In this document: positions 1 through 64,000 of the stretch, piece by piece
How positions within the stretch are numbered: the first letter of the stretch is position 1
Layout of the letters: each line of letters begins with the position of its first letter
IMG/VR virus record: IMGVR_UViG_3300031965_000020
Span: 3,529-67,528 of that record
Source: a virus
Lineage: Duplodnaviria; Caudoviricetes
Length of the DNA: 64,000 nt
Reading direction: 5' to 3' (one strand)
Position numbers and translations under genes: made by a program
The notes under the pieces: generated by a model
What the model was told of the DNA's origin: nothing
The model's database searches: none
The model's input: the letters and a program-made list of their open reading frames with translations, nothing else

Positions 1-1345
1 CAGCCCCATATGCTCCGGGGAGTGCTGTCGCCCACGGATCGCCGGCACTGCTGGCGCTGTTGAGCGCGAGGCCGGTACTCCCTGCCGTCAGATGCCCTGC
101 GATGGGCTCGTCCCAGACCCCATCGGCAATCTCGGCAACGGCATCGGCGGCAAGTGCCGCAGCGTCGATCGCGTCGGCTGCAAACGATGCGGCCGTGATA
201 CCTCCCGTAGCGATGCTGCCGACTGAGCCTGTGACGTTGCCGCCGACGTTGCCCGTGACGGAACCGACCGCTCCGGTGACCGATCCGACGGCACCGGACA
301 CAGATGCTACGACCTGATCGACGTCGATATTGGTTCCCGAGAGGTTCAGTGCCGTCGTTGGATTCTCGACATTGGCCCAGTCGATTCCCGCGTTGCCTGC
401 AACGCTGACGTCCAGCGTGCGGGCGGCCACCGTCGGAGCCAGCCGTGAACTGACAAGCGCGTCCAAGTTCGTTCCGAGGATGAAGCCAGCGGTGCCTGCA
501 CCGTACGCGCCAGGCAGCGCGGTTGCCCACGGGTCGCCTGCGCTGCTCGCGTTGCTGAGTGCTTCACCCGTGCTCCCAGCAGCCACATGACTGGCGAGCG
601 TGGCATCCCAGACGGCGTTTTCTACGTCGGTGATCGCACCGGCTGCGAGACCTCCGATATTGCCAGAGACAGAGGCGACTGATCCATCGACGTTGCCTTG
701 CACGTCGCCCACGACATTGCCGCCGACGTTGCCGGTTACCGAGCCGACTGCCCCTGTCACCGAGCCCACGGCACCGGTGACGCTGCCGACCGCGCCAGAG
801 ACCGACGCGACCACCTGATCGACGTCGATGTTCGTTCCGGAGAGATCCACGGCGGTAGTGGGATTCTCGACGTTCGCCCAGTCGATGCCCGCCGCGCCAG
901 TCGCCGTCACGTCCAGCGTGCGAGCCGCGACGGTCGGTGCCAGCAGGCCGGTCGTCCCAGCATCTACCAGCGAGTTGTTCAAGGCGGCTGCACGGAAGCA
1001 GATCACGGGCCCGCGCCAGGGCAGGATGCCCGTCGCGACGCCCGTGAACCAGCCGAAGCCTTCGGTATCGTTGTTGATGGAGGCCCCACCCGAGGCTGGA
1101 ATTTCGATCGCGTACATCCCCGAGGCGCCTTGATCGGTCCAGTCGTAGTCGCCCGCAGATGTCGGGGTCACCGCCGTGCATGTCTGCACTCCAGCGGTCG
1201 TGACAAAGTTCCAGAAGAGCGCCAACCCGGCCTGATTGAAGACCACGGCATCTTCAATCGTCTTGAAGTCGGTATCGTCGATGAGCGGCAGAATGTTGAC
1301 GGGAACTTCTGCCAGCGCCGTATCGACATCCATGCAGATTTGCAT
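1..1345 (-). CDS. Repeat-containing tail fibre/virion protein, truncated by window edge
   Basis: Hand translation MQICMDVDTALAEVPVNILPLIDDTDFK...; SD-like AAGGA upstream; frame open to position 1; ~500-bp internal duplication and VTGAVGS repeats; missing from ORF track because it runs off the edge. Confidence 0.8.
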   Translation of the reverse strand, partial: MQICMDVDTALAEVPVNILPLIDDTDFKTIEDAVVFNQAGLALFWNFVTTAGVQTCTAVTPTSAGDYDWTDQGASGMYAIEIPASGGASINNDTEGFGWFTGVATGILPWRGPVICFRAAALNNSLVDAGTTGLLAPTVAARTLDVTATGAAGIDWANVENPTTAVDLSGTNIDVDQVVASVSGAVGSVTGAVGSVTGAVGSVTGNVGGNVVGDVQGNVDGSVASVSGNIGGLAAGAITDVENAVWDATLASHVAAGSTGEALSNASSAGDPWATALPGAYGAGTAGFILGTNLDALVSSRLAPTVAARTLDVSVAGNAGIDWANVENPTTALNLSGTNIDVDQVVASVSGAVGSVTGAVGSVTGNVGGNVTGSVGSIATGGITAASFAADAIDAAALAADAVAEIADGVWDEPIAGHLTAGSTGLALNSASSAGDPWATALPGAYGA

Positions 1346-1356
1346 CGGCTAGTTCC

Positions 1357-2589
1357 TTACTGCTGGGCGTAGGCGTACCATGGATTGCCAACGGCCGCAC
1401 TCGCCACGGTCCCTAGCATGGAGACCGCGCGAACCCCGACCGAACCCGACGCCCCGGTCGTCACAATGGCCACGTTGTAGCGATCCGTGCCAGCGGTCAG
1501 CACATCCGTGTTGGCGGCGTCCGTTTTCACGCCTGTCTCCGCTGAGGTGAAGACCAGGACTTGGTTGCCATCTGCCGCATTAACTCTGCACCGTACCGTG
1601 GCCGTGGCCCCACTGGGCAACGAGTTCGGCACAACACGCGCCGTCAAATGGGAGGCCGTATAGGTTAGGCGCGTGAGTAACTGGGCGTCGGATTCGGTTG
1701 CACTCGCCGAACCGATACGCCCAAAGTTCAGGTAATTCGTCACCCCGAAATCTTGGGGCACCGGATTACCACTGTTCTGCAGTGGAAATTGGTCCGCGGC
1801 CGATGCAATCGCGACGGTCGTCATCGTCGTCGTGATGTCCCCGGTCCCCGTACCGTTCGTCAGCGCAAGGTTGTATTCGTCATCGGCGACCAAGCTATCG
1901 CTATTCGAGGTGTCCTCTTTCAGTCCCGTTTCGGCGGTGGCAAAGGTGAGGGTCATCGACCCCGCACCGGCATTCTTCCGCGAGGTCCAGACGGAATCCG
2001 TCGATCGGGCGTTGCCGCTCACATAGACCGACAGATTGCGCGCCGTAAACGTCGCCGTCACACGCCAATGAACATTCGTCTCAATGACTGATGAGTCGTT
2101 CCGGGCTGTCAGCGGGTAAAAACGCGTCGCAGACGCCGTCGAGAAACTGTCCCCAGCGGCGACGCCGGACTGCATCGATACCGTCCCGCTCGTCGCCGCG
2201 AACAGCACCCCAATCACACTGACTACGAGCTGATTACCGCCCGGCTCTGACGGAATCGCGACCTCAAGCCCGGCAAGCTCGGTGTTCGCGAAGGCGACGG
2301 AGTGTGTCACATCCTCGAATTCGCCCGTCGCGTCCGGTCCAACAGTCAGTGTGAGGGCCGTCGCCACGCCACTTTTCCGCAGCGTCACGACCGTGTTCAC
2401 GGTGCATGCATTGCTCGTCAGGCGAAAGTATAGGTTACTGAACGTGCCAGCATCCCTGACAGGAATTTGACCTTCCGCCTCGGTCGTGATGGCGGCCGTC
2501 GGCGGTATTACGCCCGACAACGTGTAATATCGCGTCTGGCCGTCGTTCTGAGAATCCGCGCCAAAGGCGAGTAGTTGCGTGGCGGACAT
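1357..2589 (-). CDS. Thr/Ser-rich beta-strand virion protein with three internal repeats
   Basis: 410-aa ORF in the tail module; three similar ~130-aa units. Confidence 0.7.
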   Translation of the reverse strand: MSATQLLAFGADSQNDGQTRYYTLSGVIPPTAAITTEAEGQIPVRDAGTFSNLYFRLTSNACTVNTVVTLRKSGVATALTLTVGPDATGEFEDVTHSVAFANTELAGLEVAIPSEPGGNQLVVSVIGVLFAATSGTVSMQSGVAAGDSFSTASATRFYPLTARNDSSVIETNVHWRVTATFTARNLSVYVSGNARSTDSVWTSRKNAGAGSMTLTFATAETGLKEDTSNSDSLVADDEYNLALTNGTGTGDITTTMTTVAIASAADQFPLQNSGNPVPQDFGVTNYLNFGRIGSASATESDAQLLTRLTYTASHLTARVVPNSLPSGATATVRCRVNAADGNQVLVFTSAETGVKTDAANTDVLTAGTDRYNVAIVTTGASGSVGVRAVSMLGTVASAAVGNPWYAYAQQ

Positions 2590-2978
2590 CAGGGGAGATC
2601 CAACGTATCGAGCATGCGCACGCCGGTCGTGATACCGACCGCCGCTGCGTCAGTTAGTGCCCGCGTCTGATCTGTACGACTCAACCCTTCCACATGGACT
2701 TCCAGGACACGATCCTTGCCGGTCCCCACAAAGCGCCAGGATGGCTCGACGCCGTGTTGCTCCACGAGTTGATTCCGCACGAGGTTCTTGCGACGGTTCT
2801 CACCCTTGGGCCATGCCCACACGGCCTCCCAGATCTCCTCGTCCGTAAGTGCAGCATGCGCTGGACACTTCGACTCGACGTGATCCAGCGCAATCGACCC
2901 CTCAACTGCCAGATCATGCGCCTGCACGATCACGCAATGACAAGTGTCTGGCCGCCAGCGCATCAGGGAACGAGCCAT
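2589..2978 (-). CDS. Hypothetical protein, possible tail fibre assembly factor
   Basis: 129 aa; GGAGG SD; coupled to next gene; CHC and CPAH motifs. Confidence 0.6.
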   Translation of the reverse strand: MARSLMRWRPDTCHCVIVQAHDLAVEGSIALDHVESKCPAHAALTDEEIWEAVWAWPKGENRRKNLVRNQLVEQHGVEPSWRFVGTGKDRVLEVHVEGLSRTDQTRALTDAAAVGITTGVRMLDTLDLP

Positions 2979-3026
2979 GACGTTATAAGTCCTCCATCCT
3001 CAGTAGCCTCTGCAAGCCGTCACGAG

Positions 3027-5132
3027 TCATGCAGGCCGCTCAAAGATCAGCGTATCGTCTTCGGGCACTGCAGGCAGCACATAATTCTTGAGCACGACCA
3101 CGTCGCGTCCGTAACTAATCGCAGGGGCCGACAACAGCCCTACCGGCGATGACGTATTGTGCTGGAACCAGAACGCCGAGATACCGTTGTAGATCTTCGC
3201 CGGATTGCCGTTCTTGTAGCGATTGATCGGGATCTTGTAGAGAATGCGCAGCGGCCCGCTCGTTGGCGTGAGAATCCACGACGAGCACATGTGGTACAAC
3301 AGCCCCGGATCGAGCGGCACGCCGGTTTGCGCTTCCCATTCGGGAAACTGCGTCGCATCCAGATTCAGCCGAATCTCCTGAACGTAGCGAATCCAGGTGC
3401 TATGTGGCAGGAACACCGTGTTTGGCGGCTCGATGCCTGGTCCTCCAGGTGCGCCATTGTTATCTGTCGCCCCGGCCACAAATGCAGGATAGATGCGATG
3501 GCGAACCACCCCGACGTTGCCAGCGGTCGAAAACTGATATCGCGTCTGCGTCTCGAAGAAAATTGAGCCTTGAAAATCCGCACCATCCTCATCGAAAGCA
3601 CAATGAAATTCCTTGTGTTGATACGCAGCGTTCGTCAGATTTCCGCCATTCTCGACGCTCTGCCACTCAGGGCCAAACCAGTAGTCCCATGTGACGAGGA
3701 TTGTGCCGGCGATCTGATGGACCGGGAAGACCAGCTTCTGACCGCCTCCGATACTGGCCTGGTCCGTGGGAAAAATCAGCTTTGCCGCATCTTGCTTCGC
3801 GGGATACGGATCACTGGCAAAGTCGTACGTATAACGCATCGAGAGGCCATTCTTGGTCAGGCCGTTCAACTCGACTTGATTGCGAAGACTACGACTCACC
3901 AATGCCGTCGATAGAGCACTCAAGGTCGCGAAGCGTGTACCGCTCGGTGGGGTAGGCGGAACAGCAAAGACCGTCAAATCGAGCGTCTTGATCGTGCCGA
4001 GTCCGTGCTGGTCGGTGACCACGAGTTGGGCGGTGTAGATACCTGATTGGCCGTAGCGCTTCGATGCAGTCGCTGGTGGCGCACCGGTATAGACAATGTC
4101 CCCAGATCCGTCCCCCCAGTTCAGCCGGCTGGACGCAATCGTGTCTCCGTCTGGATCGAGCGCGCTCATGGCGACAACGAAGTCGTCGGTGACGTAGATG
4201 CCAGAGACGCGTGAGAAGGTCACCTGCGGTGGCTGATTGGGCGCCGGAAGCGCGCTGATCGTCGTCGTGAGCGTGACGGTTGTTACCTGTCCGCTGGTGT
4301 CGGTGCAGGTCAACGCCACTTGGAAGGCACCTGACGTTGCATAGACATGGTTCAGACTCAGCGGCGGCACGCCCGCTGCACTGACAACAGTCCCATCGCC
4401 ATAATCAATGGACCAAGACGCCAATGACCAGTAGCCAGCGTGGGTTCCTTCAGTGCTCCAGGTAATCGTCTCGCCGACGAACTGACCCGAGACGTACTCC
4501 AGCGCGACAATCGGCGGATCCTGCACGGGCGGTGGATCGGGATCAGGGTCAGGTGGCGGTGGAATCGGATCGGCCGCGACGACAACGTCCGTCACGACCT
4601 CCGTAGTCAGTCCATTTGATGCGGTGACTCGTACGGTTACGACATACGCGATGGCCGCGCCGTACGTATGGGACACCGGGGTGGGCACGGCACCGTTCTC
4701 GTCGATCACGGTTCCATCGCCGTAATCAATATGGTACGACGCGATCTGTCCGACCACTTCGATGTCGAAGACGAATGCCTCGGAGAGATAGACACCCTCG
4801 ATGAGCGTCACCATGAGTGAGGGTGGCATCGGCGGAGGTGCCGACGGCACCGAAATTTCAATCGCCTGCGAGACGGTCGACATGCGCCCTTTGTTGTCTT
4901 CGACGTAGAGCGTCACGATGACCGTGCCGCCCGCTGTCGCATAGGTATAGGGAAGCGAGGCAGGCGGGAAGCCAGTCCCTTCGATGGGTGCGGACCCATC
5001 GCCAAGGTCGACGCGCCACTTTCGCAGAGTACCCTGCCGTGCGAAACTCGCCGACCCGTCGATGTTGATTTCGTCACCGTCACTGCCCAAGCGAGTGAGC
5101 GTCAAGACCGCTTGCGGAGATCGATCCTTCAC
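3027..5132 (-). CDS. PKD/Ig-like domain virion protein with C-terminal beta-sandwich
   Basis: Four W/Y-x-x-D/W-x-GDG PKD signatures (WRVDLGDG, YHIDYGDG, WSIDYGDG, RLNWGDG); GTG start after GGAGG preferred over track start 5180. Confidence 0.75.
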   Translation of the reverse strand: MKDRSPQAVLTLTRLGSDGDEINIDGSASFARQGTLRKWRVDLGDGSAPIEGTGFPPASLPYTYATAGGTVIVTLYVEDNKGRMSTVSQAIEISVPSAPPPMPPSLMVTLIEGVYLSEAFVFDIEVVGQIASYHIDYGDGTVIDENGAVPTPVSHTYGAAIAYVVTVRVTASNGLTTEVVTDVVVAADPIPPPPDPDPDPPPVQDPPIVALEYVSGQFVGETITWSTEGTHAGYWSLASWSIDYGDGTVVSAAGVPPLSLNHVYATSGAFQVALTCTDTSGQVTTVTLTTTISALPAPNQPPQVTFSRVSGIYVTDDFVVAMSALDPDGDTIASSRLNWGDGSGDIVYTGAPPATASKRYGQSGIYTAQLVVTDQHGLGTIKTLDLTVFAVPPTPPSGTRFATLSALSTALVSRSLRNQVELNGLTKNGLSMRYTYDFASDPYPAKQDAAKLIFPTDQASIGGGQKLVFPVHQIAGTILVTWDYWFGPEWQSVENGGNLTNAAYQHKEFHCAFDEDGADFQGSIFFETQTRYQFSTAGNVGVVRHRIYPAFVAGATDNNGAPGGPGIEPPNTVFLPHSTWIRYVQEIRLNLDATQFPEWEAQTGVPLDPGLLYHMCSSWILTPTSGPLRILYKIPINRYKNGNPAKIYNGISAFWFQHNTSSPVGLLSAPAISYGRDVVVLKNYVLPAVPEDDTLIFERPA

Positions 5133-5191
5133 GAGTCCCTCCTTGTTGGCGTCGGGGCAGCCGAGCAGATGACGAGGCATGAGCAGCTATT

Positions 5192-7132
5192 CTATTCCAG
5201 CGCCGGTGGGCTGTATGGTAGTCCATCCGTGCGCGCTGCACCAAGGATTCCTGGACAGACCGGTGGCCCAACATCGCCATGCGCAATGACAAACGGGCAC
5301 GAGAATGGGTGACCAAACGTATTGGCGATCTCGTCGTAGCGCAGCTTGAACTGCCCACCGTCCTGGACTTCAGCGCCGTACGGCGTCTCAACGTCGACAG
5401 TGCCGTTGCTCGCGTCAATGCGTTGGAACTTGCCGAGGCCGAACTCCTTGATCCACGTCCAGAAGAAGTTCGTATCATCGTCAGGATCGTGCGTGACGCG
5501 GTCAAGGTTGTCGGTTGCCGCACCAACGCCGTACTGCACGTCCCAGAGGAGTGTGCCAGCTGGCGTGAACTTTCGCAGGCGCGACTCATTCTGGTTGTTC
5601 AACCAGTAGCCGACGATCAGCGATTCATCTCCAAGGACGAGGAGCGCGCCGGGTGAAACTCCCGACGAATCAATCTTGTAGCCAGACAGCGCACTGATGA
5701 AGACACCGAGATCCGTGTCGCCGACGAGATCCCAGCGACGGACGGTATCGGCTGATGGATCGAGATAGTACGCAATCGTCTCAGCACGATTGATGGCCAG
5801 CATCTGTGCACCAGCCGTGAATGGCCCCCAGCGCGTACTCGGCATACCGGTCAGTGTGATACGCCGAACCCAAGTCTGTCCTGCCTCGGACGTAATCGCG
5901 TAGAAGTGGTCCGCGAAGTGTCCTGCGCCGATCGCCCCGACAAAGCCGGTGTTGGTGTAGAGCAGGTTCATGTCGCGGTCGTAGATGTTGTAGCGCGGCT
6001 CCTGGTGCGCGTCGTAGAAGAGGCTGATACCTGTTGAGGTGATGTCTGCCGTTTCGCCTGCAACCGTGTTCAGCCGGAAGCCTAGCGGTATCCCAGTCGC
6101 CGGATCGACGAATGCCGTAGGATAGCCGTCCTCGTCACTGTTGATGACCGGCACACCCTTGGCAACGGTTGGATAGTTCGGCGCGACGTAGACGTCAAAG
6201 TCGAACGACTCCATGAGGCCTTGTTCATTCGCCTCGATCTTGAAGTAGTAGGTCGTCCCGTTGGCGACGGGGATCTGCAAGCGACCGTTCGCGATGGAGT
6301 TCGCTCCAAGATAGACGGATGGCGCACCTTCAGGACCGACGTACACCGTGACGAATGGCCGTGGGTTCACGCTGGAGACAATCGAGGCCAGCATGCCGAG
6401 GACTTGTTCAGGCGAGGCGCTGGTGTATTTGTACCAGCTATAGAAGGCAACCAGCGAGCCGGTGACGGAGGCGGGAAGCGTAACGAGGTCGATGGCGGTG
6501 GTAATCGAATTGTTGACTGGCGTGTCGAACGTGATCGTCCCACCGGATTCTGCCCAGTCCCGCCCGTTGCCGGAGTCATCGAGCAGATCGTCGTAGAGCG
6601 GCGTGTCCAGCCAGAGATCAACCGTGTCGACAGGCGTTGGCGATGTCTGCTCGAAGAACTGCGGCGTTTCAGTGAGCGCCTTCGTCCAGGCACGGAGATA
6701 CGCAGCTTTGCTCGTTGACCAATCGGGTGCAAGCGTATCCGTTCCCGCGAGCAGATGTGTATGCGTCTGTAACGATTGATCCTGGACCGCCGTGCATTCT
6801 TCGACGAGATCGACGTAGACGCGGTGCGTCGTGCCAGTACGCGTATAGACGATGTAGTACCAGCCGATAGCTGGCAGCGTGGAGCCCAAGACTGGCGTCA
6901 CTGTCGAGTTGAGGAACATCAACAGGTTGCCGGTGGTGATCTGCAGGCCGACCCAGACACCTTCGGCATAGGTCGCCGGATCGTCGCCAAGGTAGAAGAA
7001 CGTCTGATAGTTCGCAGGCGTGAGGTCGGGAACGTAGAACCAGCCCGCGAGCGTCACGTCACCGCTGGCGGGTGGTACGTCTGCGCCCGTGAGGAGAAGA
7101 CCTTCAGGAGAATCCGCAAGAATGGCAGCCAT
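5192..7132 (-). CDS. Tail-associated protein: LamG/ConA-like domain plus beta-propeller-like C-terminus
   Basis: VTLAGWF...WYYIVYTR...HRVYVD LamG pattern; 646 aa. Confidence 0.7.
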   Translation of the reverse strand: MAAILADSPEGLLLTGADVPPASGDVTLAGWFYVPDLTPANYQTFFYLGDDPATYAEGVWVGLQITTGNLLMFLNSTVTPVLGSTLPAIGWYYIVYTRTGTTHRVYVDLVEECTAVQDQSLQTHTHLLAGTDTLAPDWSTSKAAYLRAWTKALTETPQFFEQTSPTPVDTVDLWLDTPLYDDLLDDSGNGRDWAESGGTITFDTPVNNSITTAIDLVTLPASVTGSLVAFYSWYKYTSASPEQVLGMLASIVSSVNPRPFVTVYVGPEGAPSVYLGANSIANGRLQIPVANGTTYYFKIEANEQGLMESFDFDVYVAPNYPTVAKGVPVINSDEDGYPTAFVDPATGIPLGFRLNTVAGETADITSTGISLFYDAHQEPRYNIYDRDMNLLYTNTGFVGAIGAGHFADHFYAITSEAGQTWVRRITLTGMPSTRWGPFTAGAQMLAINRAETIAYYLDPSADTVRRWDLVGDTDLGVFISALSGYKIDSSGVSPGALLVLGDESLIVGYWLNNQNESRLRKFTPAGTLLWDVQYGVGAATDNLDRVTHDPDDDTNFFWTWIKEFGLGKFQRIDASNGTVDVETPYGAEVQDGGQFKLRYDEIANTFGHPFSCPFVIAHGDVGPPVCPGILGAARTDGLPYSPPALE

Positions 7133-7135
7133 AGG

Positions 7136-7261
7136 TCAGGGCAGTTGCGGTTGAATCGCCTGGATCGCGTGAATGACGGGGTTGACGAGTACGAGACGCG
7201 CGAGGAGCAGTGCGAGGCCCCCGGCGATTGCCCATCGAGACCAATACTGCAGCGGCGTCAT
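7136..7261 (-). CDS. 41-aa single-TM membrane peptide
   Basis: ATG overlaps stop of 1390-aa gene (ATGA); MTPLQYWSRWAIAGGLALLLARLVLV. Confidence 0.6.
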   Translation of the reverse strand: MTPLQYWSRWAIAGGLALLLARLVLVNPVIHAIQAIQPQLP

Positions 7262-10200
7262 ATGCCAGCTCCGTCCACCGAATGCGGCCCGCCGAAGGGG
7301 TTGACCGTTGTATAGCCACCAGGGAAGCCCCAGGGCTGGATGCGTACCGCGCAATCGGACTTGAAGAGTCTGAAGGGCTCGTCTGAGGTCCAACGGAAGC
7401 GAACGGCTTTGCCCTTCTGCGCCTGAGTGATTTGCCGGATGCGCCGATAGAGTCCGGCTGATGCAGCCAGCACATAGGTCGCCGACGATCCATCTTGATA
7501 TTCGATGAACCAGTTGACGTCGGCAGTGGACTGGTAGGCCACAATTCCGTCATGTACATCGAGGAAGCCGGGGGCGCCGAAGGTGGTGTACTGCGTCTCC
7601 CACTGGGTTGCCAGTTCCGGCGCAGGCTCCCAGACGAAGCGCCAGTCGAGCAGGTTCCACTCGGTGTCATCTTCGGTGTGGAGACGGACAAGTTCGGCGA
7701 TGAACGGTGTCCAGCCAGCGGACGAGAGCGGATAGGCGATCTGCCGCTCGCCGTTGTGGCTGATCGTGAGGGTAATCGCCGTCTGCGGGGCGGCGTTCGG
7801 GCCGTCGTACTGCACGAGCAGCGTCTTGGCTTGGTTGAACGTATTCGCGCGGAGCACGACGCCTTGGACGAATTTCGCGCCCTTGTACCCAAGGTCGTCC
7901 CAGTCCGTTGCGCGGCGTCCGGTGGAAATCTGCTTCCACGACCAGCTGGTTTCCCAGAGGTAGAAGATCGGCCGCTGGATGTCACAGGCTTGGCACGCCC
8001 CTTCGATCAGGAAGCCGCAGTTACGCGAGTAGATGCCTTCGCCAGATTCGAGTTCGACGATGTAGGTGTCGCGAACGGTCCCGCCTGCACCGATGATAAC
8101 GGGCGTGAGAGCGGTGTTGCCATTCGTGATGACCGGTGTGACTTGCACGCCGTCGACCGAGCCGCCAGGATTGAAGTCCAGAATTCCGTCGCCCCACTGC
8201 TTCCACGCACGCGGGTCGTCGCCGTGTGACCAGGGCGTCCAGATCGCCCAGTTGATCGAGTCCAGCGCGTCGGTGATCTTCTCGTTGGTGTATTGGTGGA
8301 GATTGCCGTCCTCGGTGCCAAGGATGTGATCGTAAACCTGCGGACCGGGTTCGGACTCGCGTACTGTTACGCCAATCGGCGTCAGGGGATCGCCGGTTTC
8401 CAGATAACGGTCGTAGGAGATCCAGCCCTTGAGCATCCGGTCGTAGACCAGCGTGCAGCCGTCACCAAGAATGTCGAGGTAGTCGAAGTAGAGATACCGC
8501 CCGACGATAGCGAGCCGCAGCCGCGTGGATTGGGTGAAATCCACCGGGTTCATCGAGCGGATGGCTTGCGCCTCGGTGCCGTCCTGTGGGAAGAGCGGGC
8601 GCAGATCGCCCATGACGTTGATCGCGTCGGCGCCGCCAGCCGTATGATGCACACCTTCCTGTGTGACGAAGAAGGCTCCGCCGTCAGGGTCTGGCGCAAA
8701 CGCCCACGGCGACCAGAGGCCCTTGGAGCAGTTGGTCGCATCGACCTGGAACGGCGTCAGCGGATCGCCGAAGGTCGGCAGGATGCGGTACAGCTGCTGA
8801 GTGCTGAAGACATACGCAATGCCGTCATCGATCCAGCCGTTCAGGAGCGGCTCGCTGGCGGATGAGACGACGAGCGTGTTCCGGTCGCTGGTCGCGTCAG
8901 GATCGTTGCCGTGCGTCCAATGCAGGATGCCAGGGTTGGCCGGGTCGCCACACGCGAAGTGGAACCAGACGCCGTTGATCGTGCCGCCCCAGACATAGGG
9001 GAGCGGCTGGGCGAGGAGCGTTGGGGACGGCAAGCTGAACGGAACGGCTGTGCCAGAGCCCACGTTATCAACGACCGAGAGCGCCGTGGCCGAGGTAGGC
9101 GAGGTATATAGCTGCGTCGCCACGCCGTTGATGATGATGAGCGAGTCAGCCGCCCAGCGGACATCGAAGAGGTCGCCGCTGACCCAGGTGACTGCGGTGC
9201 CAGCGACTGTGCAGGTGCCACTGCGCGGCAGATCGCTCGTTGGCCAGGGCTGGAACCAGTTCGGCCGAATACGCTCCCCACCGTCGATCTTGGCGTCGGC
9301 CATGTCGTCGCTGAACGAGTTGACGAAGGGCGACGCCGCTGCGTCATTGGGAGTCGTACCGACGTACTCCCAGCGAGCCAGTGCGCCGCCGAATCGCCAG
9401 ATGTCGATGACGTCGGTCTGCGGATCGACCGATGGTGCGAGATCGAGCAGGACGCGCCCACGACGCGGCGTGATACCGGCTCGCGCGGGTGGCGATGGGT
9501 TCGACCGTTCGCCAGTGATGGTCGAGCGGTACGAATACCGATAGGTGTAGGGCGGCAGCGTCGCGCCGACGTCGGGGCCGTAGCCGCCGATGAGATAGGC
9601 GTCTGAGATTTCAATCGTTAATGGATCGACCGAGCCGTTCTCTTGGATATAAATCGCCGCGTTCAGCATGTCGCCCATCGTCAGAGTGACGTCGGACCCG
9701 ACACGGATGAGGTCGCCGACCCGGCATTCCAAGGTCATCCACGCGTCATTGCCGAGTGCGAGCTGGCGCACGATACCACCGCCTGTATTGACCGGCGCGT
9801 CTGCGGCAATTTGTGTGAGCGAGATGGCCTTCCCGACTGCGCCCGTCGAGCGCGGTGCGACGCGACGGACCCCGTCACTGCCGATGACGTAGCGTTCCCC
9901 GGCAAGGGGCTGCTGGCCGTACTGGTCGCTGTACAGCTCGTCGGTTGCACCGCGCTCAACCGCCGCTTGCTGGGCGTCACTGACAAGGCCCGTCGCCACT
10001 TCAGACGTCGACTGAATCGCCGAGACGAGATCGGCCGCGCGCCACTCATAGAACAGGTAATCCCGCAGGAACTCTGGGCCGATCGGCGAGAGATCCAGGA
10101 CGAGCCGGACCATCTCGACGTTGCCGAGCTTGCTGACCTTAAGACCGAAGCGAATGATGTCAGCGGATTGCGCCGCACGCGTACCGACCAGCGCCCAATT

Positions 10201-11430
10201 GCGACTGCTCCCGGTGAAGGAGCCTTGAACGCCACCGACCGATGGCGCGGTCGCCGACGCGGGCGTGAGCGTGATTTGGTACGCCGAGGCCACAACGGGA
10301 TCGCCGACGAGCTTCGTCGTCGTGAAGTAGGCGCGGAAGGATGGGACGCCAGTAATCGTATCCGTGGCCGCGAAGGTGCCATTGGTGAAGCAGCGGAAGG
10401 ACTGGACGCCGTCCGGGCCGATGGCCACCGAGAGAATGCGAACTACTTCGACACCGCCGAGCAGGACGAGACAGTTCACCGGGAAGTCAACCGTCCGCGT
10501 CAACGTGACGCGCGTCGGGATGGGCTCGTTCAGGTCACGATAGCGGCGCTCGACTTCAAGCGGAAGGGCCGCTTCGATCTGCCCCACTGAGAAGGAGCCA
10601 GTCGGTTGGATGGTGCACAAGCCAGTGGTACCACTATCGTAGATAATCGCCGCGATGGTCGTCGGCGAGACGGGTGGCAGGATTTCGTGAACGATGACAG
10701 TCTCGGGCGCGGCCCCGACCTCGAGTGTCGCGCCCATCGTCACGTTCTCGAAGGAGACGAGCGAGACCGACGCCATGCCAGTGACGCCTGCATCGTAGAG
10801 CAGTTGCGTCACAGTGGTCGAGACGCGGCTGATGACCGGTGCGAGTGTCGGCGCAAGCGGGGTGACGTCGCCGCCGTACGTCGTCCAGAGGCCAGATGTC
10901 ACCGGTTCGAGGAAGGTCACTTCCGGGGCGGCTAGCGCGAGAGCTGGCGGGGTAATCGGCTGGGCGATCCCCCAAGGGTAATCGTTGAAGGAGGAGTTGA
11001 CCTTGCGGAGCCGGTCTGCGTCCGCGATGTACAGGAACGGACGCGGCGAGTTGACGGGCGAGGCCGCAACCGCCGTCATCGGGTTGCCGGAGTAAGCGGC
11101 TGGATCGACAAGTGAGTAGATGTCTGTGCCAGGCGTGCCACCGAAGAGGCCGGTTCCGGCTCCGACGAGGCGCCGGGCGTCCGCACCACCGGCGAACTCG
11201 GTCGTGTCGTTCAGGCGGAAGATGGAGTGCGGTGCGGCAGCGAAGGCAGCGTCGGTGAGCAGATCGAGGCCGTAGCGCGGCTCGACCGTGCCGTCTTGGT
11301 ACGTGCGCATGTTCCGGAGGAACGCAGCCGTGTTTTCGGCCAGCGCATCCTGTGGGAGCAGCGCGAAGCCCCGATAGAAAAACCGTTGTAAAGTGCGCTT
11401 GTAGTCTGGGGGAGATGGCGAGTTAGGCAT
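7258..11430 (-). CDS. Large tail protein (tail stabiliser/nozzle, P22 gp10/T7 gp12-like propeller) with central insertion
   Basis: 1390 aa following neck genes; propeller-like Trp/Phe-rich repeats; assignment by synteny and composition. Confidence 0.65.
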   Translation of the reverse strand: MPNSPSPPDYKRTLQRFFYRGFALLPQDALAENTAAFLRNMRTYQDGTVEPRYGLDLLTDAAFAAAPHSIFRLNDTTEFAGGADARRLVGAGTGLFGGTPGTDIYSLVDPAAYSGNPMTAVAASPVNSPRPFLYIADADRLRKVNSSFNDYPWGIAQPITPPALALAAPEVTFLEPVTSGLWTTYGGDVTPLAPTLAPVISRVSTTVTQLLYDAGVTGMASVSLVSFENVTMGATLEVGAAPETVIVHEILPPVSPTTIAAIIYDSGTTGLCTIQPTGSFSVGQIEAALPLEVERRYRDLNEPIPTRVTLTRTVDFPVNCLVLLGGVEVVRILSVAIGPDGVQSFRCFTNGTFAATDTITGVPSFRAYFTTTKLVGDPVVASAYQITLTPASATAPSVGGVQGSFTGSSRNWALVGTRAAQSADIIRFGLKVSKLGNVEMVRLVLDLSPIGPEFLRDYLFYEWRAADLVSAIQSTSEVATGLVSDAQQAAVERGATDELYSDQYGQQPLAGERYVIGSDGVRRVAPRSTGAVGKAISLTQIAADAPVNTGGGIVRQLALGNDAWMTLECRVGDLIRVGSDVTLTMGDMLNAAIYIQENGSVDPLTIEISDAYLIGGYGPDVGATLPPYTYRYSYRSTITGERSNPSPPARAGITPRRGRVLLDLAPSVDPQTDVIDIWRFGGALARWEYVGTTPNDAAASPFVNSFSDDMADAKIDGGERIRPNWFQPWPTSDLPRSGTCTVAGTAVTWVSGDLFDVRWAADSLIIINGVATQLYTSPTSATALSVVDNVGSGTAVPFSLPSPTLLAQPLPYVWGGTINGVWFHFACGDPANPGILHWTHGNDPDATSDRNTLVVSSASEPLLNGWIDDGIAYVFSTQQLYRILPTFGDPLTPFQVDATNCSKGLWSPWAFAPDPDGGAFFVTQEGVHHTAGGADAINVMGDLRPLFPQDGTEAQAIRSMNPVDFTQSTRLRLAIVGRYLYFDYLDILGDGCTLVYDRMLKGWISYDRYLETGDPLTPIGVTVRESEPGPQVYDHILGTEDGNLHQYTNEKITDALDSINWAIWTPWSHGDDPRAWKQWGDGILDFNPGGSVDGVQVTPVITNGNTALTPVIIGAGGTVRDTYIVELESGEGIYSRNCGFLIEGACQACDIQRPIFYLWETSWSWKQISTGRRATDWDDLGYKGAKFVQGVVLRANTFNQAKTLLVQYDGPNAAPQTAITLTISHNGERQIAYPLSSAGWTPFIAELVRLHTEDDTEWNLLDWRFVWEPAPELATQWETQYTTFGAPGFLDVHDGIVAYQSTADVNWFIEYQDGSSATYVLAASAGLYRRIRQITQAQKGKAVRFRWTSDEPFRLFKSDCAVRIQPWGFPGGYTTVNPFGGPHSVDGAGI

Positions 11431-11443
11431 ATACTATCCCCCC

Positions 11444-12013
11444 ATGAACTATGCGTATATCGCCGGATTCTTCGACGGAGAGGGTTGCATCTACAAAACG
11501 CCACGTGGTAGCTATACGATGCAGATGACACAGAGCGCCAAACAAGACGCTGTACTGCATCAAATCAGCGCGTTTTTGGCAGCAGATGGTGTAACGAATC
11601 AGATTACGCCAGCCCGTCAGTGCGGTCTGGGGCAGCCATCTCGCCACTTGAAAATCACCAAGTCTAGCTCGATGGAGCGCTGTCTCGCTCAGATGCTGCC
11701 CTACCTTATTGTAAAGCGGGACGCCGCACTTCCTGCACTGCTGTACGTGCAGCAAACGATAGTACGCCTGCACGCGCGCGACGTACGATCGGCCAAGTGG
11801 GTTCAAGAGTACACCGCAGGTGACTCTTGTCCAACGATCGCTCGGCGCTACGGTGTGACTGTACACGCTGTCAATAGTCTCCTGCACCGCCGAAACGTAA
11901 CTATGCGTGATCGTGATACAGCACGCCGACTTTTCAAGCCCAGCCCCGAATTCCTGGAAGCGCGCCGCGCAGACTTTCGCCGCGCGACCCTTGCACGTTG
12001 GGGGCATGACTGA
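11444..12013 (+). mobile_element. Free-standing LAGLIDADG homing endonuclease with C-terminal HTH
   Basis: YIAGFFDGEGCI motif, MLPYLIVKRD, HTH CPTIARRYGVTVHAV; antisense to the operon; lower GC than neighbours. Confidence 0.85.
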
Positions 12014-13366
12014 CTAATCCACCTCGACCGGCTGCAAGATCGCGTTTCTCTGCTCCTGTGAGACGCCACGACGATCCTGTGGCTGCTGGTTGAGCAGGGG
12101 TGCGCGCGAGGGCTGGGTCGCCTGTTGGATGCGGAGATCGACGTGAGCGGCTCGGCCAGCGCGTTCAAGCAGGGCGGTCGCCTGCTCGGCCTGCCCCGGC
12201 CCTTCCTTGAAGAGTGCGGCGCACTGCGCCAGATCGAGGATCGAATCGTAGACGTCCTGGGAGATTTGCAGGATGTCGCCTCCGGCGACCGGTACTGGCA
12301 CATTCCGCACCACGTCGAGCGTGAACGCCCACGGACCACCGCCTCCCGGTGGTGGCCAGGACGCGAGCAGGTTCCCGCCAGCGGTGAGCAAGTTGCGTGG
12401 TACGCCACCGAGCAACTGCCATGTCGGCGAGAAGCTGTCGGCATCGTTGAGGGCTGCGAGCGTCACCGGCTGATCGTCGATGCGAGCTGACAGGACGACT
12501 GACGTCTGGCGCGCTTGGGCGACGCCTTGCTGCCAGCGCTGCTCGCAGTAGGACGCGCGGCCGGGGTCGAGCGCGAGGCCATCGCCGTTGAGGAGATCGG
12601 CCAGTGCGCCGTATTTGATGACCCAGCACCAGTCATCCGGTATCCCAAGGACAGCGCTGACCAATGGATCGACAGCGGCTCCGGCGTTGATCGACGTGAG
12701 ATCGAGCGTGCCGGGCTGGGTCGCGCCTGCGCACATGAGCTGGAGCGTGAGCGGTGGAGTGACCGATACGCTATAGGCGAATGGACTAGCCGTACACGCC
12801 GTCCATGCGGGGCCAAAATTGGTTCCGGCCCATTCGTCGGTGCGCGTCAGCGGGATGAGCAGGCCGGTCGCGGAGGGACGCCACGCAGCACGGCGGACTT
12901 GGAGGACGTCTTCGGGCAGATCGATGCGGCCGTCGGACGCTGGCGCGGCGTAGACGATTTCCTGTCGCGTGACGACTTGGCCGGTTTCGCGCAGGAACTG
13001 GTCGCGACGGCGCTGAATGGCAGTTGAGAGTTGTGTCAGCGTGAACTGATCGGTGCCCGTCCAGGTGCCACCTGCGGCGGCAGGCTCCAGCAGCGCGTAC
13101 TGCAGCTCAGCAACCAGATCCCAGTTGGTAACCGAATACGCGCGCAGGGTAGGAATCTCGGTGGGCAGGTCGTAGAACGCCTGCAGCATGGTCGTCGAGA
13201 AGCCAGCCTGGTCCCGGAAGTGGCTGGTAAAGCTGTTCCATGTGCGTAATGCTTCGCGGATGTAGATGGTCAGCTCAGCTGACACGTAGCGCACCATGCC
13301 GGGGTCGTTCAGCCGGTTGGCCAACGCGGCTTGAGCGGCGGTCAGATCGGGCGCGGTGTACGGCAC
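12014..13366 (-). CDS. Head-tail adaptor / tail tubular protein-like
   Basis: 450 aa; N-terminal helical pattern (ELTIYIREALRTWN) typical of podophage neck proteins; synteny. Confidence 0.6.
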   Translation of the reverse strand: MPYTAPDLTAAQAALANRLNDPGMVRYVSAELTIYIREALRTWNSFTSHFRDQAGFSTTMLQAFYDLPTEIPTLRAYSVTNWDLVAELQYALLEPAAAGGTWTGTDQFTLTQLSTAIQRRRDQFLRETGQVVTRQEIVYAAPASDGRIDLPEDVLQVRRAAWRPSATGLLIPLTRTDEWAGTNFGPAWTACTASPFAYSVSVTPPLTLQLMCAGATQPGTLDLTSINAGAAVDPLVSAVLGIPDDWCWVIKYGALADLLNGDGLALDPGRASYCEQRWQQGVAQARQTSVVLSARIDDQPVTLAALNDADSFSPTWQLLGGVPRNLLTAGGNLLASWPPPGGGGPWAFTLDVVRNVPVPVAGGDILQISQDVYDSILDLAQCAALFKEGPGQAEQATALLERAGRAAHVDLRIQQATQPSRAPLLNQQPQDRRGVSQEQRNAILQPVEVD

Positions 13367-13378
13367 AGCGCCCCTATT

Positions 13379-14029
13379 CTACTGCGATGCGGTGCGCACG
13401 ACCCATGCACCGATACCGCCCCATTCTGCGTGGACAGAGAAGACCTGTTTGTCTGGGACTGACAGGTCAGCCCAGTACTGCGGCACGTCCACCCGGTCCA
13501 CGAGACAGCGCGCAGGCGCGCAGGTGACATCATGCAAGGCGACGACGCCGCCGGGGCGCACGAGCGGCGCGTAGGCTTCGACGTCCTGCTGCACGCCGGA
13601 ATACGTGTGATCGCCATCGATGAAGAGGAGATCGATAGGCGAGGAACCGAGATGTTCGCGGAGTTGGGCGACAGTCGCTGGATCGTGTGAGTCGCCGCGA
13701 ATGCTACGTAGATGAGGGAATCGCTGCGCGAAGTCATCATCACGCGCCGTCATCGCAGCGAGGGAGAGACCACCACCGAAGCCGTCCGGCAGGTCGATGG
13801 TTACGAAGCGATGAGTGGCGAGCCGTCCCCAGAGTTCCATCGTACCGCCACGATGCGTGCCGATTTCGACGATGGTGCCAAAGGCGAGCGGCGGGTCGAT
13901 TTGCTGCGTCCAGTCGAGGAACATCGATAGCTCATCCTGGTGCTGCAGAGGCTTGGCCGCCATGCAGGCGGTGATGGCCTCTGCAAACGGGGGTGGGATG
14001 GGCAGGAGCGGTGGCTGACGCTGAGCCAT
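13379..14029 (-). CDS. Class I SAM-dependent methyltransferase (Methyltransf_24-like)
   Basis: IVEIGTHRGGT, IDLLFIDGDHTYSGVQQD, GGVVALHD motifs. Confidence 0.9.
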   Translation of the reverse strand: MAQRQPPLLPIPPPFAEAITACMAAKPLQHQDELSMFLDWTQQIDPPLAFGTIVEIGTHRGGTMELWGRLATHRFVTIDLPDGFGGGLSLAAMTARDDDFAQRFPHLRSIRGDSHDPATVAQLREHLGSSPIDLLFIDGDHTYSGVQQDVEAYAPLVRPGGVVALHDVTCAPARCLVDRVDVPQYWADLSVPDKQVFSVHAEWGGIGAWVVRTASQ

Positions 14030-14050
14030 TTGCGGGTACGGCTATCGCCG

Positions 14051-14326
14051 CTATACCCGCTGATCCCGGTTGTGTGGATCGGTCAGGATCGTCCCGAGAT
14101 CGTCGCGCGTGGAACGACCGGCCGAGCGTCCTGGCCCCCGCATCGAATCGTCGTAGAGAGTCGTCGGCAAGCCGTTGTCGCCGCCTGTGCGCGGCGCGTT
14201 GAACGGCCCTTTCATGGTGTCCTGCGAGCCCTTGTTGGTGCCCTTGCTGAAGGGGGAGTTCATCGGCGTGCGGACGCCGTGCTTGTCCGAAGTGCCGGGG
14301 CCGCCGCCGCGATTGGTTGATGCCAT
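14051..14326 (-). CDS. Gly/Ser/Thr-rich hypothetical protein
   Basis: 91 aa; AGGAG SD; fills the gap in the operon. Confidence 0.6.
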   Translation of the reverse strand: MASTNRGGGPGTSDKHGVRTPMNSPFSKGTNKGSQDTMKGPFNAPRTGGDNGLPTTLYDDSMRGPGRSAGRSTRDDLGTILTDPHNRDQRV

Positions 14327-14339
14327 ATGAGAGGCTCCT

Positions 14340-15413
14340 TTAGAAGCGGATGTGATGGGACTGGAGGAAGTTGCTGTCTATCGGATACGGCCCTTCCTGA
14401 TACCGCCCGAATGGTACACGCGTTCGCAGGCCATGTCCAAGATTTGACACGTCCTGCAGCTGCGTCTCGTTGTCGGCCCGCTTGGCATCGAGAAGCTCGG
14501 TACGATACTCGTTGCGCGCCGCCGTGATCAGCATCGGCCAGTTGGCGTTCTTGAACTGCGGGAAGTTCGCCACGTTGGCCATTGCGAATGGGTAGATGTA
14601 GGCGTACAGCGCGCACTGGATGACCATCGCGTCCGAGATGGTCGGTGGCTGCGTGTCGGTGACCGCGACTAAGGTCTCGCCCCGGCGCCGGATGCGGCAG
14701 AAGAAATTCTGCCCTGTGGTCGGATGCGGCCAGAGTTCATAGATCGGCGTACCCGCGTCGACAGTCGCGTTCGGTGTCGTCAGGCCGGTGACCGGATCGG
14801 CGATGCGATTACCGCCCCACGCGCCGAGGTTGTAGGCAAGCCCTTGGGAGGATCGCTGCGGATCGACGACGTCGAACTCAGCCGATGAACGCGTGAGTCG
14901 ATTCCCTTTCATCGTGATGGCGTTGGCCGGGTCGACAATCGTCTCCCACCGCAGGAAGTCGTCCATCGGTGGGATGACGTAGCAGCGATAGATCTGATAG
15001 GTCGACGTCGCGTTGGTCGATTCTTGTACGGGCTGACTGAGCGTCAGAATGATGGCGGCGGGGTTGGTCACGTCGACATCGAGAATCGAGTACACCGGTC
15101 CGGCGGTCGGCGATGGACCACCGAAGCGAATCTGCAGATTGAGGATACCCGGTGTCGCGCCGACCAGCGTCTGCGCCAGGATCGCGGCTGAGGCGGTCGC
15201 ATCAAGCGTGACACTAGTGTTGTACTGCGTCAGCGCGATGGTGCCGCTGGTGATCTGCGCCGGGCAGTTGATCACGCCGTCAGTCGTGAGGAACGACCAG
15301 AGCCGCTCGCCGTAGATTTTCTGCAGTGCGCGGTTGACGTAGGTGCTCGCCAAGATAGGCGACAGCCCCGGCACGGTGCCTGTCAGCTCCGACACGAGAT
15401 CCAGAAAAGCCAT
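14340..15413 (-). CDS. Head-tail connector/neck protein
   Basis: MAFLDLVSEL...STYVNRALQKIYGERLWSFL pattern of neck adaptors; 357 aa. Confidence 0.65.
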   Translation of the reverse strand: MAFLDLVSELTGTVPGLSPILASTYVNRALQKIYGERLWSFLTTDGVINCPAQITSGTIALTQYNTSVTLDATASAAILAQTLVGATPGILNLQIRFGGPSPTAGPVYSILDVDVTNPAAIILTLSQPVQESTNATSTYQIYRCYVIPPMDDFLRWETIVDPANAITMKGNRLTRSSAEFDVVDPQRSSQGLAYNLGAWGGNRIADPVTGLTTPNATVDAGTPIYELWPHPTTGQNFFCRIRRRGETLVAVTDTQPPTISDAMVIQCALYAYIYPFAMANVANFPQFKNANWPMLITAARNEYRTELLDAKRADNETQLQDVSNLGHGLRTRVPFGRYQEGPYPIDSNFLQSHHIRF

Positions 15414-16256
15414 CTAGCCGTACACCTTGCTGAATGATACCGGAGATTGCGCTACTGGCGGAGGGCGCTGGTCCTGCCGCCATGTACGGACGACTGTCTG
15501 CGCGACGTACGCCGGGTCGAGATGCGCCCACGCGCGTCGGCAATGATCGCAGGGCTTGAGCGAGCCGCAGGGTGTTTCTGGCTGGTCGTCGACAAGATTC
15601 ACCTGCTCGGGGAAGGATAAAACGGGCGCTGAGATGCACCCGCCCCAGAGCACGACGGCTGGCGTGGAGAGCGCCGCGCAGGCGAAGGCCAGCCCTCCTT
15701 CGAGGACAAGTGCCAGTCGGGCAGCCGCGAGGATGCCGCACGCATCACGAAAGGTCGGCGAGGGAATTGTCGAAATCCCCGGTAGTCGTGTCGCATCGTC
15801 ATGGTCGAGTTGCAGGATCGTGATGAGGGATCTGCGCTGGATCTCACTGATGCAGGCGCCCCAGGATGCAATCGGCCATTGGCGATTGACGTTCTTACGG
15901 TCCCCTGGGGACGGTTCGACGATGAGATAGGGTCCGTAGCGCCGGAAGACGTCCAGGCCGCGCTGGCGCTCCGCGTCGGTGAGATAGATATGCGCGCGGT
16001 AGTCCTTGGCCCGGAAGGTTGGCGAGAAATCGAGCTTGTCGTGCTGCCGGGGGTAGACGAGGTAGGGGAGACAGCCTGCGCCACAGGGGACGCGCGGACC
16101 TTTTGCTGTGACCCCGATGGCCGGGTTGCCGTGCCATAGGGGCTGCCACCGCGGAGTGCCCTGGCAATCCGTGATGGTCACGGGACCGTCGGCGGGCGAC
16201 TGAGCATGGAGATGTTCTGCCAGCCCAGCCGCCATCAAAATGTCGCCGAAGCCCAC
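15414..16256 (-). CDS. GT9 (heptosyltransferase-like) glycosyltransferase, copy 1
   Basis: GTG start after GAGG giving MGFGDILMAAG; KNVNRQWP, EGGLAFACAALSTPAVVLWG GT-B motifs. Confidence 0.85.
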   Translation of the reverse strand: MGFGDILMAAGLAEHLHAQSPADGPVTITDCQGTPRWQPLWHGNPAIGVTAKGPRVPCGAGCLPYLVYPRQHDKLDFSPTFRAKDYRAHIYLTDAERQRGLDVFRRYGPYLIVEPSPGDRKNVNRQWPIASWGACISEIQRRSLITILQLDHDDATRLPGISTIPSPTFRDACGILAAARLALVLEGGLAFACAALSTPAVVLWGGCISAPVLSFPEQVNLVDDQPETPCGSLKPCDHCRRAWAHLDPAYVAQTVVRTWRQDQRPPPVAQSPVSFSKVYG

Positions 16257-16270
16257 ACTGGCCTCGTCGA

Positions 16271-16639
16271 CTACTTCGGCCCGATCGCGAGGATCCGCAC
16301 GATCTCCGATGAGAGATCGACTTCCGCCTCCACCTCCGCGGCGGTTGAGACCACTTCCCAACGCAGGGTGTACCACGCCGCGGTGCCCTTCGGCCCGATC
16401 GCCGACTGCTCCCCAGGAATGCACTCCACGCGATTGAGGGCGGTATCCGTGAGATTGGCCGTGAGGAAGTCGAAGTACTTCATCCCGAAGTCGCGCGGGT
16501 AGATCGTCTGGCCGCCGGTAGCAACGGCCGGTGCCGTGCCCGCGACGACCTGGACGTAGGCCTCCGGGCCAGCAATGCCGTTGACTGAAGCGAGCGACGA
16601 TCCGAACGGTGTCGGGTAGCCATCTAAGGTTCTAGCCAT
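16271..16639 (-). CDS. Small virion structural protein (decoration-like)
   Basis: 122 aa, beta-rich; AAGGAG SD; downstream of capsid genes. Confidence 0.6.
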   Translation of the reverse strand: MARTLDGYPTPFGSSLASVNGIAGPEAYVQVVAGTAPAVATGGQTIYPRDFGMKYFDFLTANLTDTALNRVECIPGEQSAIGPKGTAAWYTLRWEVVSTAAEVEAEVDLSSEIVRILAIGPK

Positions 16640-16667
16640 GTGAATATGCTCCTTTACTGGCTAGGCC

Positions 16668-17315
16668 CTATTGCCCCGGCAGGATGTTGTGGAAGCCGAG
16701 GAAGATCGTGTCCAGGGCGCTCGCGGCCGGTGCCGTGATCGCGTTGCCCAGATAGCGCGCGCTGGCGATGGACGTCGAGTCAGTCGTGAGCACGTCGGCC
16801 GTGCCCTGATCGTCGCCCGTGTCACCAGCCGCCGCCGCGTAGACGCGCGAGCCGATGGCGCCTGCGGCGGTGAGCACCGAGCGGAATCGCACATCGACCA
16901 TGCCGAGATCCTGGATCCAGCCGTAGTTGCCGGGCGTGAACCCTCCGATGTAGACACCCGCAATCATGATCGCGTTGTCGGCCGAGGAGAGATTCTCGTC
17001 GCGGGTGACCTGGTACTTCGCCTGCCAATCGGTGATCGTCGTGTCCCAGAAGACGAGCTTGCCGGGGGTGATGGCCGGCGAGTCGTCATCGGTCGCACGC
17101 AGACGCACGTAGCGGAAGCGGCCGGGGTACAGCGTGCCGACCGTCGTATCCGTCATCTGGCCGATCAGGTTTGGCCCCATCCAGAGGATCGCGCCAAGCT
17201 GGCCCTTGTACTTCGAGTTGCCGGAGGCACCAGTGCCGCCGCCGCCGATGACAGTGTCGTTGGTGTTGTTGAGCTGGCGCGTGACGCGCGCGATTGGCGA
17301 TTCCCATGAGGACAT
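16668..17315 (-). CDS. Capsid decoration/cement protein (putative)
   Basis: 215 aa directly after MCP; AGGAG SD; GNYGWIQ motif common in cement proteins. Confidence 0.6.
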   Translation of the reverse strand: MSSWESPIARVTRQLNNTNDTVIGGGGTGASGNSKYKGQLGAILWMGPNLIGQMTDTTVGTLYPGRFRYVRLRATDDDSPAITPGKLVFWDTTITDWQAKYQVTRDENLSSADNAIMIAGVYIGGFTPGNYGWIQDLGMVDVRFRSVLTAAGAIGSRVYAAAAGDTGDDQGTADVLTTDSTSIASARYLGNAITAPAASALDTIFLGFHNILPGQ

Positions 17316-17331
17316 TGGCGACTCCTACGAT

Positions 17332-17380
17332 GTGCCGCTCTACACGGCACGAACGAGCACTGGCTCTACACCAGTGCTCG
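17332..17380 (-). promoter_or_regulatory. Two tandem RNA hairpins with identical UGUAGAG loop
   Basis: GTGCCG-CTCTACA-CGGCAC (17332-17350) and CGAGCACTGG-CTCTACA-CCAGTGCTCG (17354-17380). Confidence 0.7.
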
Positions 17381-17428
17381 GATTGAGATGACTCCTCGCG
17401 ACAGGCAGCTACGCGGCGACAGCCGCAA

Positions 17429-18559
17429 CTAACCGCCGATCCCGTAGAATTGCTTCTGCGTTCTCGGCGACAAGCACTGCATGTTGACCATCGCCTTGAT
17501 CTGGCCGACCACGCGCGTGTTGTCCTGCGCCGGGACGAATCCGCTGAAGCCGAAGCCGAATTCCTCGTTGTCGGTCACACGGAACAGCCAGTCGAACGTG
17601 TTGAAGAAGCAGAAGACTTCGCCGACCGTGCAGGTCGTACCAGCAGTGGGGAGCCCCGATGCGGCGGTGACCGTCGCAGGCGACACGAAGGTCGATGTCA
17701 GGAAGTTGCCGAGCACGATATCGTTCTGGCCGTACTTGAGCGACGGGAAATAGTCGTCCTTCAGGATCATCGCGTTGTTGAGCCGGAAGCCCATCACGCC
17801 CCAGACCGGGTCGCGCTCCTGTTGGAAGCGCTGCTGCACGACCATTTTTTCCTTGATGAACGCGATGACGGCCTTATTGCCGACGCCGAGGTTCGGCTCC
17901 TTCTTGCCGATGGAGGCGTCCTGGTAGCCTTCTTCGAGGAGCGAGTAGGAGATCACGCCCGCCGCGCCGGTTGACGTGCCGCACCACTGCGGGGTCGAGT
18001 TGAGCGCCGCGCCGATGGCGTTGTTGCGCGTCTGCTGGCCGTAGGCCGTGTAGACGTTGCCGTCGTAGGACGGGTTCAAGCCGTCGCTGATGGCTTCGGG
18101 CCAGCCGTTGATGGCCAGCGAACGGTCAGCGCCGCCGGAGGCCGTGAGATCCTGCCCGTTCTGGTTGGACGCGACGGCCACGATCGCGTTGATCGTATCG
18201 ACGCCGTTCTGCATGTCCGCGTCGAGGAGCGAGGCGACGGCCTCTGGGCCTTTGTTCTCGACCTGGATCTCTTCCTTGTACTCGGGGATCGACACGTAGC
18301 AGTACCGCGTGTCGAACTGCATGGCGGTGATCGTCTGGCGCTTCGTGATGTTGAAGCTGGAGCCAGGCGCGTAGAAGCCGCCGAGCATCGACGCGTAGCG
18401 GATGGGCGACTGCATGTACGTGCCGCCCTGGAAGGGGACGAGACAGTGGTCCCGCCAGTAGGCGAGCAGTGGGGTTGCGAGGAAGAAGTTGTCCTCGACG
18501 GTGCGCGGGTAGATCTCGAATTGGGTGACGCTGTTCAGTTCGGCGACATTCGGGTCCAT
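17429..18559 (-). CDS. Major capsid protein (HK97 fold, SU10-like)
   Basis: 376 aa after scaffold; GGTYMQSPIRY, ENKGPEAVASLL, MGFRLNNAMILKDDY patterns. Confidence 0.85.
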   Translation of the reverse strand: MDPNVAELNSVTQFEIYPRTVEDNFFLATPLLAYWRDHCLVPFQGGTYMQSPIRYASMLGGFYAPGSSFNITKRQTITAMQFDTRYCYVSIPEYKEEIQVENKGPEAVASLLDADMQNGVDTINAIVAVASNQNGQDLTASGGADRSLAINGWPEAISDGLNPSYDGNVYTAYGQQTRNNAIGAALNSTPQWCGTSTGAAGVISYSLLEEGYQDASIGKKEPNLGVGNKAVIAFIKEKMVVQQRFQQERDPVWGVMGFRLNNAMILKDDYFPSLKYGQNDIVLGNFLTSTFVSPATVTAASGLPTAGTTCTVGEVFCFFNTFDWLFRVTDNEEFGFGFSGFVPAQDNTRVVGQIKAMVNMQCLSPRTQKQFYGIGG

Positions 18560-18609
18560 AAGTCCTCTATTCTCAATGAGTTACAGACCCGACACACGCC
18601 GGGTCAACG

Positions 18610-19533
18610 CTACCGCTTTGCAGCGGCACCTTCCTTCCGATACGTGCCTGTCCGAAACGCCGCTGCCGCCTTGCCGACGGTTTCCCCCGGCTGTGGGCGG
18701 TTCAACACCGACGTCCGGCCCTTCTCGCCCGCGAAAATCACCGACCGATGGCCCGGCGCGGCCGTCGAGCCAGGAATCATCATCTCGCTGCGCGCGGCAG
18801 CTCGGCCCCGCTCCTCAGCGGCGGCGAGGTCGGAGTCGTACTTGGCCTTGGCCGTCGCTTCGCGCTTGTCGGTGACCTTGTGCAGGTCGTTCCAGATGTC
18901 ACGCGGGTCGAGCGATTTCTGGTTGCCCTTGGTTCCGGCGCGGGATTGCAACTCGCGGACGATCTCGCGTGAGTCGAGCGGCGTGCCGAAGAGTTGCTCG
19001 TGCTCGCGGGCGATCTGCATCAGCTCGGGGGTGAGATTGAGCATGCCCGAGGCAAAGCCGCCAATCCGCTCGTTGACGAGGCGGTCGAGATCCTCGGCCT
19101 TGACAAAGCCGTCGAGGGACGGCGCCTTGGGCGCAGGTGTGGTGATCGTCGTGTCGGCGAGGACTTTCTTGGGGTCGAGCCCGGCGTCGGTGGCGACACG
19201 CTCGACGACCTGTTGGAGACGCAAGACGTCCTGTTGCGCCTTCTCGAAATCGGCGCGTTGCCGGGTCGCGTTGGCCTTCTCGGCGGCGGTGAGCGTGGCC
19301 CATTCCGCCATTTCGGCGTTGAGGCGCTCTTGCGCGGCGGCCAGATCATTCTGCGACTGGGTGAGTTCCGCTTTCGTCTCGTTCATCGCCCGGTCGTAAT
19401 CGGACTGGCGCATGTACCCTTCGTTGATCTTGTCGACACGTGACTGGAACTGGGGCGAGAGTGCGGTGATCTCCTCGGCTTTGAAACCCAGATCTGCGAG
19501 ATATTCTTCGACGGTCACTTTCGACTTGGCCAT
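18610..19533 (-). CDS. Capsid scaffolding protein
   Basis: 307 aa charged coiled coil (YMRQSDYDRAMNE); between portal and MCP; GGAGG SD. Confidence 0.8.
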   Translation of the reverse strand: MAKSKVTVEEYLADLGFKAEEITALSPQFQSRVDKINEGYMRQSDYDRAMNETKAELTQSQNDLAAAQERLNAEMAEWATLTAAEKANATRQRADFEKAQQDVLRLQQVVERVATDAGLDPKKVLADTTITTPAPKAPSLDGFVKAEDLDRLVNERIGGFASGMLNLTPELMQIAREHEQLFGTPLDSREIVRELQSRAGTKGNQKSLDPRDIWNDLHKVTDKREATAKAKYDSDLAAAEERGRAAARSEMMIPGSTAAPGHRSVIFAGEKGRTSVLNRPQPGETVGKAAAAFRTGTYRKEGAAAKR

Positions 19534-19638
19534 GTGATCCTCCTGCCCTTCTATCCGGGTCGCCGGAAGCTGCGGGCGGGTGTTGAAGGTTACGAGATCA
19601 AACTATCAGCGACTTCGACGACTTCGACGGCTCGGCCG

Positions 19639-19974
19639 TCACATGCCTCCGCCTGGTACCGCTTCGCCCGACATCGTCTGCATGGGGGCCTGCGGTGCCA
19701 TCGCAATGACGGCCTGCTTGAGCAACTGTTGAATCTGCATCATCGCCTCGGCGGTCATCGGGTATTCCACCGCGATTTGTTTCGCCTGCTCGCCGAGGTC
19801 GCGGATGCGTGTCATACCGGCCATGAGCTGCTGACGCTGCGCGTCCATGCCAGCCGCAGGGGCTCCAGATGCCGGAGCTGGCGGCGTGGCAGACCCTTGT
19901 GCGCCCGGTCCGGCTGCGAGAGCCGAGCCGATGGCGTCCATGCCAGACGATGCACCACCAATGGGAGGGGCCAT
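19639..19974 (-). CDS. Small Ala/Pro/Met-rich head assembly protein
   Basis: 111 aa in the portal-scaffold interval. Confidence 0.6.
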   Translation of the reverse strand: MAPPIGGASSGMDAIGSALAAGPGAQGSATPPAPASGAPAAGMDAQRQQLMAGMTRIRDLGEQAKQIAVEYPMTAEAMMQIQQLLKQAVIAMAPQAPMQTMSGEAVPGGGM

Positions 19975-19993
19975 CTTAGACGACGACCGTCCG

Positions 19994-20134
19994 TTACCGG
20001 CTGCCGCGCGACGGCGAACGCTTCGCGCTGCGCTTGCCGGCCTTCTTGCCGAACACCGGCGTCATGGTCGAGCGAATCGTCGTTTTACCAGTCGTCGCAG
20101 TGGTCGTGCCCGGGGCTTTCATTGACTTTGCCAT
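19994..20134 (-). CDS. 46-aa Lys/Arg/Thr-rich basic peptide
   Basis: Hand translation MAKSMKAPGTTTATTGKTTIRSTMTPVFGKKAGKRSAKRSPSRGSR; below track cutoff. Confidence 0.65.
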   Translation of the reverse strand: MAKSMKAPGTTTATTGKTTIRSTMTPVFGKKAGKRSAKRSPSRGSR

Positions 20135-20141
20135 GCGCGAG

Positions 20142-20171
20142 AGTATGGATGGAGACGAATCCATTTGTCAA
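20142..20171 (-). promoter_or_regulatory. Sigma70-type promoter for head operon
   Basis: TTGACA-18 nt-CATACT, 7 nt before the ATG at 20134. Confidence 0.55.
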
Positions 20172-20214
20172 ACAGATGGTTGGCGGTAGGGTTGCCAAGC
20201 GGCCGTCAAGCCGC

Positions 20215-22311
20215 CTAGCGGCTGGTCGTGATGGTGGACCGCTGGCCGCCGGCACCGTCGGATTTGTTTTGGAGTTTAGGGGCCGCATTGAAGGAGGGCG
20301 GACGGCCTTCGGGCTCGCCAGGGGGCTTCGCACCTCCTTCGCCGGGGGCGCCGTCGCCGGTACCCTCGGCACCGTTGGGGACCAGTCCACGCTCCATGGC
20401 GCCCGCGGCCTGCTGCTGCGCGAGATCGAGCTGGATTTCATTCTGCATGTGGAGCCACGCGATGTACCGCTCCATTTCGTTGTTCGTCCCCATCGGCGGC
20501 GGACCGAAGTTCGGAATCTGCAACACCTGGGCAATCGTCCATGGTGAGAGCGGGAAGCCGGTCTTCTGGATCTGGAGGTACAGCAACTTCGTCGTCATCC
20601 GGTGGATCTCATTGATGCCGGATTCGGTGACGTGGTACGCATAGTCTTCGAGATAGCCACGCTTGCGCCGGGACATGGCGTCAGCTGTCTCGCCGGGGAC
20701 GAGCGGGGCGAGTTGTTCGGGGATGTACTGCTTGTCAACGTCGACGCCTTCGGGACCGGTGATCGTCAGCATGCGCGGACGCGCGTAGAACTGGAAATAC
20801 ATCGCCTTGCGCCACTCGCCGAGTTGCTGGAGGGGGTTTTCGACGCGGCGAATCGTGTCCTGGACGATCGGCCCGGCCATCTCCATGAGCTTTTCGAGCG
20901 TGTCGGCGCCGGGGACTTGTTTGGCCTTGGCGATGGCGACCAGATCGGTCACGCCCGAGAGATAATCCATGCGCGCTTCCTGCGCGGTGATCCATTCGGT
21001 GATCCATGGTGGAACGTTGTAGTACTCGGGCGGGAATGGGTACTTGATTGGATCGGCAATCGTGTCGAGCGGCGCGCGGGCGCGGACGCCAGCCTTGCGT
21101 GGGTTGAACGCGTCGCCCCAGGTGGCCGCCATTCGATCGTCGACGACCGCGGGTGGATCGAGCCGTGCCGCGCCGGAATCTTCGATACCGCGCATGAGCG
21201 CGACGATGCCGTCCTGGATGTTCTTGAGCTGTGGAACGGTCGAGGAGCCGAGTGCTTCCCATGCCCAATCACCGAAGGTGAGACGCGCGATGGGCGCGGC
21301 GCCGTGCCAGTAGGGGGACGGCCCATCGTAGCAGAGCGCGGTGCGGCTGAAGATCGTGTAGCGGCGCAGCGGGAAGAGACGCGCTTCAGCCTCGGTGGCT
21401 GGGACGGTGAACGGCGAGCCGGTCGCCGGGTTGACGATGCCGGTCGGGAGCGGATCGCCGACGGCCGGGACGACGTACTCCCAGTTGGTCAGCTTGGCGC
21501 CCATGCGAATCGGGGCGCCGGATTGGTTGATCGACCGGTCCATCGTGTACATGTGGAAGATGTCCACGGTGGGGAACGAGGCGTTCTGCGACTGGCCGGG
21601 CGAGCGACCGGCGACGCGTAGTGCAGGCGAGACGAATTGCTGGAGCTTTTGCAGCCCCTTTTGCATCCAGCCGGGCGAGTCCCGGTCGGGTGTGAGCTGG
21701 TTGGCAAAGGCGGGGTTGGTTTCCCCGTAGATCGCGCGTGCAAGATTGAGCGGCATCTCCTCACGGATGATGACGGCGTAGGCGCGCTGGATGTCGTGGG
21801 TCTTGGGAAGCTGGATGAACGTGACATCGCCGGGATTGAGCGCTTGGAGACGAATGTCACCGCGGTACGGCGAATGAAAGTGCTTGTCCCAGGTTTGATA
21901 GAAGTAGGCCGTACCGGTCGCGATGGCGTACTGCAAGCCGTCCCGATGCGCTTCGTTCGCGCGGGTCGTGCGGTACCAATGCTCATCGAGGTGGGTGAGG
22001 GTGTTCGCTTGGTCGTAGAGCGTGTTGTCCCAGACCGGCTTGAACTCGCCCTCGTGCCGGAAGTTGGCGAGCGTGGCGACCAGCTCGCGCGCTATGCGTG
22101 TGGTCTTGTCGTACTGGAGCGCGGAGAGGCCGTCGAGCGATGCGCCTGACGGCGCGCCTGACAAGGCAGACAAGGCGGTTTCCCAGCCGACAGCTGGACG
22201 CTGGGCCTTGAGCCAGCCTTCGCCTTCCTGTTGGGCGGAGAGACACCAGCCGAGAATTTGGCCGGGCTGGGCGGCGTGAGGCGGGATTTCATAGCTGGAA
22301 TACTCGGCCAT
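20215..22311 (-). CDS. Portal protein (P22/SU10-like)
   Basis: 698 aa after TerL; GTAYFYQTWD, RLDPPAVVD, acidic/Pro tail. Confidence 0.85.
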   Translation of the reverse strand: MAEYSSYEIPPHAAQPGQILGWCLSAQQEGEGWLKAQRPAVGWETALSALSGAPSGASLDGLSALQYDKTTRIARELVATLANFRHEGEFKPVWDNTLYDQANTLTHLDEHWYRTTRANEAHRDGLQYAIATGTAYFYQTWDKHFHSPYRGDIRLQALNPGDVTFIQLPKTHDIQRAYAVIIREEMPLNLARAIYGETNPAFANQLTPDRDSPGWMQKGLQKLQQFVSPALRVAGRSPGQSQNASFPTVDIFHMYTMDRSINQSGAPIRMGAKLTNWEYVVPAVGDPLPTGIVNPATGSPFTVPATEAEARLFPLRRYTIFSRTALCYDGPSPYWHGAAPIARLTFGDWAWEALGSSTVPQLKNIQDGIVALMRGIEDSGAARLDPPAVVDDRMAATWGDAFNPRKAGVRARAPLDTIADPIKYPFPPEYYNVPPWITEWITAQEARMDYLSGVTDLVAIAKAKQVPGADTLEKLMEMAGPIVQDTIRRVENPLQQLGEWRKAMYFQFYARPRMLTITGPEGVDVDKQYIPEQLAPLVPGETADAMSRRKRGYLEDYAYHVTESGINEIHRMTTKLLYLQIQKTGFPLSPWTIAQVLQIPNFGPPPMGTNNEMERYIAWLHMQNEIQLDLAQQQAAGAMERGLVPNGAEGTGDGAPGEGGAKPPGEPEGRPPSFNAAPKLQNKSDGAGGQRSTITTSR

Positions 22312-22351
22312 ATGAATTGACTCGGCGGTAGTCTACACCCTGCGGGGCTAG

Positions 22352-22843
22352 CTAGGCCCACGCGATTGGCGGCTCGTCGAGCGGCTCCATGTCATCTGGG
22401 AGCAGTTGCCACACCCAGAGGCCCGCTTTCGTGAAGCCAACGTGTGAAAAGCCTGCCTTGAGATAACAGTAGCCGTAGATGGAGATGCCACGTCGCCGCG
22501 TCGGCGCGACATGCGCTGGATCGACGAAACTGACCATGCCGAGCGGCGGCGCAGTCCACTCGCGGCGTGTCGCTTGGACGGCCGCACGGATGAGCAAGCT
22601 CGCGCATGAATCGCTCTCGTTGCGGAAGAGTGAATTGACCCACGCACCGGCCCATGCGTGCTTGACGTACTCGGCCTTGGGGTAGGACGTGACCCAGAGC
22701 GCGTCGGCGGCGGGCGTCAGTAGGCAGAGACAGCGCCCCGGCGGAACGTACTGCGGCGAGCCGATCTTCTGACGGTTGTAGTGCCGGTCGGCGAGCGGGA
22801 GTGCTCGCTTGTCGGCGCGATGAGAGCGCTGCCATTCAATCAC
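22352..22843 (-). CDS. Mom-like GNAT-fold DNA modification protein (putative)
   Basis: ADRHYNRQKIGSPQYVPPGRCL...AWVNSLFRNE...GMVSFVD...GYCYLKAGFSHVG resembles Mom-family phage proteins; GTG start overlaps upstream stop. Confidence 0.55.
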   Translation of the reverse strand: MIEWQRSHRADKRALPLADRHYNRQKIGSPQYVPPGRCLCLLTPAADALWVTSYPKAEYVKHAWAGAWVNSLFRNESDSCASLLIRAAVQATRREWTAPPLGMVSFVDPAHVAPTRRRGISIYGYCYLKAGFSHVGFTKAGLWVWQLLPDDMEPLDEPPIAWA

Positions 22844-23405
22844 GGCGGCGTCTACCTTGTGGATCGCGGGACTCAGGGCGGTTCGAGCGGTCGTAGCTGA
22901 GCGCTTCGACGTGGAAGCCCGCGTCTCGGGCACGCTCGCGGGGCGCGTGGTCGGCGCGACGCATGGCGGCTCGGGCGAGATCCCGGCCGTATTCGGTCAT
23001 CGCTGACATGGACTGGCGGAGTTGCGCTCGCATGTGCGACTCGCGAGCTTCGCGCTGGGCTTGGTGCGCCTCGACCTTGCGATGCGAGAGGGAGAGTTCT
23101 CGCTTGTTCATGTGCGACTCGAAACGGCGTACGTCAGCGGCCGAGCGAAGTTCGATCTTGGTCATGCCTTGACGGGCGTATTGGTGGGCGGAGCGGCCGG
23201 AGGGATCGCCGGGGAAGCGGAAGGTGCCGTCGGCGGCCTGGAAGATGACGACGGGGTCGATGGATGACTGGACGGCTGGCGGTAGGTGAATCTGTTCGGT
23301 TGGTGCGTTGCAAGTCGGGCAGGGCGGGGTGGCTGGCCAGTCGGCGATGGGCCGGTTGACTTCTTCGATATGGTCGTTGGTGCAGCGGATGTTGATGAGG
23401 GGCAT
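22836..23405 (-). CDS. FmdB-like zinc-ribbon protein
   Basis: IRCTNDH...PPCPTCNAPTEQI N-terminal Zn ribbon. Confidence 0.7.
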   Translation of the reverse strand: MPLINIRCTNDHIEEVNRPIADWPATPPCPTCNAPTEQIHLPPAVQSSIDPVVIFQAADGTFRFPGDPSGRSAHQYARQGMTKIELRSAADVRRFESHMNKRELSLSHRKVEAHQAQREARESHMRAQLRQSMSAMTEYGRDLARAAMRRADHAPRERARDAGFHVEALSYDRSNRPESRDPQGRRRRD

Positions 23406-23407
23406 AT

Positions 23408-25618
23408 TCAGCGATACCTGATCGGAAGGTTTGGGTTGACGAATCGCTCCAACGCACCTGCCCTACGATTCTTATACATCCGCTGATGACCGGCAAACGG
23501 CCGAGATGACGCTTGACTCGGCGGCGACCATGTCGGATGAGGAATTTGCTGGTCGGGTGTTAACCCCGGTTGATAGCTGACGCGCTTGCGCGTGAACTGC
23601 TGGTCTGGCCGTTTGCCCTGGTGCAGTGAGAGGAGAGGAAAACCCAACCCCATCCAACGGTCGTCGTGGAAGCCCAGCAATGCCTGCGCTTTGCCCTCGA
23701 CGTTTTCCAAGGTGGTGATTTCTTGGACGAGGTAGGGGGATGGAATATCGATCGCTTCTTCCTTGATATGCGTCATCCACATGTCCTGGAGCGCCGAGCG
23801 GAGCACACTGTTCGTCATCACGCCGATGCGGTTGATCTCCGATAGAGCCTTGGGCCGTTTCGAGTCGCCGGCGAACTGCATCGGGTGGAAGTTCGCCCAG
23901 CCGCGCTTGAGCAGTTCGTTCTGGCAGGCGGCGCCGTTCGTCCAAGTTTCAATCGCCAGACGACATTGGGATTTTTCGCCGGTCTGCGGCGAGGTGGTGG
24001 AGGAATACAAATGCGCCATCGCCATGACCAGCGGCCAGAGTTGGAACGCGGTCACTGTATTGCCGACCCACTCGGCGACTTGGCCGGGCTCGCGCAGCGG
24101 GGTGGACTCGCGCAGGACTTCGATGGTCGCGTTGTCCTGGCCGACGCCCTCGCTGCAATCCACACCAACCCCATACCTATGCGGGAAGGTCGGCCATTCC
24201 CAAATCAACAACTTGAGCTGTTCATCGAAGTCTGAGTAGCCGTGGAACTGCAACGGGATGAGCTGGTACTTGACGTCGAAATTCGGCGTCAGATCGCGAG
24301 TCGCGATGGTGATCGTGGGTTTTGTCGAGTCGAACTGCCGGGACGGGGCCACCATCTGCGGCGGAATGTCTGGGCCGATGATCGTGTAGACACCGAGCGG
24401 TTGGCGCGTCCGCTCATGAAAGCCCATCAAAATTTCCTGGTCGATGAGCGGGTTTTGCTGAATCTGAAACGCCTCGATGTCGTCGGCAGGCAGTTCGCCG
24501 AGGAAGATGTGCAGTTCCTTGTTCTCCTTGGCGGCACGGTACTCGTTCTCGTACCAGTACATCTGGTGCCGGGGAAGCGTCCAGTCGCGATCACCGTGCG
24601 CGAGGTGGTGGAAAAGCAGCGGATTGGACAGGACGTAGGCGCGAGCGCGTTCCGCGTGCTTGATCGTGCGGTCGGACGGCGACCAGTCAGGCGGAATCGG
24701 CCTTTTACGCCTGTCGGCGGCGGTCGGATACAAGTCCGTCCCCACGAACCATGGCAGGAAGACCGGCCGAATCCGCGCCGTGCCCCGGTCCATCTCACGC
24801 TTGTTCTTTTGCCACTCCTTGTGCCACCAGTTGCCGATGCCGAGCGCGGTGGATTCGAGAATGCCGAAGGTTTTGTCGCTGTCGATCACGGCACGGAGCA
24901 GGCCACCGGTGATGATGTCTTCGGCGTCCTGGAACTCGCAGAGTTCGCTGAGGTGGATGACCGAAGGCGATGCGCCGCGGCCGACACCGGTGAACTGGTT
25001 GCCAGATTCGATGGAGAGTTCGGTGTGGAGTTCGGCAAACTCGGCGGGCATGCCGTGCTTGGTTTTCGTGGCGCGCGGCAAGAGCCACCACGGTTGCTTT
25101 TCGAGGCAGAACTTGATCATGCCCGCCATGTCGATGGACTTGCCGGGATCGGCGCTGGCGACCAGGCACGATGAGTATTCGTGAAACTGGAAGCGATGGC
25201 AGACGTTCAACTCGCTAAGGGTTGAGACGCCGAGCCGACGCGCTTTGAGTTGTTGCATCCAGATCGCGTGGCCGCGCGATTCGTCTTCGGCCCAAAGGTC
25301 GAGGATAATGTTTTGGGCCACGTTCGGGACGCAGCGCGTGGCCTGCTTGTACAAATCGATGATCCAGGCGTAGTTCGGCAGCCAGTAGGACCGGAAGTCC
25401 AAGGCGCAGAGCTTCCGCTCGTTGCGGATGAATTTTTGCTCGCCGGGGAGGAGTGAGCGACGAAGTCGCAATGGTTTCCCGTTGCCGTCACGCTCCATGA
25501 GTGCATCGAAATGCTCGATGGCGTCGTCGATTTCATCGACAGTGTGACGCTTGAGCGGCCAGCCGAGTTCTTTGCTGGCGAGATCGATGTCGCGTTGGGT
25601 GATGTCGGGATGATACAC
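23408..25618 (-). CDS. terL: Terminase large subunit
   Basis: Walker A LKARRLGVST, Walker B IHLSE, coupling ILESTALG, nuclease VGVDCSEGVGQD and HDDRWM. Confidence 0.92.
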   Translation of the reverse strand: MYHPDITQRDIDLASKELGWPLKRHTVDEIDDAIEHFDALMERDGNGKPLRLRRSLLPGEQKFIRNERKLCALDFRSYWLPNYAWIIDLYKQATRCVPNVAQNIILDLWAEDESRGHAIWMQQLKARRLGVSTLSELNVCHRFQFHEYSSCLVASADPGKSIDMAGMIKFCLEKQPWWLLPRATKTKHGMPAEFAELHTELSIESGNQFTGVGRGASPSVIHLSELCEFQDAEDIITGGLLRAVIDSDKTFGILESTALGIGNWWHKEWQKNKREMDRGTARIRPVFLPWFVGTDLYPTAADRRKRPIPPDWSPSDRTIKHAERARAYVLSNPLLFHHLAHGDRDWTLPRHQMYWYENEYRAAKENKELHIFLGELPADDIEAFQIQQNPLIDQEILMGFHERTRQPLGVYTIIGPDIPPQMVAPSRQFDSTKPTITIATRDLTPNFDVKYQLIPLQFHGYSDFDEQLKLLIWEWPTFPHRYGVGVDCSEGVGQDNATIEVLRESTPLREPGQVAEWVGNTVTAFQLWPLVMAMAHLYSSTTSPQTGEKSQCRLAIETWTNGAACQNELLKRGWANFHPMQFAGDSKRPKALSEINRIGVMTNSVLRSALQDMWMTHIKEEAIDIPSPYLVQEITTLENVEGKAQALLGFHDDRWMGLGFPLLSLHQGKRPDQQFTRKRVSYQPGLTPDQQIPHPTWSPPSQASSRPFAGHQRMYKNRRAGALERFVNPNLPIRYR

Positions 25619-25620
25619 AG

Positions 25621-26787
25621 CTACTCGTCATCCTCGACTGGTTCAGCTGCTGTCGCGTCGATCACGGCTGGTTGCGCGTGCCTAGCCGGCGGCTTCCAGT
25701 CGAGGTCGTCAGATGTGCTGGCCGCCAAGGCTCGCTGGCCGACCGTGCGCGTTCCTGTCACGCCTCGCATGTCTTCCGCGAACGACGGCATCGACGGCGA
25801 CTCAGCGGCGATGGCGGCGGCTGCCGCGCTGGCGTTCAGATTGTTGTTGATCACGACGCCTTTGGGGAGTGGGAGAGTCCCCATGCCTTGCAAGAAGGCA
25901 ATCCGATCCTTGTGGTGAATTTCGGGATTCTTGCCGTCGATGGTCGAGCCGGACTTGGCCAGCGCCGCGACGACTTGCGGATGCATGACGGCTGCGGCGA
26001 GATTGCCCACGTCCCTGCCGCGCTCCATGACCATCGAGACGATCTCAGACAATAGCTTGGATGGCCGGACGCCAGCGGCCGCGCAGATATCGTCAAGGTT
26101 GGCGCGAATGCGCTCGTAGGGTGTGAGGTCGGCGTAGACGCGGAACCACGCGGTTGATTCTGGGAGTTCTTCCAACATCCCGCCCTGGACGAACGCGATG
26201 AACGCGTCGCGCCCGCCGTCGAGATAGCGGATAGCGAAGGCGAGCGAATGCACATCGGCGACGGTGGTCAGTGTCGTCGGCGCGTCGGTCACTTGCGCCG
26301 AGATCGAGCGCTTGATCTGGCGCAGCTTGATTCGGACCTGGTCCTCGCGGGGGAGATCCTCGATGCCTGCGGTGGTCGGACGATGCGGATTCGCCGGGCC
26401 GATGCCCAGTTCCTGCATCTTGGCGTTGACGCGCTCGGTGCGCTGGTCGATCTTGGTCTTGCGCGATGGCTCCTTGGCGAAGTTCCAGCGACCGGTCATG
26501 CTCTTGTGGTGCCGGGTCGGGACGAGTCGCCACTGGAGGAGTTGGCCGTTTCGCCCACGGCGGTAGCTGACGCCGTCGACTTTCCAGACGTGGCCGATGA
26601 TCTGGGTGGGATCGTAGTCGGGCGAGGAGGGGTCGGCGGCTAGTCCGGTGCGGCAGTCGATGCCGTGGATGTGGGGAGGTTCTCCGCTGCTTTCGCGTCC
26701 TCCGCTGCTTCCATCAGGTGAATCGCCAGGGGTTGAATCTCCGGCGGCAGATCCTGAATCCGCCACGGGCGATTCGTCTGCTCCCAT
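25621..26787 (-). CDS. Probable terminase small subunit-like protein (start uncertain)
   Basis: Directly upstream of terL; C-terminal ~340 aa has coding codon bias; ATG 26787 lies inside the upstream gene. Confidence 0.5.
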   Translation of the reverse strand: MGADESPVADSGSAAGDSTPGDSPDGSSGGRESSGEPPHIHGIDCRTGLAADPSSPDYDPTQIIGHVWKVDGVSYRRGRNGQLLQWRLVPTRHHKSMTGRWNFAKEPSRKTKIDQRTERVNAKMQELGIGPANPHRPTTAGIEDLPREDQVRIKLRQIKRSISAQVTDAPTTLTTVADVHSLAFAIRYLDGGRDAFIAFVQGGMLEELPESTAWFRVYADLTPYERIRANLDDICAAAGVRPSKLLSEIVSMVMERGRDVGNLAAAVMHPQVVAALAKSGSTIDGKNPEIHHKDRIAFLQGMGTLPLPKGVVINNNLNASAAAAAIAAESPSMPSFAEDMRGVTGTRTVGQRALAASTSDDLDWKPPARHAQPAVIDATAAEPVEDDE

Positions 26788-27035
26788 TCTTTGATCGCCC
26801 GCTGCTCGCGCATCGCGGCTGTCACCACCGTCACATCCTTGTCCGTGAACTGGCGCGGCGGCATCTGGCGCGGACGAGGGGTCAGACGAGTCGCGCGCTG
26901 CGTCGCCTCGGAGATCGCCGAAGGGGTCGTCTGCGCCGGCTGGTGCGTCAGTGCGAGGATGATCTCGCGCGTCAGTGCATTCTGCTCCTGCAGGAGCGTG
27001 ACGATGTCGCGTATCTGTCGAATCCATGACCACAA
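26640..27035 (-). CDS. Hypothetical protein (131 aa)
   Basis: AAGGAG SD plus TTG start; GC3-rich codons; amphipathic MWSWIRQIRDIVTLLQEQ. Confidence 0.7.
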   Translation of the reverse strand: MWSWIRQIRDIVTLLQEQNALTREIILALTHQPAQTTPSAISEATQRATRLTPRPRQMPPRQFTDKDVTVVTAAMREQRAIKEWEQTNRPWRIQDLPPEIQPLAIHLMEAAEDAKAAENLPTSTASTAAPD

Positions 27036-27051
27036 GTGAACTCTCCTTCGA

Positions 27052-27327
27052 TCAATCCTCGACGAAATGGACGGGGCAGCGCAACTGTCGGGCTTCCGCC
27101 ATGAACAGGGGCGTCGCTGACGTGCCGTCCCACTTGAGCATGCAACGGCAGCCTGCGGCTCGAGCCGACTCGGCTTGGCGTGAGAATGCCACCACGTCCA
27201 AGGAGGAAGCGGTCTGCCGATTACCGCTGTCACCGTCTGGGGCTGGTGCGGGCGGCTGTTCGCTTGGGGCGCTTGGCACGAGTTGGGGCTCCTTTGCGTT
27301 CAGGCAATTTGGAGAAGTCGGCTGCAC
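27052..27327 (-). CDS. Hypothetical protein with C-terminal CxC...CxxH motif
   Basis: 91 aa; fills gap; overlaps upstream gene by 98 nt. Confidence 0.5.
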   Translation of the reverse strand: MQPTSPNCLNAKEPQLVPSAPSEQPPAPAPDGDSGNRQTASSLDVVAFSRQAESARAAGCRCMLKWDGTSATPLFMAEARQLRCPVHFVED

Positions 27328-27430
27328 GGGTTTTGCCGCGAGCGTCGGCGAGTGAGAGCTTGCCCTCGCGTGCGAGTGCGAAGAGTTTGCGTGATTGTGC
27401 TTTCGAGGTGACCTTACGGTACGGCGGCAC
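27230..27430 (-). CDS. Small basic protein
   Basis: 66 aa; SKAQSRKLFALAREGKLS...SKLPERK, K/R-rich. Confidence 0.7.
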   Translation of the reverse strand: MPPYRKVTSKAQSRKLFALAREGKLSLADARGKTRAADFSKLPERKGAPTRAKRPKRTAARTSPRR

Positions 27431-27434
27431 TCGA

Positions 27435-27638
27435 CTATCTCCGCGACGACGCCGGCCGTTTCACCGCACGCTGCTTCAGGCGCTGGACGCCGATGCCCAG
27501 GCGCTTCAACGGATTGGCCGTCGACTTCTCGCGCTTGGCTAAAATTCGGTCGTCGACTTTGCCGGTGTCGTTGGGGAGCTGGATGTCCTTAGTGCGACGG
27601 CCACGAATTCGTTCGACGAGTGAGAGCTTTGCGGCCAT
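27435..27638 (-). CDS. Small basic protein
   Basis: MAAKLSLVERIRGRRTK...; K/R-rich; AAGGAG SD. Confidence 0.65.
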   Translation of the reverse strand: MAAKLSLVERIRGRRTKDIQLPNDTGKVDDRILAKREKSTANPLKRLGIGVQRLKQRAVKRPASSRR

Positions 27639-27639
27639 G

Positions 27640-27951
27640 TTATTTCGGCTCCTTGGCGGGCTGGTGCTTGGCATGTCGCTTGGCACGCGGATGTGTGGCC
27701 GTAAGCTTGCCGCCTACCTTGAAGATTGTCATCGGCGTGTCGTCCACGGTGATCGGAACCGGCTGCGGCAGGAGGTGTGCATTCTTGGCAGCGTCCTGCT
27801 GTTGACGTATCTGATGCGCGACGACCAGCGCCTCGATGGCCAGCAGCCGCGAGCAGATTTCCTCGGCGGAGGGGCGCGATTCGCTCCGTGCAACATCGTC
27901 GTGGAGAGAGCGGATTGCGCTGAGCGTGTAGTCGAGAGGATCGTCGTTCAT
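27640..27951 (-). CDS. Hypothetical protein
   Basis: 103 aa; AGGAG SD. Confidence 0.65.
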   Translation of the reverse strand: MNDDPLDYTLSAIRSLHDDVARSESRPSAEEICSRLLAIEALVVAHQIRQQQDAAKNAHLLPQPVPITVDDTPMTIFKVGGKLTATHPRAKRHAKHQPAKEPK

Positions 27952-27983
27952 TGATAGCTCCTAGCAGCTCAGTCGCTCGCTGG

Positions 27984-29111
27984 CTACGAAATATCCACCA
28001 ATAACGTCTGCTTATTCGGCAGTTTCACGGCGTGCTTGCGTGGCACGTCCAGGCCCAAGTCTAGCCGAACTTGATTGGGCGGGGTGACCGATTGCCCATC
28101 ATCGGTCATCTCGACGTGCTCCTCGATGATACAGAAGCAGCAGGCGTCAGCGTGTCGGCGAGCCACGTCCATTGGCGTTTTCGTGTGCGCTGGGACGAGT
28201 TTACGCTCGATCTGGAAGCCGGTGTCCTCTGCGAAGCAGTCGACTTCGATGACGACACGGGCCGAGAGGCGCGGATAGACGGCCGCGATCGAGAAGCGTA
28301 AATCGTTCTGGATGCGTGTGCGAAGCGCGTCGAGCTGCGCGTTGATGAGCGCGAGAACCTCTCGCCCGTCCAATCCGTAGTACTGCGCCTCGCCGACGTC
28401 GCCGAAGCCGCCGGTGACGACTTTGTCCTTCGGCAATTGAGCCGTCGGCAGGCCGCGTGAGGGCGTGTCGGTGTCGCTGGCGGCTGGGCGATACGGCTCG
28501 TTGTCGGGGATGCCGTCGCGTGGATGGAGCTGGGAGGCGACGGACGCAAGGGTCGTCGCTGGGGGTGGAGAAGAACTCGGCGCACCAGCCGGTGCGGGAA
28601 GCGGAGTGGGAACTTCCGGCACGGCAAGCGGCGAATCCACTACCGGCGTTACCGACGGCGGCACCCCAGCGACAACAGGCGACGGAGCCGCAACCGACTC
28701 CGCAGGAATCTCGACTGATGGACGTGACTGGCCGGCACGACGGAGCGAGGTGGCCGGGCGGAGCGCCGGAGGCGCAGGTGTCGAGGACACAGGCTGACCA
28801 GATGGATCGACCAACGCAGGCGCTACTGCTCTTGCGGTCGGCAGCGGCTTGGCTGACTCAGCCGCACGCATCGCACGGATTTCATCGACTGACTTGCCGA
28901 GAAACGCCGCCGCCTGCTCGTCTGACATCGGACGCGGCGCGTAGACCGGCTCTGGCTGTTCGTTCGCGCGCGCCTGTCGGATTTGCTCGGTCGTGGCACG
29001 CTCGCTGCCTGCGACGGTCACCTCGATAGGCGCCCCCGGAGGGGGAACTGCGCCAGCGACGCCGGGGGTCTTGGCTGGGTCGAAGGAACGGCTGCCTGTT
29101 GATCTAGCCAT
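27984..29111 (-). CDS. Hypothetical protein, Pro/Ala-rich N-terminus and globular C-terminus
   Basis: 375 aa; C-terminal NDLRFSIAAVYPRLSARVVIEV. Confidence 0.7.
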   Translation of the reverse strand: MARSTGSRSFDPAKTPGVAGAVPPPGAPIEVTVAGSERATTEQIRQARANEQPEPVYAPRPMSDEQAAAFLGKSVDEIRAMRAAESAKPLPTARAVAPALVDPSGQPVSSTPAPPALRPATSLRRAGQSRPSVEIPAESVAAPSPVVAGVPPSVTPVVDSPLAVPEVPTPLPAPAGAPSSSPPPATTLASVASQLHPRDGIPDNEPYRPAASDTDTPSRGLPTAQLPKDKVVTGGFGDVGEAQYYGLDGREVLALINAQLDALRTRIQNDLRFSIAAVYPRLSARVVIEVDCFAEDTGFQIERKLVPAHTKTPMDVARRHADACCFCIIEEHVEMTDDGQSVTPPNQVRLDLGLDVPRKHAVKLPNKQTLLVDIS

Positions 29112-29328
29112 TCGACTGCGCCTTTACTCGCCGCTGAGCCTCAAACGCATGTTGACACGGCTGCAGTAACACACAGTTGGCGAGCGTTTCCAATGTGCGC
29201 ATGACAGTCGTACGGTGCGCTGCCTCGCCCTCGATCGTTGGTGGCTGCAGCGCTTCGGTGTAGAGCCGGACCATATAGTCATGGATCTCTTCGACGAGGA
29301 TCTCGTGGGTAGTCGTTGTCGTCGCCAT
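29104..29328 (-). CDS. Hypothetical protein
   Basis: 74 aa; coupled to neighbours. Confidence 0.6.
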   Translation of the reverse strand: MATTTTTHEILVEEIHDYMVRLYTEALQPPTIEGEAAHRTTVMRTLETLANCVLLQPCQHAFEAQRRVKAQSNG

Positions 29329-29603
29329 CAGACACCTGCAGACTCAACCTGCGCCTCATCTTGCTCGACCAACCGCGCCGCCTCGTCCTGTGTATACAAA
29401 CTCGCCACCTCGATCCGCAGTCGACCGTTGCCCGACACCCGGCGCGTTTTCACCCGGCCCAGCCGAATCCACCGATAGACCGTGCCGGTGGTGACATGCA
29501 TCAGTGCCGCGGCGGCCGGGATGGTCGCCAGTTCGGCGTGGTCCGCTCGGTCGATGTCGAGGAGCGGCAGGGCGATTGATTTGGTGATAGGCGTACTGAT
29601 CAT
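29328..29603 (-). CDS. Excisionase/MerR-like HTH DNA-binding protein
   Basis: IPAAAALMHVTTGTVYRWIRLGRVKTRR...GRLRI; ATGA coupling. Confidence 0.8.
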   Translation of the reverse strand: MISTPITKSIALPLLDIDRADHAELATIPAAAALMHVTTGTVYRWIRLGRVKTRRVSGNGRLRIEVASLYTQDEAARLVEQDEAQVESAGV

Positions 29604-29827
29604 TTGGTCGCCCGAATCTGGTTGATCCACCACTCAGCCTGCTCTCGCGTCGAGTAGGGACCGCAGTGCATGTGCCAGTCGACATCACCAACGTGCCGGT
29701 CGTAGACGAACCATGAATGTGTGTCGAAGCCGACCCCGAGTTCCATCCTGGTCGCGATGAACGTGCGAATCCGATCGACAGGAACAGCAGGCGCGTTAGT
29801 AACTGCCATCAGCCGCGATAGTTGCAT
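29600..29827 (-). CDS. Hypothetical protein
   Basis: ~75 aa; first gene of the leftward operon. Confidence 0.5.
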   Translation of the reverse strand: MQLSRLMAVTNAPAVPVDRIRTFIATRMELGVGFDTHSWFVYDRHVGDVDWHMHCGPYSTREQAEWWINQIRATK

Positions 29828-29889
29828 ATCGTGCGATCTCGTGTCAAGCGAACATATTGCGAAGATGCCCAGTCGCCGCAACCGCCCCA

Positions 29890-29940
29890 AAAAAATAATC
29901 GCCGAAAAATTTAGGCTGTAAAAAATAATCGCCGAAAAAT
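29890..29940. repeat. Perfect 21-bp direct repeat, 30-bp period
   Basis: AAAAAATAATCGCCGAAAAAT at 29890 and 29920. Confidence 0.9.
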
Positions 29941-30091
29941 AGACCGCTCAGTCCGATATGCTCTACAACCAGCAGGGGGTGGGGTGCCCTTTGGACAACC
30001 TTACTCGATATACATCCTAGTAGATATATGGATACTAGATATACAGGTGCCTGGCTTGCCGCAGTGTGCCGCGTGGAACCATGTCAATATC

Positions 30092-30120
30092 TTGACGGTC
30101 GCCTGGCCTCGCTAGATAAT
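30092..30120 (+). promoter_or_regulatory. Sigma70-type early promoter
   Basis: TTGACG-17 nt-GATAAT upstream of first plus-strand gene. Confidence 0.6.
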
Positions 30121-30274
30121 CCGCGCATAGGCTGACATTCTACCCCATAGTCTGCCGACTAACGGACTAGTGGCAGGCGTAGCTGGAGCGAAGATCAGCG
30201 AGATTAGGACTGTTTTGTGGGTTTGCTAACATGGCGTCTTGATTGCATTATGATTGAGCGTGGAGGATACGACT

Positions 30275-30520
30275 ATGGCGCACATGGCCCAGACTACCGC
30301 ACAGACTATTATCGACGATACAATCATGGCACTCAGGGTGGAGGCCGGGCAGGCCGGGGATACCGCCCAGGTCGCGATTTGCGACCGTGCGCTCAGTGGT
30401 AGCCAGCGCGCGCGAGCAGAGTGCGCGCGGGTCATCCGCATGGTCGATGACCAGCGCAATCAGCACGAAGACGACAAGCTCTACACATGTCCAGACTGCG
30501 ACGAGGAGATGCTCTACTAG
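30275..30520 (+). CDS. Early hypothetical protein with C-terminal CxxC
   Basis: GGAGG SD; YTCPDCDEE. Confidence 0.65.
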   Translation: MAHMAQTTAQTIIDDTIMALRVEAGQAGDTAQVAICDRALSGSQRARAECARVIRMVDDQRNQHEDDKLYTCPDCDEEMLY

Positions 30521-30633
30521 CAGGCTGAAGACCACGAATGTCAAAACTGCCCAGAATGCGAGCGAAGCTATTGGACCGTACTACACCGGACCATGCGAGC
30601 ACTAGGAGCAAGATCAGGCGAATCGGATACTAA

Positions 30634-30677
30634 GTATCCACAAGAGGCCATATCCACATATCCACATACGTGGATAA
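30634..30677. repeat. Four DnaA-box-like 9-mers
   Basis: GTATCCACA, ATATCCACA x2, and reverse TTATCCACG; each one mismatch from TTATCCACA. Confidence 0.6.
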
Positions 30678-30687
30678 GGGGGACGAG

Positions 30688-30822
30688 ATGAGTCAGCAAG
30701 CGGCTATTTGTACGACCTGCGGTAATCCGGACCACCAGCCCTACAGGGTGTACGATGATCATGGCACAGTGACAGCGGGGTGTGTGGACGCTATTCATGA
30801 TCACGAACTGACGCGAAGATAG
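30688..30822 (+). CDS. 44-aa Cys/His-containing peptide
   Basis: Hand translation MSQQAAICTTCGNPDHQPYRVYDDHG...GCVDAIH; AAGGGGG SD. Confidence 0.55.
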   Translation: MSQQAAICTTCGNPDHQPYRVYDDHGTVTAGCVDAIHDHELTRR

Positions 30823-30850
30823 CCGTAAGTGTACCAGCGCACGGTCCACG

Positions 30851-30880
30851 TTGACAGACGACTAGACGCCATGTTACGCT
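30851..30880 (+). promoter_or_regulatory. Sigma70-type promoter with extended -10
   Basis: TTGACA-18 nt-(TGt)TACGCT. Confidence 0.55.
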
Positions 30881-30928
30881 GTGCGTGGCGTATTTCAGAG
30901 TAGCGTAGCTACTGGAGGAGTTTGGATT

Positions 30929-31186
30929 ATGGCTCGATTGACACGCAAGCAGACTAAATCTCTCGAGTTTGCACTCAGGCACGCGGTACGAGCGCTTGAA
31001 TACGTAATGTCGCCTGATGTTGCCATTGCGCGCAAAGGCGGAGCCGCTACCACGACGTTGCACTATACCCGTGCGGACGGCGCCGTGCTGTACGAAGTCT
31101 GCAAGGATATCGGCTCGGATCTGACGGGACTACCGACAGCCGTAGCCGAATTGAGGACATTCCTAGCGACTAACGGAGGTATTTAA
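30929..31186 (+). CDS. Early hypothetical protein
   Basis: GGAGG SD; 85 aa. Confidence 0.65.
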   Translation: MARLTRKQTKSLEFALRHAVRALEYVMSPDVAIARKGGAATTTLHYTRADGAVLYEVCKDIGSDLTGLPTAVAELRTFLATNGGI

Positions 31187-31187
31187 C

Positions 31188-31499
31188 ATGGCTCGATACA
31201 TTGTGCGCAAGTCGTACATCGACGTGATCGGCGGGATCTGGTGGCCGATGGGCGCCACGTGCGCTATGCATAAGGATCTTAGTAACTATGACGTGGAGAA
31301 TATCCGCGCCTACGGTGAGGGTGTGATCGACCGTGACAGCGTCGAGCATTGGCTGATGCTCAATTCGGGGGACTTTTCGAGTGTGCAGGACTTCCGCGCC
31401 AGTATCGAGGATGGGGATCAGACGATTGATCTCGACTGGGCGGAGGGTGAGGAGAGTGATTACACGTTTAGCGATTGCATGTGGCCGGCGGAGGATTAG
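31188..31499 (+). CDS. Early hypothetical acidic protein
   Basis: GGAGGT SD; 103 aa; very D/E-rich C-terminus. Confidence 0.7.
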   Translation: MARYIVRKSYIDVIGGIWWPMGATCAMHKDLSNYDVENIRAYGEGVIDRDSVEHWLMLNSGDFSSVQDFRASIEDGDQTIDLDWAEGEESDYTFSDCMWPAED

Positions 31500-31626
31500 C
31501 TACGCGCGTACGCTTTGCAGCCTATCGGCGCGGGCGGGTAGGCTGCGACGGGTACACGATGTCGGCTGCGCCGACTAACAGCGATAGCGCTATCAGACGC
31601 GCGTACAGCGCGAGGAGTGGATTAAC

Positions 31627-31923
31627 ATGGCATCTAGACCACCGTATCAACATGATTGCGAGGCGTGCATACGCTTAGGTGAAGCGTATCGGCCGCCAAT
31701 GACATCGGTAGAACATCGGCCAGTCCTGCATGATCTGTACTACTGCCCGCGCGCGGAGTTTGGCGGAAGTGTGATCGCGCGATACGGGCATGAGGGATCA
31801 GAGTATGCGTCAATGGCGCTTGAGCTTATGCAAGGGCATGATCTCGGGCGTGATTCGGTCTTGGCGGAAGGCGCACGGCGCGCGATTCGGTTGCTCGCAC
31901 AAGCGTATGGGAAGGGGCGATAA
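31627..31923 (+). CDS. Early hypothetical protein
   Basis: HDCEACIRLG...DLYYCP...IARYG; GAGGAG SD. Confidence 0.65.
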   Translation: MASRPPYQHDCEACIRLGEAYRPPMTSVEHRPVLHDLYYCPRAEFGGSVIARYGHEGSEYASMALELMQGHDLGRDSVLAEGARRAIRLLAQAYGKGR

Positions 31924-31924
31924 C

Positions 31925-32212
31925 ATGGCAGCTAGGATCGATACTCAGCCGTTGACGCAATTGGAGTTTAGTGGGAATGACTTCAAGATCGCGCAGCGGG
32001 TAGCCGAGCATCTAGGATATCAACAGACCGCCTACACGTCTACATCAGCGCTCTGGGGATTGTTCTGTCTCAAAGAGAATCCTGCAACGTGGCGCGGACC
32101 ACGGCAGGCGCTTATGGATGGTTGCGTGATCAAAACACGCGAACTAGGGTTGATGTTCGTCCAGACGCTAGAGGATCTGCACCTGGACGCCAAAGGGAGG
32201 ATCGAGCGATGA
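31925..32212 (+). CDS. Early hypothetical protein
   Basis: 95 aa; coupled to neighbours. Confidence 0.6.
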   Translation: MAARIDTQPLTQLEFSGNDFKIAQRVAEHLGYQQTAYTSTSALWGLFCLKENPATWRGPRQALMDGCVIKTRELGLMFVQTLEDLHLDAKGRIER

Positions 32213-32544
32213 GACATGAACCCGAGCCGACTAGGACGCGCAAGCGCGGTACGCGCGTAACTCGCGCATCATCGCCCGAAGAGAAGATCGCACTGAATGA
32301 GGAGAACCGCGCCAACACAGCCAGTGAATTGTACGATCAAGTCGTCGCGAGCGGCTTAGAGCACGACTCGCACGAAAGCGATCTGTATTTGCGCGCGTCG
32401 GATGCGTCCCGACAATTGTTGGCCTGCTATAAGCACAGGTCAAACGTGCAAACGTTCTGCGATGCGGTGACAGGTGATCTCTGGTACGATGTACCGTTTG
32501 CGTATGCGCCGTACTGGCGTCAGCGTTACGGGCAATCGTCATGA
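32209..32544 (+). CDS. Early hypothetical protein
   Basis: DSHESDLYL...WYDVPFAYAPYW; GGAGG SD. Confidence 0.65.
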   Translation: MRHEPEPTRTRKRGTRVTRASSPEEKIALNEENRANTASELYDQVVASGLEHDSHESDLYLRASDASRQLLACYKHRSNVQTFCDAVTGDLWYDVPFAYAPYWRQRYGQSS

Positions 32545-32654
32545 TCGTCCTAGTGCGGGTGATAGTCGCCATCTTAGGCGCGTGGCTCCTCGCTCAGCTT
32601 GCCAGCGCGCCGCTAAATCGACTGGCCGAGCAGATCGCAGGGCTACGGCCATGA
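32541..32654 (+). CDS. 37-aa single-TM peptide
   Basis: MIVLVRVIVAILGAWLLAQLASAPL; ATGA overlaps at both ends. Confidence 0.55.
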   Translation: MIVLVRVIVAILGAWLLAQLASAPLNRLAEQIAGLRP

Positions 32655-32887
32655 TCGACGAGGAGAACGAGCTAAACCGCGTCCTGCAACGATTGATGGT
32701 TGAGCGAATCGAGCGGGACGCGGCGTTGATCGGTACTGACGCCGACGTGCCAGACAACCCGGCCGCGTGGGATTGTGAGCTGGACCGACGCGAGGCAGAC
32801 CGCCGGAGTGGGCGAGATCGGCGGGTGACGGCGCGAGAGGTTGAGGAGCGGAGGCTACGCATGAGGAGGGATGAACATGGCGGCTAG
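32651..32887 (+). CDS. Small protein with DRRxxDRRxxxDRR motif
   Basis: 78 aa; ATGA coupling. Confidence 0.55.
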   Translation: MIDEENELNRVLQRLMVERIERDAALIGTDADVPDNPAAWDCELDRREADRRSGRDRRVTAREVEERRLRMRRDEHGG

Positions 32888-33149
32888 CGACAATGATGTG
32901 ACACGGGTGATCTTTCGGCGCTGGAAGGACAACGGCGACGTGATCGCGGTCCTGCTGGACGTGCCTGCGAATCATGGTCGTGTCGTCTGCTACGAACACG
33001 TCGGGCAGCATGGCGAGGGCGATTGGTATGCGATTGTCTCGCAGACTACGCCCGCCACGCCCGAGGAGTACGCGGCGCTATCACGCGAGCTGACCAAGCA
33101 GGTCGGGTACTCGCTCGCCGTGCGAAGGAGATATCAGCGGACACGCTGA
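32877..33149 (+). CDS. Early hypothetical protein
   Basis: VIFRRWK..GDVIA...CYEHVGQHG; GAGGAGG SD. Confidence 0.7.
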   Translation: MAASDNDVTRVIFRRWKDNGDVIAVLLDVPANHGRVVCYEHVGQHGEGDWYAIVSQTTPATPEEYAALSRELTKQVGYSLAVRRRYQRTR

Positions 33150-33184
33150 GCACGGCTGAGCCCATCAGCCAGTACGCCTAGGCA

Positions 33185-33222
33185 CAGCTAGTACTAGGTA
33201 CTCTAGTACCAGCTAGTACTAG
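33185..33222. repeat. Direct repeat of CAGCTAGTACTAG with nested palindromes
   Basis: 13-mer at 33185 and 33210, each with palindrome CTAGTACTAG; GGTAC-tcta-GTACC between. Confidence 0.8.
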
Positions 33223-33243
33223 CATCTAGAAGGAGTTAGGACT

Positions 33244-33573
33244 ATGGAGAAGACTAGCAAGCACAGCGTGCAGCATACACCTGGACCGTGGCTGATGAAG
33301 CGCGCCGAGGTTCGCGTCGATGGTGAGTACGACTACGCGATCTTTGCCAATAGCACGATCATCGCCGAGGTATTTGGCCGGGCTGGTCAGACAGTCTTTC
33401 CGCCGGCTGCGGCCAATGCCCGGCTCATCGCCAAGGCGCCGGAGATGTTGGCGGTGTTGCGCGGTATCCTCGACAATCAATCACCTCTTGGTGACGGCTA
33501 CACACAAGTCTGTACGCTGGACGTCGAAGCGGCTGAGCGGATCATCGCCGAGATCGAGGGAGAGGAGAGCTAA
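33244..33573 (+). CDS. HTPGPW...ANARLIA family phage protein, copy 1
   Basis: HTPGPW and ANARLIAKAP motifs. Confidence 0.75.
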   Translation: MEKTSKHSVQHTPGPWLMKRAEVRVDGEYDYAIFANSTIIAEVFGRAGQTVFPPAAANARLIAKAPEMLAVLRGILDNQSPLGDGYTQVCTLDVEAAERIIAEIEGEES

Positions 33574-33577
33574 CCTC

Positions 33578-33910
33578 ATGCCAGACAACACGATAGGTCT
33601 CGGGCCTACACCCGGACCCTGGACGATCAACCTCTACGGCGTCGATCGCGTGATCAAGTACTCGGATGGGCTGCTCGTCAGCCATATAGCAAAGCTCTCC
33701 GAGGGAGCGCTGTGTCCAGAACATGGGACAGTCGAGGCTAACGCGCGGCTGATTGCCCAGGCGCCTAAGCTGCTGGCGCTGGCGCATGCCGTGGTCGCGA
33801 CGATCGATAGCACGAGCGTGGATCCAGAGACGCTGGATCCGCGGTGGATGTTCGTCTACGAGGATGCGCTGGCGTTGATTGGGGAGATTGAGGGAGGGGG
33901 AGGGAGTTAG
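33578..33910 (+). CDS. HTPGPW...ANARLIA family phage protein, copy 2
   Basis: PTPGPW and ANARLIAQAP motifs. Confidence 0.75.
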   Translation: MPDNTIGLGPTPGPWTINLYGVDRVIKYSDGLLVSHIAKLSEGALCPEHGTVEANARLIAQAPKLLALAHAVVATIDSTSVDPETLDPRWMFVYEDALALIGEIEGGGGS

Positions 33911-33912
33911 CC

Positions 33913-34263
33913 ATGGTCGTCTACTTGGTCTGCTTTGCTGCTGGCCCAGGTACCGGCTGGCTGGCCCATCATCTCGGCGTAGCGGCCTCTGAGAGCGATA
34001 TCAATCTTCGACAGGTACCGCATGGGGCCGGCTGGAGATCGTTGCCCCTGGAGGCGCCTAGCGGGGTTCTCGTCGATGTCTGGGAGGCGGCTGATGAGCC
34101 GTCCGCATGGGCTAGGCGGGATCAGCTCGCCAAGCAAGGGTCACGGGCGCGGCTCTGCTCGATCTGCAACCCGGGGAATAGTCGAGGGAATGGTCGAGGG
34201 AACTACCCCCGCAAAGGGGCGAGCAAAGGGGCGAAAGTGTCCCTAAAGCGAAAGTCCCCCTGA
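33913..34263 (+). CDS. Hypothetical protein
   Basis: 116 aa; CSIC motif; basic tail. Confidence 0.5.
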   Translation: MVVYLVCFAAGPGTGWLAHHLGVAASESDINLRQVPHGAGWRSLPLEAPSGVLVDVWEAADEPSAWARRDQLAKQGSRARLCSICNPGNSRGNGRGNYPRKGASKGAKVSLKRKSP

Positions 34264-34273
34264 CATACCTGTC

Positions 34274-34457
34274 TGAGAATTTGAGAAATTGCCCTAACTC
34301 ATTGATTCTAATAGACTTAGGTGTGAGAATTTGTGTGAGAATTTGTGAGAATTTGCACGCTAAGCGCTCTTGGCATGAAATCGCAGCTGCAAATTCTCAC
34401 AAATTCTCATCGAAAAAGCTGGTACTAGTACTATGTACTACACGCAGCAAATTCTCA
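34274..34457. repeat. Iteron-like array, candidate replication origin
   Basis: TGAGAATTTG at 34274, 34324, 34336, 34346; inverted CAAATTCTCA at 34390, 34400, 34448; AT-rich; noncoding. Confidence 0.75.
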
Positions 34458-34480
34458 TTCTCACGACTGGAGTGTCGGGG

Positions 34481-35500
34481 TCAGTTAGGTTTGTCTTCGC
34501 TTTCGCCATCGGGAACCATGACGACCTGTTCGATGGCAACACGCTTGACGAAGCCGTGATCACGTTCGATGACGCCGAGGTTTTCGAGCTTTTTGAGGTG
34601 GCGATAGAGGGTCGCTTGTGAGATACCGAGCATGCCATCGACGATGACTTCAAGATCGGACGTCTTGATACCTTCCTCGGGGATGACGACGAAGATCTTG
34701 TAGGCGGTCTGGGGAACGCGCGTCTTGCCCACGCCGACGTCTTCAAGCGAGCGGTACGGGACGAAGTAGGAGCCTTCCCGAAGCAGCTTGAACGTCTCGG
34801 GCGCCGCGTGGCGGGGGTTCCAGCCGACTTGGTGATACGGATGCTGAGGCGGCTCGGGGTCCACCATGAACATTTGCGTGTCGCTGAAGCCGGACCATGC
34901 CCCGGAGCCAGATATCCTGTCCTGGGGCCGCAGGTAGCGTTGAGAGGCATCTGCCAGCTGCTTAGAGAAGTGGGCGAGAACAAAGACGGTGACAAGATAC
35001 TCGCGGGCGAGGACGTGTAACTCCCAGAGCAGGGCGGCCACGCATCGGGGGTCGTTCTGGCTGCCTGGGACGAAGAGTGGGGCCGCCGGGTCGATGACCA
35101 GATGCGCACCGGGGATGATGGCTCGGCTGAACTGCGTCAAGCACCAGCGAAGCGTCGCGAGGGCCTGAGTTGGATTCATCATCAGCTTACGGTCGAAGGT
35201 GGGATCGTCGAGCGGGTTGTAGTAGGTCGTCCAAGTGCCGTCAAGCAATTGGTGCATATTGAGGATTTTGTTGGTGGAGTGCCCGCCTCGGTCGGTCGAG
35301 AGGTAGTAGAGGGCGGTTGGACGGTGGGTTTGGTGGCCACAGATCGATCGGCCATCCCGGAACCGGGCACACCACTCGCCAAAGAGGGTGGTTTTGCCCA
35401 CGCCTGGCGCACCCGCCAAAATATTGACGGTGCCAAAGTCAATGACGGATGGAATGGGATCGGGGAAGGGGAAGGGCGGGTCTGGTCTGGGTGCGTCCAC
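34481..35500 (-). CDS. RepA-like (AAA_25) helicase with C-terminal winged HTH
   Basis: AGAPGVGKT Walker A, LVIDP Walker B, VLAHFSK, ISGSGAW; C-terminal GISQATLYRHLKKLENLGVI. Confidence 0.85.
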   Translation of the reverse strand: MDAPRPDPPFPFPDPIPSVIDFGTVNILAGAPGVGKTTLFGEWCARFRDGRSICGHQTHRPTALYYLSTDRGGHSTNKILNMHQLLDGTWTTYYNPLDDPTFDRKLMMNPTQALATLRWCLTQFSRAIIPGAHLVIDPAAPLFVPGSQNDPRCVAALLWELHVLAREYLVTVFVLAHFSKQLADASQRYLRPQDRISGSGAWSGFSDTQMFMVDPEPPQHPYHQVGWNPRHAAPETFKLLREGSYFVPYRSLEDVGVGKTRVPQTAYKIFVVIPEEGIKTSDLEVIVDGMLGISQATLYRHLKKLENLGVIERDHGFVKRVAIEQVVMVPDGESEDKPN

Positions 35501-35503
35501 GAG

Positions 35504-35791
35504 CTACGGTGCCCCGTGCACGTTCAGTGGGTCGTGTTTACTGACAGTTATGACGAGTGAATCCCATCGGAGGCCCTTAGCCTGCCTGCGTGCCTCGCGG
35601 ATGGCCAAATATGCCGTCCTGGTGGGGTTTCTGGCGGCTGGTATGCTGCCGGTGACGGTGATAGGAGCTTGGACCCGCTGCTCGAACGTGACCGAGTAGT
35701 AGACGATCGGCTTGGGGACTGGCGTGGCGGCTGGTTCGGTGGGTTGCCTCGTCTGCCCTGATATCGCGGCCGAGCGTGGAGGAAAAGGCAT
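35504..35791 (-). CDS. Hypothetical protein
   Basis: ~95 aa; C-terminal part clearly coding (IVYYSVTFEQR...WDSLVITVSK). Confidence 0.5.
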   Translation of the reverse strand: MPFPPRSAAISGQTRQPTEPAATPVPKPIVYYSVTFEQRVQAPITVTGSIPAARNPTRTAYLAIREARRQAKGLRWDSLVITVSKHDPLNVHGAP

Positions 35792-35953
35792 GCGGGCGGC
35801 TGCTGCTGCGAATCGTGAATGACAGGGAACGGCGGACGCAGGGGAGTGAAACACAGATGACCAGCGCGTGTCAAGTGGTATCGTCGTGTGCGGGAGTGGT
35901 TGAACTAGTTGTGAGACAGATGCACTGTGTTGCGATGGGATAGCATTTTGTGC

Positions 35954-35983
35954 TTGACAAGAGGGAATGGGCTGAATTAGGCT
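35954..35983 (+). promoter_or_regulatory. Sigma70-type promoter for replication operon
   Basis: TTGACA-18 nt-TAGGCT upstream of 36044. Confidence 0.55.
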
Positions 35984-36043
35984 CTGGGACGTGGAGATTG
36001 CGGCTGGGCCGCAGGATGGCCGAGGGCCACGGAGGATTTTGAG

Positions 36044-36490
36044 ATGAGCGATGAGACATTCACAGCAGCCGATCTTGACCAAGCGTCGAAGTACGAGACA
36101 CTCGGACCGGCGTACTTTGCCGCACGTCGTATGGCCGAGGCGCTCATGCAGGGCGCTGAAGTCGCGCCGTTGAAGGTCGTCGCCGACAAAGTCGCTGACG
36201 ACGTTCGCGTGGCGGTGTACGACTATATTGAAGGGTCGCTGCTCAGCGATCTTGAATCAAATCTCAAGTCACATGTGCAGCAAATGGTTGATCGGACAGT
36301 GCAAGTACTGCTCACCGGTGAGGAATGGGCGCTCAAGCAGTATCCAATGGCGAAGTACCACGACGGTGAAGCAATTCGCGCGGCGGTGGCACGGCATTGT
36401 AGCGAGCCGCTAGTCGCCTTACGCATCACGGAACTGGAAAAGGAAGTCGCGCGGCTAACGGAATTGCTCAAGTGGTACAGGGATCGCTGA
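36044..36490 (+). CDS. Hypothetical helical protein
   Basis: 148 aa; GGAGG SD. Confidence 0.7.
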   Translation: MSDETFTAADLDQASKYETLGPAYFAARRMAEALMQGAEVAPLKVVADKVADDVRVAVYDYIEGSLLSDLESNLKSHVQQMVDRTVQVLLTGEEWALKQYPMAKYHDGEAIRAAVARHCSEPLVALRITELEKEVARLTELLKWYRDR

Positions 36491-37965
36491 TGGCTGACAT
36501 TGCGTATCCAGCAATCTGGTTCACCAGCGGCACCCCGCTCAAGCTCGGCCAGTCTGAGTGCAAGATGGAGCGATATCTGGGCTATCACGCCGGGCAACAC
36601 GGTACCGGCTACCGGCGGCGTGCCACAGCCATCCCGCTCGCGACCGGCGCAGGCGTCCACGACGGCATCGGGCTGATTGGCGAGTGGATTCTCGACCGGC
36701 AGGCAGCCAAGCCGAACGACCGGCTGCTAGAGGCACCAGACTCGGTCATCGCCTGGGCGGCAACCGAAGCAGCCAACAAGTACGAGCGCACGGCCCGCGA
36801 GTGCGGCCTGGAGCTGACCAAGTCGGATCTCGACGTAGCTGCGGCCATTGACCAGCTCATCCTGGAGCAACGGACGCTGATCGAGGCGCAGGTCTGGATC
36901 TATGCGCTGGCGCGATTGCCGGTCATGTTGGCGTCGGCCAAGCTGGTTGACATCGAACACGAGGAAGGGCCGGTGGTCGCGTGTACGTGCGGGCTCGGTG
37001 ACTGGGTCGGCCAGTGGACGGATCATGCCGCTCGGCAATGTCGCGGCATCTGCCCGCAGGGTCGTGCGGATGCCATCTGGGAGATGTACGCTGATTCCAC
37101 CCTCGTCTACGAAGAGATCAAGACCAAGGCCACACCGAACTACGGCTGGGAGCAGCAGTGGGAGCATTCCGGGCAGCTCTGGCTGAACATGCACGCGGCA
37201 GGACTGCGGCTCGGGCGCGAGGTGAGCCAAGCGTATGTGCCGATCTTGCTCAAGGGCAAACGCGATCGCGTGAATCGAGATGATCGCACGCAGCCGAAGA
37301 TTCAGCAGAGTCCGTTGTGTTGGCCGTGGTTCGATTCAGGTGAAGCGTCGCTGCGCGCACCGGAATGGGCCAGTCGCTATAAGTGGATCGACGACTGGGG
37401 CAAGTGGCACACATTGCCGCGAAGCTATCGACGTGTGGCGCTCTGGGACGAGGCGAACGAGTTGCCTGCTGGCAGCAATCCGAACGGCGTGGTGGTGCGC
37501 GAGGGCGCAAGTCGAGTCGAACGCTGGGTCAAGGGATGGATCGCACCAGGGCAGTACGGCGAGCTGCTGAAGACGCTCGGCCCGTTCCCGAAGCCGGCGC
37601 AGTTGATGGTCGATGCGGAGCGGGCGTTGATTGCGGAGGAGACGTGGTGGAGGGACGTTGTCGCACGATTGCGTGCGGCGGGTGTATATCAGGCGGGTGA
37701 TCAAGGTGTCGAAGATCATCCCGAGGATCCACCCCTCGCCGCCGCCGATCTCATCCCTCGTTCATGGGCGTGTACGAAATTCGCTGGCGATGCCTGCTCG
37801 TTCAAGAAGATCTGCTTCCGCGAGCCAGGCTGGGAGAATCTCGATACGCATCCTGATTTTGATATCAGGACGCCGCATCACGCGATCGAGAAGCTGGCGT
37901 TCGAGCAGGCGGGCGTCGTGTTTCCTGTTGAGGTGGGCGAGGATGAGGATGGAGGCGAGAGCTAG
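36490..37965 (+). CDS. PD-(D/E)XK / Cas4-like exonuclease
   Basis: GAGVHDG, GRADAIW...YEEIKTK catalytic motifs, C-terminal C...C.FKKIC. Confidence 0.75.
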   Translation: MADIAYPAIWFTSGTPLKLGQSECKMERYLGYHAGQHGTGYRRRATAIPLATGAGVHDGIGLIGEWILDRQAAKPNDRLLEAPDSVIAWAATEAANKYERTARECGLELTKSDLDVAAAIDQLILEQRTLIEAQVWIYALARLPVMLASAKLVDIEHEEGPVVACTCGLGDWVGQWTDHAARQCRGICPQGRADAIWEMYADSTLVYEEIKTKATPNYGWEQQWEHSGQLWLNMHAAGLRLGREVSQAYVPILLKGKRDRVNRDDRTQPKIQQSPLCWPWFDSGEASLRAPEWASRYKWIDDWGKWHTLPRSYRRVALWDEANELPAGSNPNGVVVREGASRVERWVKGWIAPGQYGELLKTLGPFPKPAQLMVDAERALIAEETWWRDVVARLRAAGVYQAGDQGVEDHPEDPPLAAADLIPRSWACTKFAGDACSFKKICFREPGWENLDTHPDFDIRTPHHAIEKLAFEQAGVVFPVEVGEDEDGGES

Positions 37966-37968
37966 CTC

Positions 37969-38184
37969 ATGTCGTACTACGCCAACTACGACGGTCTGCG
38001 CTGCGATCGCTGCCTGCGCGCAATTCGCATCGCCAATCGCGTCCACGAGGAAGATCTCTGCGTTGACTGCGAAATGACGCATTCCAATCAACGCATCATT
38101 TTTGTCTTGACATGCGGCGTGAGTCTCATGATAATCGGCGCCTTGTTGTGGGTGTTGTACTTGCTGCCGCCCACATTTGACTAG
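37969..38184 (+). CDS. Small Zn-finger membrane protein
   Basis: CDRC...CVDC plus C-terminal TM helix. Confidence 0.6.
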   Translation: MSYYANYDGLRCDRCLRAIRIANRVHEEDLCVDCEMTHSNQRIIFVLTCGVSLMIIGALLWVLYLLPPTFD

Positions 38185-38237
38185 TGGCTGAGCCACTTGC
38201 TTAGACGCTCGCAGGAGCGCGGAGGATTTTGCAAATA

Positions 38238-38696
38238 ATGGAACGTACCATCAAGTTCACGGCCGCGTACGACAAGCGACCCAAGAAGCCAAGTGATCCT
38301 GATTATGGGATTCACGGGGTTGATTTGTTGTTCTTGCTCAAAGGACCGGAAGGCACGGTGCAATTTCGCCTGTTCACGAACTGGCACCTGCCGCACGTCA
38401 CCAAGGAAAACGCTGGGCATCTTTACGATGCGATCGGAGGCGATGCGCATTGGATGGAGCGGCCGATGCCCGCAGATTTGGGCTACCACTCGCGCACACC
38501 ACGGTACGACGGGCACACGCCAATGCCAAATCCTTGTGATCATCTCGACGGTGCTGCGTGCTACTACGACGGCAGCACGTTGAACGCGGAGCCAGTCTTT
38601 GAGCGGCTGCTCACCGAAGGCGATGAGGGCGTCTGGAAGGCGCTTGAAGGGTACTACATCCAGACATTCGGGGCCAACAAGGAGCCGTCCAAATGA
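38238..38696 (+). CDS. Hypothetical phage protein
   Basis: DYGIHG...DLGYHS...CYYDGSTL; GGAGG SD. Confidence 0.7.
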   Translation: MERTIKFTAAYDKRPKKPSDPDYGIHGVDLLFLLKGPEGTVQFRLFTNWHLPHVTKENAGHLYDAIGGDAHWMERPMPADLGYHSRTPRYDGHTPMPNPCDHLDGAACYYDGSTLNAEPVFERLLTEGDEGVWKALEGYYIQTFGANKEPSK

Positions 38697-40270
38697 CGCA
38701 ACACGACCAAGCCATCGCCGCCCGTCGCGCGGCCAGCCAGGCGAACGCTGTCATGGGGATCTACGGCATCTCCGGCACTGGCAAGTCGAATCTCGCCGAT
38801 ACGGCCGCTGAGTACAACCACGACGTCTACGGCGGGTTGACCATGTGCGTCGCGGCGGATCTCGGGGGCTTCGGCACCAAGCGGTTGTCGCTCATCCGCG
38901 CGGGCATCATGCGCGTCTACGACCCGCGCAATCACATCAATCCATTCGAGACGATGGAGTTGTTGAGTCTGGGTGCGTTTCCGCTGCGGCTCACCGACCC
39001 CGAGCGCGGGTACGCCGAGCCGGATGTCCCGCTGATTCTGCCCAGGCGATTTGTCTACGAGATGTGCTGCCCAAGTGGCCATTCTGTCGGGCGCTTCGAG
39101 TCTCAGGCGGTGATGAACGCCAAGGCCGCGGCGGGCGTGCTGAGCTGTCCGACGTGCTCGCTCGTGACCAACTTGCAGAACGCCAGCAAGGTCGAGCGAT
39201 TGGTCATGCGGCACCGTATCTTCAAGAACGTGACGCTGCGGATTTTTGATTCGGGCACGGCGCTGAACGAGTGGGCATTGGCCGATCTGCAAGCGCAGTC
39301 AGCAGCGGGTTCGCTGCCTGCTAGTAGCAGCGGTGGCAGCTTGCTCGGTAGTGCGGACGCGCTGGTCAGTGGCCAGTTCAAGTTTGGCTCGTCGAGCATC
39401 AGCCAGTACGGCTTCGTCCAGAACCGAACGTATGGCTGGCTGTCGAACATCCGGAAAATCCCCGATCAGGTCTTGCCCGCGATTATGACGTTCCACGTCG
39501 AGCAGTCCAAAGGGGACGAGTCGACTGGCGGCGACATGCTCTACGGCCCGAAGATCGCCGGCAACGCCAGAACCGGTGCGATGGCTGGCTGGCTGGGCAA
39601 TCTGCTCCATGCCACGACGGAGCCGTATAGCGACACCGACCCGACGATTGTCTATCGGCTCTGGCTGACCAATCACATTGACCCGCGAGATCCGAGGAAG
39701 ATTCCATACCTCGCCAAGCATCGAGGCACACCGATTGGCATGCCGAAGTATCTGGAGGATGCCCCAGGGAAACCGCCATGGTCCGGCTTCTCGTTGGCAA
39801 ATTTCTTCGCGTTGCAGGAGAAGCAGCTCGCCGCCGAAGAAGAGGCCAACAAGTCGAAGTATCCCAACGCGCCCGGCCTCTGGACAGGTGATGAGATCTC
39901 AGCGGAGGCTGATGAGCCGGTGGCGAGCGGGTTGGTTGGTCAGTCGCGTGGCAGTGGTAGTGGTACGAGCGCAGGCGCACCAGCGGCACCAGCGGCGCCT
40001 GCGACTCCTGCTACACCCGCCACAGCCACAGGCATAGGCAGTAGGCGCTTACGGCGAGCAGGGGGAGCGGCGGGAGGGCTGGGAGCGTCCACGTCGTCGG
40101 CCCCTGAACCTGTGGCGCCTACGTCTGTGCCTGTCGCACCGGCCGTCACGCCGGCATCGCCTGCGGCAGCACCGGCAACACCGGCAGCAGTGCCAGCGCC
40201 TGCAGGTACCACCTCAGGCGTCACAGGCCGTTCGCCCCTGCGCCGCGTCGCACGGCCACCGGTCACGTAG
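38693..40270 (+). CDS. AAA_24/Sak4-like ATPase with Zn-ribbon insert and Ala/Pro tail
   Basis: GIYGISGTGKS, RIFDSGT, LYGPKIAG; CPSGH...CPTC insert. Confidence 0.75.
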   Translation: MTQHDQAIAARRAASQANAVMGIYGISGTGKSNLADTAAEYNHDVYGGLTMCVAADLGGFGTKRLSLIRAGIMRVYDPRNHINPFETMELLSLGAFPLRLTDPERGYAEPDVPLILPRRFVYEMCCPSGHSVGRFESQAVMNAKAAAGVLSCPTCSLVTNLQNASKVERLVMRHRIFKNVTLRIFDSGTALNEWALADLQAQSAAGSLPASSSGGSLLGSADALVSGQFKFGSSSISQYGFVQNRTYGWLSNIRKIPDQVLPAIMTFHVEQSKGDESTGGDMLYGPKIAGNARTGAMAGWLGNLLHATTEPYSDTDPTIVYRLWLTNHIDPRDPRKIPYLAKHRGTPIGMPKYLEDAPGKPPWSGFSLANFFALQEKQLAAEEEANKSKYPNAPGLWTGDEISAEADEPVASGLVGQSRGSGSGTSAGAPAAPAAPATPATPATATGIGSRRLRRAGGAAGGLGASTSSAPEPVAPTSVPVAPAVTPASPAAAPATPAAVPAPAGTTSGVTGRSPLRRVARPPVT

Positions 40271-40331
40271 CGTCGTTTGCCAAGGTTCGTTGAGTTCGTT
40301 GATTTCGTCCATTCATTGAGGAGAGAGCGCA

Positions 40332-41174
40332 ATGCGAGAGTTCACGCGATATGCGGTGGCAGACGCCACCACCGGTGATATCAATTCCACTGCGGCACGG
40401 CCAGAAGTCGAGGTCGAGTGGCCCGACCAGGGCGAGGAGATGCCCGATCAGGGCGGTGGCGCCCGACGATCCACACTGCCACCTGGCATCTATGACTTCA
40501 AGCTGCCCGAGTCGTTGACGACCCTCTGGCACGAGATCGAAGTCGTGGACCGGCGACAGTTCCTCGGGAGTGGCCAGCCGAACCCAACCTTCAACCAGAA
40601 GATCAAGCGCAGCCAGCTGAAGTTCGACCGGAATGCGCCGCTGGTGGTGGTCGGTGGGGCACACGATGGCCTGCCGATGACAGCGAGCTTCTCATCTGCG
40701 CCTCGCCCACGGTCGTTCAAGAAGAATGCAAGCAAGGATCCGGCAACGCCGTGGATTTCCGATCTCGCCTACCTGCTGGACATTTCGTTGGCGGACAAGT
40801 CACGGCCATCGAACCCCGAGGCGCTCAAGGCGACGATCAACAAGTATGGGGGCCAGACGATCCGGCTGGAGACGGGCCTGACCGCGCAGTGCCGTGCGGA
40901 TAAGGTGCGGTATATTCGCGTGGAGACGGTGGAAGGCACCGAGCGCGTCGAGCAGGACTTGCAGGATCCCTCCGGCAAGAAGGGCTGCGGCAAGCGGTAC
41001 AACACCAAGGACTTCAAGGATCCAGCGACCGGCAAGTTTGATCTGGAGATCGCGTGTGTCTGCGGCGACCCGTCACAGGAGGAGGTCGACGCGGGGGTGC
41101 TGCCGGCGTCGGTGATCGTTCGGGCGTTCGAGCAGGTGGAACGGTTCTTGCCGCCGTTGGGGGCGAGTAAGTAG
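40332..41174 (+). CDS. Putative single-stranded DNA-binding protein
   Basis: TLPPGIYDF N-terminal strand; third gene of exonuclease-ATPase module. Confidence 0.55.
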   Translation: MREFTRYAVADATTGDINSTAARPEVEVEWPDQGEEMPDQGGGARRSTLPPGIYDFKLPESLTTLWHEIEVVDRRQFLGSGQPNPTFNQKIKRSQLKFDRNAPLVVVGGAHDGLPMTASFSSAPRPRSFKKNASKDPATPWISDLAYLLDISLADKSRPSNPEALKATINKYGGQTIRLETGLTAQCRADKVRYIRVETVEGTERVEQDLQDPSGKKGCGKRYNTKDFKDPATGKFDLEIACVCGDPSQEEVDAGVLPASVIVRAFEQVERFLPPLGASK

Positions 41175-41180
41175 TTCATC

Positions 41181-41384
41181 ATGGCGAAGATGAAGCGCAC
41201 ACGTACCAAGTCCAAGCGCAAGCCACAGGATCTCACACAGTACTCGCTGCGTGGGCTACGTCGCCGATTGCTTCGTTGTGAGGAACGCTTGGACATGCTG
41301 GAGTCGGCGATTGCGGTGTCGCCGCTCTGGGAAGCACTCCGGAAGACTTGGTGCGCGGAAGTAGAGAAGCCGCAGAAGAAGTAG
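41181..41384 (+). CDS. Small basic coiled-coil protein
   Basis: 67 aa. Confidence 0.6.
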   Translation: MAKMKRTRTKSKRKPQDLTQYSLRGLRRRLLRCEERLDMLESAIAVSPLWEALRKTWCAEVEKPQKK

Positions 41385-41551
41385 CGAGCTGTTCGATGAG
41401 CGAGCCAGCCGTCCAGACGTGGTGCGGTGGTACGCACGGTAGCCTGTCTCCACGAAGGTGAGTTCGCGATGCCATCAAGATCGCCAGCCGCAAGGCGAAC
41501 GGCTTCCACGTTGGGCGGCACTTTCACACGAGATGAGGAGCAATAGCAAAA

Positions 41552-41815
41552 ATGGACCTGACATCGTTTGAAACAGCCTATAAGGGCTATTGCACGCGGG
41601 TGCTAGGGCCAGAGCTAAACGGTGAAGCGCAGGCAGCGTTTGTCGCGGGCGGCATTGCGATGCTGCGTGTGCTCGCTAAAGTCCGTAATGCTACAAATGA
41701 CATGGCGGCACTGGACGCAGCTGCTCGACGCGCCAGAGAAAGTGCTGAAGTGCTACTGGAACAAATCCGCCGCGACAATGCCTTGTCAGAGGCACCATCT
41801 TTTCGGCATAGCTAG
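41552..41815 (+). CDS. Hypothetical protein
   Basis: 87 aa; GAGGAG SD; AFVAGGIAML motif. Confidence 0.65.
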   Translation: MDLTSFETAYKGYCTRVLGPELNGEAQAAFVAGGIAMLRVLAKVRNATNDMAALDAAARRARESAEVLLEQIRRDNALSEAPSFRHS

Positions 41816-41827
41816 GAGATAGATTCA

Positions 41828-42289
41828 ATGGCACGACGCAAGCAGAAATCGACGATGGCGCTGCTCATGGATATTTTCATGGACGCGCCGTTGGTAGCAG
41901 CCGAGGCTGCGCTGGAACTGGCGCAGGAGTTGGTCGCTCGACGGCAGGTGAGCGAGGCTGAACCGTCTGCCAAGCCTGCGCGCCAGCGACGACAAGTGGC
42001 AGCGCCGCCTGCTATGCCTGTGGTGGCGGAGCCTGCGTCTACGGTAGCTGCAACAGCCACGCCTGCGCCCAAGCCGGTCGGCGTGCGGCGGCGTATCGTA
42101 GCAGGGCCTGCAGCAGTCGGGGCCACGACGCTCGTTGCGCCGCGCAAGCGTGGTCGGCCGTTTGGCAAGAAGGTGGCGGCTGAGCCGCAGGCCGTGCCAG
42201 CCGAGGTGCCTGTCGTGCAAATGACACCTACGCTGCGCGACCTCCCCGACCAAGTCACCCCGGACGACTACGACGTCGTAGAAGGCTAG
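41828..42289 (+). CDS. Ala/Pro-rich protein with AT-hook-like RKRGRP
   Basis: 153 aa; AGGAG SD. Confidence 0.65.
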   Translation: MARRKQKSTMALLMDIFMDAPLVAAEAALELAQELVARRQVSEAEPSAKPARQRRQVAAPPAMPVVAEPASTVAATATPAPKPVGVRRRIVAGPAAVGATTLVAPRKRGRPFGKKVAAEPQAVPAEVPVVQMTPTLRDLPDQVTPDDYDVVEG

Positions 42290-42296
42290 GCACAGC

Positions 42297-42746
42297 ATGG
42301 GCATGGACCGTAACAAGCAGGCCGTCAGCGAGTTCGAGCGGCGTCAGGCGATGAAGAAGGCCAGAGAACAATTCATGCAGGCTGTGCAGGCCGGCCAAGC
42401 GGCGTTGTTTGACGCCGTCGGTCATCGCCTCGCGCCGGGCCAGTTAGTGATTTTCACGCCGCCGCCGAACGTCTGGCGCTGGCTGATTGCCGATGTCGTC
42501 CCGGTCGTGGACCCGAACGTCCCACCTGGTGTCATGCGTGTGATGCTGAAGCTGGACGTGCCGCTGAACGTGCAGGCGGGGCAGCAGATCAGCAATATGC
42601 TGGTGGTGGGGGAGCAGGAGCAGGAGCAGGCGCAGCTCGAGCCCGAGCCTGCAGTCGACGAGACGGCAATGCCACCGGTCGTTGACGGGCCGTTTGCCGA
42701 ACCACCTGCACCATCGCCTGACGCCACAGGACATAGCGATGACTGA
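42297..42746 (+). CDS. Hypothetical protein
   Basis: 149 aa; FDAVGHRLAPGQLV. Confidence 0.65.
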   Translation: MGMDRNKQAVSEFERRQAMKKAREQFMQAVQAGQAALFDAVGHRLAPGQLVIFTPPPNVWRWLIADVVPVVDPNVPPGVMRVMLKLDVPLNVQAGQQISNMLVVGEQEQEQAQLEPEPAVDETAMPPVVDGPFAEPPAPSPDATGHSDD

Positions 42747-43074
42747 GACAGTACCAGTACCACCAGCCGACGAGCCGTCGAACTTCGTCAACAAGACACG
42801 ACCGGGGCGAACGTTGGCGTGGATTGCACGCGTCGAGACACGCGAGCGGGGGTTTATTTTCGCCAGGACAGCTGAGGCCGCGGCTGAGGAACTATTCATC
42901 CACATCTCCTCGATGTCGAGTCCCTTGTGGGCAGAGTTGGCGACAGGCGATGTCATCTCGTGCAAGGTGACCGACGGACCTAAAGGTCCGAGAGGATTCG
43001 CCGTACAGCGGGTCGTGGATGCAGACGTGATCGCCCAAGTAAAGGCGAAGGAGGAAGATTATGGGAATCGTTAA
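42739..43074 (+). CDS. Cold-shock domain (OB-fold) protein
   Basis: RGFIFA...ELFIHISSM...GDVISCKVTDGPKGPRGFAV, RNP1/RNP2-like motifs. Confidence 0.8.
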   Translation: MTETVPVPPADEPSNFVNKTRPGRTLAWIARVETRERGFIFARTAEAAAEELFIHISSMSSPLWAELATGDVISCKVTDGPKGPRGFAVQRVVDADVIAQVKAKEEDYGNR

Positions 43075-43291
43075 CAGCAATGGGTACGAGAGCCGTGACA
43101 AGGGGATGGTCTATTTCCCAGACAAGCCGCTGCCGATGCGCGTGCTGAACGCGTTGCTGGCCGATCTGCCAGATACCGCCGCAGAAGCAATGCTCGGTGA
43201 ATTGCCGTGTGGCGTGAAGCCGAGGAACGCGAAGCATACGGCAGGTCCGGCGGAGTCGCAGGTGTACTTCGAGGATCGCGACGATTATTAG
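43061..43291 (+). CDS. Hypothetical protein
   Basis: 76 aa; GGAGG SD. Confidence 0.6.
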   Translation: MGIVNSNGYESRDKGMVYFPDKPLPMRVLNALLADLPDTAAEAMLGELPCGVKPRNAKHTAGPAESQVYFEDRDDY

Positions 43292-43335
43292 CGAGTGAGA
43301 TGATGACAGCCGATGGGCTGCGGAGGAATTAGACC

Positions 43336-44805
43336 ATGTGGGAACCAACTGATCCTGATCTTGACGAGACGCCGACGATCGAAGAGGCCGAGCCGTTTAT
43401 CCTTGACCCCCTCCAGCAGCAGGCCATCGCCGACTGCCGTGAGCATCTGTACACGAATATCAGCGGCACGGCTGGCGTAGGCAAGACCTTCGTCGCCAGA
43501 GAGATCGCCCAGTCGCCGGGCACGGTCCTCGCAGCCACGACCGGCATCGCCAGCGTCAACCTCGGCGAAGGCACCACGATCAACGCGCTGCTTCGCTACT
43601 TCAACACACAATCGCTGAAGGAAGCCTACACAGCAGGTTATCTCCAAGCGACCATTCGCAGGCTGCGGCGAGCAGGAACGACTCGCATTCTTATCGATGA
43701 GAAGTCAATGATGGCTGGCGAGCAGCTGACGTATATCACGCGAGCCGTGCGTGAAGTGAACGAGGGCGGGGTGTACGCGCTGGAGTCGGTGGGTATTGGC
43801 GAGAACGAGGATGACCCGAATCCGTTGCCCGAGCGCGACAGCGATTTACCACCAGTGGGGATTACGTTGGTGGGAGACTTCGGCCAACTGCCGCCCGTGC
43901 CTGATGCAGATCCACGAACAGGCAAGAAACTCCCTGTGCAGTACTGCTTCGACTCGCCTGAATGGCCAGCCTACGCCGAGCACACGACGCGACTGGAGAA
44001 GATCTACCGCCAGGACGCCAAGGCGTTCGTCGCGGCGCTGCATGCCGTACGACGCGCGGACGTGAAAACGGCGCTGGATTTCTTCACGGCTGATCGGTTC
44101 AGCTCGTCGATGGCTGATGCATTCGTGGGCTCGACCATCTTCGCCAAGAACGATGCCGTGGATCGCCATAACTTGTTGATGCTGGACAAGTTAGCTGGTG
44201 CGCCGATGGTGAGTCGATCCGTTCGCCAAGGCAAGCAGCGAGGCGACTGGAAGCTGGTGCCAGATGAGCTGCGGCTGAAGGAAGGCGCGTTGGTAATGAT
44301 CCTGGCGAACCGTCGCGTCTATGCGGATGACGAGGACGAGCGCGGCACGATGGTGTATGCCAATGGCGATCTCGGCGAGCTAGTTGGAAAGTCAGGCGCT
44401 GCGTGGTTGGTGAAGCTACAACGTACCGGTACCGTCGTGTCAGTCGTCCTCGTCAGACGCGAGAACACGATTCCGCTTGAAGTCGGCCGTCGCAAGCAGA
44501 TGAAGGAGCAGGGGCTGTCCGTCGAGGAGCGGATCACTGAGCGCGGCAAGGGCAAGAGCGAGATCATCGGGACGATTACGTATATGCCCTTGCGGGCGGC
44601 GTACGGCTGCACGGTGCATAAGACCCAAGGACTTTCGTTGACGAGCGTGCAGGTCAACATTCGAGACCCCTTCTTTCGGCAGCCAGGAATGTTATTTGTC
44701 GCACTATCGCGCTGCACAACAGCGGAAGGCTTGCGCATCGTTGGAGATCAGGCAGGTTTTGTCGAACGCTGCAAAATTGAACCACGAGTACAAAAATGGC
44801 TTTAG
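43336..44805 (+). CDS. RecD/Pif1-like SF1B helicase
   Basis: SGTAGVGKT, LIDEKSM, VGDFGQLPPV, IYRQ, CTVHKTQG, VALSRC. Confidence 0.92.
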   Translation: MWEPTDPDLDETPTIEEAEPFILDPLQQQAIADCREHLYTNISGTAGVGKTFVAREIAQSPGTVLAATTGIASVNLGEGTTINALLRYFNTQSLKEAYTAGYLQATIRRLRRAGTTRILIDEKSMMAGEQLTYITRAVREVNEGGVYALESVGIGENEDDPNPLPERDSDLPPVGITLVGDFGQLPPVPDADPRTGKKLPVQYCFDSPEWPAYAEHTTRLEKIYRQDAKAFVAALHAVRRADVKTALDFFTADRFSSSMADAFVGSTIFAKNDAVDRHNLLMLDKLAGAPMVSRSVRQGKQRGDWKLVPDELRLKEGALVMILANRRVYADDEDERGTMVYANGDLGELVGKSGAAWLVKLQRTGTVVSVVLVRRENTIPLEVGRRKQMKEQGLSVEERITERGKGKSEIIGTITYMPLRAAYGCTVHKTQGLSLTSVQVNIRDPFFRQPGMLFVALSRCTTAEGLRIVGDQAGFVERCKIEPRVQKWL

Positions 44806-45014
44806 GTCGCTTTCTCACATTCCCCGAAGCACAGAAGTTCATCGCGAACATCGAGCCGAATGAACACGGTGGTGATCGATGATCTAGCACGCTGAAATAG
44901 TTGATCGACAGGTGTACGTACAGCGGCACAAGCCGCCATCAGCCAAGTAACGGCCGTAGCTATGCAAATGATCACCATCGAACGTAAGGCGACAGCCGAG
45001 ACGGCCTTGTTCAT
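44802..45014 (-). CDS. Possible antisense lipoprotein
   Basis: Hydrophobic stretch ending WLMAAC; fills an otherwise empty gap; no clear SD. Confidence 0.3.
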   Translation of the reverse strand: MNKAVSAVALRSMVIICIATAVTWLMAACAAVRTPVDQLFQRARSSITTVFIRLDVRDELLCFGECEKAT

Positions 45015-45243
45015 GTCGCGCTGGCGCTTCTGGTACGACGACCGCGATCATCGCTTGGTGTTGGACTTCTGGGCGCAGTACTCGCGACCGACGAAGTGGC
45101 ACAAGTGGCGCGTGGAGCAGAAATATCACCGGCTGACACATCGACGATCGACGCTACAGGCACCACCCTCACTCGACGAGACGGTGATATTGGAAGCGCG
45201 ACGTCGCTTCTGTCAGACGTTGCGAATAGTCGCAGAATTTTAG
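44962..45243 (+). CDS. Hypothetical Trp/Arg-rich protein
   Basis: 93 aa; start uncertain. Confidence 0.55.
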   Translation: MQMITIERKATAETALFMSRWRFWYDDRDHRLVLDFWAQYSRPTKWHKWRVEQKYHRLTHRRSTLQAPPSLDETVILEARRRFCQTLRIVAEF

Positions 45244-45256
45244 ATGCGCATTCATC

Positions 45257-45631
45257 ATGTCAATAGACAATTCAGTCGCGCCGACGATTCAGATGGCGAT
45301 CACTCTCCTCCGGACTTATGCAGTCGGTGAGACGATCGTCGAGCGGTTCACTAATGTCATCAAGCCCGAGCACCTGCGCGAGGGCTGCTGGATGACGACC
45401 AAGGACGATGAACAGTTCCGTGCGGCGGTCGGCGCGGTCATGGTGAGCTATGGCGTCGGCACGCCGGAGTTCGAACAGCTCCAGAACGAGATGAAACTCA
45501 TCAATCAGTTCTCGGCCTTCATTCAAGCGGCGATGACCGGGCTAAACGTGGAGCCACCGGTCGCGGATCCAACACACAAGCCGCTTGGTTTGTTGGGCAT
45601 CTGGGCGCAGTCAGTCACGCAGCGTCAATAA
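45257..45631 (+). CDS. Hypothetical protein
   Basis: 124 aa; coding codon bias. Confidence 0.65.
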   Translation: MSIDNSVAPTIQMAITLLRTYAVGETIVERFTNVIKPEHLREGCWMTTKDDEQFRAAVGAVMVSYGVGTPEFEQLQNEMKLINQFSAFIQAAMTGLNVEPPVADPTHKPLGLLGIWAQSVTQRQ

Positions 45632-45652
45632 CACAGCAAGGAGTCAAGCATC

Positions 45653-46084
45653 ATGTCAGAGAATTCAAGTAATACTTTCGAGCCAATTGTCCCAGTCGCA
45701 GCCGTCGAGCAAGTCGCCGACCAGTCTCTCGCTATCGGTAGCACCTCGCAGCGCTATCAGCGACGACCAGCCGTCGTCACGGCAATCCAGTGGACCGGCG
45801 ATAACTTGCAAGCCGTCCAGCAGTTCTGCCTACCGCAGTCGCCGATGACCCACGGCGAGCAGGATCTAGCCGTCCAAGTCGTCGATCGTTTCAGCATGAA
45901 GAAGTACCCCAACCTCGGCCGGCAGCTGAAGATGGAGTTTGTCTCGCGTGGTAATTGGCTAGTAGTGGGCTGGGACGACGGCGAGCTGGGGGTCGTGGGA
46001 GCGGAGGAGTTTGCGACGGAGTATCACCCAGTGGCGGCTGAGCCGCAGGCGCTGGCGGCAGGCGAGAGCGACCCGAGAGATTGA
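45653..46084 (+). CDS. Hypothetical phage protein (AIQWTGDN family)
   Basis: RYQRRPAVVTAIQWTGDNL...GNWLV...EEFATEY; AAGGAG SD. Confidence 0.7.
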   Translation: MSENSSNTFEPIVPVAAVEQVADQSLAIGSTSQRYQRRPAVVTAIQWTGDNLQAVQQFCLPQSPMTHGEQDLAVQVVDRFSMKKYPNLGRQLKMEFVSRGNWLVVGWDDGELGVVGAEEFATEYHPVAAEPQALAAGESDPRD

Positions 46085-46089
46085 CGATC

Positions 46090-46455
46090 ATGTCGACCCT
46101 GCGCCCGACCTTATACACTACAAACGAGCCTGCACTGTACGACGGCACGGCCTACCTTGCGATCTACAACGCGGTCAAGGAGCAGCCCGGCTTGTTGCAC
46201 GGGAAACTGAAGAACGGCAAAGGGGACTACTGCGCGATTGGAAGTTACTTCGCGCTGCCGTCGCATCTGGCGCTGCCGAATACGCTGATCGACGAGGTTG
46301 CAGCAATCAACGACTCGGCGCCACGGCTGACGCCGCGCCAGCGTAAGCGGATGGTCTTGCGTTGGCTGCGGTGGAAGCTGGCTGAGGCAGGCATGCCAGG
46401 ATATCGCGCGGCGAAGCAGAAACGTGTGAAACGTGCGGCTGTTCCGCGAGGTTGA
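46090..46455 (+). CDS. Hypothetical protein
   Basis: GLLHGKLK...YCAIGSY...AAINDS. Confidence 0.6.
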   Translation: MSTLRPTLYTTNEPALYDGTAYLAIYNAVKEQPGLLHGKLKNGKGDYCAIGSYFALPSHLALPNTLIDEVAAINDSAPRLTPRQRKRMVLRWLRWKLAEAGMPGYRAAKQKRVKRAAVPRG

Positions 46456-46461
46456 TGACAC

Positions 46462-46695
46462 ATGCGCTGGCGATTGCCGTGGCCCTGGTCGAGCAGTCGG
46501 CGGCCAGTAGAGCCTGTAGAGTTCGTCGACACCGCCGAGCACGAACGCCGTCGGCTCATTCGCGAGGCGGAGTATCAGCAAGCGCTCGATGCACAGGCGA
46601 AGATTCTGCGCGTGAGCGGGAAGGTCGAGGGGGAGCGGCGACAGGTCGCAGGAGTGGTGCGGATCGTGCGGGTGGTGAAGGGGGAGGAGTTGTGA
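46462..46695 (+). CDS. Hypothetical protein
   Basis: 77 aa. Confidence 0.55.
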   Translation: MRWRLPWPWSSSRRPVEPVEFVDTAEHERRRLIREAEYQQALDAQAKILRVSGKVEGERRQVAGVVRIVRVVKGEEL

Positions 46696-46997
46696 GCGAG
46701 GCGCGAATTTCAGGAGCCGGAGCGATGAAGCTGAGCGATCCTGCCACCCTGCGGCAGCTAGCCGAGGACATCCGAATCGGCATACGCCCGTTTCCTCTGG
46801 TCTGGACAGAGGCCATTACGGCGCTCCGAGAGGCCGCAGACGCCCTGGAATATTGGCAATCGTTATTCGAGCAGGTAGATCGACTGAATACGATCAATCG
46901 TACTCGCGCTGAAGCGGCTGAATCCGCGCTTGCCGCGATGCGTGCCGAGCGTGACGCGCTGCTGAAACAGATCGAGGCCCAGGAGCCGACGCGATGA
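46692..46997 (+). CDS. Hypothetical coiled-coil protein
   Basis: GGAGGAG SD, GTGA coupling; ALREAADALE, RAEAAESALAAMRAERD. Confidence 0.65.
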   Translation: MSEARISGAGAMKLSDPATLRQLAEDIRIGIRPFPLVWTEAITALREAADALEYWQSLFEQVDRLNTINRTRAEAAESALAAMRAERDALLKQIEAQEPTR

Positions 46998-47170
46998 CTC
47001 CTCCTAGGGGCGCTGGTCGTCGTCTAGCGTGCTCCTTGCTGCTGTCCACTGTGGCCGCAGTGGCCCTGAGTATAGCCTTCCCCGCGATGGATGCGTGGCA
47101 GAAACCGTGGCTGATCGTCTGCATTATCTGTAATGTGCTGCTGATCGTGGTGAACGAGCAACCCTTATGA
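46994..47170 (+). CDS. 58-aa two-TM membrane protein
   Basis: Hand translation MTPPRGAGRRLACSLLLSTVAAVALSIAFPAMDAWQKPWLIVCIICNVLLIVV; ATGA coupling. Confidence 0.55.
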   Translation: MTPPRGAGRRLACSLLLSTVAAVALSIAFPAMDAWQKPWLIVCIICNVLLIVVNEQPL

Positions 47171-47268
47171 CACCTGACGACCCACCTCTGCAGAGCTACG
47201 ACGATCGCCAGCGCGACGCCAAGCGTGCGGTGTGCCCATTCGAAAGTCTGAGCAAAAGCTGCTGATCG

Positions 47269-49563
47269 ATGGCTAACCAGAATCCCCGTTATCCGCGCCC
47301 GGCTGGCTGCTCCGGCTGCTCCCTTGAGCACAACGGCTTCGGCTTCGTGCCTCCGGCGGGTCCAACCGACGCGCGGCTCATCCTCATTGGCGAATCGGCC
47401 GGCTGGGAGGAAGCAATCTCTGGCGAGCCGTTCTACGGGGCAGCTGGCGGGACGTTGTCGCGCTTGTTGGTGCGGGCGGGGATCGACCGCCGTCACGCAC
47501 GCATCGCGAACACAATCGCGTGCCGTCCGCCGGGCGATTACCTCGTCGGCGCCCCGTGGGAGGAGCACGCCATCGCACAATGCCGGCAATATCTCGATCC
47601 GGTGCTTGCCGCGGTGCCTGACAACGCAGTCGTCGTCCCGCTGGGCGCCACCGCGCTGACGACAGTCCTCGGATTACGCGGCGTGCCGGGCGTCAGCGTC
47701 AAGGATTTCCACGGGACGGTGTCGAGGTCAGTTGATGACCGCTACTGGGTCGTACCAACGTTTCACCCATCGCACCTGCAACGTGGCGCGATGAATTTGA
47801 TTGAAGTCGTCAGCCAGGATTTGCGACTGGCAGATCGGATTGGGCAGCGTGGGTTTGTTAGATCGCATTCTGAACTCGTCGTCGATCCTCATCCTGATTG
47901 GCTTCGCATGTGGGTTGGCCGGTATCTGCGCGATCTGGCTGGCGATCCGGAGACACACCACCTCGCTCTCGACACCGAGTTCGCCGAAAAATCCGGCGGA
48001 GCCGATGAATCTGAAGTTGTGCTCGGCGATGGTTCTTCACCCATCACCAGAGTCAATGGGGGACGGGATGCTCATACAGGGTGGACTGTACCTTATCGCC
48101 AACCGTACATCGCGATCCTTGAAGATCTCCTACGCGGAGTTGGTGGACAGCAGGGGTGGCTCTGGCTCTGGAATAAGTACGCAGACCTTGATCATCTCCG
48201 ACGTGCCGGACATGCCCTGACGGGCATTCAAGCCATCGACGCGATGTGGCTGTGGCATTACCTGCAGAGCGATTTACCACGCGGGTTGGGGTTTGTAGCC
48301 CCGATGGCTAGCGACTTCGGCGCGTGGAAGCACTGGGGCAAGGACAAGTCTCGTGAGGGCGAATACGCGGCTGCGGATGGCCAGCAGACTTGGCGTACAT
48401 CCATGTGGTTGTTGAAGGCGGCGATCGATCAGGGGATTTGGGAGATATTTTTAACTGATTGGCACGAGCGGGATGAATATGTGCTGCGGCCGGCGCATGA
48501 GCTGGGCACGCCGGTGAATAGAACCGCGCTGGTGGCGTTCCATGCGGAGCTGCAGCGGAAGCTGGCGTCGGTGCTAGAGCGGATCAAACTGACGGCTGCG
48601 CAGGGGGTGTTGAAACCTAAATTGGGGTATCGCAAGCGGCCGATGAAGACGTGCAGTGTGTGCGGCGGGAACGGTCGTATCCTCGTCGAAGGTGATTACA
48701 TCATCCGCGTGGGGCGGGGTAAGGGCTACGACGATATTGAGGGCATTGTTGCGTGCTTGTCGTGCAAGGGGGAAGGAAATCTACCTGCGCCGGTGCCTGC
48801 ATCTGTACTAGGCAAATTGACCGCCGGTGACGCCAAGGCGACCTACATGCTGGAAGGGGTGAAGCTTGTCGAACGTGAAGTCGAAGCGGACGTCACCGTC
48901 TGTGATAGCTGCGGAGCTGCGTGTGTTACACAATCGCATCGTTGTCCTCGACCGAAAGGTCCAAAGCGACCTCGGGCTGCTCGTCGCAAGAGTCGAGTCA
49001 ATGACGCAGGTGCTGTCGACGTTCATCAATCGAGTAGACACGTTGACGAACACGACAACCAACCTGCTCGACCACACGCAGCGTTTCGTGTGGAACGCCG
49101 TGCAGTCACTCGCTACTTCTGGCAACTCCCCTTCAACCCCGACGCGCCCGCGCAAATCCTCGCCTATCTCGCGAGTCAAAACATCGCCGCGCCCGTCGAC
49201 AAGAAAACCAAGCGCGCCACGACCAACAAGAAAGCGCTCGATGCGCTGAAGGCGCAGCATAGAGACGACCCCTTCTTCCAGTTGCAGATGGATTGGAAAG
49301 CGGTGCAGAAGGTGGATAGCGTGTATGCCGTAGGCAGTCTAGCCAAGCTCGACGATGACGACCGTTTGCATCCTGAGTTTTTGCCAAAGCCGTCGACCTT
49401 CCGCGATAGCTGCCAGAATCCGAACTTGCAGAACGTGGTCGCCGACAAGGCTGGGGCTGAGGGGTTAGCCGCAGGGTTCAGGCGCTGCATCGAGGCGAGA
49501 GACGGCGCGCCTGCGGGGACGACTGAGGATATGCTCCGCGCGTGGAGGAGTCGATGGACGTGA
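47269..49563 (+). CDS. polA: DNA polymerase A, N-terminal part: family 4 UDG domain, 3'-5' exonuclease, thumb
   Basis: CSGCSL...ILIGESAGWEE..SGEPFYGAAG, NTIACRPP, PTFHPS (UDG4); ALDTE, WNKYAD, YAAADG (Exo I-III); FNP, RLHPEF, NPNLQN (PolA). Confidence 0.9.
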   Translation: MANQNPRYPRPAGCSGCSLEHNGFGFVPPAGPTDARLILIGESAGWEEAISGEPFYGAAGGTLSRLLVRAGIDRRHARIANTIACRPPGDYLVGAPWEEHAIAQCRQYLDPVLAAVPDNAVVVPLGATALTTVLGLRGVPGVSVKDFHGTVSRSVDDRYWVVPTFHPSHLQRGAMNLIEVVSQDLRLADRIGQRGFVRSHSELVVDPHPDWLRMWVGRYLRDLAGDPETHHLALDTEFAEKSGGADESEVVLGDGSSPITRVNGGRDAHTGWTVPYRQPYIAILEDLLRGVGGQQGWLWLWNKYADLDHLRRAGHALTGIQAIDAMWLWHYLQSDLPRGLGFVAPMASDFGAWKHWGKDKSREGEYAAADGQQTWRTSMWLLKAAIDQGIWEIFLTDWHERDEYVLRPAHELGTPVNRTALVAFHAELQRKLASVLERIKLTAAQGVLKPKLGYRKRPMKTCSVCGGNGRILVEGDYIIRVGRGKGYDDIEGIVACLSCKGEGNLPAPVPASVLGKLTAGDAKATYMLEGVKLVEREVEADVTVCDSCGAACVTQSHRCPRPKGPKRPRAARRKSRVNDAGAVDVHQSSRHVDEHDNQPARPHAAFRVERRAVTRYFWQLPFNPDAPAQILAYLASQNIAAPVDKKTKRATTNKKALDALKAQHRDDPFFQLQMDWKAVQKVDSVYAVGSLAKLDDDDRLHPEFLPKPSTFRDSCQNPNLQNVVADKAGAEGLAAGFRRCIEARDGAPAGTTEDMLRAWRSRWT
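48866..49249 (+). CDS. Overprinted coiled-coil protein nested in +1 frame of polA
   Basis: 127 aa; heptad pattern; hand count GC3 53/70 in this frame versus 24/70 in the pol frame over 48901-49111. Confidence 0.55.
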   Translation: MSNVKSKRTSPSVIAAELRVLHNRIVVLDRKVQSDLGLLVARVESMTQVLSTFINRVDTLTNTTTNLLDHTQRFVWNAVQSLATSGNSPSTPTRPRKSSPISRVKTSPRPSTRKPSAPRPTRKRSMR

Positions 49564-49817
49564 TTGCACGCAAGGCGACGTTACTCAAGATGCCATTCGC
49601 GACGAGGCACTTCAATGCCAATCAGCGCGTGTGGGTGCTCGTCATTCGCTATCGGGCTGTGTACTGTATTGGCAAGTTTCGTGGCAGCGGGCGCTATGTC
49701 AAGGCGTGGGTTCACTGGAAAGGGAACATACCACTGCCGCTGAATGACATCGTGGTCACACGCGCATTCGCAGAACGGCTACATCTCTCGTCTGCGTTTG
49801 GGACGGACAATGGCTGA
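49554..49817 (+). CDS. Hypothetical protein inserted between polA halves
   Basis: GGAGGAG SD; GKFRGSGRYVKAWV. Confidence 0.65.
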   Translation: MDVIARKATLLKMPFATRHFNANQRVWVLVIRYRAVYCIGKFRGSGRYVKAWVHWKGNIPLPLNDIVVTRAFAERLHLSSAFGTDNG

Positions 49818-50268
49818 CTTAATCTCCCCCAAAGCCCTCAGCAACAAATTCTTCATCAATAGCCTAGCGGCTGGCCGCGGCATGCAAGCGCTGATGCGCG
49901 GCCAGATCATCGGCCCAATCGGCGTCGAGTTCAGCCCGTTCTATCTGTGCCGTGTGTTCCCAGCCGATGACGACGAGATCGAGATCTCGACCGAAACAGT
50001 CCTCGCGCTGGAGCAACTCGTCGGCGTCTATTTCTACGATGACCGGCAGACGCTTGACGTGGCATGGTCGCTGGTACAGCGCAAGATCGCCGTGCACGCC
50101 GCCAAGCAGCGCCGGGAGCGGAAAGCATTAGCAAAGAAGCAGATCGCCGAGATCACCGACACGCTGAAGCGCCAGGGGATCAACGTGGTCAAGGAGGAGG
50201 AGATCAAGGATTACGTCTCGCTGCGTGGTGGGGCGATTGCGGAGCAGGCGGAGGCGGATGACGATTGA
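49810..50268 (+). CDS. Hypothetical protein inserted between polA halves
   Basis: 152 aa; strong coding bias. Confidence 0.7.
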   Translation: MADLISPKALSNKFFINSLAAGRGMQALMRGQIIGPIGVEFSPFYLCRVFPADDDEIEISTETVLALEQLVGVYFYDDRQTLDVAWSLVQRKIAVHAAKQRRERKALAKKQIAEITDTLKRQGINVVKEEEIKDYVSLRGGAIAEQAEADDD

Positions 50269-50283
50269 GGCAAAGGTGGAGCC

Positions 50284-50550
50284 ATGACAGTACGCGAATG
50301 GTATCGGATACAACGCGGTGAGCTGTGGCGGCGGGATGATGGTCTCGCTCACGACGTTGATCGCATTGCCACCTTGATCGTCCACGATCAAGGTCCACTC
50401 AAATGGACACGCGTAGGGCCTTTCCACTGGGTGGCATCGGTAGAGTCGGTCCTGGAGCGAGAGCGTGTCTTAGCGTTGGTACGAGCTGACATGGACAATG
50501 CGCTGCGGCGACTGCACCAGTTGTTCTACGCGAAGGATCTCGTCAAGTGA
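50284..50550 (+). CDS. Hypothetical protein inserted between polA halves
   Basis: 88 aa; GGAG SD. Confidence 0.6.
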   Translation: MTVREWYRIQRGELWRRDDGLAHDVDRIATLIVHDQGPLKWTRVGPFHWVASVESVLERERVLALVRADMDNALRRLHQLFYAKDLVK

Positions 50551-50572
50551 CGACTAGCAGCGGAGGCGCTGG

Positions 50573-51658
50573 GTGGGGTGGATGACGACTGAAGCGGATG
50601 TTTCCTGCCGTCTGTGCGAGTACGATTTTTCCGGGATCGAAGCCGTCCTCACAGGCATGTTCCTCTGGAAGCACGGCTTCTCCTCCGACGGTGCCAAGCA
50701 GTATATCCGCCTCGCCCGCCTTGGCATGCACGCCGCCGTCACCGCGCTCAAAGTTGGAAAACCGGTGGACTTGACATTGGCCGACGATCAGGTCAAGCCC
50801 GCCCTCGATGCGATCAAGAAAGCCTATCCCCGCGAGTACGACACATCGAAACGCACCGTCCACGCGAACAACTTCGGCATGTCGACCTATGGCATGGTCG
50901 AGAAGTTTCCTGAGTTCTTCCCAACGCTCAAGGCAGCCGAGCAGTTCCAGCGGCTGTACTACGCACTCGCACCGGATCTGCCGAAGTGGCACCACGCGCT
51001 GCGGAAGCAAGCGAGAGACGCAGGCTATCTCGGTGGCGTCGCGAAGCCCAGTATCCAGCCATCAATCTGGACACACCCCTACGGCTATCGCCACTGGTTT
51101 TGGGACGTGCAGAACTTCCAGCCCTGCAACGAGTTCACCGCTCGCAAATGGCACGCTGACCCGACTCGCGCTCATCGCATTGTCTACATGCACGGCAGGC
51201 CGTTCAAGGTGCGGCCGGGAGGTGACGCGAATCGCGTGATTGCGTTCTATCCACAGTCGACCGCGGCTGGTCGGCTCAAAGAAGTCGAGAACCGGCTGTT
51301 CCTCCCGTGGAGCGATGACTATATCGGGGATTGCTACTTCGGCCGGACGCCGCTGCTCGGGCCGATCCATGATTCGCTGCTGCTGCATGTACCGAATCGC
51401 TGCGTGGATAAAGTCACCGAGATCGTCGCGAGGGTCATGCAGGAGCCGAGTCGATACCTACCGATTCCCCCGGCATGGGGCTGGGGCGATTATTTACCGA
51501 TTGGCGTCGCGGCCAAGATCGGCCGTAACTGGGGCGAGATGGAAGACTTGAAGATTCAACAGTGGGTGCCGAGTGCGGGAGCCGATAATCCTGTCCTGCC
51601 ACGCGAGTCCGAGGGCGAATACGACGACTGGCAGGAATTGGCGAGGAGTGTGGCATGA
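50573..51658 (+). CDS. polA: DNA polymerase A, C-terminal part (palm/fingers, motifs A-C)
   Basis: Motif A YDFSGIE, motif B SKRTVHANNFGM, FYPQSTAA, motif C PIHDSLLL; own GGAGG SD; in-frame stop just upstream. Confidence 0.9.
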   Translation: MGWMTTEADVSCRLCEYDFSGIEAVLTGMFLWKHGFSSDGAKQYIRLARLGMHAAVTALKVGKPVDLTLADDQVKPALDAIKKAYPREYDTSKRTVHANNFGMSTYGMVEKFPEFFPTLKAAEQFQRLYYALAPDLPKWHHALRKQARDAGYLGGVAKPSIQPSIWTHPYGYRHWFWDVQNFQPCNEFTARKWHADPTRAHRIVYMHGRPFKVRPGGDANRVIAFYPQSTAAGRLKEVENRLFLPWSDDYIGDCYFGRTPLLGPIHDSLLLHVPNRCVDKVTEIVARVMQEPSRYLPIPPAWGWGDYLPIGVAAKIGRNWGEMEDLKIQQWVPSAGADNPVLPRESEGEYDDWQELARSVA

Positions 51659-52113
51659 AGATCGGCATTGTTGGGTCCGAAGGCGCAAAGTTCACGGCGG
51701 TCACAGAGGCAGCAGCGCGTGTATTCATCTCTACGTTGCTTGCTGATGCGGCGTTGATTGTGTCTGGTGAATGCCATCTTGGCGGCGTCGATATCTTTGC
51801 GAGGCAGGAAGCTGAGCGCGCAGGAGTCCCCTTCAAAGGCTACCCCCCGCGTCGCTTGGTCTGGGATGGCGGGTACAAACAACGCAATCTTCAGATTGCC
51901 GAGGCGAGTGATCGTGTGTACTGCATCACGCTCCGTGAACTACCAGAGACGTATGAAGGTATGCGCTTCAATGTCTGCTATCACTGTCGTCTACAGGATC
52001 ACGTCAAATCCGGTGGCTACTGGACCGTGAAGCAGGCGGTCGCGCAAGGGAAGGAAGGCCGGATTGTGATCATTGACCCGACCGGAAATCTAGTTGATCG
52101 GGCATGGCAGTGA
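51655..52113 (+). CDS. SLOG (DprA/YspA-like) family protein
   Basis: IGIVGS, IVSGECHLGGVD..A, KQRNLQIAEASD, SGGYWT. Confidence 0.7.
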   Translation: MKIGIVGSEGAKFTAVTEAAARVFISTLLADAALIVSGECHLGGVDIFARQEAERAGVPFKGYPPRRLVWDGGYKQRNLQIAEASDRVYCITLRELPETYEGMRFNVCYHCRLQDHVKSGGYWTVKQAVAQGKEGRIVIIDPTGNLVDRAWQ

Positions 52114-52222
52114 CCTACGACGATTGCCAAGTCATTCACTCCACCCTCGTCCGCTGCATCCGCTGCCGACGCTGGTGGTACATGACGTTACCGTGGCTCA
52201 TTTGCGTGGAGTGCGCGGACCA

Positions 52223-52540
52223 ATGACCCGCTACGACGGCCGCAACGGCACGATCGTCCGCGTCCTCATGCTGATGAAACACATCGAAGGGATGCGTCGC
52301 GTGAACCTGCGCGCGGCAGCGACGTACTTGAACGTCCATCCCAGGACCATTCGCCGCGATCTGATGGCACTGGAAGAGGCGGGGTATTCGGTGCCGCCGT
52401 GGCGTGTCAGCGGTGGAGAGAAGACAACGGCTTCGGCGGCTCCGGCAACTCGGGCAACTCCGCCGGGTCTACCGGCTCTGCCGGCTTCGTCGGCTGTGCC
52501 GTCAGCCCTTGGGTCGTTACCAAGCGGAGGGCCATGTTGA
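52223..52540 (+). CDS. HTH_11/DeoR-type winged-helix regulator
   Basis: LRAAATYLNVHPRTIRRDLMALEEAGY. Confidence 0.75.
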   Translation: MTRYDGRNGTIVRVLMLMKHIEGMRRVNLRAAATYLNVHPRTIRRDLMALEEAGYSVPPWRVSGGEKTTASAAPATRATPPGLPALPASSAVPSALGSLPSGGPC

Positions 52541-52727
52541 TGATCGCCGCCGCCATGACCACCTTATCCGGTGGAAGGGGCAGCACTTCCAGCAGACTGA
52601 GTCCGGCCGTCAGCAGGTTGAACCAGAGTGTTTTCGATTTCCACAGCGATTTCACGTTGGCCTCCTCGATGAGCGATACGACCGTGTTGGCTCGACGGTA
52701 TAGCTTGAGCAAGCGGAACAGATTCAC
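52407..52727 (-). CDS. Holin-like membrane protein with Pro-rich tail
   Basis: KSLWKSKTLWFN...IINMALRLVTTQ, two TM helices. Confidence 0.7.
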   Translation of the reverse strand: MNLFRLLKLYRRANTVVSLIEEANVKSLWKSKTLWFNLLTAGLSLLEVLPLPPDKVVMAAAIINMALRLVTTQGLTAQPTKPAEPVDPAELPELPEPPKPLSSLHR

Positions 52728-52752
52728 GACTGTCGGCCGGCTGGCGCCTCAA

Positions 52753-52947
52753 TCAGGGATCGCGCTGCTGTGCCGCCCAGAGAATGAAATGATTGTTGAT
52801 CGCCCGCAGATCGTTTTGCAGCAGGTCGATCGCCTTGGTCTGCAGCTCGACCCGTTCGCTCAATGTCCCGATTCGTATCCCGAAACTAAAGACGGTGGCG
52901 CCGAGTGTCAGGGCCAGGGCGAGGATAGCGACGAGTTCGCGGCTCAT
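52753..52947 (-). CDS. TM plus coiled-coil lysis-cassette protein
   Basis: LVAILALALTLGATVFSFG then heptads. Confidence 0.6.
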   Translation of the reverse strand: MSRELVAILALALTLGATVFSFGIRIGTLSERVELQTKAIDLLQNDLRAINNHFILWAAQQRDP

Positions 52948-52966
52948 TGGCTGAGGACTCCCGCCG

Positions 52967-53362
52967 TCAGGCGCGTCGAGGGGATGAGGATGGCTCAATC
53001 ACGGGGCCATGATACTCGAAATGGCCTAAATCCGGGATGGACCAGCGGCCGCCCCACCGCAGGCCGAGGGCTTCGCCGATCACGCCGATGCGCTGCCAGA
53101 TCGGATCGCTGGCCGTCCAGAGCAGCTTGTCTGGCCCGTGCGCGTCGTACTGACTGTACGGACAGATGTCAATCGCATCTCCGTCGAGGTGCTTGGATCG
53201 TGTGGTCCAGCTTACGCCCTTAGCGAGGTTGGCCGCATGCTCCGCGGGCGTTCGCAAGGTATCGATGATGAGGACCGGAATCTTGGCTTCGGTCAGCCTG
53301 GCGAGCAGCTCCACGGCCAGCGGGCGGAAGCGGGGCGAGAGATCGTCGAGTGCGCGGCTCAT
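52967..53362 (-). CDS. Endolysin, M15 family (L-Ala-D-Glu peptidase-like)
   Basis: DTLRT, SKHLDGDAIDIC, WGGRWSIPDLGHFE. Confidence 0.9.
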   Translation of the reverse strand: MSRALDDLSPRFRPLAVELLARLTEAKIPVLIIDTLRTPAEHAANLAKGVSWTTRSKHLDGDAIDICPYSQYDAHGPDKLLWTASDPIWQRIGVIGEALGLRWGGRWSIPDLGHFEYHGPVIEPSSSPRRA

Positions 53363-53667
53363 CGATGTCCTGCGTCATCTCCACCAATACCACCAGACCG
53401 CGCGTGATTGGTGCGCCCAAAGTAGAAGCCGATGACGAGGAAAAACGCATTGCTGAGCAAGAGGAACGCGGCCATTTCACCGACACCGGAGAGCGCCAGC
53501 TGCGATGAGACGTACAAGGTCGCGGTCGTCACCAGAATCGCAATCGTGGCCTGGGTATATTCCCAGACGCGGTTGATGAGGCGCTGACCGGCGAAATGAC
53601 GTGCGGTTTCACTGAGGGATTGAGATGGCGTGGATGGTGTGGAAGGCTCGGAGGACGATGACTGCAC
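53359..53667 (-). CDS. Holin-like two-TM protein
   Basis: IAILVTTATLYVSSQLAL and FLLLSNAFFLVIGFYFGR; coupled to endolysin. Confidence 0.7.
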   Translation of the reverse strand: MQSSSSEPSTPSTPSQSLSETARHFAGQRLINRVWEYTQATIAILVTTATLYVSSQLALSGVGEMAAFLLLSNAFFLVIGFYFGRTNHARSGGIGGDDAGHR

Positions 53668-53674
53668 GGGCGGC

Positions 53675-53950
53675 TTACCAGCTCCCTCGCACGATCGCCG
53701 CACCGGTCAATGACTGTCCCCAGTCCTTGCCGATCCAGGCGCCGACGACCCAGTGGTCATTTACTTTATGCGCGACAGCGGCATTCCATCCCTTGTTGCT
53801 CTTGATGTCAACGAGGAGTGTACCGTGTCCGGCAGGCAGTTGCTGCGCCATCGCCTCGACGATGCGTGTCGCGTCTGCGAGCAGTCCCATCGGCGGTGGG
53901 GTGAAGGCGACGCCTGCGACGCCGGGGGCGATCTTCGTGGTGTCCGGCAT
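53675..53950 (-). CDS. Small beta-strand-rich protein ending in Trp
   Basis: 91 aa; alternating strands HWVVGAWIGK...LTGAAIVRGSW. Confidence 0.6.
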   Translation of the reverse strand: MPDTTKIAPGVAGVAFTPPPMGLLADATRIVEAMAQQLPAGHGTLLVDIKSNKGWNAAVAHKVNDHWVVGAWIGKDWGQSLTGAAIVRGSW

Positions 53951-53952
53951 GG

Positions 53953-55047
53953 TTACAGCACCAGCAAATAGACCAGCCCATTCGCCATGTAGCAGGTGAT
54001 CCGGCCGGAGGGATCGAGGTTGGCTTTCACCCGGTCATCGTAGGACGATCCACCACCATTCGCGATGAGCGGGGTCAGGCCACCGCCATCGAGCGCGACG
54101 AGGCTCAAATGGGTATTACCACTATGCAAGCATCGCCCGCCGCGCAGCGAGACGTAGCCCATGTTCCAAGTCGAGAAGAGCGGCCGCTTGGTCAGTGTCG
54201 GCAAATCCCAGAGGACGCACGCGCCGACCTGGTTGTCCTCGCCGACCATGATCGAGTCGCCGCAGTCCGAGTGCCCGACCGCGCCAGCCGCATCGGGGAT
54301 GATGCGCTCTTCTCCCGTGGCGACGGTGACAATCCGATTGTCCTCGTTCTCCTTGATCACGAGATAGGCGCCATCGCGGGTGACTTGCGACTCATCCAAG
54401 GCGCCCATCGCCGGAAAGAAGGTGGTATGTCCAGGCGCGATCAGGAGCGTACCGATGCGCTCGTACGGTCCATCCGACGTGATGCGCTCGACGGTCGCCG
54501 AGTGGACCAGCCCGTCATCGGACGAGTGCGCTTGCCAGAGCCGGCAGCCGGGATGCGACGTACTGATATCGACGAGGATCTCGCCTGCGTCATGGAGCGT
54601 GAATGGATTGATGCGACAGAGACGAGGCCCATCGCAGAGCGAGATGTGCCCGTTGCGGTCCCAGTACCAGCCCTCGGTCGTAGAAGCAGCGTACTTGATA
54701 CGCATTCCGAGCGGCGTCACACGGCCGTCCTGCAGATCGACTTGGAAGAACCTCGCGCGTCCATCGACGTGCCCGGCGAAGACAATCGCATAATCGCCCA
54801 TCGTCCAGGCATTCGCCCAGTAGCTGTACATGCGGGGATGAAACGGGCCGTCCTCGCGTTGCGTGACCTGGATGACTTTCACGGCGCCTGGGGGAATAGA
54901 CGGAGACGGACCAGTGGGGTTGCCGTGCGCCGCTTCGTAACTCCACAGATCCCACACCGCGACATCGCCGTCATAGACGACGAAGTTGTCGTCACCCTGA
55001 TCGACAGCCCGGATCTGGGGGTTGGCCGATGCGTGCAGTTCTCTCAT
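53953..55047 (-). CDS. Beta-propeller (TolB/WD40-like) protein
   Basis: Repeated blade motifs (SDDGLVHS, TRDGAYLV, DPSGRITCY); ATG 55047 overlaps upstream stop. Confidence 0.65.
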   Translation of the reverse strand: MRELHASANPQIRAVDQGDDNFVVYDGDVAVWDLWSYEAAHGNPTGPSPSIPPGAVKVIQVTQREDGPFHPRMYSYWANAWTMGDYAIVFAGHVDGRARFFQVDLQDGRVTPLGMRIKYAASTTEGWYWDRNGHISLCDGPRLCRINPFTLHDAGEILVDISTSHPGCRLWQAHSSDDGLVHSATVERITSDGPYERIGTLLIAPGHTTFFPAMGALDESQVTRDGAYLVIKENEDNRIVTVATGEERIIPDAAGAVGHSDCGDSIMVGEDNQVGACVLWDLPTLTKRPLFSTWNMGYVSLRGGRCLHSGNTHLSLVALDGGGLTPLIANGGGSSYDDRVKANLDPSGRITCYMANGLVYLLVL

Positions 55048-55250
55048 CAGAATCGCAGGTTGAACGACTCGCCACCTCCACCGACCACGCCAATCCAGCG
55101 CAGTAGGTACAGCACGAAAATCACCACCAGCAGCACGTGTAGCATCGTGACAATCGGCGCGGGGATGCCGAACGCGCCAGCGAGCTGGCCGATCGCCCAG
55201 AAGGCCAAGCCGAGCAGGATCAGCACGACGATGAGTCCGATGAGATCCAT
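55047..55250 (-). CDS. Small two-TM membrane protein
   Basis: MDLIGLIVVLILLGLAFWAI...LLVVIFVLYLL; AAGGAG SD. Confidence 0.75.
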   Translation of the reverse strand: MDLIGLIVVLILLGLAFWAIGQLAGAFGIPAPIVTMLHVLLVVIFVLYLLRWIGVVGGGGESFNLRF

Positions 55251-55410
55251 GTGGAGACTCCTTATTGAGGTAACGATACCTGGTGGCATCTGCTGGCATC
55301 TACGCCGACGTCACCGATACGCTGATGGTTCGTCCGTCTAAAATACATTGGGCCAGGGGAGTTAGGGAGTGGGCGCAGTTATCGCAACGGTTTCATCACA
55401 GAGGTTCAGT

Positions 55411-55560
55411 ATGCCTATGACAACGCCGAGACTATCATCACGGTACGACCCCGCGCCTGAATCACCAACGCGGCGCTGGCTTACGGACCTTGCGGTGTGG
55501 TTCATCGCGGCCCTGCTGGTCCTGTTAATTCCCGCGATGGTGTTCCTGGTGGTGCCGTAG
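55411..55560 (+). CDS. Possible antisense single-TM peptide
   Basis: GAGG SD; RRW then LAVWFIAALLVLLIPAMVFLVVP. Confidence 0.35.
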   Translation: MPMTTPRLSSRYDPAPESPTRRWLTDLAVWFIAALLVLLIPAMVFLVVP

Positions 55561-57916
55561 CCTGTTGCAGGGTCTGTGCGGTGGTCGTCGTAGGCTGGCC
55601 AGATGCTCGTGCCGTCAGTAAGTCGTTCTCCTGGCCGATGAGTACAGAGAGCCGCATACCGGCGGCGATGGCAAGCGGTCGATTGCCGACCGAGAGGCTG
55701 TGAAGAAACCGTCGTACGCTGGTAATGCCTTCGGGACGGGTGAGTACTCGTGAGAGGCTGTTGATGCTAGCGTACATGGCAGCTGCGGATGCTGGCGCGG
55801 CTGCTCCTCGCGTGAACGTGCCATATAACAAACCGCCCAGAATACTTGCATTGATACCAGCCGAGACAAGTCCACCAGCTACTCTATTTACATCCTGTGG
55901 CTTGACGATTTCGGCCAAGTGCGCGATTTCTTGTAGTCCCTTGACACCGTCCCTACCAAAGAGTGTTTCAGCTTTCTCCGGACCCATGCGTCGAAGTTCA
56001 GACATGATCTTCTGCCCAGACAAGCGTGGGTAGTTCTGCACGGCTGCTGTCGGCGAAATAGCGATCTGTGCTGCGGCTCCCGTGCCGCTCGGCACCGGCG
56101 CGTCCGTTGCCAACTCGAACATATCGCGCATGATACGTGCTTGCGCCGCCTTGAAAGTTGCCGGCTGGACAGCAGACCGCAGCAACGTCAATTCATCAAT
56201 ATCTGCTGCACGAATCAACGCGGGGATCGTCTCGGGTGACTCCTTGAGGATCTTCTCGATGAACGGGGCGTTGTAAACGGTTTTGGCTTCGTGCCAGAGC
56301 GCGTTGGCTTCACGCACAAAGTCTTCTAGGTTGGGAATTCCAGACTTCCTGGCGGCAGTCATCATAGCGTCATCGGCAGCCCCCGCAAGAAGTTTTGCTG
56401 CTCCGCCTGCTTTACCGGGAATTGGATCGCCGTGTGACCGCACAATAGCAAGGAGACTGCTTCGTGCATCCTGAAATGCACTAAATGTCATGGTCTTTGG
56501 CGACTTGATAATCTGTGTGAGGATGTCAACAGTCCGCGCGAGTTCCTGTGGTGGGATGAGTTTGCCTTCCTGGCGGATGCGCCGCAGCATAGGCAACGCG
56601 ACTGTCTTTAGTATACGCGTCTCGGGCTGAACGCCACCTACTTCAACCTTGCGAAGCGTCCGCTGCGGCACTGTTAGTGACTCACCAGACGGCCCGACAA
56701 TCCTTGAAGGAACCTGTTCGACATGCGCGACGCGCCGTGTCCGGCTCGCCGTCATATCATCGATCATGTCGTAGAGTTGGCCTGTGGCGAGCTTACGATC
56801 TTGGAGACTTTGCTCGATGCCTCGACGTACGATGAGTGCTGTATCAGTGTCACCTAGTGGTAGATGCGCGAACGATTGTGCGAGGCGCTCGCCCTCGGAC
56901 TGCAGCGCACGCTGTTGCCGCTCGCGAAAGGCCCGAAAGACACTCCGGCCGGCGACGGTGCGTTCAACGGTCTGCTCGATGAACTGCGAGACGCCACTGC
57001 CAGTACGTTCACTGCGAAGGAGTGGAACGGCCCCGGTAGGTTTCACCTCGCGGATGCCTCTCATTGTGGCAGGGAGTGCGAAAGTCGCAGCGGTGCCGAA
57101 CGCACGCCCCATTGCGCCTGCTGTATCACCAGACGCTTGCTGCGCCGCGATTTGCTCCCAGACAGGGCCGAGAAGCGGCACAGCCTTCAACATGGACTGG
57201 GTCCAGGCTTTTGCATCGCCAGCCTCTCGTGCAGCCGTAGCAGCTTTGAGGTTCGTGACAATCGGCTCTGTTATGCCTGTGCCCAACGCCTTCATCGTAC
57301 CCAAGGGGTCGTCCCACATACCACGGGCAAGTGCGATCACGCCTTCGATCGGTTCGCCGATAGCGGAGTTGCCAACCGCCTTGATAAAGCGTGGGACTGG
57401 TGAAGAGACCGGCGGACCAGCTCCCGCAATAAGACTGCCTGTTCGCCCACGAACTGGATCACCAGTTGGAGTACTAGAAGCCATCATACCGGCCGTTGCA
57501 GCAACAGGTAAGGAGGTGCCTTGTGTGACTGGTGCTGTGGCCGTTCCCTTGAACTTCTTCAGTCGCGCGAGGACGCTCGGCACGTAGGTCGTATTAGTCT
57601 TGACGCCGCCGTACTCACGAAGGACTAAGTCCAAGTTGCCTTCATGGCGATCCATCAGCTCACGCAGGTATCGCGCGCCACCATCGATGTTCTGCCGCGG
57701 GTCGTATGGGTCGATGCCTATCCCCTTAGCCGTAGATGGCAAGAACTGAAATGTGCCAATTGCCTGCTCCTCACCGGCCGGGGTCTTGACCTTCTTGGGG
57801 TTGATGAGCGTTGGGTTGAATCCAGACTCCTGCTCGGCGACGGCAAGCGCAAGTTCGGCGGGTACGCCATGCTTCGTCGCAGCTTGGCGAATGAGATCTT
57901 GGACAGTATCAGGCAT
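55502..57916 (-). CDS. Internal virion (ejection) protein with N-terminal SLT lytic transglycosylase
   Basis: AVAEQESGFNP, AIGTFQFLPST, QNIDGGARYL. Confidence 0.85.
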   Translation of the reverse strand: MPDTVQDLIRQAATKHGVPAELALAVAEQESGFNPTLINPKKVKTPAGEEQAIGTFQFLPSTAKGIGIDPYDPRQNIDGGARYLRELMDRHEGNLDLVLREYGGVKTNTTYVPSVLARLKKFKGTATAPVTQGTSLPVAATAGMMASSTPTGDPVRGRTGSLIAGAGPPVSSPVPRFIKAVGNSAIGEPIEGVIALARGMWDDPLGTMKALGTGITEPIVTNLKAATAAREAGDAKAWTQSMLKAVPLLGPVWEQIAAQQASGDTAGAMGRAFGTAATFALPATMRGIREVKPTGAVPLLRSERTGSGVSQFIEQTVERTVAGRSVFRAFRERQQRALQSEGERLAQSFAHLPLGDTDTALIVRRGIEQSLQDRKLATGQLYDMIDDMTASRTRRVAHVEQVPSRIVGPSGESLTVPQRTLRKVEVGGVQPETRILKTVALPMLRRIRQEGKLIPPQELARTVDILTQIIKSPKTMTFSAFQDARSSLLAIVRSHGDPIPGKAGGAAKLLAGAADDAMMTAARKSGIPNLEDFVREANALWHEAKTVYNAPFIEKILKESPETIPALIRAADIDELTLLRSAVQPATFKAAQARIMRDMFELATDAPVPSGTGAAAQIAISPTAAVQNYPRLSGQKIMSELRRMGPEKAETLFGRDGVKGLQEIAHLAEIVKPQDVNRVAGGLVSAGINASILGGLLYGTFTRGAAAPASAAAMYASINSLSRVLTRPEGITSVRRFLHSLSVGNRPLAIAAGMRLSVLIGQENDLLTARASGQPTTTTAQTLQQATAPPGTPSRELTGPAGPR

Positions 57917-57930
57917 GAAAGGTGTAACGC

Positions 57931-59442
57931 CTACGGGATAACCCAGTTACCTTGAGCGTCTTGGTAGGGCTTGCCAGGAGTCATTGGAGGAGGCGTAGCC
58001 GTCCCTGTGCCTGCGCCATTGCGCTGCTGCTCCAGCCGATCTGCCGCTGCGGCTACGCCAAACACCCGCGCAGGATCCAGCCCAAAGCTCGTGGCCGTCT
58101 CGCTGATGCGTTGACGCTCTAGTGTGTTCCAGTTCTCCAGCCCAGCGACGAACTGCCGCGCTGTTTCGACCATGCCTTTGAGGACGGCTGGAGGAATCTC
58201 TCCACCACCCGTGCCGTATCGCTGATAGAAGGCTTCCATGCGCTGAAGGAGCGATAGCCCGGTGCCCTGCCGCGCGTACTCACCTTCGCGCACGACTGAT
58301 GTCGGGTCGAGAATCTTCTCGTAGGTGACGCGGACAGCTTCTGAGCCACCGACACGATCAGGCCCGGCCGGGTCCGGCGTCCCGTCAGCCTGCAATCCTT
58401 CAAACCGGCGCATGCCGATGTCCATGATCTGCAATTGCCGCTGCATCTCGCGCTGTGGGGCTTCGGCGCGGCGCCAGTCGTCCTGCAATGCCATCGTCGC
58501 GGTAAAACGCTGTTGTGGCGTGAGGGGGACGTCTGCGTTAGCCGCGCCGCGCGCTGTCGTTGTTTGCCCAGCGGCTTCTGCTTGCAGTGCAATGGCGCGT
58601 TCGTTGATCTGGCGCATCTGCACCGGGTCGCGAACTTGCGAGGCCCTACCGAAGCCAAGTTCGATAGACGCCCGCTCAGCGTACTGCCCAAGAGACATCG
58701 GATCAGTTTGCTCGGCGGCTTCGGTACGCCACTGTGCGATTTGCTCAGTGGTAACAGGTTGCCCGGCCGCCTGCGCCTCTTGGATCTTGCGCATGACGTA
58801 GTCGCCAGCTGAGCCGATCTGCGGGACGGAGCCAAACTGCGACGCGGCGAGGGGTGGCCGTGTGCCGTACAGCGAATAGTCCTGCAGCGCAGTACCAGAC
58901 AAGCCTTGCGTACCGCCAACTTTGTTACGCGCATTGACTTCAGCTTGTAGTTGCGCGGCTTCAAGCTGCGAGATACGCGCGGCGCGCTCTTCAGGAGTGG
59001 GCAGTTCGACGCCGAACAGGGTCTTACGTGCCGGCTGCAAGGCTCCCTGCCCCGGCTGCGCGCGATTCGGGAGCATGGGCTGTGCAGCAGGGTTGCCCGC
59101 AGCAAGTGCCGAGTCCTGCTCCTGCTCCATCATGGTGCGATCTTGCGGGGCCTGTTGTGATCCCTTGCCGAGCAATGCCGGTCCCAGCGCACGGAAACCC
59201 GATCCCTTCGGTGGAATCTTCATCCCAAAGTGCTCCGCGTAGAGTCCTTCGACCGGACTGGGATCGCCTGTCTCCTCCCAGATACGCATGTAGACTGGGA
59301 GCTTGGATTGAAATTCGCGGTCCTTCTTGGCTTGGTCCTCTCGCCGGAGTTGGTCCTGGCGCTCGCGGTTCAGCAGTAACGCATTGGCGAGGCCCTTACC
59401 GAAGCCTCCGAATCCAGATGCGATGCTTGCGCCGCCGGCCAT
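57931..59442 (-). CDS. Internal virion (ejection) protein
   Basis: 503 aa, A/Q/G-rich helical; KILDPTSVVREGEY; synteny. Confidence 0.7.
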   Translation of the reverse strand: MAGGASIASGFGGFGKGLANALLLNRERQDQLRREDQAKKDREFQSKLPVYMRIWEETGDPSPVEGLYAEHFGMKIPPKGSGFRALGPALLGKGSQQAPQDRTMMEQEQDSALAAGNPAAQPMLPNRAQPGQGALQPARKTLFGVELPTPEERAARISQLEAAQLQAEVNARNKVGGTQGLSGTALQDYSLYGTRPPLAASQFGSVPQIGSAGDYVMRKIQEAQAAGQPVTTEQIAQWRTEAAEQTDPMSLGQYAERASIELGFGRASQVRDPVQMRQINERAIALQAEAAGQTTTARGAANADVPLTPQQRFTATMALQDDWRRAEAPQREMQRQLQIMDIGMRRFEGLQADGTPDPAGPDRVGGSEAVRVTYEKILDPTSVVREGEYARQGTGLSLLQRMEAFYQRYGTGGGEIPPAVLKGMVETARQFVAGLENWNTLERQRISETATSFGLDPARVFGVAAAADRLEQQRNGAGTGTATPPPMTPGKPYQDAQGNWVIP

Positions 59443-60194
59443 TACGTAGAAGCTCCCGTAGAAGCTCCCTTAGGTCCCCACGGCCCACCCTCGCGTGTCA
59501 TCCAAAGACCAAAGAGATTGCCCGCGGTTTCCGCAGCGGACCCGACAGCTTGCATGTTCTGTCCGCGCTTCTCTATGTTCAACCCTTCACGGGCGAGAAT
59601 CGCGCGAATCACCGTGTCAATGTCGGCTGAGGCGAGTTGCTGCGCACTTAGCCCTAAGCCGGATAGCTGAATGCCCAACCCGCCTGCCAGCCCCATCGCG
59701 TCGTTCTTTGCGCTTGACGTGATATCCGCCAGCGACTCGGCCTGCGCGAATCGTGAATCGGCGAGCGCCGAGGTCGTCCCTCCGCCCCTCGGGCCGAACT
59801 GGCTGATGGCGCGTCGGGCTGTGTCGTACTGGTCGATGACGCGGCCACGTTCCTGTCGAGTCGCGTCCATGAGCGCGCCGGGGTTTTCGCCCAGTAGCGC
59901 CTGCATGCGCTGCAGCAATGGGCCGAGCGCGTCCTGGCCTTGACTGGTGAATTGATCACCTTGCTGCCGGAGATTCTGGCTGGACTGGCCGAGTTGGTTC
60001 AACCAAGGCGACTCGGGCTGGTCGCCATCGTCGCCTCCACCGCCACCTCCGCCGCCACTCTTATTCGTCGCTGTCTTGCTTGCAGCGCCGACCGTTGCGC
60101 TATAGGCGTAGGGGAGGGTTGCACCACCAGTGAATGGCGCAGCAGCATAGGCGAGCCCTGGCACGATCCAGTCCTTCCAGTTAAATCCTGCCAT
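59442..60194 (-). CDS. Internal virion (ejection) protein
   Basis: 250 aa, G/A/Q-rich; AAPFTGGA; coupled to next gene. Confidence 0.7.
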   Translation of the reverse strand: MAGFNWKDWIVPGLAYAAAPFTGGATLPYAYSATVGAASKTATNKSGGGGGGGGDDGDQPESPWLNQLGQSSQNLRQQGDQFTSQGQDALGPLLQRMQALLGENPGALMDATRQERGRVIDQYDTARRAISQFGPRGGGTTSALADSRFAQAESLADITSSAKNDAMGLAGGLGIQLSGLGLSAQQLASADIDTVIRAILAREGLNIEKRGQNMQAVGSAAETAGNLFGLWMTREGGPWGPKGASTGAST

Positions 60195-60216
60195 GTCGCC
60201 TACCCTCCCAGTCGCG

Positions 60217-61005
60217 CTATTCTACGCCGATTCGGGCCAGCCCGGCTAACACCTCGTCGACGGTAATCGACTGCATGATCTCGGCACAGTGCTGACAGGG
60301 CAAATAGCACCCACAGGGCGGCTGATGCACCCCGACGGCTACCTGGGTCGGATACCCGCCCAGGACGTCAAATGCCATGCAGCCGCCCCAAATGGCTACC
60401 GACGGGATGCTAAGTGCCGCCGCCGCGTGCAACATGCCGGATTCGCCGCGCACATAGCCGCTGGCGCTGGCTAGTAGCCCGCAGGCGGCCCGAAAGGTTC
60501 CTGTCTCGAAGGCTTGTACGCCGGGTACGATCGATGGACCACCGGGCCACGTATGCTGGACCCACGTCAGATGGGGGCGAGCGGCGACCAGTTGCTCCCA
60601 GTGCTCGAACGGCCAGCGCAGGTTCTGGTGTCTGGAGCCGGGGTCGATCAACACATACGGCCCAAGTTCCTGGCGCAGCAGCCGCCCCAGACTCAACTCC
60701 TCCTCGGTGAGATGAATCCTGGCGACATGGTCGCGGGCGTGGAACGTGTAGTCAAACGTCCAGCCGGACTCGGCGGTGAATGGATACTTGATATACGGCC
60801 GGCAGTGCGGCCCGTTGGTGATGGCACGGACCGGCTCGCCAGCCGCGATCTCCGAAGGCCGTGCGATGACCGGGTTGCCCGCCCAGATGTCGTGCCATCT
60901 CGATTGCTTATGGCGATCGAAGATACCAATGCGCGGCGCAGATGGGTCCGCGTCCCAGAGACGCTGGGCCTGACCAGCAGCTAGAATCTCGTCCCCGCAG
61001 CCCGT
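60217..61005 (-). CDS. GT9-like glycosyltransferase, copy 2, apparent ACG start
   Basis: Frame open 309 nt upstream of track start; AGGAGG-8 nt-ACG-GGC-TGC-GGG-GAC gives (M)GCGDEILAAG, matching MGFGDILMAAG of copy 1; ESGMLHAAAAL. Confidence 0.75.
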   Translation of the reverse strand, partial: TGCGDEILAAGQAQRLWDADPSAPRIGIFDRHKQSRWHDIWAGNPVIARPSEIAAGEPVRAITNGPHCRPYIKYPFTAESGWTFDYTFHARDHVARIHLTEEELSLGRLLRQELGPYVLIDPGSRHQNLRWPFEHWEQLVAARPHLTWVQHTWPGGPSIVPGVQAFETGTFRAACGLLASASGYVRGESGMLHAAAALSIPSVAIWGGCMAFDVLGGYPTQVAVGVHQPPCGCYLPCQHCAEIMQSITVDEVLAGLARIGVE

Positions 61006-61049
61006 ACGCCTACCCTCCTATTTAGCTAGCCAGCTATCTAGCTCGCCAG

Positions 61050-61811
61050 CTACCCTGCGTGGTCCAGCTGCCGCGCTAGACGCCCGATTCGATAGCCCGC
61101 GTGCATCGCCATGGCGTACCACTCATCGCTGTAGGGATCGTGCGCGTGTGCGGCCAATAGCGGTACGCCGAGCGTGAAGTGAACAATCGCCGGGTTGTCC
61201 AGCGGCTCGTTGACGTTCACCAGGTAGTTCCACTTCGGGTCGAGCGCGCCGATTTCAGCGTCCTGCAGCCAGCAGAACCGGTGGAGATCGCGGCCTGGCA
61301 GGCTGTTCAGCGTGTGCAGATCCAGTTGACGATTCGCCGGGTGGCCGCAATTGAACAGCATGACACTCGACCAGTTCTTGCGCGGGTAGGCGAGTTGCGC
61401 GGCCCCGTCCTTCTTCGCGCCTTCAGCGAGTAGAGGTGGGTGCTGGACGCAGTGCAACGCGATAGCCGGGTCAGCGTACGCCAGTAGTACATCGAGATTC
61501 GCCTGGCAGAGCACGTCACCGTCCATGAAAATAGCCCATCCTGTGTAGTCGCACAGCCACGGCACAAAGAATCGGGCAATCGCATGATCGGTGGACATCG
61601 GTGCGTCGCTGATATCGTCCCAGAGCCGACCAGTGCCCGGCTGACAACTCGTTGGACGCGTGTAGTGCGCACCAAGCGACAGGCGCGAAATCCGGTGAAC
61701 ATCGGCGTTTGGCGTACGGCGAATGATCGACTCGCGTGCGACACAGCAGGCCACGATCTCATTCGCATCGAAGCCGAGATAGACCCTAGTTGGTATATCG
61801 CTAGTTGACAT
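61050..61811 (-). CDS. GT8-like (GT-A fold) glycosyltransferase
   Basis: VYLGFD, STDHAIARFFVP, IFMDGD (DxD), YPRKNWSSVMLFN, WNYLV, VHFTLG. Confidence 0.88.
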   Translation of the reverse strand: MSTSDIPTRVYLGFDANEIVACCVARESIIRRTPNADVHRISRLSLGAHYTRPTSCQPGTGRLWDDISDAPMSTDHAIARFFVPWLCDYTGWAIFMDGDVLCQANLDVLLAYADPAIALHCVQHPPLLAEGAKKDGAAQLAYPRKNWSSVMLFNCGHPANRQLDLHTLNSLPGRDLHRFCWLQDAEIGALDPKWNYLVNVNEPLDNPAIVHFTLGVPLLAAHAHDPYSDEWYAMAMHAGYRIGRLARQLDHAG

Positions 61812-62664
61812 GCAGCGCCTTCCACGCAAGGCCGGTGGCGATTTCCTGCAGCGTCCACTGGTGCTCGGCCAAGCACCAGAGGAATCGATCGCGTGCCTGC
61901 AGGTCTGGATAATACGGCGTTTCGATCTCAGCGAGTAAAGACTTTCCCATAGCGGCGGTGGACGCCCAGGGCGCGGTGACGAATACCGGTACACCTGCGA
62001 CCAGCGCCTCAACCGCCGCGTTGCTGGAAAAGACCACCACCGCCCACGCATCGTGCAGGTCGAGATATAACGGCCGTCGTGCGGCAGTCGCCTTGTGACG
62101 TACGACGATCGGCCGGTCGGAGACACGAGCGACCTGTCGCACGACGTTCAGCACCCATTCATGGGCATCGACGCCGAATCGGGCCATGTAAATAGTCGAG
62201 TTCGGACAGATGACAATCGACGTGCCGAGTCGGTTCCAGTCCGCTGATGGCGTGACGTCGAGTGCCTGAAGCCGGTCAGGTGTCGCACGCGCCAATGCAG
62301 AAGCCGTCGGCTGGTACTGCACAGCGTTCCGCGCAATGCGGTAGTACTTGCCTCGGCGCCAGTACGCATGATCGCCGTAGTAGTACGGACGCTCGGCGGC
62401 AATCGCCTTGTCAAGTAGCGGCCACGTCGCCGGTGTCGCGAACGTCGCAACGCCACCGGGGAGCAGGTGGCTGTGCGCGGTGACGCCGCTGATGATCCCT
62501 CCGCATCCCTGCGCGAACGCTTTGGCGAATTTAGGACTGGTCGTCTCGTTCGCGACCGCGTACGTGACCGGAGGTGGGACATCGACGGGGCGATGGACTG
62601 GCCGCACAGCGGCAACAGCGGCAACAGCGGCAACAGCCTGTCGCGGGAACTTGTCGCGTATCAA
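61801..62664 (-). CDS. GT-B fold glycosyltransferase-like protein (capsule biosynthesis-like)
   Basis: YYYGDHAYW, IVICPNS, RPIVVRHK, VVVFSSNAAVEALVAGVPVF; TTG start overlaps upstream TGA. Confidence 0.7.
   Translation of the reverse strand: MIRDKFPRQAVAAVAAVAAVRPVHRPVDVPPPVTYAVANETTSPKFAKAFAQGCGGIISGVTAHSHLLPGGVATFATPATWPLLDKAIAAERPYYYGDHAYWRRGKYYRIARNAVQYQPTASALARATPDRLQALDVTPSADWNRLGTSIVICPNSTIYMARFGVDAHEWVLNVVRQVARVSDRPIVVRHKATAARRPLYLDLHDAWAVVVFSSNAAVEALVAGVPVFVTAPWASTAAMGKSLLAEIETPYYPDLQARDRFLWCLAEHQWTLQEIATGLAWKALHVN
62606..62637. repeat. 9-bp tandem repeat, 3.5 copies, encoding AVAAVAAVAAV
   Basis: ACAGCGGCA x3 plus ACAGC. Confidence 0.85.
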
Positions 62665-63287
62665 TGCACGGTCTCGGTGAGGAACTGTCGGGGGAATACC
62701 GTAATCGCCGTCGAGCGGCTGGCGTTGATGATGGAGAGTTGTGGGTACCGCGCGGCTGCCGCTGCCAACGTCGCGTACGCGGGCAACCGTGCACGATAGT
62801 TCACATGCCGCTCGTTGGGATGATCCTCGTGCCAGTGATGTTGGCCGTTCGGTCCTGGCTGCATGTCGTAGCCGAGCAGGAGAATCGTCCCGTGCCAGTC
62901 GATCAAATGACAGGCGAGATTGATCGCTTGGTAGCCTGAGTGCCCGCCAGAGGCCAGCGCATCCGGCGACCGGCACAGGCCGTCATTCGCGCCGCGTTTG
63001 AGGCAGACGAGCTTCGGGCGATATTCAACGGCAAGCGGATCCATCCCAAAGAGGTACGGAGGTAGCTGTTCGTCGGTAATTCCCTCTTCGGCCTGCCATT
63101 GCCACCAGTCCCGATCCGCGGCGTAGAGCACGTCTGCCCAGGGTACACGCTGCCACGCGTTGTTGACAGCGATGGTAGGGATCTGCTCGAGTTGCAAGGC
63201 GGCCAGGTCGCTGTCCAGCAGGCTCGGTCCCCCAGCTACGCACGCGACCATCTGACCGGGCCAGAGGCGGGGGACCGTCGTGCCCAT
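62661..63287 (-). CDS. Maf/DUF115 (MptE-like) family putative sugar transferase
   Basis: CVAGGPSL, IAVNNAW, GGHSGYQAINLA, ILLLGYDM, IINAS. Confidence 0.75.
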   Translation of the reverse strand: MGTTVPRLWPGQMVACVAGGPSLLDSDLAALQLEQIPTIAVNNAWQRVPWADVLYAADRDWWQWQAEEGITDEQLPPYLFGMDPLAVEYRPKLVCLKRGANDGLCRSPDALASGGHSGYQAINLACHLIDWHGTILLLGYDMQPGPNGQHHWHEDHPNERHVNYRARLPAYATLAAAAARYPQLSIINASRSTAITVFPRQFLTETVH

Positions 63288-63292
63288 TGCGT

Positions 63293-63628
63293 CTAGCCCT
63301 GCGTATAGCTCACGAGGCAGGTGTCATCCGCGTCGTCGGCGTCGATGTAGTAGTCGGCGACGTTGAGCCCGGCAGGCAGCGTCGGCAGGCTCGGTTCAAA
63401 GGTGGGGATGGATTCACTCGCTGGCGTGCCGATGAAGCCCACGACGCCGACGCCAGTCGTCTTGTCCATGTTGACTGTGCCGACATACATCACACCGCTG
63501 TTGTCCGACTTGGCCTGAAAATAGATGGTCTGCGCGCCAACGCGCGCGGTAGGGTCGGCGGCGTTCACCGTGGCGCGTACGGGTGTGCCGGGGGTGGGGA
63601 CGGCGACGTACCCAAGGCTGCTGAGCAT
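63293..63628 (-). CDS. Small beta-rich virion protein
   Basis: 111 aa; AAGGAG SD. Confidence 0.65.
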   Translation of the reverse strand: MLSSLGYVAVPTPGTPVRATVNAADPTARVGAQTIYFQAKSDNSGVMYVGTVNMDKTTGVGVVGFIGTPASESIPTFEPSLPTLPAGLNVADYYIDADDADDTCLVSYTQG

Positions 63629-63678
63629 ATGTACCTACTCCTTGGCTGGATAGTCTACTCGCTTCTGTCGCTTCTAGC

Positions 63679-63999
63679 CTATGGCGCTTCGAGTTGATTC
63701 CCTGCATTGATGAGGACGGAACTGCCATCGACGCGCACTGTGAGGGGGCTCGTTGCCGTCCCGGCCCCGCCGAGCGCGCCGTTGGGATCGATTACAAGAG
63801 TGCCCGCGCCGGCTCCGATCTGCCCTTGTAGCTGTTGGATCTGTGCACGCAACTGAGCGACTTCGGCGGCGAGTTCGGCTTCTCGCGATGCGCCGCCGAT
63901 ATTCTCTTCGAGCGCGTTGACTGCGGTCACCAGGTATCGGAGGAGCCGCTCGACCACCGGGTCGACCTTGCCGGTTAATGATGGCAGCTGGATGGGCAT
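63679..63999 (-). CDS. Tail fibre-associated protein with coiled coil
   Basis: 106 aa; VAQLRAQIQQLQG; LGGAGTATSPL. Confidence 0.55.
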   Translation of the reverse strand: MPIQLPSLTGKVDPVVERLLRYLVTAVNALEENIGGASREAELAAEVAQLRAQIQQLQGQIGAGAGTLVIDPNGALGGAGTATSPLTVRVDGSSVLINAGNQLEAP

Positions 64000-64000
64000 G

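Follow-up and report, generated by a model that had tools for sequence, protein, structure and literature searches.

Results

A second reading frame within a phage DNA polymerase gene

Does the gene for a phage DNA polymerase carry a second protein-coding gene, read in a shifted frame of the same strand? The question is raised by a locus in a 64,000-nucleotide stretch of a Caudoviricetes genome (IMG/VR record IMGVR_UViG_3300031965_000020, positions 3,529 to 67,528), called here the window, for which an earlier note had claimed a coiled-coil protein with a basic tail encoded inside a dispensable polymerase loop. This claim is supported by homologs, and in our judgement the open reading frame (ORF) in the +1 frame is probably a real overprinted protein-coding gene. 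The judgement rests on comparison of sequences, no expression data being available. Features of the locus are listed in Table 1.

Table 1. Features of the polymerase locus (positions in the window).
Feature	Position	Strand	Remarks
Host gene, N-terminal half of split family A DNA polymerase	47269..49563	+	Pfam, PHROG 17
Antisense ORF, 150 aa, codon-aligned with polymerase	48808..49260	-	Judged shadow ORF
Shine-Dalgarno-like AAGGGG	48854..48859	+	Built from polymerase Glu529-Gly530-Val531 codons; 6 nt before TTG
+1-frame TGA	48860..48862	+	One codon before TTG
Putative nested +1-frame gene, 127 codons + TGA	48866..49249	+	TTG start
Basic N-terminal arm, aa 1-10	48866..48895	+	Net charge +3 over first 14 residues
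Single long amphipathic helix, aa 11-84, candidate coiled coil	48896..49117	+	AlphaFold2; periodicity
Second Zn-ribbon knuckle of polymerase (C545, C548, H557, C559)	48901..48945	+	Polymerase frame; columns invariant in alignment
Variable disordered polymerase loop (residues 560-605)	48946..49083	+	Tip of beta-hairpin, strands 532-545 / 606-619
Most conserved +1 motif, LLxxRVESMTQVLSxxIxRV	48977..49036	+	Also in L008, L040, L044, P0122, P0123
Disordered Ser/Thr/Pro/Arg/Lys tail, aa 85-127	49118..49246	+	Net charge +13 over last 42 residues
C-terminal half of split polymerase	50573..51658	+	Pfam DNA_pol_A C-terminal part; PHROG 17

The host gene comprises a UDG-like domain, an exonuclease, two Zn ribbons and the beginning of the polymerase domain. 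Pfam detects UDG (1.8e-20) and DNA_pol_A (1.4e-9) in it, PHROG 17 is matched, and the test for membership in the UDG-polA family is passed above threshold, with 73.9 bits for PF03167 and, in this N-terminal half, 37.9 bits for PF00476. The C-terminal half reaches 27.6 bits only, below the Pfam cut-off, its identity being backed by PHROG 17. Among the matches listed there are at least 120 polymerase homologs (39-81% identity), the closest of those listed being P0008 (81%). Common to more than 100 homologs are the Zn knuckle, a variable basic/acidic loop and RYFWQLPFNPD. The loop measures 17-93 aa across homologs, and AlphaFold2 gives it pLDDT below 50 at residues 571-597, without any secondary structure over residues 552-605. 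The polymerase frame nevertheless runs uninterrupted through the overlap and, as the earlier note had it, resumes at YFWQLPFNP downstream. Among GenBank phages, tblastn found distant UDG-domain matches only, and scans of viral contigs with the polymerase protein and with P0122 and P0123 (described below) yielded no useful match. Relatives of the polymerase lie in MAG bins of unrelated phyla, so that no host can be assigned.

Start and codon usage of the nested ORF

The nested ORF was found where it had been reported, with the translation as quoted. Its TTG consists of the last two letters of the polymerase Leu533 codon CTT and the G of Val534; TTG is a weak start codon. The Shine-Dalgarno-like element (AAGGGG, or AGGGGT as first described) is indeed there, its end being 6 nt away from the TTG. 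The +1-frame TGA just upstream restricts entry by frameshifting or from a more upstream start.

Length of the ORF is no evidence in its favour, since 188 stop-to-stop ORFs in the window (61% GC) are 128 codons long or longer. Codon usage, unlike length, marks the +1 frame as coding-like and the polymerase frame as shadow-like. Over 70 codons counted from 48898/48899, GC3 amounts to 52/70 in the nested frame and 25/70 in the polymerase frame, so that the reversal claimed from a first count (53 and 24) is upheld; elsewhere in the host gene, polymerase GC3 is 0.67-0.76. A log-likelihood ratio of codon usage, with 45 other window ORFs as training set, is +10.6 for the +1 frame at 48889-49068 (maximum 18.2) and -16.1 for the polymerase frame, and merely 0.24% of +1-frame windows in other genes attain the value of +10.6. 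The phage genome holds no paralog of the nested gene, and an HMM search of the window and of all loci, non-carrier loci included, found no second copy of the group A helix.

Predicted nested protein

The nested protein would be 127 residues long and very basic (pI about 12), without Cys. From an alignment of 22 sequences, AlphaFold2 predicts a helix over residues 11-84 with pLDDT 93-98, and the 3.5-residue hydrophobic periodicity of this helix was matched by none of 2000 shuffles. Helical periodicity is significant in just 11 of the 22 nested proteins, and a strict single-register heptad test gives significance for a minority of them only. At the most conserved motif, identity is 65-72% in the +1 frame as against 35-39% in the polymerase frame of the same DNA. 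The DNA of the tail overlaps the conserved polymerase segment WFWQLPFNPDAPAQ..., whose constrained codons (L620 CTC, P621 CCC, P624 CCC, L631 CTC, A641 GCG, A656 GCG) result in retention of Ser, Pro and Arg in the nested tail.

Neither a hydrophobic N-terminus nor a transmembrane segment is evident in the protein. With 12-18 bits against cut-offs of 23-31, it does not qualify for the Pfam families SlyX (PF04102), ZapB (PF06005) or PAP1 (PF08601), and no bZIP model matches it. In the PDB profile search, the top hit was reovirus sigma-1 (E 4e-4), a trimeric coiled coil of generic type; nothing beyond generic coiled coils or scores below threshold came from this search, the ESM Atlas, Pfam or PHROGs. 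No clue to function of the protein was found in family, fold or gene context.

Conservation of frame, start and Shine-Dalgarno-like element

About 30 uncultured phage relatives carry the arrangement (carriers), 28 remaining after removal of redundancy. Not a single +1 stop occurs over polymerase residues 540-619 in these 28, and the nested span is the longest conserved +1-open stretch of the host gene among them. A +1 stop is found in the alignment bin right before the start in 16/28 carriers, and such stops also cluster at the nested stop (14/28 and 15/26). The earlier note had held that +1 stops in homologs would refute its claim; the frame is open in carriers and the start is conserved. That the loop by itself is open counts for little, since T is scarce at the second codon position of a hydrophilic loop and an open +1 frame is therefore expected there. 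Codon shuffling and synonymous resampling of the loop alone gave a probability of openness between 0.05 and 1.0 per sequence, a result too weak to build on.

The start and the Shine-Dalgarno-like element have left traces in the choice of polymerase codons. At Leu533, 22 of 26 carriers use CTT, a rare codon with a share of 9.3% (p 2e-19), and at Gly530, 20 of 24 use GGR, whose share is 39% (p 9e-6); in non-carriers the latter position is occupied by GGC or CGG. Val534 is GTY in 26 of the 28 non-redundant carriers, where GTA would make a stop. These binomial p-values overstate independence, as the sequences share ancestry. Judged by sequence, carriers have conserved a start and a ribosome-binding site of their own (the CTT-derived TTG and GGR), and both are gone in a non-carrier clade.

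This derived clade (L013, L017 and L039) has a different insert, with polymerase GC3 of 0.8-0.95, and its +1 frame is interrupted by three stops; the Leu codon is CTG instead of CTT, which turns the start into TGA, and the Gly codon is GGC instead of GGR. The clade is a natural case of loss, in which the nested frame has disappeared together with TTG, Shine-Dalgarno-like element and reversed GC3. In carriers, GC content of the loop at polymerase codon positions 1, 2 and 3 is about 0.8/0.6/0.4, which becomes a normal coding pattern (0.6/0.4/0.8) when read in the nested frame. The share of core-hydrophobic residues in the +1 loop peptide is 28-46% in all 30 carriers, compared with 18% for the +1 frame in the rest of the polymerase and 2-13% in non-carriers.

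Synonymous constraint and peptide conservation in the two frames

Synonymous variation was scanned without bias over 354 columns with conserved amino acid, 41 of them inside the nested span. Of the ten polymerase codons under the strongest synonymous constraint, eight fall within the span (Fisher p 6e-7). At 4-fold sites, diversity is 0.46 in the nested tail vs 0.58 outside (p 0.004), while for the entire span the fall is modest (0.51 vs 0.58, p 0.07). Reduced synonymous variation of the polymerase, proposed in the earlier note as a check, is thus seen at specific codons of the overlap, the whole-span difference reaching only the latter p-value.

In seven pairs (W/L008, W/L040, L008/L040, L040/L044, L032/L038, L003/L019 and L005/L011) the +1 peptide outscores the polymerase peptide, in alignments that had been selected on the +1 peptide; in the pairs L007/L015, L009/L015 and L006/L014 it is the polymerase frame that is better conserved. 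The central domain of the nested protein cannot be aligned across all clades, and lineages bearing the conserved motif are dispersed over the polymerase tree. Local loop alignments based on DNA only were too short for a substitution spectrum by codon position.

Free-standing relatives

A profile of nested proteins was compared with a database of 1.84 billion representatives. It retrieved P0122 (E 5e-16), which shares 82% identity over 62 aa with the nested protein of L008, and P0123 (E 1e-6), both of them separately called small proteins with ATG starts and basic N-termini (+6 and +5, respectively). P0122 was also the sole match in a word-indexed search with the nested-protein alignment. The source contigs of the two are only 723 and 963 nt long, and the evidence is at the protein level. 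Since residues of P0122 cannot encode the invariant CxxC and His of the polymerase in the overlapping frame, its copy apparently lies outside an intact polymerase gene, an inference drawn from the genetic code and from the protein sequence only. Two further candidates, the repeat-rich coiled coils P0121 and P0124, were set aside as matches driven by composition.

Discussion

Proposed mode of expression and origin

We propose that ribosomes would start at TTG 48866 on the polymerase mRNA, making use of AAGGGG, which is itself supplied by the conserved Glu-Gly-Val codons of the polymerase. The product would consist of a short basic N-terminal arm, an amphipathic helix of some 74 residues, probably a coiled coil, and a disordered tail of some 43 residues rich in Ser, Pro, Arg and Lys. 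The helix is encoded by the Zn knuckle and the disordered hairpin-tip loop of the polymerase, so mutual constraint is least there; the tail, lying over a strongly conserved polymerase segment, would be tuned through positions that are synonymous in the polymerase. Self-association might be mediated by the helix and binding of nucleic acid by the basic arms, both being inferred without functional data, and the protein would presumably act in replication, its dosage fixed relative to the polymerase. That it is a nucleic-acid-binding coiled coil remains an inference without binding data, and its function is unknown. A role as bridge between the two split polymerase halves, also raised in the earlier note, is weakened by unsplit polymerases (L048, L003 and L004) showing a similar +1 signature.

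As to the origin, we can offer only a tentative reading, which we hold to be possible rather than probable: the nested gene would have been born de novo by overprinting on the disordered tip loop of the polymerase, come under selection as a coiled coil that binds nucleic acid and is linked to replication, and escaped later to a free-standing existence. In this reading VPKAA..., which P0122 carries and which is the +1 reading of the polymerase Zn-knuckle CTTCG, would be a relic of embedded origin. If true, birth and emancipation of a gene would be traceable in dsDNA phages.

Alternative explanations

It might be objected that there is no second gene at all, the +1 ORF being a by-product of a hydrophilic, Arg/Pro/Asp-rich disordered loop flanked by conserved polymerase sequence, and its common features reflecting phylogenetic inertia and codon-context effects. 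We consider this unlikely, even though ORFs this long are common in the 61% GC window, loop openness alone is only weakly significant per sequence, central +1 peptides are unalignable between clades with the polymerase frame better kept in some pairs, and the mean reduction in synonymous diversity is modest. Left unexplained by such a by-product are CTT in 22/26 carriers, GGR at the Shine-Dalgarno-like element and the top constrained sites in the span, as well as low polymerase GC3 of the loop, given the values in the frame-less sister clade, the 37% hydrophobic content and helical periodicity of the +1 frame, and the separately called P0122 and P0123. A programmed +1 frameshift at or after CTT 48865, giving a second product in the style of dnaX or prfB, would fuse a truncated UDG-exonuclease-Zn-ribbon protein to the coiled coil and basic tail. 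The earlier note had allowed for such a fusion, which we regard as quite improbable. The conserved CUU 3' of a Shine-Dalgarno-like element does recall the prfB site, and the +1 frame is open from 48863; however, CTT is followed by a common Val codon (GTC or GTT), so that the zero-frame stop or hungry codon of a prfB-type site, at which the ribosome would pause, is missing, and the Shine-Dalgarno-like element lies 5 nt from CTT, where prfB needs 3 nt, its 6-nt distance from TTG fitting initiation. Moreover, P0122 and P0123 have ATG starts and basic N-termini of their own, and RNA folding predicts nothing stable at the site (z 0.66).

Even smaller is the chance we give to a non-coding constraint, such as RNA structure or a regulatory signal in the polymerase mRNA, or to the antisense ORF as the true second gene. 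The wobble position of the antisense ORF also coincides with polymerase position 1, and GC3 alone therefore cannot distinguish it from the +1 frame. Against it, several homologs (L004, L008, L009, L023, L029 and L042) have the antisense frame interrupted or reduced to 0-52 codons, its codon-position GC of 0.4/0.6/0.8 is atypical for coding sequence, and neither Pfam nor PHROGs holds a family matching it; for RNA structure, there is no Rfam match and folding at the start is not unusual. The conserved motif and the database relatives belong to the +1 sense frame. Finally, two compensating indels might have shifted the true polymerase frame, the coiled coil being really part of the polymerase. 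Such an assembly artefact, for which nothing but the local reversal of codon usage could be adduced, is effectively refuted by the alignments: more than 100 homologs, assembled independently, agree with the polymerase reading (CxxC...HRCP, then a basic stretch, then R..RYFWQLPFNPD), and some 30 of them repeat the two-frame arrangement. The paired indels that the earlier note wished to see ruled out are thereby excluded.

Comparison with known overlapping genes

An overprinted gene at this locus has partial counterparts elsewhere. Embedded spanin genes are exemplified by lambda Rz1, located wholly inside Rz in the +1 frame (PMC6139136, PMC5295617). Like the nested gene, Rz1 lies on the same strand, is fully nested in the +1 frame, has its own start and is kept in this arrangement across many phages. 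The gene hosting Rz1 encodes an i-spanin of the lysis cassette, whereas here the host gene encodes a DNA polymerase and there is no lysis cassette. The nested protein, unlike Rz1, has no signal peptide, lipobox or Cys and looks like a cytoplasmic, highly basic helix; lacking both Cys and a hydrophobic N-terminus, and with a polymerase as host gene, it cannot be counted as an o-spanin of the Rz1 kind.

In hepatitis B virus (HBV), the spacer domain of the polymerase is overlapped by preS/S (PMC9093120, PMC3618453). There, as here, a gene in a shifted frame sits on a variable, disordered and indel-tolerant part of the polymerase, and constraint is traded between the frames. HBV is an animal reverse-transcribing virus whose compact genome has all its genes overlapping and whose overlapped product is an envelope protein, while the 67-kb dsDNA phage is under no comparable compaction pressure and has a small basic helix as the product of its overlap. 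The likeness is one of overlap mechanism, not of homology. Small out-of-frame proteins within essential phage genes are also represented by phiX174 E within D, K across A/C, and by MS2 L. The genomes of these phages, of ssDNA or ssRNA, are very small. E and L, both of them membrane-active lysis proteins, contain a hydrophobic segment; in the nested protein there is no sign of a transmembrane segment. In its layout, with a basic arm beside a long amphipathic helix, the protein resembles bZIP and short coiled coils of the SlyX/ZapB type, without evidence for membership in any of these families.

Comparative support for the nested gene is unusually complete, comprising a rare-codon start, site-specific constraint, a clade with loss and non-overlapping relatives. 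It would represent a family of coiled-coil proteins, small, basic and co-transcribed with the replicative polymerase, and would indicate that in large dsDNA phages, much as on the polymerase spacer of HBV, new genes can originate on those loops of essential enzymes that are disordered and tolerate indels. Because gene finders forbid long same-strand overlaps, such genes are missed in phage and metagenome annotation.

Nested reading frame and its host gene

The window covers 64 kb of a 67.5-kb IMG/VR virus record (GC 61%), and its split family A DNA polymerase (Table) has 335 relatives of the N-half (pol) in a search of 5.8 billion proteins. Ninety-seven aligned relatives share with the window protein a common layout: CxxC...H.C, a basic stretch, a variable low-complexity loop of 17-93 residues and R..R(Y/W)FWQLPFNPD. 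The pol reading frame is real, and since the layout is shared by these relatives, paired assembly indels are excluded as the origin of the two-frame pattern described below. The AlphaFold2 prediction from a 46-sequence alignment puts the loop at the tip of a beta-hairpin (strands 532-545 and 606-619), with residues 552-605 lacking secondary structure and pLDDT <50 at 571-597.

Features of the polymerase region in window coordinates
Feature	Position	Strand	Remarks
PIF1/RecD-like superfamily 1 helicase	43333-44805	+	AAA_30, PIF1; upstream of pol
pol, N-half of polymerase, 764 aa	47269-49563	+	UDG-like domain, exonuclease region, first part of family A polymerase domain
+1 ORF, 139 aa	47801-48220		covers second variable pol stretch
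Second variable pol stretch	47989-48170		…KSGGADESEVVLGDGSSPITRVNGG…
Antisense ORF, 150 aa	48808-49260	-	codon-aligned with pol over the loop
Nested ORF, 127 codons	48866-49249	+	+1 frame of pol; TTG 48866 to TGA 49249
First ORF between polymerase halves	49744-50268
Remainder of polymerase	50573-51658	+	downstream of two small ORFs separating the halves

Neighbouring ORFs mostly lack a Pfam match. The first ORF between the halves carries a KFFIN…FSP.YLC..FP motif also found in the relative L017 (about 2300-2660), so that the genes separating the halves are conserved cargo and not junk. Relatives of pol also turn up in MAGs assigned to Ardenticatenales, Pseudonocardiaceae, Gemmatimonadales, Thermoplasmatota and Patescibacteria (L047-L051), probably as mis-binned phage contigs.

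An earlier note, based on the sequence alone, had proposed a coiled-coil gene overprinted inside pol, and the ORF it described in the +1 frame was confirmed. AAGGGG ends 6 nt upstream of its TTG, and a +1-frame TGA lies one codon upstream. Because 188 ORFs in the window run for 128 codons or more from stop to stop, ORF length is uninformative. The GC3 counts made by hand in that note are borne out by a recount, which gave 25/70 codons for the pol frame and 52/70 for the nested one; the rest of the gene has a pol GC3 of 0.67-0.76. When codon usage is scored by a log-likelihood ratio whose training set was 45 further long ORFs of the window, 48889-49068 looks like genuine coding sequence in the +1 frame (+10.6, maximum 18.2) and like a shadow in the pol frame (-16.1); in other genes only 0.24% of +1-frame windows reach +10.6. 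This score is more telling than ORF length; a single sequence alone is insufficient.

Pol GC3 is also low in the second variable pol stretch (0.43-0.5), where the coding score of the +1 frame is weakly positive at +4.7. Stops are frequent nearby in homologs, and the +1 ORF covering it is probably nothing.

Conservation among relatives

The comparative DNA set comprised 42 metagenomic, 2 viral and 5 MAG loci. In 28 non-redundant carriers, i.e. loci keeping the nested frame, the +1 frame is free of stops over pol residues 540-619. Stops concentrate just upstream of the TTG (16/28 carriers) and at two conserved sites some 125-135 nt past the WFW motif, and no comparable conserved +1-open stretch exists elsewhere in the pol gene of these 28 carriers.

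The nested TTG is made from the pol codons Leu533 and Val534. At Leu533, 22 of 26 carriers use CTT, a codon that accounts for just 9.3% of the leucines encoded by these genes (p 2e-19). The Gly530 codon, which makes up the Shine-Dalgarno core, takes the form GGG or GGA in 20 of 24 (39% share, p 9e-6). For Val534, 26 of the 28 non-redundant carriers have GTC or GTT; GTA would create a stop there. A scan of all 354 conserved-amino-acid pol columns, blind to the nested ORF, placed eight codons of the nested span (L533, L620, L631, A641, P621, P624, L606 and A656) among the ten most synonymously constrained (Fisher p 6e-7). We read the preferred pol codons as those that retain Ser, Pro and Arg within the nested tail while shunning Cys, Phe, Trp and Tyr. 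Fourfold-site diversity is 0.46 in the tail versus 0.58 outside (p 0.004), and over the whole nested span 0.51 versus 0.58 with p only 0.07; the constraint is thus site-specific, not uniform.

GC in carrier loops is about 0.8/0.6/0.4 at pol positions 1/2/3, which in the nested frame reads 0.6/0.4/0.8, an ordinary coding pattern. The +1 loop translation is 28-46% core-hydrophobic in 30/30 carriers, compared with 18% for the +1 frame of the remaining pol. The window motif LLxxRVESMTQVLSxxIxRV recurs in L008/L010, L040 and L044, with the same nucleotides giving 50-72% identity in the +1 frame versus 21-39% in the pol frame. The +1 frame is also the better conserved in L032/L038, L003/L019 and L005/L011, and does not beat the pol frame in L007/L015, L009/L015 and L006/L014. 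Motif-bearing lineages are scattered over the pol tree from basal to derived, which fits an old domain that some lines have retained and others have reshaped. Cassette exchange is not excluded.

One clade placed among the carriers on the pol tree (L013/L017/L039) has lost the nested frame. It carries another insert, whose codon usage is ordinary (pol GC3 0.81-0.95), as well as three +1 stops, CTG ATC instead of CTT GTC, giving TGA exactly at the nested start position, and GCG GGC instead of GAR GGR at the Shine-Dalgarno site. Its +1 translation is Arg/Ser/Pro-rich, a typical off-frame reading. Such joint disappearance of all signals is as expected if they serve one gene. The longer insert replacing the disordered loop in this clade (L013: about 5000-5450; …CEKAGHDTYW…GCRTC…) looks like a third Cys-rich knuckle.

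Inferred initiation and alternative explanations

Comparison shows a putative internal initiation site, conserved together with a +1 frame under site-specific constraint. If, as we infer, the TTG is used on pol mRNA, the small protein would be made whenever the polymerase message is translated. The earlier note had also allowed for a +1 frameshift fusing the upstream pol part to the coiled coil. This is unlikely, as the Shine-Dalgarno spacing suits initiation, CTT is followed by a common Val codon, and the free relatives P0122 and P0123 start with ATG. The bridge it suggested between the split polymerase halves is likewise improbable, because the unsplit polymerases L048, L003 and L004 carry the same +1 signature. 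There is no support for an RNA element or an antisense gene as the cause of the constraint. The antisense ORF is broken in several homologs and we judge it a shadow ORF.

The core of the proposal, a second protein in the +1 frame of pol, is accordingly supported by comparative evidence. We consider it likely that this is a real overprinted gene whose product, a small and basic coiled-coil protein, is new and has no known function; its translation is unproven. In how it works, the arrangement resembles lambda Rz1, which is embedded in Rz (PMC6139136), and more closely HBV preS/S, which overlaps the disordered spacer of the polymerase (PMC9093120, PMC3618453). Nothing comparable turned up in a literature search on genes overprinted in phage DNA polymerases. 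The nested protein belongs neither to the spanin family nor to any other protein family tested.

Predicted product and relatives outside the overlap

AlphaFold2, run on 22 nested sequences, predicts a single helix (residues 11-84, pLDDT 93-98) and a disordered tail after it. In the window protein the hydrophobic residues recur with a period near 3.5 more strongly than in any of 2000 shuffles; this periodicity is significant in 11 of 22 nested homologs. The pI is about 12, and tail charge is +10 to +17 in 21/22 proteins (+7 in L020). Family, fold-library and language-model searches gave nothing beyond generic coiled-coil matches. By inference, the helix may oligomerise and the basic arms may bind nucleic acid; taken jointly, we give this low confidence.

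A profile of four nested proteins, run against 1.84 billion representatives, matched P0122 (111 aa, E 5e-16) and P0123 (97 aa, E 1e-6), each called as its own gene. Over 62 residues P0122 and the nested protein of L008 share 82% identity; their termini are unrelated. Its K-V-P-K-A-A aligns with the L008 stretch overlapping the pol CTTC knuckle, whose Cys/His residues are invariant in the pol alignment; under the genetic code, no choice of codons for K-V-P-K-A-A leaves either Cys, or the His, in the overlapping pol frame. From protein sequence alone we thus infer that the P0122 copy does not lie inside an intact polymerase, with the reservation that P0122 and P0123 come from contigs of only 723 and 963 nt. 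Since in both free proteins the N- and C-termini are still basic (+5 and +6) on either side of a neutral helix, this layout is suggested to be selected, not merely forced by overlap. The nested-helix profile also matches P0124 (369 aa) and P0121 (3967 aa), which contain many tandem DDLTQQVSxLxQRV-like heptad-type repeats, probably through convergent coiled-coil composition.

Follow-up and report, generated by a model that had tools for sequence, protein, structure and literature searches.

How is a DNA polymerase made when its gene comes in two pieces? The family A DNA polymerase of an uncultured 67-kb phage is encoded by two separate genes with three small open reading frames (ORFs) between them. 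We studied this locus in a 64,000-nucleotide stretch of the phage genome (the window), for which an earlier note had already described such an arrangement, and the ORF layout matches that description. The locus could reflect an assembly error, a decaying gene, a gene whose halves are spliced together, or two proteins with separate roles. We consider it most probable, at roughly 80%, that the gene of a UDG-fused family A replicative polymerase has undergone true fission, and that its two products reassemble as a two-subunit enzyme.

Gene layout and polymerase motifs

The five genes lie head to tail on one strand (the + strand, which carries all features given below), each with its own Shine-Dalgarno (SD) sequence. 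The N-subunit gene (N-part; 764 aa, 47269..49563) encodes a UDG-like domain at about 47350-47790 and the 3'-5' exonuclease, along with the thumb and the initial elements of the palm as far as FRRCI. When fused relatives are aligned, the stretch from NPNLQN (49417-49434) through FRRCI (49477-49491) holds its last polymerase elements. A tail of 23 aa, close to the ∼25 aa that the earlier note reported, leads from FRRCI to a TGA stop, and this end includes the clade-specific sequence APAGTTEDMLRAWRSRWT plus the stop (49507..49563), a proposed docking helix. The stop is overlapped by 10 nt by orfA (87 aa, 49554..49817; SD GGAGGAG at 49545-49551), an orphan cargo ORF. Next come the cargo gene orfB (152 aa, 49810..50268), which shares a ATGGCTGA overlap with orfA, and orfC (88 aa, 50284..50550), a member of a small phage family with a predicted alpha-alpha-beta hairpin-alpha fold. 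An in-frame TAG (50555-50557) and a GGAGG SD (50562-50566), together spanning 50555..50572 with the spacer, precede the C-subunit gene (C-part; 361 aa, 50573..51658), which encodes the strand bearing motif A, the fingers, where motif B lies, and motif C. Its start is ambiguous, as the GTG at 50573 has an SD spacing of 6 and an alternative ATG lies at 50582; counted from the GTG, the motif A Asp is residue 18, which agrees with a claimed start 17 aa before motif A behind the TAG and GGAGG. From N-part through orfA, orfB, and orfC to C-part, the junctions measure -10, -8, +15, and +22 nt. The gap between the polymerase genes is ∼96% coding, and we found no promoter-like or terminator-like site on the + strand within it. 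Elsewhere in the window, the ORFs at 2-1345 and 53953-55299 are both 448 aa long, an equality that is coincidental.

Do the two genes add up to one polymerase? The N-terminal region of N-part matches PF03167 (73.9 bits, residues 28-174), with PDB profile matches to the Tm and Tth family-4 UDGs, so that N-part has the predicted architecture of a UDG-PolA fusion, in which a family-4 UDG-like domain precedes the exonuclease. PF00476 matches N-part at positions 29-135 with 37.9 bits (cut-off, 34.3) and C-part with 27.6 bits, which is under the Pfam cut-off of 34.3. PHROG_17 matches both parts (E values of 1e-18 for N-part and 9e-14 for C-part), with a clean contiguous break: N-part reaches profile position 1005 and C-part begins at 1006. 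Exo I/II/III and the FRRC arginines sit in N-part, while C-part carries YDFSGIE (motif A, 50621-50641), KRTVHANNFG..YG (motif B, K..Y.G, 50849-50893), and HDS (motif C, with HD at 51368-51373), completing the family A set. Five of these C-part residues (D18, E23, K93, H266, and D267) are invariant in 19 homologs. The catalytic motifs are intact, as first noticed, and, judged by sequence, N-part and C-part together constitute one complete family A polymerase.

Relatives, selection, and the question of splicing

The split design is common to a clade of soil and groundwater phages. Stand-alone C-part homologs form >120 clusters (330-575 aa, 42-100% identity), many of them on contigs of 60-68 kb, and no fused UDG-PolA protein, with its length of about 1000 aa, shows up above 52% identity. 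Where C-part identity is ≥51% and both parts are visible, all ∼21 contigs, which are independent, have the split; this survey of fused and split forms, suggested in the earlier note, gives an agreement far beyond chance. The N- and C-halves are neighbors in all related loci whose length allows both to be seen. In the C-part tree, the split clade is supported by an SH-aLRT of 99, and zero-gap genes occur in several of the members that branch off first, with ATGA, GTGA, or TTGA junctions at which the genes overlap by 1-16 nt. Other split members carry 0.3-1.9 kb of variable cargo in the gap. Among the INPHARED phage GenBank records, tblastn with C-part gave no match and tblastn with N-part matched the UDG region only; therefore, INPHARED holds no cultured close relative.

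This distribution bears on two ways in which the split could be spurious. Since the source is a metagenome-derived viral contig, a chimera or a frameshift error is conceivable, but the same architecture recurs in independent assemblies from many samples and sources, and about 1 kb of the gap is coding sequence for which conserved homologs exist. There is a negligible chance that such an artefact, including the misassembly that might have undone the original observation, explains the split. The second possibility is a decaying pseudogene, with replication carried out by the host or by another polymerase; after all, an otherwise single-gene enzyme is interrupted by a stop codon and a frame change. 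Such decay should show as dN/dS near 1, whereas the ratios are 0.14-0.19 for N-part and 0.09-0.20 for C-part, values that are rough because dS is near saturation (0.6-1.5). They indicate that both polymerase halves are under purifying selection. In addition, the catalytic residues are all invariant across the clade, and the split persists in >20 contigs at a divergence down to about 50% identity. The pseudogene reading is already largely refuted, and we regard it as very improbable.

Could the halves instead be rejoined by splicing, through a group I/II intron that contains the three ORFs or through a split or degenerate intein that ligates the proteins? There is precedent for both. Introns do occur in phage PolA genes, and the break in SPO1 gene 31 is located inside the NPNLQN-equivalent motif; the authors who described the split PolA of phage MEP401 left the mechanism open and suspected an intron (PMC10580990). 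Inteins are present in the window's own polymerase family at four other sites, which map to N∼90, N∼725 (NPNLQN), C∼98 (motif B), and C∼224. The junction is not among these mapped intein sites, and the SPO1 intron, ∼30 codons before motif A, is near the split site and not identical to it. Against an intron, an Rfam E-value scan of 47000-52500 was empty, with no ribozyme core, and the gap leaves only 15 + 22 (about 37) noncoding nt, consistent with the view in the earlier note that its closely packed, SD-bearing genes leave no room for one. The overlapping genes of the zero-gap relatives have no space for an intron either, and gap content is unrelated among relatives. Against an intein, the parts are in different frames with stops intervening, and the extensions at the break (about 18 aa on N-part and 11 aa on C-part) are far too short for intein halves, in line with the reported lack of intein termini. 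Finally, a naturally re-fused relative, P0123, holds both extensions as ordinary sequence. Splicing is thus a highly unlikely explanation. With two cistrons that each have their own stop, SD, and start, no splicing element, and selection on both, the locus is that of a putative nonspliced “genes in pieces” enzyme.

The palm hairpin, the gap genes, and the origin of the split

In fused relatives, the equivalent of N-part residue 746 directly adjoins that of C-part residue 12. This places the break inside the palm, at the turn of the beta-hairpin that the FRRCI (“RRAF-like”) and motif A strands form. The tail and head extensions are both conserved clade-wide, and the tail motif RDGVPxGxTxxELxAWExRW is kept throughout the split clade, and fused forms lack it. 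Structural support comes from single-chain P0123, which is 52% identical, rather than from the window's own pair. The predicted P0123 model (pLDDT of 92.3) shows the tail as a confident helix (pLDDT of about 96) and aligns with Klenow, KlenTaq, and Bst at target-normalised TM values of 0.65-0.79 (Foldseek). In this model, the Klenow-like fold of exonuclease, thumb, palm, and fingers is complete. The earlier note had argued for a functional two-product PolA split at the thumb-palm boundary. The two-product reading is supported by clade-wide conservation, low dN/dS, the coupled stop/start of zero-gap relatives, and the empty Rfam scan, from which we infer that the products associate; the boundary position needs correction, as the cut is inside the palm hairpin.

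The cut position also speaks to a reading in which the halves have separate functions and one polymerase is not re-formed, for example with the N-product alone serving as a UDG/exonuclease DNA-binding factor and the C-product working with another partner. The UDG-like and exonuclease domains are complete in the N-product, and the intervening genes could uncouple stoichiometry. However, the cut runs through the palm hairpin, and therefore the active site and the palm sheet are incomplete in each product. The constant adjacency of the halves, and the natural re-fusion in P0123, which is tolerated and modeled as one folded PolA, further argue against this reading, which we consider unlikely, if less so than decay or splicing.

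What lies between the halves varies. The window's orfA has no Pfam or PHROG match and no homolog among 110 related loci, and L052, the closest relative, lacks it and has orfB immediately after N-part; the GC of orfA by codon position is gene-like. Homologs of orfB occupy the same gap in L052 (66%), L031, and L040, with dN/dS of 0.35-0.58; orfB matches no Pfam or PHROG family, apart from a sub-threshold Sigma70_r1_1 match, and nothing in ESM Atlas. orfC, with dN/dS of 0.12-0.20, is likewise without a match in Pfam and PHROGs, and belongs to a family with 53 representatives in the 50% identity library. Its homologs are found in the gap of L041/42, L039, L048, and L031 and also directly downstream of fused polymerases (L072, L076-78, L082, and L006). 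The AF2 model of orfC (pLDDT of 89) has no fold match in PDB or BFVD (Foldseek), and ESM Atlas gave no usable lead on the function of orfA, orfB, or orfC. The gaps of relatives hold NADAR, macro, PAPS-reductase, Dam, sigma-like, and HNH-like genes, and the cargo differs even between close relatives. Pfam and PHROGs recognize no mobile endonuclease in the window's gap; sub-threshold HNH_3 matches (E values of 0.001-0.005) occur in the gaps of L107, L015, L086, and L055.

How might such an enzyme work and arise? If the gene fission reading is right, the five genes would form one transcription unit and be translated as separate polypeptides. The N-product would bring the UDG-like domain, exonuclease, thumb, and FRRC strand, and the C-product would contribute motifs A and C as well as the fingers (motif B). 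The halves would reassemble noncovalently into the normal PolA fold, and the N-product tail (∼18 aa, ...ELxAWExRW) may form a helix beside the re-formed hairpin that aids assembly, by analogy with phage Aeh1, whose mobE-split NrdA has tails that are essential. The split may have begun with a stop/start (ATGA) mutation in an enlarged loop, or a free-standing mobile gene of the HNH type may have inserted and subsequently been lost or replaced. A mobile-element origin is unsupported for the window's own genome because its gap has no recognisable homing endonuclease. Once two cistrons were present, their junction could have become a landing pad for exchangeable accessory genes, here orfA-C.

Independent splits at the palm hairpin seem to have occurred in other lineages as well, among them that of the published OM43 phage MEP401. 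The AU test rejects the grouping of all splits in a single clade, as one origin would require (p = 0.025, for a group chosen after the tree was seen), which is suggestive of more than one origin of the hairpin split. It is tempting to generalize further: family A polymerases in general may tolerate fission at the pre-motif A hairpin, which would then have been broken on no fewer than four or five separate occasions (main clade, L011, L085, L008, the L015/L107/L086/L093 clade, and MEP401), with the docking tail evolving afterward and the intercistronic slot becoming a privileged, replication-co-expressed swap site for accessory or counter-defence genes (NADAR, macro, PAPS-reductase, Dam, and HNH). 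We hold this broader scenario only tentatively and think it somewhat less likely to be true than false.

As the window shows, phages can stably encode a single-subunit replicative polymerase in the form of two polypeptides, with the cut passing through the catalytic palm, and they have apparently reached the same hairpin more than once. For polymerase engineers, this offers a naturally validated PolA split site and a candidate docking helix, with possible uses in split-enzyme reporters, conditional polymerases, and altered substrate tolerance as with engineered split Pfu. For phage biologists, it defines a hot-spot of accessory gene exchange inside a replication operon. Annotators and PolA-based diversity surveys should note that metagenomic PolA genes of 360 aa and 760 aa, though they look “truncated,” can each encode half of a working enzyme.

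Comparison with known systems

The domain order is familiar from the UDG-PolA fusions of SPO1, SP-10/15, and N4-like phages (PMC10201439), which also have a family-4 UDG-like domain N-terminal to exo and pol (PF03167 + PF00476). In contrast to the window's polymerase, these are single-chain proteins, and the SPO1 gene is interrupted by a group I intron, some 30 codons ahead of the motif A strand. Two genes for a family A polymerase are found in T7-like cyanophages of the S-SBP1 type, which have exo|pol split PolAs (PMC10201439), and in LUZ24-like phages, in which about ten small ORFs lie between “DNA polymerase part I/II” (PMC3890496). Those cuts are at the exonuclease-polymerase domain boundary, whereas here the polymerase domain itself is divided.

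Cuts within a catalytic domain are known from family B. T4-related gp43 is split, with diverse inserts of 2 bp to 3 kb between the cistrons (Petrov 2006/2010, as summarised in PMC3061061), and shares with the present locus a cut catalytic-domain loop, two cistrons, and the same zero-gap-to-kilobase spectrum. The gp43 cut is at the finger tip, and ours is in the palm hairpin of a family A enzyme. Engineered split PolB (Pfu) is experimentally active (PMC3061061), whereas activity of the present pair is predicted. The Aeh1 NrdA is a “genes in pieces” enzyme made by the homing endonuclease mobE, and its activity depends on short new tails at the termini flanking the break (PMC3045599). It too is an essential replication-related enzyme split within its active-site region, and it provides the model for the N-part tail. 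NrdA is a different enzyme, however, and its endonuclease is still there, while the window's gap is without one and relatives have only sub-threshold HNH-like ORFs.

A direct parallel is in the marine OM43 phages MEP401/MEP402 (Zobellviridae-related), which have a split PolA with a small ORF between the halves, an arrangement present in most related metagenomic genomes (PMC10580990). We checked the record OP830906: gp13 ends ...SPNLQN...LFLSRYGE before its stop, and gp15 opens with MILNADAKALEW (motif A). Structurally, this is the position cut in the window's polymerase, again with an ORF between the halves. The MEP401/MEP402 PolA differs in coming from an unrelated lineage, in having neither the UDG domain nor the long tail, and in carrying one 77-aa ORF where the window has three. 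The suggestion that a split here in family A, combined with the nested gene, appears unusual needs correction in that family A splits have precedents: MEP401/402 are cut at exactly the same hairpin, and exo|pol splits are published too. Altogether, the cut site is already known from the OM43 phages, and “genes in pieces” is a known kind of enzyme.

Two genes for one polymerase

The source IMG/VR virus record is 67.5 kb and complete by CheckV, and the window covers nearly all of it. Its polymerase locus consists of five genes arranged head to tail, all on the + strand: the N-part (47269-49563, 764 aa); orfA (49554-49817), which has the SD GGAGGAG and overlaps the N-part stop by 10 nt; orfB (49810-50268), with an ATGGCTGA overlap with orfA; orfC (50284-50550); and the C-part (50573-51658, 361 aa). 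The earlier note's three close-packed ORFs between the halves (49554-50550) are thus confirmed, as are the C-part's own SD (GGAGG, 6 nt before its GTG start; an alternative ATG start lies at 50582) and the in-frame TAG ahead of it (50555-50557).

A family-4 UDG-like domain (PF03167, 73.9 bits) and Exo I/II/III belong to the N-part, as do NPNLQN (49417-49434) and FRRCI (49477-49491), while the C-part holds motif A (YDFSGIE), motif B (K93...YG), and motif C (H266-D267), so the catalytic motifs are intact, as first read. The first third of PF00476 is matched by the N-part and the last part by the C-part. Against the PHROG_17 polymerase profile, the N-part match ends at position 1005 and the C-part match begins at 1006; because these matches abut, the two genes represent one polymerase with a clean break, which bears out the two-gene family A claim. 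The UDG-like domain (47269-47790) retains the HPS motif and the four cysteines that characterise family-4 Fe-S UDGs, but reads GESAG where GEAPG is expected. Directly 3' of the C-part is a gene (51655-52113, 152 aa) with weak DprA-like and zinc-finger matches; its homolog sits upstream of the N-part in the related loci L039 and L098, so gene order near the polymerase is fluid.

An intron, an intein, or an artefact is very unlikely as the source of the window's split: an Rfam E-value scan of 47000-52500 gave no match, non-coding sequence in the gap comes to just 15 + 22 nt, and the two parts lie in different frames. The prior reading, which saw neither an intron core nor an intein, therefore held up. 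The + strand within the gap shows no promoter-like or terminator-like site. Decay of either half, with dN/dS near 1, is not what we see: NG86 ratios are 0.14-0.19 for the N-part, 0.09-0.20 for the C-part, 0.12-0.20 for orfC, and 0.35-0.58 for orfB, all approximate because dS is 0.6-1.5 (up to 2.7 in one orfC comparison). Both polymerase halves are under purifying selection.

One palm hairpin, cut in several lineages

The window was set beside 110 related loci taken from viral and metagenomic collections. Across the junction, the sequence of fused relatives runs ...LAAGFRRCIVAxPG-CRLLEVDFSGIE, so that C-part residue 12 directly adjoins N-part residue 746. Set against the usual order of PolA motifs (E. 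coli Pol I ...RRIRQAFIAPEDYVIVSADYSQIELR), the cut lies at the turn of the palm hairpin, with the R-x-F strand on one side and the motif A strand on the other. It therefore falls inside the palm and not at the thumb-palm boundary, where it had originally been placed. Split forms add an N-part tail of ∼18 aa (consensus RDGVPxGxTxxELxAWExRW) and a C-part head of ∼8-11 aa (M-I/T-T-A-D-V-S), both conserved across the whole split clade.

A search of 5.8 billion proteins returned stand-alone C-parts in more than 120 clusters (330-575 aa, 42-100% identity), and many of these lie on contigs of 60-68 kb. Fused UDG-PolA proteins (∼1000 aa) turned up only at ≤52% identity. In the survey of fused versus split relatives, the ∼21 contigs that show both parts and reach 51% C-part identity are all split. 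On the C-part tree (a quick LG+G4 search), the split forms that group with the window make one clade (SH-aLRT 99). The zero-gap loci L060 and L003, in which the two genes overlap, branch among the first in this clade; further in, a clade of 20 rows (support 98) is gap-bearing only, among loci with a readable gap. Zero-gap junctions are classic coupled overlaps: GTGA in L004 and L067, ATGA in L062, and TTGA or a 10-nt overlap in L060.

Nested within the split clade is P0123, a single chain of 1084 aa in which tail and head are both retained (...DAWRARWEVTSDDTRCVLAELDFSGIE); it appears to be a natural re-fusion. Its AF2 model (94-sequence alignment; pLDDT 92.3, pTM 0.88) has the tail as a helix (residues 713-723, pLDDT ∼96), which leads through a short loop into the motif A strand, and matches Klenow, KlenTaq, and Bst at a target-normalised TM of 0.65-0.79 over exo and pol. 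This supports, without proving, the idea that the window's two products assemble into a normal PolA whose new termini lie next to each other.

Several lineages outside the main clade are split at the same hairpin. L011, L102, and L103 have an ATGA overlap and no tail (...CIVAA-stop / MSECVFIEADFS), L085 has a 17-nt overlap, L008 has an 815-bp gap with NADAR and an orfC-like gene, and the L015/L107/L086/L093 clade has gaps of 1.5-2.3 kb. An AU test rejected a single clade for all split forms (p = 0.025, for a grouping picked after seeing the tree). Three of the four genomes in the last clade have a free-standing HNH-like (His-Me finger) ORF in the gap (L015:5628-6098, L107:6480-7001, L086:3916-4548), assigned by sub-threshold HNH_3 matches (E 0.001-0.005) and a His-Me finger-like motif seen by eye. 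The L015 copy has NADAR and zinc-ribbon genes next to it. Tails in this clade (..PEW..G.TPEEL.EY-stop) resemble those of the main clade (..P.G.T..EL.AW..RW-stop), even though the C-part tree places the two clades apart; the likeness could be convergence or junction transfer by recombination.

Inteins in relatives occupy four positions, none at the cut. In-frame, intein-sized inserts lie in the UDG domain (∼residue 90), NPNLQN, motif B (C-part residues 98/99), and at C-part residue ∼224; carriers are P0121, P0122, P0124-P0126, P0137, P0147, P0177, P0179, P0186, P0213, P0228, and P0239, many matching Pfam Intein_splicing or HNH_3. Some inserts sit within C-part genes that are already split. Given the inteins at NPNLQN and motif B, and the SPO1 group I intron that breaks the NPNLQN-equivalent motif, the DNA of conserved motifs around the cut is a known mobile-element target zone.

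The gap as a cargo slot

The gap is a cargo slot with exchangeable contents: in the main clade it spans 0.3 to 1.9 kb, and contents differ even among close relatives. At 87% C-part identity, L052 has orfB and a PAPS-reductase-like gene but no orfA. In other relatives the gap genes are NADAR, macro, Dam, a sigma-70 region 4 protein, DUF6283, or zinc-ribbon genes. Members of the small orfC family (53 representatives) lie in the gap of certain split genomes; in several fused genomes they come immediately after the polymerase. The first ∼15 codons of orfC (MTVREWFRLQRAALW; 50284-50330) are conserved in the orfC homologs found in L008, L031, L038, and L039, even where the remaining protein is unrelated. 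The orfC start may therefore be an N-terminal module, or else a conserved sequence marking a boundary or serving recombination. Two cargo ORFs, L041:6387-7004 and L055:1605-2105, open with a second copy of the initial 6-14 C-part codons (MITADTSCRILEVD..., VITADVS...) before their sequences diverge, a footprint of recombinational insertion within the C-part 5' end.

Proposed mechanism and known systems

The two cistrons and the tail are conserved clade-wide, and zero-gap relatives have coupled stop/start junctions. A single polycistronic mRNA would span the locus, and the two polypeptides would dock without covalent joining. The tail helix may aid assembly, as precedented by the essential tails of mobE-split NrdA (PMC3045599). 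The split could have begun when a stop/start mutation arose in an enlarged loop, or when a free-standing endonuclease or cargo cassette inserted into the gene.

Split polymerases have been described before. T4-like gp43 (family B) is split with 2 bp to 3 kb between its parts, the spectrum also seen in our clade, and an engineered Pfu in two parts has full activity (PMC3061061). For family A, the earlier note's view that a split is unusual stands only in part: exo|pol splits are published (PMC10201439, PMC3890496), and the cut in OM43 phage MEP401, whose PolA belongs to an unrelated lineage, falls at the same place (gp13 end ...LFLSRYGE-stop, gp15 start MILNADAKALEW, a 77-aa ORF between; PMC10580990). 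What is new, as far as we could find, is the evidence across a clade for a PolA of two subunits made without splicing, the conserved N-part tail, the recurrent use of one hairpin for fission, and the cargo-slot behaviour of the polymerase gap.
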